A stretch of 62,181 nt of DNA, the filler included, from Basidiobolus ranarum (taxonomy: Eukaryota), in NCBI GenBank assembly GCA_040143965.1. It is 11 parts of 11 records of this genome, joined end to end, with 100 filler letters (N's around TTAATTAATTAA, not from the genome) between each part and the next. Parts side by side here need not be neighbours in the genome. Positions count along the whole stretch, not along the records: positions 22,693 to 28,261 come from JASJQH010001552.1; 10 more parts are not named here. One strand, 5' to 3'. The notes under the pieces are model-generated. The model was not told where the DNA came from. It saw only the letters and a list, made by a program, of their open reading frames with translations, and ran no database searches. The translations under genes and the position numbers were made by a program. Shown here piece by piece: positions 1-62,181 of the stretch (position 1 is the first letter of the stretch; each line of letters opens with the position of its first letter).

Positions 1-311
1 AAAGCCTAAAATATCTAAATAAAGGCATGCATATTAATTTGAATTCCTACAGCAGTAAACCTAGTAATTTGCCATTCAAAAATTATATTTTTGCAAAAAT
101 TGCTGGATATTGAATAATCCATGCCAAATTTAAGGATCAACATTTTAACATGTATGAATAGCATCAAAATACCTGCAAGAAACTGCCATCACACCATCAA
201 AATCCCTTGCAGAAAGCTTGCCACTGATATTGTGATGATTCTCTGACAGTTTTGCTATTTTGGGGGGGGGTGGGTCTGAGTCAGATCAAATTGATTTTAT
301 TTCTGTTAGGA
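1..311 (+). mobile_element. CACTA/EnSpm-family right-end remnant
   Basis: Homologous to 4935-5237, 14399-14700 (inverted) and 39960-40267. Ends GATTTTATTTCTGTTAGG, the reverse complement of the family terminus CCCTAACAGAAA. CpG-depleted. Confidence 0.75.
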
Positions 312-1322
312 CCCAATTTATACCAAAATTCAGCTACACCATCTGGTAAATCGGATGATGCACTCTATACACCCAATATAGTCAAGAATCTACTCTGAGT
401 AGGCCTAGTAACAACTTGAGGACTAAATTTTGTGTGCAACAATGCTGGATGCACTATCACAGATTAGAATAATACCAAATTAGCTGCTTGGATCTAAACT
501 TCAAACTTATTCAAGCTATATATTAACAAATAACATCCTGAGCATGTAATTTTGGCCAAAACTAGTGAAATAAGCTGTCAAAAATGGCATAAAAGATTAG
601 GCCACATAGCTTTCTGTGACAAAGCACAAACCTGGAATTAAGCTCTGGAGTGTCCTCAATGAAAATTATTGGAAAGAACCATGTCTGATTAGATTCTTTC
701 ACTTCAGGACACTAAAACCAGGATTCTCAGTCCTCTACCAGCAGGGAGAAAGTTGATAGGTTGCAACTGGGTCCACAAGGTAAAAAACCAAGTGGATGGA
801 AATCTGAACAAAGCAATCTATATGGAATAATGAGATGAATTTGTTTACCCCAACACCCTGATATAGTCTGTAGGGTGCCAAAATTGCTATACAAACTCAA
901 GATAGATACTGATTTGAAATCACTGGAACTCTAAAAATATTCAACATATCACAGTATTTACATCAGTACAACTTGAAATAGGATCCTTAGCTTTGCACTA
1001 TATGTGGAGGACTTGATCAAAGCCAGAAATGAACTAAAGGCACTTAATCAGACAAAAAGCAGCTTTTCAAATCAATTATGATTGACTGAGGGTGAATCCA
1101 GTTATTTTATTGGCATCCAAATCAAGAGGGATAAGCCCAATTTGAAAATCATGCTGTATTGTCTGGATACATCTTAGACATCCATAAACACTTGGGCATC
1201 AAGAATAGCAAGCCTATATCAACACCATTGAATCCCAATGTGAAATTATCAAAAATTTTGTCCAATTGGGCCCAAAATGACTCAAATCAACACCAGGAGC
1301 TCCCTCATCAATACCTGGTAAT
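312..1322 (+). mobile_element. Degenerate Ty1/copia pol fragments (protease, GAG-pre-integrase, reverse transcriptase)
   Basis: Hand translation: ALYTPNIVKNLL (protease region), KWHKRLGHI (~583-609), PLPAGRKLIGCNWVHKVK (RT start), ALYVEDLI (YVDD motif, altered), YFIGIQIKRD, SKPISTPLNPNVKLSK. Stops, frameshifts and large deletions. Confidence 0.85.
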
Positions 1323-1650
1323 TAAAACTTTGAATATAACTTCAATGGCTCATTGAAATTGAATCTTTCACCATATAGCTGAGTAAGTAGTATTGGAATG
1401 TTGTCAAATGGTAAACACATAGTGTATAATAGGGAGATCTGGCTCCAGCTGATCCTCTTTAGCAACATAATGTTTGGTTTATGGCTAATACTAAGTTTGA
1501 TGGTAGATTGACTATTTGGTGAATTGCTATCAGTGAGCAAATTGAAATCTGACCATGCTCTTGACAGTAACATGATGGAGTTTAGTGTTGTAGGTACATA
1601 TTTGTAATGCATTTGCACAGTAGAGTAGACTCCATCAATCTGACAGAGCC
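1323..1650 (-). mobile_element. CACTA transposase fragment, inverted
   Basis: Reverse-complement homolog of ~4010-4350. Confidence 0.7.
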
Positions 1651-2623
1651 CAACTCCCTGTCTTCTTTATTTTTCCCTTGTGCTTACTAACTTTCTGTTC
1701 TTTATGTTCTTCCATAGCTGTTTTTGTTTCTTTTTAAGTTTATAATTTTATGTATTTTGAGATATTTCATGAATAGGCCAAAACTAGCCAAATTGCCATT
1801 TGCTTGCAAAAACTCATGATAAGCCACAGAAAATAAGTCAAGAACCCTCAGAGTAACACCTGGTCTTTAATAAACCAAAAATGCCATCCATTACATCTTT
1901 GGCTTTTCCTCAATTTGCTCCTGTTGAGGTGATTTTGGGCAAGATTCCACACTGTTTCCAAAATGTCAAACTATTCATTATTTGGGCAAGTGAAAGCAGC
2001 TCTGACATTCAGAGTTCTTAGCTTGCCAGTTTTCCTATGAGATTTCTACTTTGTTGTGCCCAAGCAACTTTTGGTTGTTAAGTAGGCCTAATTGTCTGAC
2101 ACTTATTCTGCTCTGCCCTATTTTTATAATGACATTTGAATGTATGGTGTATGATTGGCTGAAATCCCATTTGATAGTGAAAGTAGGGAGCAGCATTTTG
2201 CTATAACTCCAATACAGCATTTGAGAGGTTTTGTATCTTTGTTCAGTCACTCTTTAACTATATACTAGATGCTTCAGAATGCTGCATTAATTGCAATATT
2301 GTGGTATTATTGCTTTTCATGGCCTCTATAGCAACTTTTGCCAGACAGCTCAACTATTGAGTCCCCTGTTCTTGCTGGTTCTTTTCAATTTGTGCCAGCA
2401 GGCTTTTGCTTTGAAGCCTATTTTGATTTAGATTTTTAAATACTTTTTTAATGGCATTGACCTATTTGGATGGTAAACTTGGTGTGTTGATAGCTTAGAA
2501 ACAGCTTATAATAAACCAAAGTTGCCATTAATTGCCAGAAATATCTTTTCAATCCCCTGATGACTCATTGATGACACCATCCCAAAATTGGCAGATGATA
2601 TTGTGGGGATACACCCAAAATAC

Positions 2624-2873
2624 TATTGAAATTATTTAGGGAGAAATATTGGTCTGGCCAGGATTTGAACCTGGGACCTCCTTCACTCTCAGTTGCTTCT
2701 ATAGCAAAATGTCAAAGTACCATACATTGACAGACTAGGTTAAGGTTCCTTAGCAATATAGGCATAGCATACAAGGACTAGTAGCTCAATGGTTAGAGCT
2801 CCTTGCTAGAGGGAAGGAGGTCCCAGGTTCAAATCCTGGCCAGGCCAATATTTCTCCCTAAATAATTTCAACA
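2624..2873. mobile_element. 250-bp palindromic solo-LTR-like insert carrying a tRNA-like sequence
   Basis: 66-bp terminal inverted arms (2624-2689 and 2808-2873, 3 mismatches). Ends TATTG...CAACA. Absent from the homologous CACTA copies near 13465 and 40815. Confidence 0.75.
2775..2847 (+). pseudogene. tRNA-like sequence with Pol III A and B boxes; isotype unclear
   Basis: D-arm GCTC/GAGC with A box TAGCTCAATGG; T-arm CCAGG-TTCAAAT-CCTGG; imperfect acceptor and anticodon stems. Confidence 0.75.
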
Positions 2874-5458
2874 TACAAAGCCACCAGCTGAGCAAGGCCT
2901 GGTGAATATCAACAGTGTTAAGTGAACAAAATCAACTTTAGTTTTGCCTACTGCATACACTGGCTGTGCTTTACCTCAATATTATGGTAACATTGCTGAA
3001 AGTCAAGATGCCATGGAGTTACCACCATTATAGGATTGGAATACTTTGTGTTGAACTGCAACTTTGGTCAATCCAGTAAGTCATGACAACTTTGAGGACA
3101 TGTTGCTTGATGTTGACCTTAGTTATTCCAGTACTGATGGTAGTATATCAGAAGCTGAAAAAGAAGAAAATGTTTTGTTATGGACTCTTTCTTATTGGCA
3201 AGCATTAGTCTACTCATAACACTGACACTTAAAGAACCAGCTTTGATTATTGAGGAGTGGAGAGTTCATTTCAATCTTAGCAACTTGATGTTTATTGGTT
3301 TTCTTACACTTTTACCATAGTTGATTGGCAGCAGTTGTATGCCACAGACCTGATATAAGTGAAAAACATTTGTCAATTGTATGACATATATTTCTCAGTA
3401 ACAAAACCATCTTCAAGTTGAATTGGTTATTTGGCTTTCACCAGTGATCTGAAACATGTCAACTCTTGTTTTGTCTGCTCACAGTTTGCATTCACTGAAT
3501 TGCACAAATATTATTCATATTTTACATACATACTGTTGATTCCCCATTTAATGTTTTGATAAAATCACCCAAATATGCATCATTGATCCATTACCAAAGT
3601 ACTCACCATAAAGCAGATGGGATCACCAATATACTGGAAGGATTTCACTACCAGAATGAGAAAGGTCAAGGTTTCTTTGAGAACACATATAATCATGTAT
3701 TTGCATTGGCTCTAGATGGTTTCTCCCTGAACATATATACTGTTGGAAAGGCTTGCTGGCCAAAAGTTTTGATTAACTGAAATCTTCCTTCATCTGAGCA
3801 GTATAAGAGTAATAATATTATGATACTATCTACCATAGCTGGGCCTAAGTCACCAGAGGTTATAAATAGTGGCTTGAGCCTTTGATGGCAGAATTTGAAT
3901 AGTTATTGAATGGGGTTTGGATGGGTGAATTTTTTTTTAAAGCTAATATCATTGTATGTATATGTGACACTCCTGCTATCAGTAAACAGGGAGGTTTTTG
4001 CAGGCACAATGCACTGTCTGCTATATACTTTGTCCAATCAATAGAGTCTACTCCACCATGCATACATATTTCTACTATCCAAATACAACACAAAGCTCCA
4101 GGATTTTCCCATCAAGAGCCTGGTCATATATCAACCTGCTTCCTGACATCAATTCACCCAAGAGTCAGTCTAACATCAAAGTTTAGATTAGCCAAAAGGC
4201 TGAGTTTAAATTGCCAAAGGGGATCAGCTGGAGCCAGAGCTTCCCTGTGAGCACTATGCACTAACTATTCAACAATATTTCAATACCATCTACTCAGCTG
4301 TATAGTGGAAAATTCAGTCTGAGTGAGCCATTGGAGATAGGATCATAGTTTGAATCCATTGGGAAAATGCTTCAAAAATGTCAAGATACCATCATATTTA
4401 ACCAGAATTCCCATCAATAACCACTCCTGTAGGTGTTCATTCAATAGGAAAGACTGGAAGCAAAACTCAATCCAAGGACTCAGAGTAAGTATCTTTATAA
4501 CTTGGACTAATTTGTTTGTGTGCTAATCTGATGGTATTACTAGGAAAGCTGGAAGACAGACTTCTTTGTGAGATATATCAAAATACACAGTAATATTGTC
4601 TTGGCCATGAGGTAATCTATTCAGGCAATGACTCATCTTCTTGCACCAGGCCATTTGTGACTGCTAGTTGGGAATATTTTGGCTAAATTCATTTTGAAAA
4701 TTTTCCAAATTCAAAGATTTTATTCTCATTGAAAATGGTAACAAGAGTCAGTTATCTGCTAAGTATTGGTGCTATTCAAAATTCCAGATGGTTAGCAATT
4801 TTTCCACCGTTTCTTTGCTGATTTAACATATTGCTGTTGTTGAGTTATGTCTGATCAGGCAAGCATGTGCACATGTTGATACTAAACACAACAAGATACT
4901 TGTATTTTGTGATTCTCATTACAGCTGGGATACAAAGCCTAAAACATCTAAATAAAGACATGTATATTAATTCAAATTCTTGTAGCAATAAATCTAGTAA
5001 TTTGACATGTGAAAATTTTCTTTTTGCAACAAATTGAAAACTTTATGATGCATGCCAAATATGAGGATTAATATTTACATTGTGAGAATACCATTGAAAT
5101 ACCATCAAGAAGCTGCAAAGCACTATCAAAATCCCTAGCAGAATTCAAGCCACCATTATTGTCATGGTCCTCAGATGGTGTTGCAATCCACAATGGTAAA
5201 TCTGATCCAGATGAAACTGATTTTAATTTTGTTAGGGATGTGAGAATGGTCAATCATAAATGGATTAAAATTTTGATGGTTTTCTCACAGTAAAAATCCT
5301 AATATATCTCTCAGAGAGGCAACAGTGAACCTGTGAGCAAAGTATTGTTATGTATGGGTTACTTGGAGCTACAAGAAGTTAAGAAGCAGATTGAGTTGAC
5401 TAAAAGGAGCCAAAGTATTTAGCAGAAAAATCTTATGTCAAGCTACAATCACACCCAT

Positions 5459-5575
5459 CCCTAACAGAAATTTGAGGTTTGTTATCGTAGGAAAACCGTC
5501 ACAATTTTAATCCATTTGGGATTGACCGTTTACTTACCGTCATAAAATCGTCAAGTTAGATTTGATTTTAATCAA
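5459..5575 (+). mobile_element. Left terminus of a young copy of the CACTA family, cut by the contig end
   Basis: Starts CCCTAACAGAAATTTGAGG. Has subterminal ACCGTC/ATCGTC repeats. Keeps five CpGs that are mostly CA/TG in the copies at 16128 and 42981. Confidence 0.8.
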
Positions 5576-5675
5576 NNNNNNNNNNNNNNNNNNNNNNNNN
5601 NNNNNNNNNNNNNNNNNNNTTAATTAATTAANNNNNNNNNNNNNNNNNNNNNNNNNNNNNNNNNNNNNNNNNNNN
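5576..5675. other. Artificial contig linker. Others at 11250-11349, 16922-17021, 22593-22692, 28262-28361, 33928-34027, 39587-39686, 45241-45340, 50892-50991, 56538-56637
   Basis: Identical N44-TTAATTAATTAA-N44 (stops in all six frames). The intervening contigs decrease monotonically in length. Confidence 0.98.
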
Positions 5676-5676
5676 T

Positions 5677-6294
5677 GTAGCAACCCATGGCACCTCGTCC
5701 ACCGCCAAACGAAAGAGGGCCAGTAGTGAGCAACTTCAAATTCTAAAGCAAGTATTTGAATATACTTTCTTCCCATCTACAGAGTTAAGGAACGAACTCT
5801 CGCGAGTTTTAGGGATGACCCCTCGTGCAGTTCAGGTGTGGTTCCAAAATAAGCGTCAATCTTGGAAATCAACTAGGGGTAAAAATCCCAATAGTAAGCG
5901 AAGTACTTCTCCATGTGCCATTCAAAATCTCCAGACAACTCGATTTAATTCCCCTAATCTATCTCCTCCGCTATCGAATGAAAGACTGGTAGCTAATCGC
6001 ACACCTCTACTTGATTCTGACCTTCCACTTACTCCACCTAAAAAACGCAGATTTTCAGTGGAGATAGGTCTTGAAGCTACTGTCTTGAGGCACCAATCCC
6101 CCAGCTTACCAGGAACTAATTCTAGCCAACAATCAACGTACCTTGAGCCTTTAGCTCCACTACGAACACTAAGCACAGTAGCTCCCCAACAATTCTTAGA
6201 GATAGCTCCAAATTCATTTCCCCGTAGTTGTAAGCTACCATCTCTAATGGAAATGGGGATCGATTTTCGGAGCAGTGTACGTGGGTCTTTCTAG
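5677..6294 (+). CDS. Homeodomain transcription factor, 5' truncated
   Basis: Frame is open from the contig start: KRKRASSEQLQILKQVFEYTFFPSTELRNELSRVLGMTPRAVQVWFQNKRQ, followed by an S/P-rich tail. Confidence 0.92.
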   Translation, partial: VATHGTSSTAKRKRASSEQLQILKQVFEYTFFPSTELRNELSRVLGMTPRAVQVWFQNKRQSWKSTRGKNPNSKRSTSPCAIQNLQTTRFNSPNLSPPLSNERLVANRTPLLDSDLPLTPPKKRRFSVEIGLEATVLRHQSPSLPGTNSSQQSTYLEPLAPLRTLSTVAPQQFLEIAPNSFPRSCKLPSLMEMGIDFRSSVRGSF

Positions 6295-9200
6295 AGCGCG
6301 ACATATCTCATTGGGACTTGGAGAGTCATTAGTTCCCATATAGCATCATTTATTAGGCACAAAAATAAGTACTGAGCTACTTATGACTTTGAGCTTATGT
6401 TTATGTTGGTTTTGTAATATAGGCTTGTCATGTATACTATTAAGCTACTCATTTTCATTACTATTTACTTGATTAATTGTAGTAAGGTTCGAAATATATA
6501 TATATATATACTTATTGATACGATCTCCAGTTTTCTGTTTCGAGTTTCGATAGAACTCAGCGTAGACATTGGTTTCCTGGGAATGAATTCACCACCTAGA
6601 TGTACAGTCGTGACTCTATATAGGACAGTTCGGGTGTGGCAAACCTACTGAAAAGAGAGGGATTTCTTCCTTTAAAAAAAGGATTCACTTGAAAATGCCC
6701 AAACAACTAATGTGACACGAACAATTCATTTGATCATGGATGCGTCATATATTTCTGCAATTAAGTTGGGCGACAAATAAAATGAATTCTCTATTAAATC
6801 CGAATTCAATTCGCTACCTTAATAGTAGACGTAATTGCCACAGCGTATGAAGATTGTCGTAATCTTCTTATAGCTTGTCAGTTAGAAAGTCCCCAAATAG
6901 TTGATGTATTAGCAATAATGCATTACGCCTATATATACAACAAGATTGGTATCATTGCCTTCAGCATTCATCCTCAAGGTAATTCTAGCCTGATCAAGGC
7001 CAAGATTGATTAGTGGTACGCTAAGGTACATAGGCACTCAGGTGATACACAATTAAACCACTCGCAAATACTGCTACGATAAAAGGCCGGCATCTAGATC
7101 AGATTTTTCCTAAAATCCCGCCTAATTTTTGGTTGTAGAACAGACTGCCACCACGCATGATTTCAGCACGTTGGTTATATGTGAGCTACTGAAGGACCAG
7201 AATCATTGGATTATGCATGATTTGAAATCAAGATACATCTGCAACTCATGTGATATGTGATCATATCGTTCTCAATGAAAGGTAGTGCAACCTCATCATA
7301 AATGTTGTTTTTGCCGTATCCTTCATGTCTGTTAGCTACTGTAGCTAAGAGTTACGAATCTAATAACCTACCCTACATATGAATCGAACCACCCAGTATG
7401 CCTCTAAGCGCACCTATTGCTGTATTTGAATTTCTCTAAGCAAAGCATCATTATTCAAAAAATCCCAAGATCCCCGATTCGATCTGTTTTCAGATTCGCA
7501 TCGCTTAATCTGCTGAACTCATCAAAGGTCAGATCGAATTGTTGCTCATATATTGGTTTCATTAACGAGAAGCCAATAAGCTGAGCCCAATTGAACTTCC
7601 CACACAAAGCCATATCCGTCATAATGGTGAGAGACGCCTAATTGGAGGAAAGGCCATTTGCTAACTAATCTATATTGGGTTGGGTGTCATTCTTAAAGCA
7701 TATTATAGCCATACAGATACTTGTGTGTGATTTCGTGGAATTCTGCTGATTCTGGAAGATCCTAATTGCCATTTGGGCGTGTCTGCTCTCCTTGATAGCT
7801 TAAATGGAATTATTAGTGAATCATTTCCATATTGGTCGTAAGTATAAGGATGTCAGGAGTCAATAGTCGGATATTATTGTTTCTATAGTTCCATGGGAAC
7901 CTGTTGGTAACTGGCTCATGGGAGGTTTATGAATGGGATATATTCATTTATTTCACATTAAACTTTGGGGAAGTGAATTATTTTCCGTGTGTAATCGTAA
8001 CATCATAAAATACTCCGAATGGCCGTTGGCATCTTGCCTGACCCATGTATCTGTTGCCGTTACCGTCAGAGCTAGCAAAGTCGACTAATCAACACATGAT
8101 ATCCTGAATTGATGTTCAATTTGTCGATCAGCTAGTTAGCTATTTGCTCTCCAATACAAAATTGCTAACTGCTCTGGTCCTGCCAATAGATGTAAACCCA
8201 ACCATAATTTATTTTCAGAATGAGCTACCAATCGTAGGCCCATTTCTCACGCCAGTTTAGCAAGCGAGCTACCAGCTTGCACAACATAGTGCGACAAATA
8301 GAAAGGCCACTCAATCGCACTTTACCTTGCAGAGTCGTAGCTTGGGAACCTTGGTGGATACCCAACGCCCACACGTTTTCAGTATACGTGGGGATTGGAC
8401 GCAAGGCGGGATCTGTCCAAGGACTTCAATTTGTCCAGCTGAACTAATAACATCACAACTTGTCCTTGGTGATGGTGTATATATAGTGTGTGGTAACTTT
8501 AATTTCTATAACTTAACTTTATATCCCCTGTATAGCCAGTACTTTAGAAAATACTTACGAGACTTGATTTTTAGCAAGAAAGCGAACTTGTATCCGTGAT
8601 ATTTCTCACTTGCTAAATATAAGCATGCTTATAGCTGATGAAGTTCCTTAGTGGGTTTTGAAGATCTTATGATGACCTCCTGATACTAGTCTCAACACCA
8701 TCGTATACCACATTCACTTATTCTAGTGCTGGGAATTGTTGGGTATTTCCGATGCGTTGACCTCCTTCGGCCTATTTGAATATTAGATAAAGAAAGATAC
8801 CCAAAGCTCAAGATCTAGGCTTTTTTAATATCCTTTTCGGTAATAAAGGCAACTCCCCCCAACCATAACAGGAAGATACACATACACCAGTGGTGATACG
8901 AAGTGAAGTAGTCAATATTGAAATTAATATCACACATTTGATTAAAACAATCCCGCAACAGATGGATCCGTAAAAAAGGACAATTTAATGGATAGTGGTC
9001 CCAGTTTGTAAATCGTGTCACCCAGTGACATTTCTCTTAAGGCCCATGATCTTTGATATTGGTTGGTTCGATGTATATGAATATTCTGGAGCACATGGAT
9101 GCATCGTTTACAGATTCAACGCCGGATCGGATATACTATCTGAACCATCATAGTTCTTCGCCTTATAGGGGGAGGGCTGTTTGATCTTTGTACAATGTAT

Positions 9201-11349
9201 CGCAATCAAAAACCATTCGAGGACTCGGCCTAGACTTTGTGAAGTTTTCATTAGTATTTTGAGAATGTCTTAGAGATACACTATTGTATCACTTACATAC
9301 CAGTACCTATGGTAATCTGTTGGAAGCCATTAGCACACTATTGTTTTCATAATATTACTTATTCTACCAAGCGAGTGAGTAATCCAAGAATCTTCTTCCA
9401 CCCCAATAATCTCTATAGCATCCTCCTTCAGTGGGCTTACTATTGCATACCAATTCCCACCTCAGTTAGAGCAGCGTAGATTGTGTTGTGACAGTTGAGG
9501 TTGTCCTGACCGTAACCAAAATGAATTCATTTTACATGCATTTGATGGTTCCATTCTGCAATAAAGTAGGCTAACTCGTCCCCTCTTCAACTGTGAGTTG
9601 CAACTTCTGAACCCAGAATTTTATCGTATATGGTGTCATAGCATTCCAAAATCGAGCCGCCCAAATATGGAAATAACGGATTAACATGTTTCTATTAGCT
9701 TTAATCAATCGGGTATTTTACAGCTAGGCTAGTAGCCTCTATCGGAAATTACTAATAATCTCCTGATATCAATCTCTAAGCCTAATCTCCTGTAAAGTTG
9801 GGGCGGGGAAGGTGGGATCTTGGTGTCATGAATTATTTATCTTATTTCTGAAACCGAAATATCCATGCTTGGAACATATCCTCTATACACTCAAAAAGAT
9901 CCAAGTGGCATGCCTATCTAAGACTTGATTTTGAATATGTTAAAAATATATGTGTACTACAATTTTTCTGCATTGACTCTACTTCTTCAGCCAAATCTAT
10001 TCCTCAGTAAACCATCTCATCTTGCATATCTCCTGTTCTTACTAGAGTCTTTCAACAAGAACTGTGTTTATAACCTTCATTGTTAATACTGTTCGTACAT
10101 ATAAGGTACTTACTGGTTAACAGGGAGTAATGTGTCTCAAAATCCATCCTCTTGATAACCCTTCCTCATTAGTTACTGCTATTGGAGTGGATTTAGAATA
10201 ACCCCGTTTACATTTCAGCTAGTTGATCATCTTTCTTTCTGATGATTATAATGATCATCTTTTCTCAGAGAACACAGTCATGGGGAACAGCTTTCATATC
10301 ACACGTTAGTATTCACGTGATAATTATCTAAATATCTATTCATTTCATATCTTGATGAGAAAGTTCACTAATTCAAAAAGTTGACCTGATATTCTAGGAT
10401 TGTATCAACTACAAATTCTATGTTAGAGTTAAATGAATTAATACTCTGTCCAAGGGTTCTGGATAAGGCCAAACTACAATAGATTTTGAACTTTATCCAA
10501 CAGTAAATATTTAGCACAATAAATTGAATCAAGTCTCTACCGTGACCCTAATGGATGTGGAGAAGTATGAAAGATATTCATTAACTCACTTCTATAGCCC
10601 TGTGACAATGGCAATATGAAGTGATTTATTTCCAACATGATACTCATGTGCTTGAAAGAGTGGAGTTTGGAATCAAAGTGGACAAACACCCATAGATGTA
10701 GAACTATGTGAGATTAAAAAACTCCAAGACAAATGATGGCATCCGTGGGTGAATCAAGGGATAGAAAGTACTAAGGATGTTCAACGATCAATGAAACAAG
10801 AAAGTCTATTCTTGCTGAGGGAGTATCATGCAGAGCGATACGTTAACGCGAGATATAAACAAGATGAAACCAACAAATGAATTCGCAAATGATTGGTGAC
10901 AACCCAAAGAAATTCAGGTTGGATATTGATCTAGCAGTAGATGAATACAACAAATCAAACAGATTCGAATTTCGGATCTCTTACTTGACGGTATAAAAAG
11001 AATCCACATAAAGTAAATAATATTCGTAAAGAAAGCTGAAAATCAATTTTAAATCTTAGAAAGAAATGATACAAATATCAATTCAGTAAATATCCTTACC
11101 ATAATGGCGACAATATGGACCACTCTCCTCGCATCTCCGTAGATTGCCATGCCTATGGTGATGATATCAAACATAAGCAGTATCACATTGATGATGCTGA
11201 ACGAGCCTAGTAGATGTTGCTTTCTCTAAACCAAAGAAAAGGCCCTTTANNNNNNNNNNNNNNNNNNNNNNNNNNNNNNNNNNNNNNNNNNNNTTAATTA
11301 ATTAANNNNNNNNNNNNNNNNNNNNNNNNNNNNNNNNNNNNNNNNNNNN

Positions 11350-11775
11350 TTTATTTTGTTATGGTACTCTGTGTCCATGGATTGGGCTTTGTTGCTGTTA
11401 TTGTGCTAAAACAATGCAAAAACCTGTGAGCACATTGAAAAGAGCCCTTTGTTGGAAGGTTAATATACTCTGGAGTTTCCTTAACCTATTGAATTATGTC
11501 CATCGCTGATTTTGCTGATACATTGCTAATCTGATTAGCATATGATAACACTGATAATTGCACATGGAGCATCCTTTCACCACAGGTGCACTTCATTGCG
11601 AACTTCCCAAATATATAGCAAGGGTATATAATCTCTAAGCATTGTGTAAAATGCAGCAGGGAATGTGTAGAATACCAGCATAGACTCAGTCTATTGTTTT
11701 CAAACCTGTAATAACATTTTTCATATCCAATTCAAAAATCTTTGCTCAGTTGCTGTACCTACCTGAGATCGGCCA
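11350..11775 (-). mobile_element. CACTA transposase 3' fragment, inverted
   Basis: Direct homolog of ~15130-15550 in the same contig. Confidence 0.7.
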
Positions 11776-14398
11776 ATGTACACCAAACTGAATGTCAAGT
11801 TGAATGTTCTTCTTCTGAAGCCACTTTCTTCATATTTGCACTGCATTGTTCCCTTCAAACTTCTGATAATAATCCTCAAGCACTTTGACTATTTTTGTAC
11901 ATCCTTGTAGTGTGACACTACTGAGGGTGCTTAGTGGTGTTTGTGCGGCTTTTTGCTTGCCTTTAAGTTTGGGGCTAATTTCAGCACTTTGAGTTGAGAT
12001 TGGAGAGCCATGAGTAAGATTTGCTGGTGTTTTGGCTTGTTGAGTGGTGCCAGGTGCTGGATAAACTTCCAAACTTAGCACTCTTCCAGCAGGTGCACCT
12101 GGTTCCGTGGTGAAATTAAGCTTTTATGCCAGTGTATCTGACTCTGTAAATGCAGATCTTTGTAGTTGTGCAAAGAATTTGGTAAGTGGGAAAGTAGAGC
12201 CTAAACTCACTGGCTCCTTTGCTTTTCCCATGAGTTTACTAACTTCCTTCTCCTGGAGTACTTCTTTAGCTGCTTTTCTTTCTTTTTCAAGTTGATAATT
12301 ATGTACATTTTTAAGATGTTTCATGAATAGGCCTATATTAGCCCAATTGCCATTTGTTTGCAAAAACCCAGGATAAGCCACATGAAATAAGTCAGGAACC
12401 TTAAGAGTAACACCAGGTTTTTGGTTTTTCCATGATTGGCTCAAATCCAGGTAATTTCAGGCAAGATTCTGCACAGTTTCCAAAATGTTAAACAACTCAT
12501 CATCAGAGCAAGTGATGGCAGCTCTGACATTCAGAGTCTTTTGGTTTGCTGGTTTTCCTATAAGATTTCTACTTTCATGTGCCCAAGCAATTTTGGGCTG
12601 TTGTGTAGGCTTAATGGTCTGACACATATTCTGCTCTGCTAAATTGTCATGGTGACATTCATATATATGGTTTGGGATTGATTGAAATCCCATATGAGAA
12701 TGGACAGAGGATGAGCATGTTGCTGTAGCTCAAGTACAGCATTCTGAAGGTCTTGTATCACAGTTGAGTGACTCTCTAACTGTTGACTAGTTGCTTCCAA
12801 ATGCTGCATTAATTGCAATATTGTGACAATATTACTTGTCATGGCCTGCATAGCATCTTTGTACTTTTTACTTATGATTGCATAAAAATCATTATAGTGT
12901 TCTGCCTGCAATTCCTTAGTTGTAGTAATTCAATCCACATTTTCTGCTAAGGGTAGTTCAATAGTGGGCAAAGTAGCCATTTTGCAAGTTGATGGCCTTA
13001 ACGGTGTTTTGGTTGAACTTTGCTCAACTATTGATTTACTATGTAATTGGGGGATTGCAATATCTTCACTTGCACTATAGCTGGAGAGGAACACATCAGG
13101 TAAATTGATTAATGCTTCATCATTACTTGAGTTTGTTTCCAGCATGTTAATGCCTTCCAAAGTGGATAGTGGATTGCTGGACTGCTCATCAATTAGGTTC
13201 TCTATTCTTGCTGGTCTTTTTCCTTTTTTGCCCACAGGCTTTGGCTTGGAAACCAATTCTGATATAGATCTTGAATCCTTTTTTTATAGAATTGAAATTT
13301 TCAGATGGTAAACTTGGTGTAATGAAATTGCTTAGAAACAGCTTATAATACACTATAATTGCCATCCATTACCAAAAATTTATGTAAATCCCCTGATAAA
13401 CCATCTGTGACACCACCTCAGAAGCAGCTGATGATATTGGTGAGCTACATCTAAAATACCACCCTTACATAGGAGCTGTTCTTTTTTCCACAATGTTTTT
13501 CTCATGCCACAACACAAACGTTTAAAGGACCATGCTATTATAGTTACAAATTCTTGTGTTATGAAAGCCAGGGGCTTCATAGAAAAAATAATCACAAGCA
13601 CAGTCAATGTGCAAAGCCACCAGCTGTACAAAGCCTGGTGAATATTAACACTAATAAGTGTACAAATTGACTTTAGTTTTGCCCACTGAGTCCACTGACC
13701 ATACTTTGCCTCAAAGTTTTGGTAATACTGCCAAAAGTCAAGATACCATGCAGTTACCACATTTATATGACCAGAATAATGTAGATAGAAATATAACTTT
13801 GGTCAAACCAGTAAGTCCAAACCACTTTGAGGACATGCTGCTAGATGTTGACCTTGGTTATTCCAGTACTGATGGTAGTATAACAGAAGTTCAAGAAGAC
13901 AATGGTTTTGTTATGGACTTTTTGTTACTGGCAAGCATTAGTCTACTCATAACACTTACAGTAAAGGAAGCAGATTTGATTATTGAGGAGTGGAGAGTTC
14001 AATCTAAACTTAGCAACCAGGTGTTTATTGGTTTTCATACACTTTTACCACAGTTGGTTGGCAACTGTTGCTTGCCACAGACCTGGTACAAGTGGAAAAC
14101 ACCTGTCAATTGTATGACTTATAATCGTTCAGTAATTTACCTACCTTCACATCCAAAAAGTTGTTTGGCTTTTGCCAGTGATCTGAAAAACCTGAAGTCC
14201 CTACTGTAAAACTGATGGTATTACTGATATACTTGATGAATATTGCTACCAGAATCAGAAAAGTCAACATTTCTTTTAGAACATGCATGATCATGAATTT
14301 GGATTGGCTCTGGATGGTTTCTTGCTACACAAACATACCATTGGAAAGGCTTGCTGGCCAATAACTTTAATTAACTCAACTCTTCCTCCTTCTGAACA
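11776..14398 (+). mobile_element. Decayed CACTA copy: accessory ORF (-, ~11800-13290) divergent from the transposase N-terminal half (+, ~13650-14398)
   Basis: ORF-track pieces 12930-13256, 12639-12911, 12457-12693, 12124-12444 and 11830-12081 tile one broken ORF. The transposase motif GLALDGF..ACWPITLINSTLPPSE is cut at 14398. Confidence 0.85.
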
Positions 14399-15555
14399 CC
14401 CTAAAAAAAATAAAATCAATTTGATCTGGATTGGATCCACCCTTCTAATTTGCAAAACCATCAGAGAACCATCGCAATATTGGTGGCTAGCATTCTGCCA
14501 GGGATTTTGATGGTTTGATGGTGGTTTCTTGATGGTATTCATACATGTTAAAATATTGATACTCATATTTGGCATGCATGATCAATTTCAGGCAATTTTT
14601 GCAAAATATTAATTCAAATGGCAAATTACTGGTTTAAGTGCTGTAGGAATTTGAATTAATAGGCATGCCCTTATTTTGATATTTTGGGCTTTGTATACCA
14701 GCCATAATGAGAATCAAAAAATACAAGATTCTTGTTGTGTTTAGTCTCTATGTATGCATCTACTTGACTGATCACACATAACTCAACAACATCAGTATGG
14801 TTTACCAGCAAACTAAAGGTGTAAAAATTTCTAAACATTTGAAATTTCAAATTGCTCTGACACTTGGCAAATAGCTGACTCTAGTTACTGCTCACAATGA
14901 GAATAAGCTCTAGGGTTTTGGCAAATTTCTGTAAAGAGTTCAGCCAATATATCCCCAACTTGCAGTCAATAAATGTCCAGCCACAAGTAGATGTGTCATT
15001 GTTTGAATAGAATACCCCTTGGCTGATACAATAAAACTACGTATCTTCATCCATCTCACCAAGAAGTCTGTCTTGCAGCTTTGCTAGAATTACTGTCACA
15101 TTATTACACAAACAAATTAGTTCAAATTATAAAGGTACTTACTCTGTGTCCATGGATTGGGCTTTGTTACCATTATTGTGCTCAAACAATGTGAAAACCC
15201 ATGAGCACTTTGAAAAGAGCTCTTTGTTAGAAGGTTAATATACATTGGAGTCTCTTTGACCCATTGCATTACATCCATCACTGATTTTGCTGATACATTA
15301 TTAATCTGATTAGCATATGGTATTATTGACCATTTCACATGGAGCACATTTCACTTCAGGTGCCGTCAATTGAGAACTCCCAGAATGTATAGCAAGGGCC
15401 TATAATCTTTAAACATTGTGAAAGATGCAGCAGGGAATGTATTGAATACTGGAATAGATTCAGTGTATCTTCTTTAAACCTGTAATAAAGTTTTTCATAT
15501 GCAATTACAGAATCTTTGCACAGTCACTGTATCTGCAGGAGATCTGCAAATGTGA
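14399..15555 (-). mobile_element. Inverted CACTA right end abutting the transposase of another copy
   Basis: Begins CCCTAAAAAAAATAAAATCAATTTGATC; reverse-complement homolog of ~4460-5237. Confidence 0.8.
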
Positions 15556-16127
15556 GTTGCTGCCATAAGAATTTATGAATAATATCCACAAACAACTCCC
15601 AATGTTGCCAATACTCATCACAAAAACCCTGCCATACCTACTCAATCTATGATTTGGAGGATTTTGCCAAAACCATCTTCTCAAAGAAACCTACCAAACA
15701 ATTTATCCAAGAACTTAAAAATATTGGAGCACCTTTGATCCAAAAAGGTGTTATCACTGAAGTTACCCCTGCTATTTACTTATTAAATGCCTTACCCTAA
15801 TACCTATTGGCAAAAGTTGATCAAGAAACTACCGGCCAATCAACTTCTGATATTCTCTCTCTTGCTGGCATGAAGAAAGTCCTCCTAGCCATTCAGGAGA
15901 ACTCAGCACTCATGAAAATGCTCCAGCAGAGCAGGGAACAACAGCAACCCAGACCAGAAGAACCTTTGACCAAACACAGAACAGTTGATGTTGAGGAAGA
16001 ACTATCCAACATTAGCAAGAAACTTGAACATCTTGCTTTGAAGATTGAAAGAAAGTCCTACCAAGGGGGAACTTATCAATCTTCCTACCCATCTAATTGT
16101 GTATGGTGTGACTCAACCAGACATTTC
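15556..16127 (+). mobile_element. LTR-retrotransposon gag remnant (Ty3/gypsy-like)
   Basis: YSIYDLEDF..KQFIQELKNIGAPLIQKGVITE..LLNALP, a coiled coil, then zinc knuckle CVWCDSTRHF (Cx2Cx4H) cut by the CACTA terminus at 16128. CpG-depleted. Confidence 0.6.
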
Positions 16128-16921
16128 CCCTAACAGAAATTTGAGGATTGTCATCATAGGAAAACCGTCACAATTTTAATGTGTTTGGGATTGAACATTT
16201 CCTTACCATCATAAAATCATCAAGTCAGATGGGATTTTAATCAATTTTTTCAGTTTCAGGAGTGAAATTTCAAGACACTGCAACATAGTTTCAAATGATT
16301 GGCTAAAATTGCAGAGAACTATGGATCAACACATGTGCAAAAAACTTAACTCAAATTTTACACAATTACCACTTGAATGCTAATTTGTCATCTTTGAAAT
16401 CCCTAGTCTCTTTGAGATATTCTCCTGAATATTTTTATAGAGTTCTTCATACCCAAGGTTTAGCTCCTACCCAACACAAATTTGTGTTAATATCTCCATT
16501 AAAGCCACCATTGTATTTATGTTGCTGAATCAACATTCTTCCAGCTATCTGGCAGATACCCTGCAACATTGTGACACTCTGTATTAAGTTCTTCCCAGAT
16601 ATCTGCATGGTCAACACCAGACTGAATGTCAAGTTGAATGTTCTTCTTCTGAAGCCACTTTCAGCATACTTGTACTGTGTTTTTCCCTGCATACTTTCAA
16701 AAATACTCCTCAAGCACTTTGACTATTTTTGTATATCCTTGAAGTGTTACACTACTGAGGGTGCTTTGCAGTGTTTGTGTGGCTTTTTGCTTGCCTTTAC
16801 CTTTGGGACCAATTTCAATACTTTGAAAAGTACCAGTTGAGGTTGGAGGGCCATGAGTTTTATTTACTGGTGTTTTGGCTTGTTGAGAGGTGCCAGGTGT
16901 TGGACAAACTTCCAAATTTAG
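16128..16921 (+). mobile_element. CACTA left terminus plus 3' end of the accessory ORF
   Basis: Starts CCCTAACAGAAATTTGAGG; reverse-complement homolog of 42190-42981. Confidence 0.85.
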
Positions 16922-17021
16922 NNNNNNNNNNNNNNNNNNNNNNNNNNNNNNNNNNNNNNNNNNNNTTAATTAATTAANNNNNNNNNNNNNNNNNNNNNNN
17001 NNNNNNNNNNNNNNNNNNNNN

Positions 17022-19953
17022 GTTGGTAAATACCATGGAATTTGGTCAATTTGGTGTCGGTTTCGCACAATGCACCAGTAGTGGTGTCCGCAAGACCTTC
17101 GGCGATGCTACCACGAAGGAAATTACTACCAGTCTTCATTTGATCATCGGTAATAGTAGGTTCTTCGGCAGGGCCAGCACCTTCAATGATATCGACACCA
17201 AGAGCTTCCCAAAGTTTAGGCTCCCATTCTTTATAACCAGTCTCGAATCCATCCGCATCTTGGTCATCACCAAGTCCGAGTGGAGCAAATCTAACGGCAC
17301 CTAGTTCAAAAAGTCTGTTGTTGACATCCTTTGCTGGCTTATTGTAGTAAATGTGATCTTCAGGGCGAGGCCAGTAATGACTGTCACCGAGACCAAATAC
17401 CGAGAAGTTAGTATCCTTCAAAGCTAAATCGGTTGTAGAAAGGACCTTCCAGAAATCTCTACCATTAGTAGGGAATTCACCTTGACCAGCTGTGGAGATA
17501 ATAAATATAACATTGGTTTCAAGGCCAAGATCTTCAGCTGGAAATTCATCCATGCTGAGAATTCGGGAATTCATACCGCGACATTTAGCATTTCTATCAA
17601 GACGCTTGGCTAAAGTAGCTGCATTTCCACCATCAGAAGCCACAAGAATGAGAAGTGGAGGCCCATTCAACCCATTGAGGAGTTTGCTAAAAGCAGACTT
17701 TGCGTCTTTCACGAGGGAGGCGTGACGCTCACGAATCTCATGCTCGATTGAAGATTCAAGAGACTTGGCCACCTCGGGCTTTGCATTGGCTAAAATATTA
17801 AGTTGATTCTCGCGGGATAAGAATTTTTGAAGATCTGCTTTGATTTTCTCGGAATCCAAGATGAATGATTCTAAACCCTTGGCTTCCAAGCTGGGATTCC
17901 AACGATATAAAGGCCAGTATCCAGTGTCAACTGCTAATTTAGTTTCCTTAAGAACAGTTATGGGGTTACGACCTTTCTCGCCTTCTTCGCTGTTGATGGG
18001 CATATATGCTAAAACAACCGAAGGACCATCAAAAGCCTCAGCTTCCATGAGAGCGTGGAGAACTTGAGTGTACGAAGAGTATACGGCAACTGAAGCCACA
18101 TAAACTTTACCATAGTTCATTGCATATAACCCAATATCTTTCTTTCTCTTTTCGGCAACCCATCTGTCTCTTTCGGTGTAAGGAGTAGTATCAACTACAA
18201 GCATGTTGACATTTTCTCTTGAAGAGATAACGTGATGAACTCCACTATTACCTAAGTCAAAAGCCCACTCATCTGATCCAATTAACCAACGTGCAGGCTT
18301 TACAAGTTGATGTGACTGCTGGTATTTGTAAACCTCTTCCAAGATTGCATGTTTGTTGTGTTCAGCTTCAAGTAGGAGGCTTAATGATTCTGAAACATTT
18401 TTGGATTCAGTTGGATCATTACGTTGCAAAACCCATTTGGATAGTGCGATGTGTAACTCTTCGGATATCGAGATAGAATTGTCCTTCAAAAGAGTAGCAA
18501 TTTTTTCAGCTAAACGAGCGCGTTTTTGGATGTCAGCCACGATAACACCAAATCCAAATTCGGGATTGTTAGTAGGTAGTGCAGATGTGGGAGACCAAAC
18601 AGAAGCAGATCTAGAGGCATTAACAACACTCAAACGTTCACCAAATAAATGAGAAAGAAGTTTCAGATATGGTAGCTCAGCAGCATTTTCGGGTACATTC
18701 TCCCAACCTGGTTGTTGAACCTCAAGTTGACTTTCTTTTTTGAAACCGTTCTGCTCCTTTGAACCCAACTGAAAGTGATTCTCAGAATCGTTCGATTGAA
18801 GCGTATCGATAAGGTCATTCACCATTTCAGGAGCAAAGTTTCTCAAGGGGCCACCGTAGTGTCCAGAAATGATATGAGGTGAAGTAGAAGCCCATTGAGT
18901 ACTTTGGAAACAGGTGGTAGTATCCAAGAATAAAGGTCCCCAGATATTTGAGGAGTCGGAGGATTGCTCAAGTACTGCAATCTTTTTGACATTTTTGGGG
19001 ATCAATTCAAGGAAATCAGCCTCAGCCCAAGGTCTGAAAAGGTAAATTTTGACGAGGCCAAACTTCTCTTGAGCAGAGAGTTTGATGAGTGCCTCTTCCA
19101 CTACGCTTCCACTAGCTCCCAAAGCGACGATCGCTAACTCAGCATCAGTGTTGCCAGCGTAAGTCACAGGAGAATATAGCTTTTGGAATGTCACTTCAAG
19201 AGAAGTCATGATCTTAGTAACAGACTCCAAGACATCTTTCTGATTAGCGCCACCACGAGAAACGGCATAATTCTTGAATGGTGTAGCAACTTCAGCAGAC
19301 TCTGATACAGGTTCAGATTCCTCATTTGTGGGCTCAACCTCAGTTGTAGGCTCGGCAGTTAACTCAATTAAGCCAGCAAGGGTGTCATCAGTAAGCTGAT
19401 CAATTTTGGCATTCTTGTGCGACAAGTGCTGACTATCGAAGAAATGAATAAATGGAACCTTAGATTTTAGGGATGATAGATAAGCGACTACGGATAAATT
19501 ATAGCAATCTTGTATGGTATGAGATCCCAACATGGCAACTCCAGTATCTCTGACTGCCATCAAATCGGAGTAATCGCCGAAAGGAGAAGTACCAAGAGAC
19601 TCGCTGCTTTCAGCTGCAACATGAATAACGGTGGGAGTTTGTTCAGAAGAAAGCTGATAAAGCAAGGGGATCAATCTAAGAAGATTTCTTGAAGAGGTAT
19701 ACAAAGAGACTCGAGAATATTTCGTGGCCAAGTTTCGGTAGGAGGCGGCAATATCTGAGGTAGAGGGAATAATTGTAACCTCAGGGACAATACCACTTGT
19801 ATTGACCGCCTTGTGTTGAATCAAATCCTCGATACCAGTGAAGAAGCTTGGCTTTTCCTTCGTGTTTTGAACAATCAAGATAGCTTCACTATAAGCGTAT
19901 GCAATACGCGAGGCAGCAGACTCGCCACTGAATACATTTTCAAGTCTAGACAT
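17022..19953 (-). CDS. MET5: Sulfite reductase (NADPH) beta/hemoprotein subunit, 3' truncated
   Basis: About 977 uninterrupted codons: PFOR-like domains ([36 protein letters not shown]), flavodoxin ([24 protein letters not shown]) and start of the hemoprotein region ([17 protein letters not shown]). Confidence 0.93.
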
Positions 19954-22177
19954 CTTTGCTAGTTAAAATTGAATCGATGTGAATGGCGATGAGAAATGTG
20001 TGTGAGTAGATGCAGATATTAGGAATGTAGAAATATACAGATGCTAAAAATAATAATACGCTTTGAGAGCCAAAGAGTTAATTAACGAAAGGCTCACACT
20101 GGTCTGTACTGAATGAGTAGAGGATGCGAGATGCATCTTTATATCGATCTAACCATCCCCTCATATTCCCAATTCAGGGTGACTCTAGAGTTTCTTTGTG
20201 TGGAGACAACCTTAGAAATATAATCACGCCATTAATCGATATCATGGCAGAATGATGAAGTGTCCCCACTCAATTTCAGAAGAATAAATGGATCTCACAT
20301 CTATATAATAGATTATCCACTATCATTCTTCGTAGCCTAACACGAGGTTAATATTGAACTTTGATCTTTCATGCCATGTTGGAGCAGCTTTGAGCCCCGC
20401 GGCATTTCAATCCTATATTCGCATTCGAATGGATTGTTTTGGATCGAGTCAAGGCGCTATCGAAACATGAAGCTCTGGAACAATGTGGATGATCATGTTA
20501 CTCTTTCTCGTGCGCATCATTGGATAACACGATTCCAAATCAATCTAAGGTAACATTACAGTTGACTCAACATCACGCAAGTATACACCATCTCCCAACA
20601 TGATTGCACCATCACCACTGGATTTCTTTGACTCAAATTCAATTCTAATCCAAAGGGTTATATGGCCGCTCTATATATGCACATCGCCAGAGATAGTTTT
20701 TCCATAATATCCATATTAGGCAACACGAGGTCGTTTGTACTAATCAAATCAGAGACGACATCGCTTACTAACCTTGAAACAAATATTTCGACAGAGGCGA
20801 TACTTAATACAACTTTAAACCAAACTAATCACAGGGTCAAGATAATCTTGATGGAATACCTGCATATATAAATGCATTGGCAATCTAATACCCGCTGATT
20901 TTCATCGATAAATCATTATTGCCATCAATTACGAATTATCATGAAATTCTGCTTCGGAGTTAAATATTTCCACCATTACCAAATCCGTACCAACCGCTAA
21001 TAGCATCAGCATATCCTACACAATGAACAAAGTATATGACCTGATCGCATCACCTTCTCTACTCTCCATTGGACGGTGCTAGACTGACTGTTGAATTCTC
21101 CTTTGTATTGCTATGATTATTAGTTACTGTTAGGTTGCTACTTGAAGATTTGCGCTTGTTACTCCGCAACATAGTTGAGTTCCTCATTATCGAATTGTGG
21201 CAATATACAATCATACAGAATACGTTTGCACTAATGGTAACACTGTCAAGTGAATGGCAAGAGTACAAGGCTCTTCGCTTTTCATCGTTTAAATAACAAT
21301 TATTCGAATGCTGATGAATCAAGGTGGCTTGAAACAACATAATCTACTGGAACCCAACATATATCGAGAGATTAGTGTTAGTAGACACATCCATACTTTA
21401 GCTAATTTATTACAAATACAGAGCATAACTTGCCATAACCTTAACGTTAATACTTTGGCTGGTATTTTGTGACTTGAGAATCCCTTAGATGGGTTAGGCA
21501 ATTTAATATGTTTGTCTTTTATTCTGATACATACGGATACTTTCGGCGAAATTGAAACAATAATGAGTCTTAAGGAGAAATCGATAAAGCCATATTTCAT
21601 GATCGTTTATATCGTATTTGGTGGATGTAGTACCCACTGAGTTCATCAATCATTCGCAAGGGTCAAATCCCAATAGAGCTTGGAACTTTCGTGACGGTTG
21701 ACGGATTTGACTCAATTTTATGGCTTTAGCAAAGCTGTTGGAGGAATGGGTTGACAAATCTACCATCATTTATATATTCACTAGTTATACTAAATAATAT
21801 ATCTTCGATAATTTCTATATTTTTTCTGACTATTATCTCACTTTTTTTATTGTATAGCTGAAAGTTCTTGGGTGCATTCTGTGGATAAAGGCACGATAAA
21901 ATGTTCAGTTAAAATCTCGATTTCTTTATACAATAATCTAAAAATTTCAAAGGAAGAGTGAAAAATCATGAAAGAATTGAATAGTAAAGGTAATAGCAGT
22001 CATTGATGTACGAATTTAGGTGTTTCAAGAGAGGGTTTGTACTATATATATATATCTTAATCACAAGAATACACTAAATCAAGTAGAATGTGAGAACAAC
22101 AAATTAAAAAAATTGGTTGGCTGTGGAGATGTGATGGAAGTATGTCAGACTCAAGTGAGCTCTCTGATTCCTTGGTT

Positions 22178-22591
22178 TTACTTGGTGGATTTCTTCTTGG
22201 AATCTACACTTGACGAGGTACTACTGGAGAACATGGAGGTGATGGAAGATAATGTAGGTGAGTTCATAAACGATGAATGTTCATTAGCTTTACTCGTCTG
22301 GTTATTGCTTTTGGTGTCGCTCGTATGAGGCTTAGGTTGCTCTTTGGAACTCGTGTTACCCCAAGTGGAGTTCCGAAATGACATCAACGTGGGAAGTATT
22401 TTTATCTTTCCAAGTTTTTCGTTCAAGGATTGTTCTTTTGGTTGTTCTCCTGAATGTGATCCTGATATAAAGCTAGTTAGAGAGTTTCGTTTCGGGTCTT
22501 TACTAGTCTTCCACCAACTCGCGTCCTTGAGGTCAGTATTTTTAGCCATAGCGTAACCGCGTGTTACAGCTGTTACGTTAGGAAGTCCTCC
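22178..22591 (-). CDS. C-terminal fragment of a hypothetical Ser/Lys-rich protein
   Basis: Frame is open from the contig edge (GGLPNVTAVTRGYAMAKNTD...) to the stop at 22178. No recognisable domain. Confidence 0.5.
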   Translation of the reverse strand, partial: GGLPNVTAVTRGYAMAKNTDLKDASWWKTSKDPKRNSLTSFISGSHSGEQPKEQSLNEKLGKIKILPTLMSFRNSTWGNTSSKEQPKPHTSDTKSNNQTSKANEHSSFMNSPTLSSITSMFSSSTSSSVDSKKKSTK

Positions 22592-25205
22592 TNNNNNNNN
22601 NNNNNNNNNNNNNNNNNNNNNNNNNNNNNNNNNNNNTTAATTAATTAANNNNNNNNNNNNNNNNNNNNNNNNNNNNNNNNNNNNNNNNNNNNATAAGCTC
22701 TGTAAATGAAATACTACATGTCAGTGATTTCTGATTCCTAATGGGTGGTATGCTCTCCTTATGCTGAGGCTTGCACATTATCTGTACCCAGGCAAGCGGC
22801 CTGCTCAAGCCTCGTGCCCATGTCTAAGGTTCATTGTGGAATGCAAGGGCGAAAACATCGGTTCGGCGACTGGGCTATCTATTCCCAGTGACATCCAACC
22901 TTGAATCCGTCTGGAATGTCAGTGTCAGCCATCACTTGGTATCCATGTCTGCAGCAATGGAGGGAGCAGTGGATTTGACATACTCGTGCATTGTGAAACA
23001 TGGGTATTGTTTATCTAAGCCAATATATGCCATTTCAATGATGATTCACCCTTTTCGTAGTTTATTTCCAACTTCCGTGCACCAGATCTAGAGACCTCAC
23101 AAGCGAACACCTCTCAATGGTGGCCCTTCTTCCTCACTGACCAAAGCTCGGCCATATCAACGATGCTACATCCTGTATTCCCCACAACCAGCGCTTGGTG
23201 GTTTCATTGAAAGGATTTTCGTCTGAGCAATCGGAAAGGTGCTGATTGCCAAGCAATCAATATCCATACTGAGCATTATTACGGCATGATAGAATGTTGA
23301 TTTTCCAAATGTGGAACTTTTAAACCCCGGGATTTCAAACCAAGAGTCACTTTCCGCATATGTCCCAAAGATCTCGTAGTTGGGATACTAATTTTAATCA
23401 GCCTTCATTGTTGTTCTGGAATCATTGACTGGTCATAGCGATAGCAATACAGACCCGGATAAAAGTAAACCCCCTCTATTTATAGATTCAATTCGTTTCA
23501 TCTGCACTGAGTCCTGATCGAACATCGCTCACTCAATGTAGTCAAACCTGGCAGGGAAGCCTCGTGCAGACAATAACCTTTTCTGGACCAAGACAAGGAC
23601 TTGGATTCATGAAGTTTGGACGGTGAGGATGCGATTAAAGACAAGTCTTGCTCCGAGAAAAGGATTCCCTTGTACGAGTCGGTTTAACTTAGGTCTGAGA
23701 TGTACCTTACAATCACTTCGACCCAATGTAGAAGTCAAGATCGATCAACTTATGCAAACCAATGCACAGCTATCATCCCACAGCTGTTTACCACAGTTAG
23801 AGCGACCAAGAAACCACACACACAGTGTATCTACTCGTAGTGCTTTATCCGGACGTCAGCTCATGATTCTAATGGCCCTGATTTAAATTTAGCGCCTCAG
23901 AAGGAGCCGATTGCCCCGGATAATCTGAGAAATGGTTGGAATCCACTTAGATACTTAGAAAGCATGAGGTTTTCCACTGACATTCAAGCAGTCCTCGAAT
24001 TCAGCATTTCATTGATCCTCATAAACAGTGGTTTTACCAATGAAAACATCCCTAAATTCACATCACTAGCTCCAGCCCGGTGGCTGTCAGAGTTGGATAG
24101 CACATTATTAATAATGTTTTCAACCAAAACATCACAACTAGCGTCTCTAATATTAAGCACCTGTTTATCATCTAAAATTGATCTGCCCAGGTAGCTCCGA
24201 AAAAACCTGGCCAACGATCTTCAAAAGTATGTTTTGTTCAATGCTGTAGATAAGCATTATCAGTCATGAGAGTTGGTGTGACGCTCGGTTGTCTGCACAC
24301 CTTCACTGATCGAGTCAGTTTTGGTTTGAATGTAAATAAGGTTTTTTAAGCACATTATCAGAGCTGCTGATGTAACTTGGCACGGGATTAGCCCTCTGAT
24401 TCGTCGCTACTCGATCATCTTTAGACAGAAATGATCTTCCATAAACCCATTTCGATACATGTTCTGGTTAGGTTTCATGGTGTTTATTTTGTGAACTCCG
24501 GTTTTGAATGCAAAAACGGGTTAGCTAGAGCTACACCATGACTCCAGTCTTCTTGGGAAGACCAAGTCCAGAAATACGCCTTTTCTATTCTGTTTTAGTA
24601 GCAATGGGCGAACGCTGTCCAATTGCAAGATGATAGCCTTTGTAAAACAAACTTGGACTAGTCAACACAAGTCCGAATCATCAGCTAGATGGAGCGAATC
24701 CGATATCAGATTTTCTGAGAGACGAAGAGTACGAATCCACTAAACCTATAGCAGATGATATTGGTTCATCAGGCAAGTGAGGGCCGATCACTGGATCTGT
24801 TGATTTCAATGTCTCCACTAAACTATAGTCACTTCACCCTTGGTCGCTTGAGATTCATCTATTCTCTTCTGATTGGTCGCCAGCGGAAGCTCTTTCGAAT
24901 GTTCGCGGGAGAGAAAGCCAAATTGCGCTGTGTTGATTTCTGAAATAGACTATGCAAGGATACTGATTGGACTCAGGATCGAAGGGCATCTCTATAATTG
25001 GTAAGCAAGAATCGGTTGAAAAGTATAAAGAGATGCTCGGTATTTTGTGAGATTATCGAGACAGCGATTTTCAACTTTAACGACCAAGTATCACCCATTT
25101 AGCTTCGTAGCTTTGCTCGTGTTACAAGCCAGTGGATTCACCCCAACAGTCCACCCAGCTGGCATACTTTTAACCTCTCTTGATTGATCTCTTGAACATT
25201 GAGAA

Positions 25206-26602
25206 ATGCCTCAAGATCACCAATTCTTGAATATTGATCATTTTGCTGCACTGCAAAACAACACGTAAGTAAGCCCATAGTCAGTCGCTCAACCAATGGG
25301 TCCCAGAGAATCCATGCCTAACAGTTTTCCCGTTTCTTAGTGGATTTGAGCTGATCGTACGTCAGCAGCCTGATAGAGCCCAAATTGGTACAAATAAGGA
25401 CAAGATAGGTGACAGGTCTGTTGATCCACCGCCAATTGTCCAAATCAAACAGAAAGAGGCGTCAGAACAGGCCTTCAGGTAAGTCTTGACAATACCCAAC
25501 TAGACACCTTGCCTTTTATTTACACTCATATTAGTAATATGCTTCAGAGTCCGTGTTTCTTCATGATGGCCGAGGTTATAGGCCCTACTGACGTGCAACA
25601 AGCCATTCCCCCTCACGCTTTTTCTGGGACTTTGGCATCTTCGCTACATAAATTGAAGGACATCGACAATAATGGTTTGTTGGTTTAATTGGATGATTTC
25701 AAGTTATGGAAACTAACCCTGTTCTATCAGATGGGGGGTTTTTTATTTTCCCAGAAATCTCCGTTAGACTTGAAGGGTCCTTTCGATTACGGTTTAAATT
25801 ATACCATATTTATCAGCAGCAATCGCATTTCATCACCTCTTTGTGTTCCGACCTTTTCACCGTATACTCTTCAAAGACGTTTCCCGGAATACGGGAATCC
25901 ACCTTCCTTTCACGCTCATTCTCAGACCAGGGGGCTAGGATCCGAGTGAAAAAAAGCGGCAAAGCAAGCAAAAGGAAAGGCTCTACCTTGGTAATCTCAG
26001 CATATCCAGGTACTTCGAGCCGTCAACGGCGTAACTCCCAGATGAATATGATGGAAGACTCATCACCGCACAAAACATTTCGATCCTCCAGTCTAGAGTT
26101 ATCGTCAGACTACGAAGAGAATACATTAATAGGACGACGTACATCTTACCTTATTGCATCCCACCTCAGCGCTGGTAATATGATCAGTGATGGAAAAGAC
26201 CCCGAAACACATTTCCCCAGGACGCATGCCGGAACATTTAGCGGCTCAGACATGACCTCCCCAGCATTTGTGGAATATGGATTAAGCAAAGCCAGCACAA
26301 ACCTTGTATCATATAGTGAATGCTCAACAAACCACCTCTACCCCTCACATATCCCAAATGCACCCCATCTTCAAGGAGACAACTCGCAAGTACAGAAAAC
26401 ATCCATATCATTACCATCAATTAACGCCAACTCAAGCGAATATCATGAAACGAGCGATCTACCTGATCAGGAGAAATCGGAACACTCATCTCCGCGATCA
26501 AGTATTCCCGATCTCTTTCCCAACACTTTTATCACCTATCTGCATCAATCGAACATTCCGTTGAGTTCGGAAAATGGACGTACACACTCTCAAAGACGTT
26601 GA
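25206..26602 (+). CDS. Velvet-domain transcription factor (VosA-like); exons 25206-25264, 25341-25478, 25535-25674, 25731-26602
   Basis: Three GT-AG introns join in frame: [92 protein letters not shown]. Confidence 0.92.
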
Positions 26603-26747
26603 GCGGTAAATTTGTACAGTATTTTAATCTAAAATGAGACGAATTAAAAAAATCAGTTAGACATTTCATAAAATAAATGGGATGATCGCAAAAAATTGGA
26701 GATAAGCTCAGACACATAGCAAAAGAAACTTGCTCTGTATCAAATGT

Positions 26748-27254
26748 TTAGTGTAGCAATAACCACACAGGATTGTTTGCTTTTTGAGTTGGTCGACTGC
26801 TCCTAACTGACGAGATACCCTTTCTTTTATACCCGGTGGAGAGAGGTTCCTTCCATCTGCAAAAACGTTCTGGTCTTTCCGCATTTGAGCGCAAGTTAAA
26901 AAGGATATGTCAAAGTAGCAGCCAGGTCACGATTCCAAATACGAAGGGGAGAATCTTCAGTAGTATTGGTCACGACCTTTAAACACTGTTGGTTTTTGCA
27001 CCTGAACAGAAATTAGGTTTGAATTTTTAACTTGCATATAAAAAACGTTGACTTTAAAAGGCCACTATAGGATACTTTTCTCTTTGATATGGTCTAGGAT
27101 TTTGGACTTTTTGAAACTTTTCCAGTTCACCGTTCTGGCAAGTAGGGCACGGTTTTGAAGTTTCAAACTTGTGAAGGAGATATAGTTAGAAGCCTTCTTC
27201 GGCTAACAGCTTTCTCATTCCGATACCTCTATTGGATTCATGATACTTTTTATT
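26748..27254 (-). pseudogene. Fanzor1 (eukaryotic TnpB-like) nuclease C-terminal remnant with putative intron 27002-27052
   Basis: KYHESNRGIGMRKLLAEEGF*LYLLHKFETSKPCPTCQNGELEKFQKVQNPRPYQREKYPIV / GLLK^CKNQQC..RIWNRDLAATL / HILFNLRSNAERPERFCR. Shows the RuvC-II region, zinc finger and RuvC-III. One stop and two frameshifts. Confidence 0.85.
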
Positions 27255-28261
27255 TAGTATTAATGGGTAGGGTTAGGTTAGGGGGATGAAAAGCACCAGG
27301 TGGTGTGGTCTTTATTAAGCTTATATACTAATCTAAATGAAGTGACAATCAAGACATCATTCTTTTGAGATATTGTGACAATACTGGATCATATCCATAC
27401 TTAACTTCATGACCAGTGTAATCAAGTTCTGAGGATGTAAATGTAGTGTTAAGGGGCAAAGGGGGTGGGCAGAAAGGAAGGTACTTAACACAAACTAATG
27501 CGCAATAGGACAAAAACCTTGAATAATGGGGATCAAGAAAGGTGTCTTGGATACAAGTTATTGCTTCTAAAGATCTAACTGGAAGAATATAGCAACAATT
27601 TTAGGCTGCTTTGTTTTATGTAGTTGTAAAGCTAATTCAGAAACAAGAGGGTCATCTTGTATCAGTTTCCAGCATGATAGTGGACTTGAAGATGGTGTGG
27701 TGAGCCACTTCTTGACCAGTGGATTTCTGCAGTTATTCAGTGGGAGTAAAAATTTAGCCCCCAACAGCACTACTCTAACATTATTGGGGAAAAATGCAAA
27801 TGTTCCATTCAGAGCATGATTACAGGGAGTCTCAGGCAAGTCAGGCATTAGGGGGAGACAGTCAACAACAGGTGAAATCTTTATTTCAAACAAAACAAAG
27901 AAGCCATAACTACTTTTGTAGTTTCTCATTAAAAGTGTGAAGTTCTGGAGTATTGGTACAAATGTTGCAAAGTAGAAAAGTTAAGTCAGTAGAGTCTAAG
28001 ACACTATTAAGTGGAGTGGGAGGGAGTAATAAAGGTAAAAATGGTTTGTCAACAACAGAAATAAGTGGAATGAGGCTAGCATTAACATAAAGCATAAAGG
28101 GAGTATGTTTCTGAAGATATTGCTGCCAAAGGTCCACTAAGTATTCCTTGTAGGCAAGGGAGGGCTTCTCAGCTTGTTCTATAAAGGAAGCAAATTTCCT
28201 GACTTCAGGATCTCCTAGCAGTACTCTCCAGCAAGAAGAAGGATCAGAGAAGTGGGAACCT
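27255..28261 (-). mobile_element. Decayed non-LTR retrotransposon (LINE-like) 3' end
   Basis: Strong CpG depletion. Broken ORF with degenerate CCHC-like CLPLMPDLPETPCNHAL. Ends in AATAAA and an A-rich run (CTAAATAAAAA) at the Fanzor junction. Confidence 0.4.
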
Positions 28262-28361
28262 NNNNNNNNNNNNNNNNNNNNNNNNNNNNNNNNNNNNNNN
28301 NNNNNTTAATTAATTAANNNNNNNNNNNNNNNNNNNNNNNNNNNNNNNNNNNNNNNNNNNN

Positions 28362-29027
<666 letters not shown>

Positions 29028-29483
29028 TTAGTTAACAAAAGATGTTATCTTGTCAATAACCGGACAATCATCCAAGGTATTTATAAGAAAGCAACCCTGT
29101 CAATGTTTATGCCAGCCTAACTTATTGAATGTCACAATAGCTGGGATTAATTGGCTGGTTCAATCAGTATCCGAAATGGATATTTGGGGATAGAAATAAT
29201 GATCGTGAAAGATAATATGTAGCCAATGATGAGCTAGACTTAGAGGTCTGGAATAAATTAGTCTAGGTAAACAAAATCCTGGACACGTCTCGAATTTATG
29301 AAATGAAATTACCTGTAATCTATAATCATATCGATCGAATCCGATGGAAGCTGGATCCTGAACGCTCTATAATGATTCGGCTTTATTTTCGTCTATTCGG
29401 CCATCAACTTTGAAGTGGAATATTGATTATAAACATGGTCAAGATAATCCATAGCTAGTGTTGTTAGTTCAGGTGTGGATACA

Positions 29484-30083
29484 TTATGATCTTATGATTT
29501 TGTACTGTAAAACATCGGCATCACTGCCTCTCCTATAGTAACCGATAATAGTGTGCAGCTTTTGGAATCCAAGTCTGAGATAGAGGCGATAGGCCTCAGT
29601 AGCATGAACATCTACGTGAAGAGTTATAGCTTTGGCGATGGTATGTTGGTCAGTAATTTCACGAATCATAAAGTTCATTAATTGAGTGCCTATGCCCTGA
29701 CGACGGTACAACTTGTCCACCGCCAATGTAGTTATTTCCGCCGTGGCTTTCTGCAGATTGATCTTATACATAGCATAACCGAGTACTGAATACCCAGAGA
29801 AGACTGAGACGAAGGGTTCGTGAGCCGTGAGTGTGTGACAAGCCTTTATTTCAGATTCACTCTGAGTATGATTAACATCTATATTTGGGTCATCAGCTTT
29901 CACTGCCGCCACCAAGTAATAATAAGGCATCCGTAGTTGCATGGCCAAGTCCATTGCCATATACATAGGAAAGGCTCGATACTCAACCAACTGGCATAGG
30001 CCAAGGATGGAGTATTTGTGATCGAAGAGCTGTGGGTGCTGCGAGAATGGGTATTGGGCGACAAAGGCTTCGACACTCGTCAT
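29484..30083 (-). CDS. GNAT-family N-acetyltransferase (RimI/NAT-like)
   Basis: Acetyl-CoA motif LAVDKLYRRQGIGTQLM; ITLHV..AYRLYLRLGF..GYY. Confidence 0.85.
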   Translation of the reverse strand: MTSVEAFVAQYPFSQHPQLFDHKYSILGLCQLVEYRAFPMYMAMDLAMQLRMPYYYLVAAVKADDPNIDVNHTQSESEIKACHTLTAHEPFVSVFSGYSVLGYAMYKINLQKATAEITTLAVDKLYRRQGIGTQLMNFMIREITDQHTIAKAITLHVDVHATEAYRLYLRLGFQKLHTIIGYYRRGSDADVLQYKIIRS

Positions 30084-30091
30084 TGGATTAC

Positions 30092-30133
30092 GTTCGAAAG
30101 GGGATGTTCGAAAGGGGATGTTCGAAAGGGGAT
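30092..30133. repeat. Tandem repeat GTTCGAAAGGGGAT x3
   Basis: Three perfect 14-bp copies just upstream of the GNAT ATG. Confidence 0.9.
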
Positions 30134-33100
30134 GATTGCTGATGGATCTAAAATATGTCCATACTCTCAGCAGATGCTCAGTTTAAATAAAAATGATAGA
30201 GCGCAGTAACCGTGCTGCTGCGCATACCATTGTGAATCACTTTAGTCATACGATGATAGATTTCTTCCAAATAAGGCAACTTCACTTAACAGTGCACAGG
30301 GAATATGAAGCGTGACATAACTTCGCTATTTGATAAGATTTATGACGGATCTCCATTATTTATAAGGGTTAACCAGATCTTGCTTAACTTGATTTTGAGA
30401 TTCAGCAAGACTTTTGTCGCCAACCTCTTGTGCAGAAATATTGATTCTCAGCCTGACACAAATAATGGATAGGTATGGCAGTAATAAAGGATCAATCAAT
30501 TATTTATATTTGTATTTACCACCAACAATACAACTCTGATTAGTAAGCAACTACTGAGGGAAACCTTTTCAATCTTTTTATAACCATAGGATCTCCACTT
30601 GAACACCGAAGTAATCACAAACACAAAATTGACCTAAATTCAAGAATACAAAAGCTTGTTTAGTCTAGTTGCTCCAGTTAGTGTTAAACAAACTAAAGTT
30701 TTTCACAAAGTAGCGGCTATTATATATTAAAAGTTTTGTGGATGAAACCACGAGTAATTTTGAATATTCGCATAAATATGATCATAATTTATGTGAAGAT
30801 AGTTAGTGATAAACCGCTATTGAAATTATTTTGATAAGAGCTGTATATCTCGTTCGATGGGAATAACATGGAAGAGCATTCTCGATGATATCCTCATAAA
30901 GTTTATCTGAAATATTTCCAAACAGCCTCCATTCAGTAACTTTTGTCAAGAATACTGTATTCCTAATGACTTCATAGAGATTAAATTAGCCATAAAGTAA
31001 CATTCCAAGGTTGCTTGCTGTGTCACTAATGAGCAATCCGTCACCACCTACATTTGTAATATCCGTGACCAGAGTGGCTCCACTAAAGCACAGATTCCTC
31101 AAGATTTTGAGTTGTTTATGAGTTCCTAGATACTTGAAAACCATTCACGTCAATGCTTGGCACTTTGATAGCACTTGTTATTTACTAGCTCAGAGAACAC
31201 TTGGATCAAACTCAGTCAGGAGGCCTCTGAGATGTATACTAACAATATCACCAAATCCCCATCAGCTCCAAGTTTATTCCGAATATTTAAACTGATTTTA
31301 GCATGCAACACATCGATAGCTTTAGTGAATACTTCTACGTATGATTCAAGAAATATCCGAAATTTAATGATGAGCCACTTGACAGAACCGCACTTGATTT
31401 GACGAGGGAGTGAACAAGTGGCATCTGCCTCGGTTTGACCTAATCATCAGGACTATTTCTCAAGACAAAGTATCGCTTCGTTCATTATTATCACCCTCAA
31501 TAGTCAGCTTTATACTTTGGCTATGGATCAGCTTCAGCGGATCCCCAGGAGAAGTCTTTTGATAATTAGGTATATTTTCTCTACTTGCTATCTCATATTT
31601 CGCAAGGGCTATCCTCTTGAAATACTTTGTTAAAGTTAGAGTTGTTTACTTCAAAGTTCTCCTAAAAGTTGGGCGTAACTAACTATTCGCTGCTCCACTC
31701 CACGCAACATATTCATCCTCATTTTAGCACATTTGCATGTCCCGGTACCTAACCGGTAAGACCCTGCTTTTTGCCACTCTGTATTAGGGATCTAATGACA
31801 CCAAACTTTAATGTCTAGCCCCTGAAATTAAGTTGAAGATGAATTAACCATTATGTTTGATAATAGTCTAGATTTATTTCCATAGAGTTGAAATAATATT
31901 CACACCAATTTGTTGTTTAACTCTGTATTAAATGACGTTGTATGAATTACCACGTTGGTCGAATTTAATCAAGAAACGCCCGGACCATGCTTATTACTAA
32001 TGAGAAATAAGCAAATCTAGATTCCATCAAATATTTATATGGTTTCCAGGCTAAAACCAAGGCTATTAAGCAGAGGTCTAGAGGTAACTCAAGAAGCCAA
32101 TGTGGTTGTTAGATACGCACTTCACTGAGATTTGCAAACACATCCAAGATATTTCTATAAACTCAAGATTATGGTAGCTTTTCCAATCGAAATTGTAAGT
32201 GGAAATGATTGGTAAGTAGCTAGCTTAATATAATGCAATGTACCAATTAGGCAGTATACATTACTATCTCACAACTGATGAATATGGATATAGTAGTCGG
32301 TCTCTAGTTGGCCGGTTCAAATTAGGTTGAATTTATCTTCTTTAGTGAAACATGGACCATAGATCTAACACACAGTAAGTTTATCCACCAAATAGCATAG
32401 TTATCCACCCATGAAAGAAGGTTCTTGTGTAAGAATCTTTGCGATTCTAGTTAACGATGAGGCTTTTAAGCAAGTTGGTTATTATGTCAAGTAAAGGTTG
32501 GACTTACTCGGAAAATAGATTCTTCTGCAGAACCATTGTTACACTACATGCTGATATTAATACACTCTTCTCACAAATTGAGAAATCTGAGATAGCTGCA
32601 ATGATATTGAATGGTGGGCAGAAAGCGGGCTCTTCACTAAATTTAGGTCTTGTCCATGGTAGTAATGTTACACAGCAAGTTACCTAATATCTAGTAAATA
32701 CGTAGGGTTATCTCTTATCTAATGGTACATTTGGATCAGGGTTAGGACTAGCAGCAGTACTAGTAAGAAGAGGGCTTAGCGTTTAACAAATAAGAACACA
32801 ACAGAAATTGGGAGGTAGCTCAAGAAGCATCTTCTCAACTCAATGATGCAACACCACTTCAATCGATTACCTTGACACACCGCACCACACCACCGCTTTA
32901 AAATAGATATGCAGTCGACCACACCATATCTTTAAAATAGAAATGCAATCAACCTGTTGCAAACCCTGGCGAATGTATACTCCTACACGATCGCGCAAGG
33001 AGCTAGGGGAGCGTTCCAAGCTTACCAACAGCCAACGATTTCTCTCAAGTAACGTTTCATACGTTTAGGTAAACTGCAGATCCATTCTGGACGCTCTTAC

Positions 33101-34028
33101 TGAATGTGCATGGCTTTGGAGAAAAACATCAGTGAAACAAATGGTTCGTCTAAGCCATTTCTATTTCTATTCCGTCTAAATTTGGCTTGTTACATTTACT
33201 TGCTTTATATGGATGCTCTCATTCCAGCCCTAGGCTTATTCCGGACACTGATTGGCCATCGACTTTGCAGAAGTTAATTTATCATTTCCTAGGAAACGAG
33301 CCCTTTGGAAAACGATTGTTGCAGCAGCTAGTAACAAATTTTAGACTAATGTTCCTGGTGGCATCTTTGAAAACAACCTCGATTTGATTTACTTTTCATT
33401 CAATTTACACAGTAGCGTCGGAACCAATCAATTTAAATGAATAATGCGCATAGAATCAATTACTAGAATCAATTACTACTAGATATAGTTGTTGTACACA
33501 AAGTAATTGGGGTGACCTAACTACAATTAGCCCACTGGCTCGTTTTTAAAGAGCCTTTATCCTCAACTATTCTTACCTGTCCTTAACCATTCCCACTCTA
33601 CTCGAGCCAGCCTCAAGGAAGCCTTTGTCATATCACTTTCACACTTCTTTCAGTCCCCTGTATTATTATTCTTGGTCTATAAATAGATCACGTTTGACTA
33701 TTTCTCCTTGAAGATACGCATGTACCTATCGCTTGTTGTTTTCAACTAAGCCTCTTGTCCACTCTGTAGAGTGAGTATCGTCGTTCATACTCCATTTTTT
33801 CATTTGCTTCACAAATACTTGTCACTCCTTCACCTCAACTCATAGACCCACAAACTCCAATGACAACTTGTCAGATCTTGCTTCCAAAGCTGTGACCAAG
33901 TTTGAATACTGTCCTGGTAGACTACTTNNNNNNNNNNNNNNNNNNNNNNNNNNNNNNNNNNNNNNNNNNNNTTAATTAATTAANNNNNNNNNNNNNNNNN
34001 NNNNNNNNNNNNNNNNNNNNNNNNNNNA

Positions 34029-34118
34029 TACCGAGATGGAGTCATGTTCACCAATATATTTGATGGTCTCTGGGGTATATTCCGAGTTAGTGAACCTTCT
34101 GATATAAAAGCAGAGTAG
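34029..34118 (+). CDS. Last 29 codons of a gene resembling the C-terminus of MnxG-type multicopper oxidases
   Basis: YRDGVMFTNIFDGLWGIFRVSEPSDIKAE*, open from the contig edge. Confidence 0.4.
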   Translation, partial: YRDGVMFTNIFDGLWGIFRVSEPSDIKAE

Positions 34119-35027
34119 ATTGTTGGGAGTTTAATCTGGCAGCTTAATATGATTTTTCCTTCCTCCGCAATATTTCCGTTTATACCCACTTATACCTACT
34201 TAGAGCTTACTAAGAGCCTATATACCCTTCTCCAACTATTAGCCTATTAGTATTGCTTTTATATTATAAAAACTTAGTTACGAACTGAACTCTCTACTAT
34301 GGATTCAAATTAGTCACAATAGATATGGATATACTAGCCGATTAATGTAATCAGTATTATTTTCCTTATAATATGCTTAACCGCATTGCCTCAATGGACC
34401 GTCGAAGTGTTAAGTTATGAGAGAAATGTTGAATAGGCACAATGCATTTGCTATGTTAGTGTGATAGTATGCATTACCTGATTGAGCTAGGAGAGCAATT
34501 GAAGCTAAAGTTCTTTGATCCAGCTTCTTAATACCTACTATGATTTTTTACTTGTACAGAGTTGGACAGATGTTACTATTTTTGCAAGCCTCCGACTGCT
34601 GAACACACTCACATTTTTAATACGGAGTTCTTTGACTTAAACCCTGATTTCAACTGCTATATTTAGCATGAGTTCACATATTAAGTTAAAAATTGATATT
34701 TCCCAAATCCTTGACCTTGGGAAAATCTTTGCGGTTTTAGCAACTTTGAACATGTGAGAATGTTCTTAGTTTAGTAGAAAAGATCACCTGTTCCAGATAG
34801 TCTCTAACGTTTTTCATGTACTTTACATCCAATTTGTGTCCATCAATACAAGATTTTGTTAGATTAATGCACTGCTTACTGGTTTGTGGGCTACACTATA
34901 TCCCGAACTGATGACGAGAAATAAGGAAGAGCTACCCAAGGAGGAAGGGATATATCTGGCTGATTGGAACTGTCAAATATATCTCCAAGTAACTTGAATC
35001 TCGGATTCTGGAACGTATGGGATGAAT

Positions 35028-35075
35028 CATTTTTACATAAATTGGGGTGTGCATTTTTACATAAATTGGGGTGTG
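35028..35075. repeat. Perfect 24-bp tandem duplication
   Basis: CATTTTTACATAAATTGGGGTGTG x2. Confidence 0.9.
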
Positions 35076-36397
35076 CCTGATCTGTAGGAATGTACTAATA
35101 TGATCTACGAGGTATTTATTTCTTCAGAGCGATTGAAAAATATAAACCTCAACTAGGCATGGGGATTGAGATTAGAATTTGTCAGAGATACCTCATCACG
35201 TGCACTCATTTCATGTGAATCCATTCGCCAGGCTTCATTATAAACCTATTAGGTGCATTATTACTGGAAGAGAATGAATTCAAATAATTTGACAATGAGT
35301 GAATATGTGAGACTTGGAAACCAAGATTGCTACTTAGGAACTGTTGTGAATACTCTAATCTTTACTATTTGTGATATCCCATACTAGAGCTTATCAGCCT
35401 AAAAGTATGAACCAAATATCACTGCTACTAGGATGTTACTCACTCTGTAGCTCAAAGGAAAATCTGAAGTCAAGAAGCCATGTGCGAGCTATATTTGGAA
35501 TGTTTCTTAACTGTATTATTAAGTTATACATTTGACAGGAATATTCTAACCACAGTATTGTAGGTTATCGTACATAAACAGATAACCTCCTTCAAACTCG
35601 TGTATATTCATGAACTCACAACCCTTCAAACCAGTTGCTGATTTAGTACATAGAATAACATGCTAACTGGCAGTAGTAAATCCCATGACACATACATAAC
35701 TTAGAGTACTCTACTAACATATTTCTTTTAGGCTCCATATGCGCCAAGTTCACTTCTCCTCCCCCACCCTAAAATGGTACGATGGAGTGATGTCTTTATT
35801 CATTTATTTAATAGAGATTTCTCCTTGGATCACCCCTCTGTTCCATCGAGCTGTGGATAACCAATAACTATGACATTACTACTGTCCGATTGGCAAAAGA
35901 ATTTATCCTCGAATCATCCATTTACACCATAGGCCCCAAGTGTTGAAATTGATTATGTGACAACTCGGATTAAACCTCCCAACCTTTGTGTGAAATTAAC
36001 CCTAACCCTAGATCAAGCCAACATCATATGATTTAAATACTAGAGGTTGTCGCGTTGAAGGGGTTCTTGGCAGAGTTTAAAATACGTAACTAGTAAGAGG
36101 GTGAAAATGAAGTTGCAGGTGAGAATGGAGAGAACCATTCTCTAGTACTAGTTTAGAAACCTGCCAAACTGCGTCACTTCGATCGGAAAGGGGTTTAGAT
36201 GGGATCAAATTGGGATGCACATAGTATAAGGTTTAATACGAATAATCCAGGTTTGGCCAAGAGTAATCTGAAACGTGGTCTCACCTTGGCAACATCTTGG
36301 TACCCTGCTTTCAAAGGTAAAACATATATAATCCACTTCACTCCATATCTGTAGTTAGCGTTGAATATTAGATTTTGCTCTTCCCTAGTCACAGAAA

Positions 36398-37100
36398 ATG
36401 GCCCATAATTGCACAACACCAATCGTCAAATATCAAGGACATTCAAGACCAACATTCGGACCTGGAATTAACAAAACAGTATATAAATTAACAGGTAATC
36501 ATCTCTTTAACTGTTCAGCCAGGTTTAAGGAGTTTACTAAAGAAATGAATTTGAACAGAAATTACCACTTTGTTGATCCACAATTTGTCTCAAATCATAA
36601 AATTGAAGTCAGATGATGAGAACTCTTTACGATACTTCATGGTTAACCTTATACGCTGCACCGCTCCTTCGATGTGTCACCTACTTTGTGCCAGCATTTA
36701 CTTGTTACGTTTGAACCAAATACAACCCTCTATATCAAGCATCCACAACGGCCAACAGCTTTTCCTAGCAGCATTGATCCTTGCACACAAGTATCTGGAT
36801 GACACCGCAACGTCCACCCGCATTTGGTCACGGCGCAGTGGAATGGCGGTATCTGAAATAGTGAAGATAGAGTGGGAGTTATTCAAGCTTTTAGAATTCA
36901 ACCTGAATATCACCACTCTTGCCTTTGAAAAGTGGGCAACTCTTACAATAGGCAACTCTATTGGGAACGATGTTCCGAATGATCTACACAAGAAATATCA
37001 CAGATCACATAAATACAGATCCCATCCCTATGAACCTCTTACTAAAAACAATCATGGATTCTCAGCTTACCACTCCTCCTCTACCCTTTTTTCTGACTGA
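36398..37100 (+). CDS. Pho80/Pcl-type cyclin; exons 36398-36494 and 36559-37100
   Basis: Intron GTAATC..TACTAA..ACAG fuses two ORF-track entries in frame. Cyclin box CASIYLLRL..LFLAALILAHKYLDD..WS..IVKIEWELFKLLEFNL. Confidence 0.88.
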
Positions 37101-38561
37101 TATTTGTTAACCACTGGAACAATCATACGTTACCTTAGCCTAGTAACAGGCTGTACTAGTAAAACGCACGTTGTTAATCGCGCTAGAGTCATCGTGGAGC
37201 AATTAAGAACACATGTTGATGTTTATGCTACAATAGCAAGTTGTAAGAATAACCCTAACACCAGTCGATGGTTATTGATGCTCCAAATAGTAAGTTATAC
37301 CAAGTTGTAAGAGCATGATATTCAAGATTTAATAAACCCATTTTTTGGTAATACTGATGGGACTGATTACAACTGATTGGTGCTGATAATGAATGGTAAC
37401 ATGGCACTGACACCAATTAATTAGCTGTTCGAAACTAATTATTTGATACGAAATAACACTGACTTAGGGTTAGGTGATTCATGTCATCTATTGAAAACCG
37501 AAATCAGGGTTAGGGCTAGACTCCAGCTGCTTACTAATTTCAGCCAATCACAGCATACCAGCGGTTTCAAATTCATTCAAAGTATGTTACTGATATGGTA
37601 GTAGCACTTGTCCAGAGGTTTGTTCCGAAAAGATCTCTGGAGAACGGTCCGAAGATGTAGGCCTATTGACTAAATGGAGTCGGGTAGTTTGAAGGTATGA
37701 AATCGGCCAGAAATCATGTGAAAATTAACAGCATTTGCTACTCAGCCTAGCTTTAGGACGGGTTTGTTAGGAATTCCAAATACCCCAGTACCCCCAGTAC
37801 TTCTTATCAACCCTACCCTAAGTTAGTGTCAACATGGCTCGTGTAATGCTTACTATGCCCATTGATTGGTTTGGCCTAGCATCCAATCCAACAAAACATC
37901 AATCTCTCACTTAACTGACTTAATGATTAAATATAATCACTTTAATTTATTAACAGATTGATAATTGATATTTACCATGGGGTGGGGAACCCCTCAACGT
38001 TTGTTGGACAGCATTTTTTTTGCTTTATTCAAACATCATTGCTCGAGCCTTCCTTTGTTTTCATACCATTACTTGGTTATTGAGGACTACATATTTACTT
38101 TCTCTTATTTGAACTCAGCAACCCTACAAGTTCTTCTTACTAAACTTTCTACTGGAGCTATTATTCAGAACAGTAATATATTTATAGGTAATTATAAGTC
38201 TTTATTTTTATGATATCTTCTTTTGGTTGGTTACGAGTATTTCGAGATATGTTGTTGGAGGTAAACTTCGGATGGTTAATAGCTATGTTATAGTTTAACC
38301 ATTTAGTTATTCTCACTTCATCTTTACCTCATGTATTAAAGGGTTTTCGAACAGGACCAGATGTTTGGAAATCCTACTTTACCATGGGTTGATTATGGTT
38401 AATATTCGACCAAACTCTTCTATATGTGTTTAGTTTCAACCCGGTTTTGTTTATTCTTTCCCTTACAACCAACCTTTTGAACATATATGCACCGATATTT
38501 CCAATAAGATATTAACTTTGATAGTATTTTGGTTTATTTTTAATAGTAAATAAGTTAAACG

Positions 38562-39586
38562 ATGTCTGCTATCACTGATAAAGAACAAGTTGAAAACCCC
38601 GTTTTCAACCAAGAAGAAGTTTTGGTTACCGAAGCTCCTGAAGTTACTGAAGAATCTAGTAACGCTGCCAAAAATAAGAAGAAGAAGAACCAGACGAAGA
38701 AGAAGAAGAATGCTATTGATACCACTTCTACTCCTGAAGATACCTCTGCACCTGGTACTCCAGTCACTGAAGAAAAACCAGAAGAATTTTCCGTTGAAAC
38801 TGGTATGTTTTGAATGGATTTTTATTTGAGAAATACTTTACCAAATTTACTTATTCAATTGAATTTTTAAAGATGAAGTAGAGAAGAATGTGGAAGAATC
38901 CAACATAGACCTTAAACTACCTGAGGTGGAAAAGGCTCAAGAAGATACCCAATTAGAACAACCTGAAGAAGTGACTACTGAAACTCCTCAATTAGATATT
39001 GAAGATAAAGAACAGTTAATCGAAACCCCTGTACTCCTCAAACAAGATACCGCCGAACCTATTACCCAACAGTTAGAAACTGAAATTGTTCCAATCGTAA
39101 TTGAAGAACAGAAAGATGATGCTAATGTCGAAGTTGTTGAAGAGAAAGCCCTCGAGTCTACTGAAGCTACCGAGGAAGAAGTTGCCCATGTTGCTGAAGA
39201 GAAGGCTGTCGAAGCTACAGAAGCTGCTTCTGAAGTTGTCGAGGCTGCCCAAGAGAAGACTGCTGAAACTGTTGAAGCCACCGAAGAAGCCGTGGTTGAA
39301 GCTACTGAGGTTGCCGAGGAAAAGGCTGCTGATGTCGCTGAAACTGTTGAAGAGAAGGCCGCCGAGACTGCTGAAGCCACCAAAGAAACCGTTGCTGAAG
39401 CTACTGAAGTTGCCGAAGAAAAGGCTGCTGATGTCGTCGAAGCCACGGAAGAAACCGCTGCTGAAGCTACTGAAGCCGTTGAAGAGAAGGCCGCCGAGAC
39501 TGTCGAAGCCACCGAAGAAACCGTCGCTGAAGCTACTGAAGGTGCCGAGGAAAAGGCTGCCGAGACAGGCGCTGCGACCTACGATA
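38562..39586 (+). CDS. Acidic E/A/T/V-rich repeat protein, 3' truncated; exons 38562-38802 and 38873 onward
   Basis: Intron 38803-38872 (GTATGT..AAAG) joins in frame. N-terminal poly-Lys patch, then 11/22-aa repeats EEKAAETVEATEETVAEATEVA. Confidence 0.85.
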
Positions 39587-39829
39587 NNNNNNNNNNNNNN
39601 NNNNNNNNNNNNNNNNNNNNNNNNNNNNNNTTAATTAATTAANNNNNNNNNNNNNNNNNNNNNNNNNNNNNNNNNNNNNNNNNNNNCACATAATTCACAT
39701 ATATATAAAATATATGTTCCGATTTGCAGCTAAGTGATATTTGACTAAATAATGTTGACTAACTAATATGTGATATATGAAATAGTTAGGTGTATAACGA
39801 TAGGGATAACATATATGATAAAGACAATA

Positions 39830-40267
39830 AACTTCAACAGTTTGCTGGTAAAGCACATTGCTGTTGTGGAGTTACAATTAATCAGTCAAGTATGTGCATA
39901 GGTAGAGACTGAACACAGCAAGATTCTTGTATTTTTGATTCTCAATATGGCTGGAATTCCAAGCCTAAAATATTTAACTTAAGGCATGCATATTAATTCA
40001 AATACTGATAGCAGAAAACCCAGTAATTTCCTATTCTAAATAGATTTCTGCAAAAATTGCCAGATATTGAATAATGCATGCCAAACTTGAGGTCCAGTAT
40101 TTTAACATGTGTGAATACCATCAAAATACCATCAAGAAGTTGCCATCAAACCATCAAAATCCCTGGCAGAATTCAAGCCAATAAGATTATGATAGCTCTC
40201 TGATGGTTTTGCTATTTTGGAGGGTGGTTTTCATCTGGATCAAATAAATTTTATTTTTTTGTTAGGG
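39830..40267 (+). mobile_element. CACTA right end
   Basis: Homolog of 4830-5237 and 1-311; ends TTTTTTGTTAGGG. Confidence 0.8.
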
Positions 40268-40304
40268 GATTGACAAATGTTTTTCCCTTGAACCAGGTCT
40301 GCGG

Positions 40305-42981
40305 CTAGCAACAGTGAGCAAACTAAAGCTTGCCAATAAGAAAGAGTCCAGACCAATACCTTTGTCTTCTTCTTCAACTTCTGATATGCTACCATCAGTA
40401 CTGGAATAACAAAGTCAACATCTAGCAGCAAGTCCTCAAAGTTGTCTAGACTTACCAGTTTGACCAAAGTTGCATTTCTACCTACATCATTCTGCTCATA
40501 CAACTGTGGTAACTCCAGAGTATTTGAAACTTTTGGCAGAATTACCAAAACATTGAGGCAAAGCACAGCCAGTGGACTCAGTGGTCAAAACTAAAGTTGA
40601 TCATGTGCACTTATTACTGTTGACATTCACTAGGCTTTGTGCAGCTGCTAGCTTTGTACAGTGACTGTGCTTGTGATTATTTTTTCTATGAAGCCTCTGG
40701 CTTCCATGACACAGGAATTTGTGACAACAATAGCAGGGCTTCTTTGAACATCTATGTTGTGGCATGAAAAGAATATTGTAGAAAAAAGAACACCTGCTAC
40801 ATAAGGGTGGAATTTTAGGTATTGCCCATCAATATCATCAGCTGAGTATGAGAAGGTGTCACAGATGGTTCATCAGGGGATTTACAAGTTATTTCTGGTA
40901 TTGGATGGCAATTTTGGTTTATTATAAGTCATTTCTAAGCAATTTCACTACACCAAGTTTACCATCTGAAAAGTTCAATACCATTCAAAAAGTATTTGTA
41001 ATCAAAATCAGAATTGGCTTCCAACCAAAAGCCTACTGGCAGCAAAGGAAAAAACCAGCAAGAACAGAGGACTTAATTGATGAGCAGGCTAGTGATCCAT
41101 TATCCACTTTGCAAGGCACTTACATGCCAGAAACAAACTGAAGTAATGATGAAGTATTGATCAGTTTACCAGATGTGTTCCTTTCCAGCAATAGTGCAAG
41201 TGAAGAAATTGTGATCCTCCCATTACATAGCAAATTAATAGTTAAGCAAAGTCCAACAGAAGCACCATCAAGCCCTTCAACTTCCCAAATGGCTACTTTG
41301 CCCACAATTGAACAACCCTCTGTAGAAAATTTGGATAGAATTATTACAACAAGGGAATTGGAGGCAGAACACCATAATGATTTGTATGCAATTATAAGTA
41401 AACACTTCAAAGTTGGCATACAGGCCATGAAAAGCAATAAGGCTGCAATAGCGCAATTAATGCAATGTTTGGAAGCAACTAGTTAACAGTTGGAGAGTCA
41501 CTCAACAATGATACAAGATCTTCAGAATGCTGTACCTGAGTGACAGCAACATGCTCCACCCTTTGTCCATTCTCATACAGGATTACAATCAATCCCACAC
41601 CATGCATAAAAATGTCACCATGAAAATCTAGCAAAGCAGAATATGTATTGGATCATTAAGCCTACACAACAACCTGAAATTGCTTGGGTACATGAAAGTG
41701 AAAATCTCATAGGTAAACAGGCAAACCAAAAGACTCTAAATGTCAAAGCTGCTGTCACTTCTGCAGATGATGAGTGGTTTAACATCTTGGAACATGTGCG
41801 GAATCTTAAACAAAATCAACTCAATTTAGCCAATCATGGACAACCAAAAACCAGGCATTACTCTGAAGGTTCTTGACTTATTTCATGTGGCCTATGCTGG
41901 GTTTTTGCAACCAAATGGCAATTGGGCTACTATGGGGCTATTCATGAAAATCTCAAAAATGTACTCAGTAATCAACTTGGAAAAGAAAGAAAAGCAGCTA
42001 AAGAAGTACTCATGGAGCAGGAAGTTAGTAGGCCTGAGAGAAAATCAAAGGAACCAGTGAGCTGATGCTCCACTGTCCCACTTATCAAATTGCTTGCACC
42101 ATTACAAAGATCTGCATTTCAGAGTCGGATATACTGGCAAAAAAGCGTAATTTTACTATGGAACCAGGTACACCAGTTGGAAGAGTGCTAAATTTGGAAG
42201 CTTATCCATGACCTGGTGCCTCTCAAGAAGCCAGAATACCAGCAAATAAAACTCACCACTCTCCAATCTCAACTGGTACTTTTCAAAGTGTTGAACTTGG
42301 CCCCAAAGTTAAAAGCAAGCAAAACGTCACACAAACACCACAAAGCACCCTTGTTAGTGTCACACTACAAGGATTTATGAAAATAGTCAAAGTGCTTGAG
42401 GAGGATTTTCAAAATATGAAGGGAAAAATGCAGTGCAAGTATGCAGAAAGTGGCTTCAGAAGAAGAACATTCAACTTGACATTCAGTCTGATGTTGACCA
42501 TGCAGTTATCCAGGAAGAAGTTTGTACAGAGTGGCACAATATTATAAGGTATCTGCCACATAGCTGAAAGAATGTTTATTCAGCAACATTAATACAATGG
42601 TGGGCTTTGATGGAGATAGTGATACAAACTTGTGTTGGATATGAGCTAAACCTTGGGTATGAAGAACTTTATAAAAAATATTCAGGAGAATATATCAAAG
42701 AAACTAGGAATTGCAAAGGTGATAAATTAGCATTCAAGTGGTAAATGTGTAAAATTTGAGTTATGTTCTTTGCACACACATTAATCCATAGTCCTCTGAG
42801 ATTGTTGCCAATCATGTGCAACTATTTTGTGAGATCTTGAAATTTCACACCTGAAACTGAAAAATTTATTAAAATCAAATCTAACTTGACAATTTTATGA
42901 TGGTAAGTAAATGGTCAATCCCAAATGGATTAAAATTGTGATGGTTTTCCTACAAAAACAATCATCAAATTTCTGGTAGTG
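40305..42981 (-). mobile_element. CACTA copy: left terminus (42981), accessory ORF remnant (+, ~41000-42480) and transposase start (-)
   Basis: Minus strand begins CACTACCAGAAATTTGATG. Collinear with 16128-16921 and 11790-13950. Confidence 0.88.
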
Positions 42982-42983
42982 TT

Positions 42984-43153
42984 CATGCTAGAAGTAAGTA
43001 CATTGATATTTAACAGCACTTTGTTAGGGAATCCTAGAGAATAAGCACATACAATTAGAGTACTAACAAACTGGGGACACAATTGCTGATATTCTTACCA
43101 AGCCATTACCCAAGCCAAAATTTCAAGAATTGAGATTTAGGTTAGGATTATGA
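42984..43153 (+). mobile_element. Ty1/copia RNase H C-terminal remnant
   Basis: HARSKYIDI*QHFVRE..IQLEY*QTGDTIADILTKPLPKPKFQELRFRLGL*. Confidence 0.85.
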
Positions 43154-43244
43154 AATATATTAATATTTAGTAGAGTGTGAATGTTAAAGTTTATTGTCTT
43201 TATCATATTTGATATCTCTATCTTTATAAAACTAAATTGTATGT

Positions 43245-44121
43245 TGCACATGATTGGCTACAATGTCAGAAAACTATGGATCAATGCATGAGCAAAAAAC
43301 GTAACACATATTTTTGCGGATTTACCACTTGTATGCTAATTTGTCACCTTTAAGTCCCTAGTTTCCCATAATATATTCTTCTGGATATTCTTATAGAGTT
43401 CTTCATACTGAAGGTTTAGCTGCAAGTTTTATTTGCTGGTGTTTTGGCTTGTTGAGAGGTGACAGGTGTTTGATAAACTTCCCAATTTAGCACTCTTCCT
43501 GCTGGTGTACTTGGTTCCATGGTAAAATTAAGCATTTTAGGCAAAATATCTGCTGGTATATCTGACTCTGGAAATACAGATTTTTGTGTTGGTGTGAAAA
43601 TTAGGTAAATAGGACAGTACAGCCTAAACTCACTGGCACCTTAGCTCCTCCCTTGGGGTTACTAGCTTCCTTTTTCTTGAGTGCATCTTTAGCAGCTTTT
43701 CTTTCTTTTCCAAGTCAATGATTGCATACATGTTTGAGAAGTTATATAAAACAGCCTATACTAGTGCAATTGCCAATTGCTTGCAAAAACTATGAATAAG
43801 CCACATTGAATAAGTCAAGAACCTTCCGAGTAACACCCAGTCTTTGGGTTTTCCACTATAGGTTCAAATCAGGCTGATATTGGGCAAGATTCCACACAGT
43901 TTCCAAAATGTTAAACCATCCAATATCAGAGCATATGACAGCAGCACTCACATTCAGTATCATTTGGTTAATTGCAGGCATTGTTGAGATGTTTCATGAA
44001 TAGGCCTATACTAGCCCAATTACCATTTGCTTTCAAAAATCACAGATCAGCAACATGCAATAAGTCCAGAACCTTCAGTAACACCTGGTTTTTGGTTTTT
44101 CCATGATTGTCTCATATCTTG
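43245..44121 (+). mobile_element. Further rearranged CACTA fragments
   Basis: Patchy homology to 16295-16465 and 12020-12550. Confidence 0.75.
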
Positions 44122-44436
44122 GGAATAAATTTTCTTCTATTATATTATATGTTATGTTTTTTGAGTTAGTCTTTAATATTTATATTGTTAATAGATCAAT
44201 ATAATTTTACTTTATTGAAAATAATACGTGAATATTATCATGGTGATGTTGATGTTAAAATATACATTATTAATGTAATTAAAAAAAAATGCAAACAAAA
44301 AAACACCAAAATTATGAAACAACAACGTAAGTTAAAATATATATAATTTTTTTGTAAATTTTAAACATTTGATTTTTAAAATTTATTTTATTTTTAATTA
44401 TTAAGGAATATTAATAAATAGTGTAAAATAGTAAGA

Positions 44437-45027
44437 ATGAATTTCAAAATAATAATAACATCTGTATTTTGTAACATTGAAATAGAAATCACAAAACAAT
44501 TTAAACGCATACTCAAAGAAATGTATCAAATGAAATCAGAACTATTAGGTATAATCAGAGGTGAGTATGAATGTAAACTAAAAACTAAATGTGATGTAAT
44601 TATCAAATCTGGTAAATGTAAAGATGAGATATGTTGTAGAAAAATAAAAAATGGGCAAAATTTTTGCCAATATCACATACCAAAAATGGGTAAAAATAAT
44701 TTGGCTGAAGTATTAATTTCCAAAGTTGAGACTCTAGATATTCCAAAAGTTGATACTCTAGAAATTTCAGAAATTTGAAAAGTTGATACTCTATAGATTC
44801 CAAAAGTTGATACTCTAGAGATTCCAAATAATAATCTCAATATTTCAAATGTTGATATCCAACAAACCAATAGTGATCTACAATCTCTTGATCCTCTTCA
44901 ACATATTAACATTATTTCAACCAAACTTGTTTCTATGGTTTTGGAATATGGTGAGGTCTTACCATTGACAAGAAATCTTATTATAGCTTATACATGGGAA
45001 ATAGTAAGTAAATATATATGGAGATAA
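44437..45027 (+). pseudogene. AT-rich giant-virus-like hypothetical protein relic with two internal stops (44776, 44794)
   Basis: 196-codon frame with CDVIIKSGKCKDEICCRK..FCQYH, four KVDTLEIP-type repeats (44722-44826) and C-terminal GEVLPLTRNLI. Base composition differs sharply from the flanks. Confidence 0.55.
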
Positions 45028-45067
45028 CTATAGGAAAAAAACATAACATAATAACGGAAGAACATAT

Positions 45068-45240
45068 TAAAGGAAGCAGCTTTGATTATTGAGGAGTGGA
45101 GAGTTCAATCCAATCTTAGCAACCATGTGGATTATATTGCTAAAGGGGATCAGCTGGAGCCAGAGCTTCCCATTAGGCACCATGCACTTACTATTCAACA
45201 ACATTCCAATACTACTTACTCAGCTATACAGTGCAAAATT
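45068..45240 (+). mobile_element. Internally deleted CACTA transposase fragment
   Basis: Matches 13962-14017 joined to ~4210-4315. Confidence 0.75.
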
Positions 45241-45421
45241 NNNNNNNNNNNNNNNNNNNNNNNNNNNNNNNNNNNNNNNNNNNNTTAATTAATTAANNNN
45301 NNNNNNNNNNNNNNNNNNNNNNNNNNNNNNNNNNNNNNNNAAATTAATCAGTCAATTTATCAGTGAATCAAGTCCCGAAATTGCACTCACCTCAGGAACC
45401 AGCCTCAATAGAATGTCATGT

Positions 45422-45494
45422 GGGGTGTTGGCCTAATGGATAAGGCATCAGACTTCGGATCTGGGGATTGCGGGTTCGAGTCCCGTGCACCTCG
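45422..45494 (+). tRNA. tRNA-Arg(TCG)
   Basis: Full cloverleaf: acceptor GGGGTGT/GCACCTC, D-stem GCCT/AGGC, anticodon TCG at 45455-45457, T-arm GCGGG-TTCGAGT-CCCGT; oligo-T terminator follows. Confidence 0.95.
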
Positions 45495-45800
45495 TTTTTG
45501 TTTCAACCCATCACATGTATGAGTTCTAACCTCACCTTATTATTCCATGCTATTGATGTGTTTAGCATCCAAGGATTTAAGTCGCTCCTGCTAGAGCTTA
45601 CGTACTCATCGTTAGTCTAATGAATGATCTTACTCCAGGTCCATTCTCTAACAGATGCGATGTTGTGTCTGGCAATTTGGATGCCACAATATTGAGCGTA
45701 TTACGATTGCTTCATTGATAGGTCAGGGAAGAATTTTAGAACGAAATACAATAACCGAAAGTAAACACTCGAAACAATCCTAAGCAAGAGAATGCCATGT

Positions 45801-45872
45801 GGGGCGTTGGCCTAATGGATAAGGCATCAGACTTTGGATCTGAGGATTGTAGCATTAAGTCTTGGCACCTGG
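45801..45872 (+). pseudogene. Degenerate duplicate of tRNA-Arg(TCG)
   Basis: 5' half nearly identical, anticodon now TTG, T-arm/B box destroyed. Shares short flanks with the intact gene. Confidence 0.85.
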
Positions 45873-45918
45873 TTTTTGCTTCAACCCAGAATAGACATTG
45901 GTAATATTACGCTCATTG

Positions 45919-46864
45919 GGACCTTTCTTAATACACTCTACATGCTGATTTGCTTACATCTGGACAAAAGTATAAATGTCAACTTTCTACTCAATAAATA
46001 AATAAGTGAAGACCCCCAATTTCTCTATTTCTCCAAACTACTTCCAACAGGCTCCCAAAATACTTTAACATTTACATTAGAAATTATTATAGAAACATAT
46101 GTTTGATGTTATTTATATTATATTTGTATGTTTTTGCGGTTTATGAGTTTTTTGAAGTCACCAAGACTAAAATCCAATATTATTGAAATAAAATTATTCT
46201 TCATTCCAATTAATAAATAGACTAATGATTTCACGATTTATATTTACCACTTCTCTCGATATGTACTCATATTTCATGTAATAATAGTTGGAAAATATAT
46301 TTGGCAGTTAAATTCAAACCATTTCTTCCACAAATATAGACATTGTTCTGGACTAAGTTTTGCTTAAAAACTATGCAGAAGGTTTGTTTAGTCACATGAT
46401 GGATTAGCAAATCATTTAAGTTAGAGGACTAGGGTAGATAATATGATATTGAGGTAAAGTTACCAAATTTAAGACCCAAATCCTTGGATATTGATGGTGG
46501 CTTCTTAATTCAGATGTGTTAATGTATTTGGGAGCCTGTTGGAAGTGGTTTGGAGAATTAGAGAAATTGGTGGTTTTCACTTATTGATTTGTTCAGTAGA
46601 AAGTTGACATTTATAGTTTTGTAAAGATGTAAACAAACTAACATGTAGAATGTGTTAAGGAAGGTCCCAGGAACATGTGTGCAAATTTTGGGGCTTCCAG
46701 CACAAGTTTGAAAAATCTATATATCTGAGAACTTCTAAGTTGGTGTCAATATTCTAAGTAAATTCCTTATGAGAACAATGGATAATATCTTAGTTCAATA
46801 TAAGATAACTAAGTACTAAGCTATATATGACTATATAGGTGTTTAGGCAATGCTAATATCAACA
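45919..46864. repeat. Non-coding interspersed element with ~155-bp inverted arms (45919-46073 / 46512-46668)
   Basis: Arms are diverged reverse complements. The right arm plus extension to ..ATCAACA (46864) recurs at ~56960-57273. Confidence 0.75.
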
Positions 46865-47060
46865 AGATGCACTATATCTGTGTCACTAACTAATAGTGCC
46901 AAGTACAAAAACAAACTAAGCTTAACTTTTATATTGTAAACATTTGATAAGTCAAAACCATATTGTTAGATTCAAATGAAACGTTTTCTGTGTCAAAAAT
47001 GAATTGATTGTGTAGGATGACCATTTATTCTAGAAAACCTCTATAAAAGATGGACGTATT

Positions 47061-48518
47061 TTATTGTCCATGACGTCTTGCCTAAAATGATATTCAGTTG
47101 GGTGGGTTTGGATGGAGGAGAAAGCGAAATAATATAAAGCTTACCTGATAAAGACCTGTGTAATATCCAGAATAATACCACGCCATTAGCAGATTTGCTA
47201 AAGCTTCGTCCTCTGATGAACACGCGAGATTTAGTGGATTATTACTAGAATGGACGATGAAACGAGATCTTAAATACCTGTGAATGCAGATACAGCGGGT
47301 GGGGGTGGTGGTGGAGGTAGCTATACAAAAAAAGGTTAACACATGCAGAACATGATAGGATGGAAGAGGGGCCTTAAACTACCATTCCATATCCCTGTGT
47401 AGTATGGCCCATCTATTAGATTAAAGTTAGTGACAAGAAGCCAAAGTGCATGTGCTAGTTGTAAGTTACATTTGGTTGCGGTGGGTGCTGAGGTCCAGTT
47501 GAGTAGGGATTGTATTGTGGGTGTGATGCCATTGGTGGCGGTATTGGGGATTTTCCAGTCTGTGTAGCTGAAGTAGGATAAGAATAGAAGCCAGTTGAGG
47601 TGTTTGGATAAGTGCTTGGATACTGGTAGTGAGGATTAGAGTTAGAGTCCACTTGATGTCCATAATATCCGTAATGATTTTCATAATAATCGCTAGTCGG
47701 CTGAGCTTCGTTTTCAATTGAAGGCTCCTGCAGAAAATCTTGATTAAAATATGATTGAAGTAAAGTAGTTGTTTCTCTTATACTAACCACAGCTTCTGTC
47801 GCATGTACTTCCTGTGGTTTGGGCGCGGATACCTTTTTAATCGGCCTTGAAGCTGCATATTTATTAGTATCAAGTGAATTAATGAGTATTTAAGAATGAG
47901 GAACCTTTTGCTTTCTGGTGAGGAGTAGTAGTTTTTGTTTGCACCTAAGAAATGATATGAATACATTATGAGAGGAAATGTAGGATAATGTGGATCTTAT
48001 TGATTTACCTTTGAAGCGGTAACTACTTTGGCGCTTTTATCTTGATGACTGAAGATTATTTAAAAAAGATATTCGAGAGCATCATAAACGAATATTATTA
48101 CCTTGACTTCTCATGGTTGGCAGAAGCCTTGGCCGCGCTACTGTGATAGAGCTTGAAAATATTGAGGATGGAGAATATAATATAGGTAAATTGGGCTAAT
48201 GTACCTCGTATTCCTCTACTGCAGCATCCCAAGCAGTAATTAAAGCACTGTCATCCCATACATCCTCATTTACAGCCTTATAACCAGTTTAAGTACGATT
48301 GCTCAAGTGATTGTTAAGTAAAACCTAGCTACCTTGTTTTTTTTTCTGTCAAAAACTACCTCTTTTAAATGCTCAAGTTCGGGAATATTCTCTTCCTCAT
48401 ACTCCTCTTCTTCTTCTTCTCCCTCTAAATCCTGCTCTTGTTCTTCCACTTCTTCCACCTCTGATGCGTTCAACTCATCCTCATAGTCAAATGCTTCTTG
48501 TTTATTCAAACTCGACAT
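47061..48518 (-). CDS. smn1: Survival motor neuron (SMN) homolog, about 10 short exons
   Basis: Exon 48205-48276 encodes the Gemin2-binding motif VWDDSALITAWDAAVEEY. YG-box DEALANLLMAWYYSGYYTGLYQ at ~47145-47210. Last exon 47061-47081. Some internal exon borders not fully resolved. Confidence 0.9.
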
Positions 48519-48875
48519 TCTATGTTTGACTAGAGTTACAATGCGCTCGATTAATAATATGATTAATCAACACCTTATCATTTTTATTGATATTTTTATC
48601 CCCTAAAAATTATGGATAAATTTAAAGAACCTCTCTCAATGAAGCGAATTAGTCTAGTTACTTTTTCCATCATGCTATCTTATTTAACCCAAACTTTAAC
48701 CCTAGCCCTTCGCAACATTAGTTATCACAATAATGATAGCACTCAACAACCCTATACCTGAATCAGAAAAGGGAGAATACATTCACCCCTAACCCTGATT
48801 ACGTGTAGAGAGTGATATTAGCGAATTTATGTTGGTTTGTGTTGTGATAGACATCACTACATAGTACACTTAATA

Positions 48876-49495
48876 ATGCTCATCAAAGTCAAGGTACCTT
48901 CAGTACTTGTCTCTTTCTAATATAAAATCATGGTTTATTAACTGAGTTCTATTTCTCTTAAATTTTTGTGGTTCATTAAGACACTCACTGGTAAAGAGGT
49001 AAATCAAATGATATTGATTAATCAGTTGAATCGTATAGATCTAACCAAGAATGTCCTACTTTTTCCACTTTAAAACAACACTAGATTGAGATCGATATTG
49101 AACCTAATGATAAGGTCGGTAGATTTACTGATAATCCTTGGGTAAAACATAAGTTGCCTTGACTTAACTTCTTTACAGATCACTAGAATCAAAGAACGTG
49201 TCGAAGAGAAAGAGGGTATTCCTCCTGCTCAACAAAGGTACCCAACTTATTCAAACCATATTAGCTTGATACCCGAGTACTTTTATTAACATGAAAGGTT
49301 TTATAAAATAGATTGATTTTTGGTGGTAAACAGATGTAAGTGAACATTTACTAGTCAGGTGCACTACTTATATATACAAGTCTTAAACTCATTGATACGA
49401 TAATAAGGGCTGACGAAAAAACCGCTACCGATTACAATATCGAAGGTGGTTCAGTACTTCACTTGGTATTGGCACTTCGCGGAGGATCTTTATAG
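48876..49495 (+). CDS. NEDD8: NEDD8/Rub1 ubiquitin-like protein, 6 exons
   Basis: Spliced product [78 protein letters not shown]; five GT-AG introns. Missed by the ORF track. Confidence 0.96.

Positions 49496-62181: not shown

What the first reader, a model, noticed from the sequence alone, without database searches (positions are those of the whole stretch)
26748..27254. Hidden Fanzor1 (eukaryotic TnpB-like RNA-guided nuclease) relic, invisible in the ORF track
Seen: minus-strand translation across one stop (27186-27188), two small frameshifting deletions and one intron gives KYHESNRGIGMRKLLAEEGF*LYLLHKFETSKPCPTC..KVQNPRPYQREKYP..GLLKCKNQQC..RIWNRDLAATL..HILFNLR..RPERFCR. Known: Fanzor1/TnpB proteins end with RuvC-II (DExxTS..CPxC), a second Cys pair and RuvC-III (WNRD..A..N). 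Here CPTC (27138-27149) and WNRD (26926-26937) are intact, but DE reads HK (CAC AAG); GAG>AAG is the expected CpG deamination product. Inference: this copy is dead, but it marks an OMEGA/Fanzor family in this genome whose intact copies or consensus could be an uncharacterised programmable nuclease.
Basis: partly seen in the sequence, partly recalled or inferred. Interest (0 to 1): 0.88.

Follow-up and report, generated by a model that had tools for sequence, protein, structure and literature searches.

The report
Dead Fanzor1 transposon end in Basidiobolus
This is a broken leftover, about 635 bases long, of a jumping gene that once carried a known RNA-guided DNA cutter (Fanzor1); it is ordinary, except that its nearest relatives live in the distantly related bread mould Rhizopus, which suggests it crossed between fungal phyla.

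Summary
It is a real Fanzor1 remnant. The first piece alone matches the solved Parasitella parasitica Fanzor1 at E 1e-13. The whole stretch matches Rhizopus arrhizus proteins at E 9e-43.

It is only the right-hand ~635 bp (26615-27249) of an element of about 2.9 kb. That element has no transposase, has 135-nt inverted ends and carries Fanzor1; an intact relative is metagenome contig L001. The relic keeps the last ~158 codons, the intron and a shortened right inverted repeat. It ends at a TA 13 nt after the stop codon of a velvet gene. Its 5' side is cut off by the tail of a LINE retrotransposon fragment.

The copy is dead. RuvC-I is absent, D-E reads H-K, and the frame is broken.

The family is not new. 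Fanzor1 has been known in Rhizopus since 2013, and Parasitella Fanzor1 (PpFz1) is characterised.

The host piece is Basidiobolus-like. Even so, the intron and inverted repeat are 74-76% identical to the Rhizopus-type element, which points to horizontal transfer. An AU test did not confirm nesting inside Rhizopus (p 0.156).

The scan holds 1453 earlier notes containing 'fanzor', all on other DNA.

The parts
26615..26616 (.). TA dinucleotide flanking the right end of the element. It is the putative target-site copy and lies 13 nt after the velvet stop codon.
   Evidence: Alignment to both ends of L001, which are also flanked by TA. Two bases cannot be tested statistically, so this is an inference.
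26617..26747 (-). Remnant of the right terminal inverted repeat and subterminal region. The outer end reads 5'-CAGTATTTTAATCTAAAATGAGACG on the + strand.
   Evidence: blastn gives 88% over 51 nt to L001 4533-4583, and 77% over 79 nt, in reverse, to the left repeat L001 1721-1799. Three-way alignment A2. Over the repeat, 64 of 87 aligned bases are identical, with 48 gap columns.
26748..26765 (-). Read-through tail. The ancestral stop (TAG in L001) is TGG at 26763-26765, and the frame now ends at TAA 26748-26750.
26751..26909 (-). Last coding piece (HILFNLRSNAERPERFCR...), the C-terminal tail of Fanzor1.
   Evidence: tblastn to P0001 residues 276-324; nucleotide identity over exon 2 is 195/244. 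This piece alone finds nothing in PDB sequences.
26910..26910 (-). Site of an 8-nt frameshifting deletion. The codons for N-F-R of relatives are lost.
   Evidence: Alignment to L001 and to P0001.
26911..27000 (-). Coding piece with the second Cys pair (CKNQQC) and RuvC-III (WNRD, 26926-26937). It includes a 12-nt in-frame gap relative to L001.
   Evidence: for coordinates. phmmer to PDB 9cf0 gives E 0.0077 at the collinear place, residues 1204-1235. Also.
27002..27052 (-). Intron remnant of 51 nt, GTCAAC...CTAAT...CAG, phase 2 (AA|G).
   Evidence: It is at the same position as the intron of L001: the P0003 exons map to 2569-4038 and 4089-4358. L001 has GTAAGT...CAG. Of the aligned intron bases, 32 of 42 are identical.
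27053..27065 (-). Codons G-L-L-K(AA), preceded by the site of a 10-nt frameshifting deletion at 27064-27065. A-D-R-H of relatives is lost.
27066..27185 (-). Coding piece with the RuvC-II region (LLHKFETS; H-K at 27168-27173 where relatives have D-E) and the first Cys pair (CPTC, 27138-27149).
   Evidence: L001 has GAC GAG at this place. Family census.
27186..27188 (-). In-frame TAA stop. L001 has CAG (Q) here and P0001 has R.
27189..27249 (-). First retained Fanzor codons (KYHESNRGIGMRKLLAEEGF). The break point with the LINE tail is at about 27250.
   Evidence: Homology to L001 starts at AAAGTATCATG. All 120 family proteins start matching at 27254 or 27248.
27250..27851 (-). 5'-truncated, decayed non-LTR (LINE) retrotransposon fragment B. 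It comprises the C-terminal part of ORF2 plus a 3' tail with AATAAAG...CCCCCTAA...AAATAAAAA, and it abuts the Fanzor break point.
   Evidence: phmmer of ORF 27570-27980 against 1.84 billion representatives found 5 hits. Four are used here; the fifth, P0143, a WD40/kinase protein at E 4e-5, was dropped. RVT_1 was found on 3 of the 4 and Exo_endo_phos_2 on 1. Two carry Basidiobolus meristosporus names. Mapping.
27852..28261 (-). LINE fragment A: the end of ORF2, a stop at 27910-27912 and a short 3' tail. It runs to the end of the 5569-bp piece.
   Evidence: tblastn gives 83% to P0142 residues 550-663 of 664, and 53-57% to P0141 and P0139.
25206..26602 (+). Host velvet-domain gene, convergent with the relic. 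Its TGA stop is at 26600-26602.
   Evidence: Pfam Velvet, E 5.5e-25. It is 100% identical to P0121, which a source names Basidiobolus ranarum, on a 5569-bp contig. Exon map.

Best explanation
The feature is the non-functional right-hand end (window 26615-27249, minus strand, about 635 bp) of a DNA transposon of about 2.9 kb. That transposon has no transposase, has long terminal inverted repeats, and its only gene is a Fanzor1 RNA-guided nuclease.

Shown:
- The relic keeps the last ~158 codons of Fanzor1: the RuvC-II region, the zinc ribbon with both Cys pairs, RuvC-III and the C-terminal tail.
- It keeps the gene's single intron and a shortened right inverted repeat.
- The element ends at a TA 13 nt downstream of the stop codon of a velvet gene on the other strand.
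- On its 5' side it is cut at about 27250 by the 3' tail of a 5'-truncated LINE. A second LINE fragment lies beyond that one.
- The RuvC-I aspartate and everything N-terminal to it are absent from the window.
- The remaining frame carries a TAA stop, a 10-nt and an 8-nt frameshift, H-K in place of D-E at RuvC-II, and a changed stop codon.

Inferred:
- It makes no nuclease and does nothing as a Fanzor.
- The element arrived by cut-and-paste transposition into a TA site, with a transposase supplied in trans. It then decayed neutrally: codon positions 1, 2 and 3 are 75, 83 and 73% identical to the relative.
- The host piece is Basidiobolus-like (phylum Basidiobolomycota), while the relic's nearest relatives are Fanzor1 elements of Rhizopus arrhizus/delemar (Mucoromycota). 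Nucleotide identity is 74-80% even in the intron and the inverted repeat. The element was therefore most likely acquired by horizontal transposon transfer from a Rhizopus-like mucoralean donor. I hold this last step at about 0.6.
For: Identity as Fanzor1:
- tblastn of P0001 residues 167-324 onto 27254-26766 gives E 9e-43.
- P0001 against PDB sequences gives Parasitella Fanzor1 9cf0 at E 2.3e-66 and Spizellomyces Fanzor1 8gkh at E 5e-23.
- The relic's first piece alone gives 9cf0 at E 1.1e-13 and 8gkh at E 0.0067.

Fragment status:
- None of the 134 tblastn matches of the 120 family proteins lies outside 26700-27300.

Element anatomy:
- L001 encodes P0003 at 100% identity and has 135-nt inverted repeats, 89% complementary.
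- The relic aligns to L001 at 75% over 546 columns, E 3e-107.
- It aligns at 88% over 51 nt to the right repeat end, and in reverse to the left repeat.

LINE cut.

Host identity:
- The velvet protein is 100% identical to a protein that a source names B. ranarum, on a 5569-bp contig. That equals the length of this piece.
- The LINE relatives carry B. meristosporus names.

Transfer:
- The X-bridged read-through is 64-68% identical to R. arrhizus/delemar proteins, 48-55% to R. microsporus and about 50% to Coemansia.
- In the tree the relic sits in a starred (98/94) clade of 13 rows, and the other 12 are all R. arrhizus/delemar.
- Intron identity is 32/42, inverted repeat 64/87, third codon positions 54/74.
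- The lineages are in different phyla.
Against: - Pfam finds nothing on any of the 4 pieces. Even the intact P0001 reaches only E 0.18 for the Cas12f1-like TNB domain, below the cut-off.
- The third coding piece alone finds nothing in PDB sequences. The second piece is outranked there by 7 designed WD40 repeat proteins that sum many weak WNR matches.
- Against the transfer step: an AU test did not reject a tree that holds the 15 Rhizopus rows together without the relic (p 0.156). The protein tree alone therefore does not prove nesting inside Rhizopus.
- No Rhizopus or Basidiobolus genome could be searched.
- No host-gene baseline of nucleotide divergence could be computed. The GAPDH search gave no identities or species.
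- Only one complete relative (L001) defines the ends, so the TA target duplication and the superfamily are tentative.
- The 5' half of the gene could exist beyond the end of this 5569-bp piece.
Confidence: 0.85

Rival explanations
1. The relic is a vertically inherited remnant of an old, native Basidiobolus Fanzor1 family. Its likeness to Rhizopus copies would then reflect slow evolution or ancient paralogy, not transfer.
For: - The AU test does not reject placing the relic outside the 15 Rhizopus rows (p 0.156).
- Fanzor1 also occurs in other early-diverging fungal lineages outside Mucoromycota, such as Syncephalis and Coemansia.
- Passages of PMC5751038 call Basidiobolus genomes TE-rich.
Against: - The intron (32/42), inverted repeat (64/87) and third codon positions (54/74) are still alignable to a Rhizopus-type element at 73-76%. 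Established knowledge is that unconstrained sites saturate long before a split between phyla.
- The host velvet protein finds Mucorales relatives only at 35-55% identity over 25-54% of its length.
- None of the 120 listed relatives of P0002 is named Basidiobolus, although proteins named for both Basidiobolus species are in that database.
Confidence: 0.12
2. The relic is an assembly chimera or contamination. On this reading the Fanzor stretch comes from a mucoralean contaminant and was wrongly joined into a Basidiobolus contig.
For: - The piece is short (5569 bp) and ends inside a repeat (a LINE).
- The nearest relatives are all Rhizopus.
Against: - The stretch is flanked on both sides by Basidiobolus-type sequence: a velvet gene 13 nt away and LINE fragments whose named relatives are B. 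meristosporus. Two false joins would be needed.
- The stretch is a decayed pseudogene, 20-25% different in DNA from the R. arrhizus-type element. It is at most 68-70% identical to any listed protein, so it is not a read of a living Rhizopus contaminant.
Confidence: 0.04
3. The remnant is not inert. Either its right end still gives a guide-type RNA usable by Fanzor proteins made elsewhere in the genome, or it now supplies the 3' untranslated region and poly(A) signal of the convergent velvet gene.
For: - Fanzor guide RNAs overlap the right inverted repeat and run past the ORF (PMC10530073, passage).
- The repeat end is the best conserved non-coding part, 88% over 51 nt.
- The element begins 13 nt after the velvet stop, and the + strand of the repeat holds an AATAAA about 70 nt downstream (read).
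Against: - Relative to L001, the relic shows 48 gap columns within the 135-nt repeat and 25 more in the 87 nt between stop and repeat.
- Folding is not distinctive: z -1.8 for the relic and -2.2 for L001.
- There is no Rfam match.
- No intact Fanzor is known in this genome.
- No RNA data could be consulted.
Confidence: 0.1
4. It is a chance resemblance, or an unrelated zinc-finger gene fragment.
For: Pfam finds no family on the 4 pieces.
Against: E 9e-43, 1.1e-13 and 3e-107 in three independent comparisons, with collinear order of all motifs, the intron and the inverted repeat.
Confidence: 0.01

Closest known systems
Fanzor1 elements of Rhizopus arrhizus/delemar (proteins P0003, P0001 and P0004; element on metagenome contig L001; R. 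oryzae Fanzor1 families ROr-1 to ROr-4 of Bao & Jurka 2013, PMC3627910)
   Same: - Same gene, same intron position, same C-terminal tail and same inverted-repeat sequence.
- 64-68% protein identity and 77-80% exon nucleotide identity.
   Different: - The relic is only the last ~22% of the element. It is broken by a stop and two frameshifts, and D-E has become H-K.
- It sits in a Basidiobolus-like genome.
- I could not see the ROr sequences because supplements are closed, so I cannot say which ROr family it corresponds to.
Parasitella parasitica Fanzor1 (PpFz1; PDB 9cf0-9cf3; Xu et al. 2024, PMC11423790)
   Same: - It is homologous over the RuvC-II, zinc-ribbon and RuvC-III region. The relic piece gives E 1.1e-13; the P0049 row is 44% identical.
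- PpFz1 is a proven RNA-guided DNA endonuclease with TAM 5'-ATN (passage of the paper).
   Different: - PpFz1 is intact (849 aa as P0049), keeps D-E and is active.
- It belongs to a different branch of the tree.
Spizellomyces punctatus Fanzor1 (SpuFz1; PDB 8gkh; Saito et al. 2023, PMC10432273)
   Same: Same domain order and motifs. P0001 gives E 5e-23 and the relic piece E 0.0067.
   Different: It is much more distant, a chytrid element, intact and active.
Fanzor1-only elements with Mariner-type ends and TA target duplications (such as PUl-4; Bao & Jurka 2013, PMC3627910, passage)
   Same: - Transposase-less, bounded by inverted repeats and flanked by TA.
- The relic's terminus reads TA|CAGT..., which I recall as typical of Tc1/mariner ends.
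   Different: - The superfamily was not tested here. Only one full copy was seen, and a 2-bp duplication cannot be verified.
- The same paper assigns another Rhizopus family (ROr-4) to MuDr, with 9-bp duplications, which L001 does not show.

Membership tests
Fanzor1 (eukaryotic TnpB-like RNA-guided nuclease) | Significant sequence homology to experimentally characterised Fanzor1 proteins | tested here: met
   The relic piece against PDB sequences gives PpFz1 at E 1.1e-13 and SpuFz1 at E 0.0067. Its nearest full relative, P0001, gives 2.3e-66 and 5e-23.
Fanzor1 (eukaryotic TnpB-like RNA-guided nuclease) | RuvC-I aspartate (DPG-type motif) | tested here: not met
   It is absent. Nothing in the window matches the part of any of the 120 relatives that lies N-terminal to the break at ~27250. 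Relatives have I-D-P-G, for example at P0003 position 271.
Fanzor1 (eukaryotic TnpB-like RNA-guided nuclease) | RuvC-II glutamate just before [FY]xTS and the first CxxC | tested here: not met
   The relic reads H-K-F-E-T-S (27173-27156). Among 85 of 120 relatives with the motif, 78 have E and 7 have K. L001 has GAC GAG. The role of this Glu comes from PMC11423790 (passage).
Fanzor1 (eukaryotic TnpB-like RNA-guided nuclease) | C4 zinc ribbon (two Cys pairs) between RuvC-II and RuvC-III | tested here: met
   CPTC at 27138-27149 and CKNQQC at 27000-26983. The motif definition is from the abstract of PMC3627910.
Fanzor1 (eukaryotic TnpB-like RNA-guided nuclease) | RuvC-III aspartate (RD motif) | tested here: met
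   WNRD at 26926-26937, aligned to the WNRD of PpFz1.
Fanzor1 (eukaryotic TnpB-like RNA-guided nuclease) | Open reading frame able to give a full-length protein | tested here: not met
   One TAA stop, a 10-nt and an 8-nt frameshift, and 5' truncation by a LINE.
Fanzor1 (eukaryotic TnpB-like RNA-guided nuclease) | Guide (omega/f) RNA encoded at the right end of the element | tested here: inconclusive
   The right repeat is present but shortened. Folding gives z -1.8. There is no Rfam match.
TIR DNA transposon carrying Fanzor1 without a transposase (Tc1/mariner-like?) | Terminal inverted repeats bounding the Fanzor gene | tested here: met
   L001 has 135-nt arms, 89% complementary. The relic aligns to both arms.
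TIR DNA transposon carrying Fanzor1 without a transposase (Tc1/mariner-like?) | TA target-site duplication and Tc1/mariner-type termini | tested here: inconclusive
   TA lies next to both ends of L001 and next to the relic's end. That is only one full copy and 2 bp. The likeness of the terminus to Tc1/mariner is recalled, not tested.

The most novel reading that the evidence does not exclude
A Fanzor1-bearing TIR transposon moved horizontally between fungal phyla, from a Rhizopus-like mucoralean donor into the Basidiobolus lineage, fairly recently on the scale of that split. This relic, parked 13 nt behind a velvet regulator gene and later hit by LINEs, would be its footprint. If intact sister copies survive elsewhere in the very large, TE-rich Basidiobolus genome, they would be a PpFz1-like nuclease family in a new host phylum.
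Probability: 0.55. Interest if true: 0.4.

Novelty: new member of a known kind. Interest (0 to 1): 0.25.

Why it matters
As a nuclease it does not matter. The copy is a dead fragment of a family that has been known since 2013, and a close relative (PpFz1) has been purified, assayed and solved.

Two modest points remain:
- No paper in the searched library holds both 'Fanzor' and 'Basidiobolus'. This would therefore add a host lineage.
- The alignable intron and inverted repeat give an unusually direct, DNA-level indication that Fanzor1 elements move between distant fungi. Saito et al. 2023 proposed this only in general terms (PMC10432273, passage).

The case also shows how Fanzor relics should be read: the surviving repeat end, the shared intron and the LINE cut tell the history.

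Tried and rejected
- Pfam on the four separate pieces gave nothing at E<=10.
Copy number, intact copies and the missing 5' half could therefore not be examined.
- Rfam on the 5569-bp piece gave 0 matches at E<=1.
- The ESM Atlas on the upstream ORF gave scores of 0.84-0.86 only, which is uninformative. The HMMER representative search then identified that ORF as a LINE ORF2 tail.
- Repeats within the piece: only short matches of chance size. blastn of the repeat and the LINE against the whole window found no other copy.
- RNA folding of the 3' region of the relic and of L001 gave z -1.8 and -2.2, taken as inconclusive.
- A GAPDH search of PDB sequences, meant as a baseline of host divergence, returned no identities or species and was not used.
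- The telomere-like CCCTAA run at ~27265-27285 was rejected as a telomere. The same AATAAAG...CCCCCTAA motif ends the other LINE fragment.
- The reading of E>K as a private lesion was rejected: 7 of 85 relatives, including the two nearest, have K.
- The earlier notes of this scan listed all concern other genomes and did not change my reading. Searches returned nothing.
Full report
**1. What the window is**

The 62181-base window is not one stretch of genome. It is 11 pieces of 5575 down to 5544 bases, in order of falling length, joined by spacers of 44 N, TTAATTAATTAA and 44 N. The finding lies in the fifth piece, 22693-28261 (5569 bases). The GAPDH gene just 'upstream' (28362-29027) belongs to another piece and is not a neighbour. 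No whole genome is held for the window.

**2. The observation**

- ..KYHESNRGIGMRKLLAEEGF (to 27189).
- TAA stop (27186-27188).
- LYLLHKFETSKPCPTCQNGELEKFQKVQNPRPYQREKYPI (27185-27066).
- In another frame, GLLK (27063-27052).
- After 51 nt, CKNQQCLKVVTNTTEDSPLRIWNRDLAATL (27000-26911).
- In the first frame again, HILFNLRSNAERPERFCR...LLLH (26909-26751).

**3. Is it Fanzor?**

Pfam alone says nothing on the four pieces. The other searches are clear.

- A word-indexed search of 5.8 billion proteins with the 69-residue first piece (stop read as X) found 2 proteins among 14 candidates. Both are Rhizopus arrhizus hypothetical proteins, at 70-72% identity and E 1.5e-22.
- One of them, P0001 (324 aa), aligns by tblastn from residue 167 to its last residue with window 27254-26766, E 9e-43. 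The next hit anywhere in the window has E 0.38.
- P0001 itself matches the solved Parasitella parasitica Fanzor1 (PDB 9cf0) at E 2.3e-66. It matches Spizellomyces punctatus Fanzor1 (8gkh) at E 5e-23.
- The relic's first piece alone matches them at E 1.1e-13 and 0.0067.
- The second piece matches 9cf0 at the collinear place at E 0.0077. Seven designed WD40 repeat proteins outrank it there, but only by adding up many weak WNR matches.
- The third piece finds nothing.

The family assignment is therefore right.

**4. How much of the gene is there, and what cut it**

A search with P0002 found 156 relatives, of which the best 120 are listed. I laid all 120 on the window. All 134 matches fall within 26700-27300, and all begin at 27254 or 27248. 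Only the last ~158 codons are present.

The sequence just upstream on the same strand is not Fanzor.
- ORF 27570-27980 found 5 proteins among 1.84 billion representatives.
- Four of these are used. Three carry reverse-transcriptase domains, one also carries an AP-endonuclease domain, and two are named Basidiobolus meristosporus. The fifth, a WD40/kinase protein at E 4e-5, I set aside as spurious.
- They map as two 5'-truncated LINE ORF2 tails: 28257-27913 (83% to P0142, ending at the stop 27910-27912) and 27851-27393.
- Both tails end with AATAAAG...CCCCCTAA. This explains the telomere-like run next to the relic.

The Fanzor gene is thus cut at about 27250 by the A-rich end of a LINE. Whether its front half lies beyond the LINEs cannot be seen, because the piece ends at 28261.

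**5. The carrier element**

A scan of metagenome contigs with an alignment of 12 close relatives gave 4 loci.

L001 (4815 bases):
- It encodes P0003 (a source names it R. arrhizus; UniRef 'Transposase') at 100% identity, in two exons, 2569-4038 and 4089-4358.
- The gene lies between 135-nt inverted repeats, 1721-1855 and 4446-4580, 89% complementary.
- No other long ORF lies between the repeats, and TA lies outside both ends.

The relic against L001:
- It aligns at 75% over 546 columns, E 3e-107.
- After a gap, it aligns at 88% over 51 nt to the outer end of the right repeat, and in reverse at 77% over 79 nt to the left repeat.

The relic therefore runs on past its stop codon to the true right end of the element: TA at 26615-26616, repeat from 26617. 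That is 13 nt after the TGA (26600-26602) of a convergent velvet-domain gene (Pfam E 5.5e-25; gene model).

The alignment also settles the lesions:
- A 10-nt deletion (A-D-R-H lost).
- An 8-nt deletion (N-F-R lost).
- In-frame gaps of 12 and 6 nt.
- CAG to TAA at 27186-27188.
- The old stop TAG now TGG (26763-26765).
- An intron at the same place as in L001 (GTAAGT..CAG there, GTCAAC..CTAAT..CAG here).
- 25 gap columns in the 87 nt between stop and repeat, and 48 within the 135-nt repeat.

**6. The catalytic site**

Xu et al. 2024 (PMC11423790, passages read) place the catalytic Glu on the loop between the fifth strand and the TNB domain, that is, just before [FY]xTS.

- L001 has GAC GAG (D-E) there and the relic CAC AAG (H-K).
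- It is not private. Of 120 relatives, 85 show the motif: D-E 59, N-E 18, D-K 5, N-K 2, Y-E 1. The two nearest R. arrhizus proteins read D-K.
- The relic shows no general CpG decay. There are 56 transitions and 43 transversions. Of the 17 CpGs in L001, 3-4 are TG/CA/TA in the relic, against 7 of 14 in the other direction.

**7. Whose genome, and where the element came from**

Host identity:
- The velvet protein is 100% identical to a protein that a source names Basidiobolus ranarum, on a contig of 5569 bases.
- Its next relatives are B. ranarum and B. meristosporus paralogues at 53-55%. Mucorales proteins match only over the conserved domain.
- Together with the LINE relatives, this makes both flanks of the relic Basidiobolus-like.

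Relatives of the relic:
- The X-bridged read-through (155 residues, built in a script) is 64-68% identical to R. arrhizus/delemar proteins. It is 48-55% identical to R. microsporus, about 50% to Coemansia and 44% to the Parasitella row.
- I built an IQ-TREE tree of the 54 relatives that cover at least 100 residues, plus the relic, on 158 columns. Relatives with shorter coverage were left out.
- The relic sits in a starred (98/94) clade of 13 rows. The other 12 are all R. arrhizus/delemar, and R. microsporus is sister.
- The relic's end branch is long (0.38), as expected for a pseudogene.
- An AU test did not reject holding the 15 Rhizopus rows together without the relic (p 0.156). The protein tree alone therefore does not prove nesting.

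The DNA is the stronger evidence:

| Part | Identical / aligned | Identity |
|---|---|---|
| Exon 1 | 169/219 | 77.2% |
| Intron | 32/42 | 76.2% |
| Exon 2 | 195/244 | 79.9% |
| Inverted repeat | 64/87 | 73.6% |

- Codon positions 1, 2 and 3 are 75.3, 83.3 and 73.0% identical.
- Basidiobolus and Rhizopus are in different phyla.
- Established knowledge is that unconstrained sites such as introns are saturated over such a split. Horizontal transfer of the element from a Rhizopus-like donor is therefore my preferred reading, at about 0.6.
- A native old family and an assembly chimera are the rivals. The chimera would need two false joins and would not explain the decay.

**8. Function**

- As a Fanzor the relic does nothing. 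It has no RuvC-I, no catalytic Glu and no open frame.
- Fanzor guide RNAs overlap the right inverted repeat (PMC10530073, passage). The outer 51 nt of the repeat are well kept, but the region is shortened, folds unremarkably (z -1.8; L001 -2.2) and matches no Rfam family.
- Because the element begins 13 nt after the velvet stop codon, the velvet mRNA's 3' end probably lies in the repeat. An AATAAA lies about 70 nt downstream on the + strand. This is inference only, since no RNA data could be consulted.

**9. What is known**

- Bao & Jurka 2013 (PMC3627910; abstract and passages read) defined the motif D...[TS][TS]xx[C4]...RD. They listed 4 Fanzor1 families in Rhizopus oryzae and 10 in Mucor circinelloides. 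They also described Fanzor1-only elements with Mariner ends and TA duplications, and MuDr-type ones with 9-bp duplications.
- Saito et al. [quoted passage not shown]
- Xu et al. 2024 showed that PpFz1 cuts DNA with TAM ATN, and noted a domain shared only by Parasitella and Rhizopus proteins.
- No paper in the searched library holds both 'Fanzor' and 'Basidiobolus'.
- Muszewska et al. 2017 (PMC5751038; passages) call Basidiobolus genomes TE-rich.
I therefore cannot say which named family this is.

**10. Verdict**

It is a new member of a known kind, of low interest as a nuclease. It carries a modestly interesting and testable sign of cross-phylum transposon transfer.

Noticed in passing
window 5576-5675, 11250-11349, 16922-17021, 22593-22692, 28262-28361 and five more: The window is 11 separate pieces (5575 down to 5544 bases, sorted by length) joined by N44-TTAATTAATTAA-N44 spacers. 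Genes on either side of a spacer, such as the GAPDH at 28362-29027, are not neighbours of the finding.
   Followed up: yes
window 27250-28261 (minus strand): Two 5'-truncated LINE ORF2 tails lie head to tail. They share a 3' motif, AATAAAG...CCCCCTAA, that looks like a telomere repeat but is not. The outer one is 83% identical to an unnamed ENA protein (P0142).
   Followed up: partly
window 26600-26700 (+ strand): The velvet gene's stop codon is 13 nt from the transposon end. An AATAAA lies about 70 nt downstream, inside the inverted repeat. The element may now supply this gene's 3' untranslated region.
   Followed up: no
P0002 (a source names it R. arrhizus), residues 481-561: This annotated protein is a Fanzor1 gene model that runs, after residue ~480, into a ribosomal protein S24e domain (Pfam E 2e-11). 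This is probably a merged gene model next to a truncated element.
   Followed up: no
family proteins P0001, P0002, P0022, P0071, P0097, P0089, P0093: Lys replaces the RuvC-II catalytic Glu in 7 of 85 relatives from several branches. This suggests a recurrent hit at the same GAC/AAC-GAG CpG in decaying copies.
   Followed up: partly
tree: Fanzor1 proteins that sources name Mucor mucedo and Mucor fragilis (P0108, P0100) group with Syncephalis rows (98/86 and 97/88, starred) rather than with other Mucorales. This is another patchy, cross-phylum pattern in the family.
   Followed up: no
L001 908-940, 975-1017, 1192-1234: A 43-nt perfect inverted repeat, plus a third 33-nt copy, lies upstream of the Rhizopus-type element. 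It may be a small MITE-like insertion.
   Followed up: no
L001 2356-2568: The Fanzor reading frame of L001 is open for 71 codons upstream of the annotated start of P0003. The annotated 577-aa protein may therefore lack its true N-terminus.
   Followed up: no
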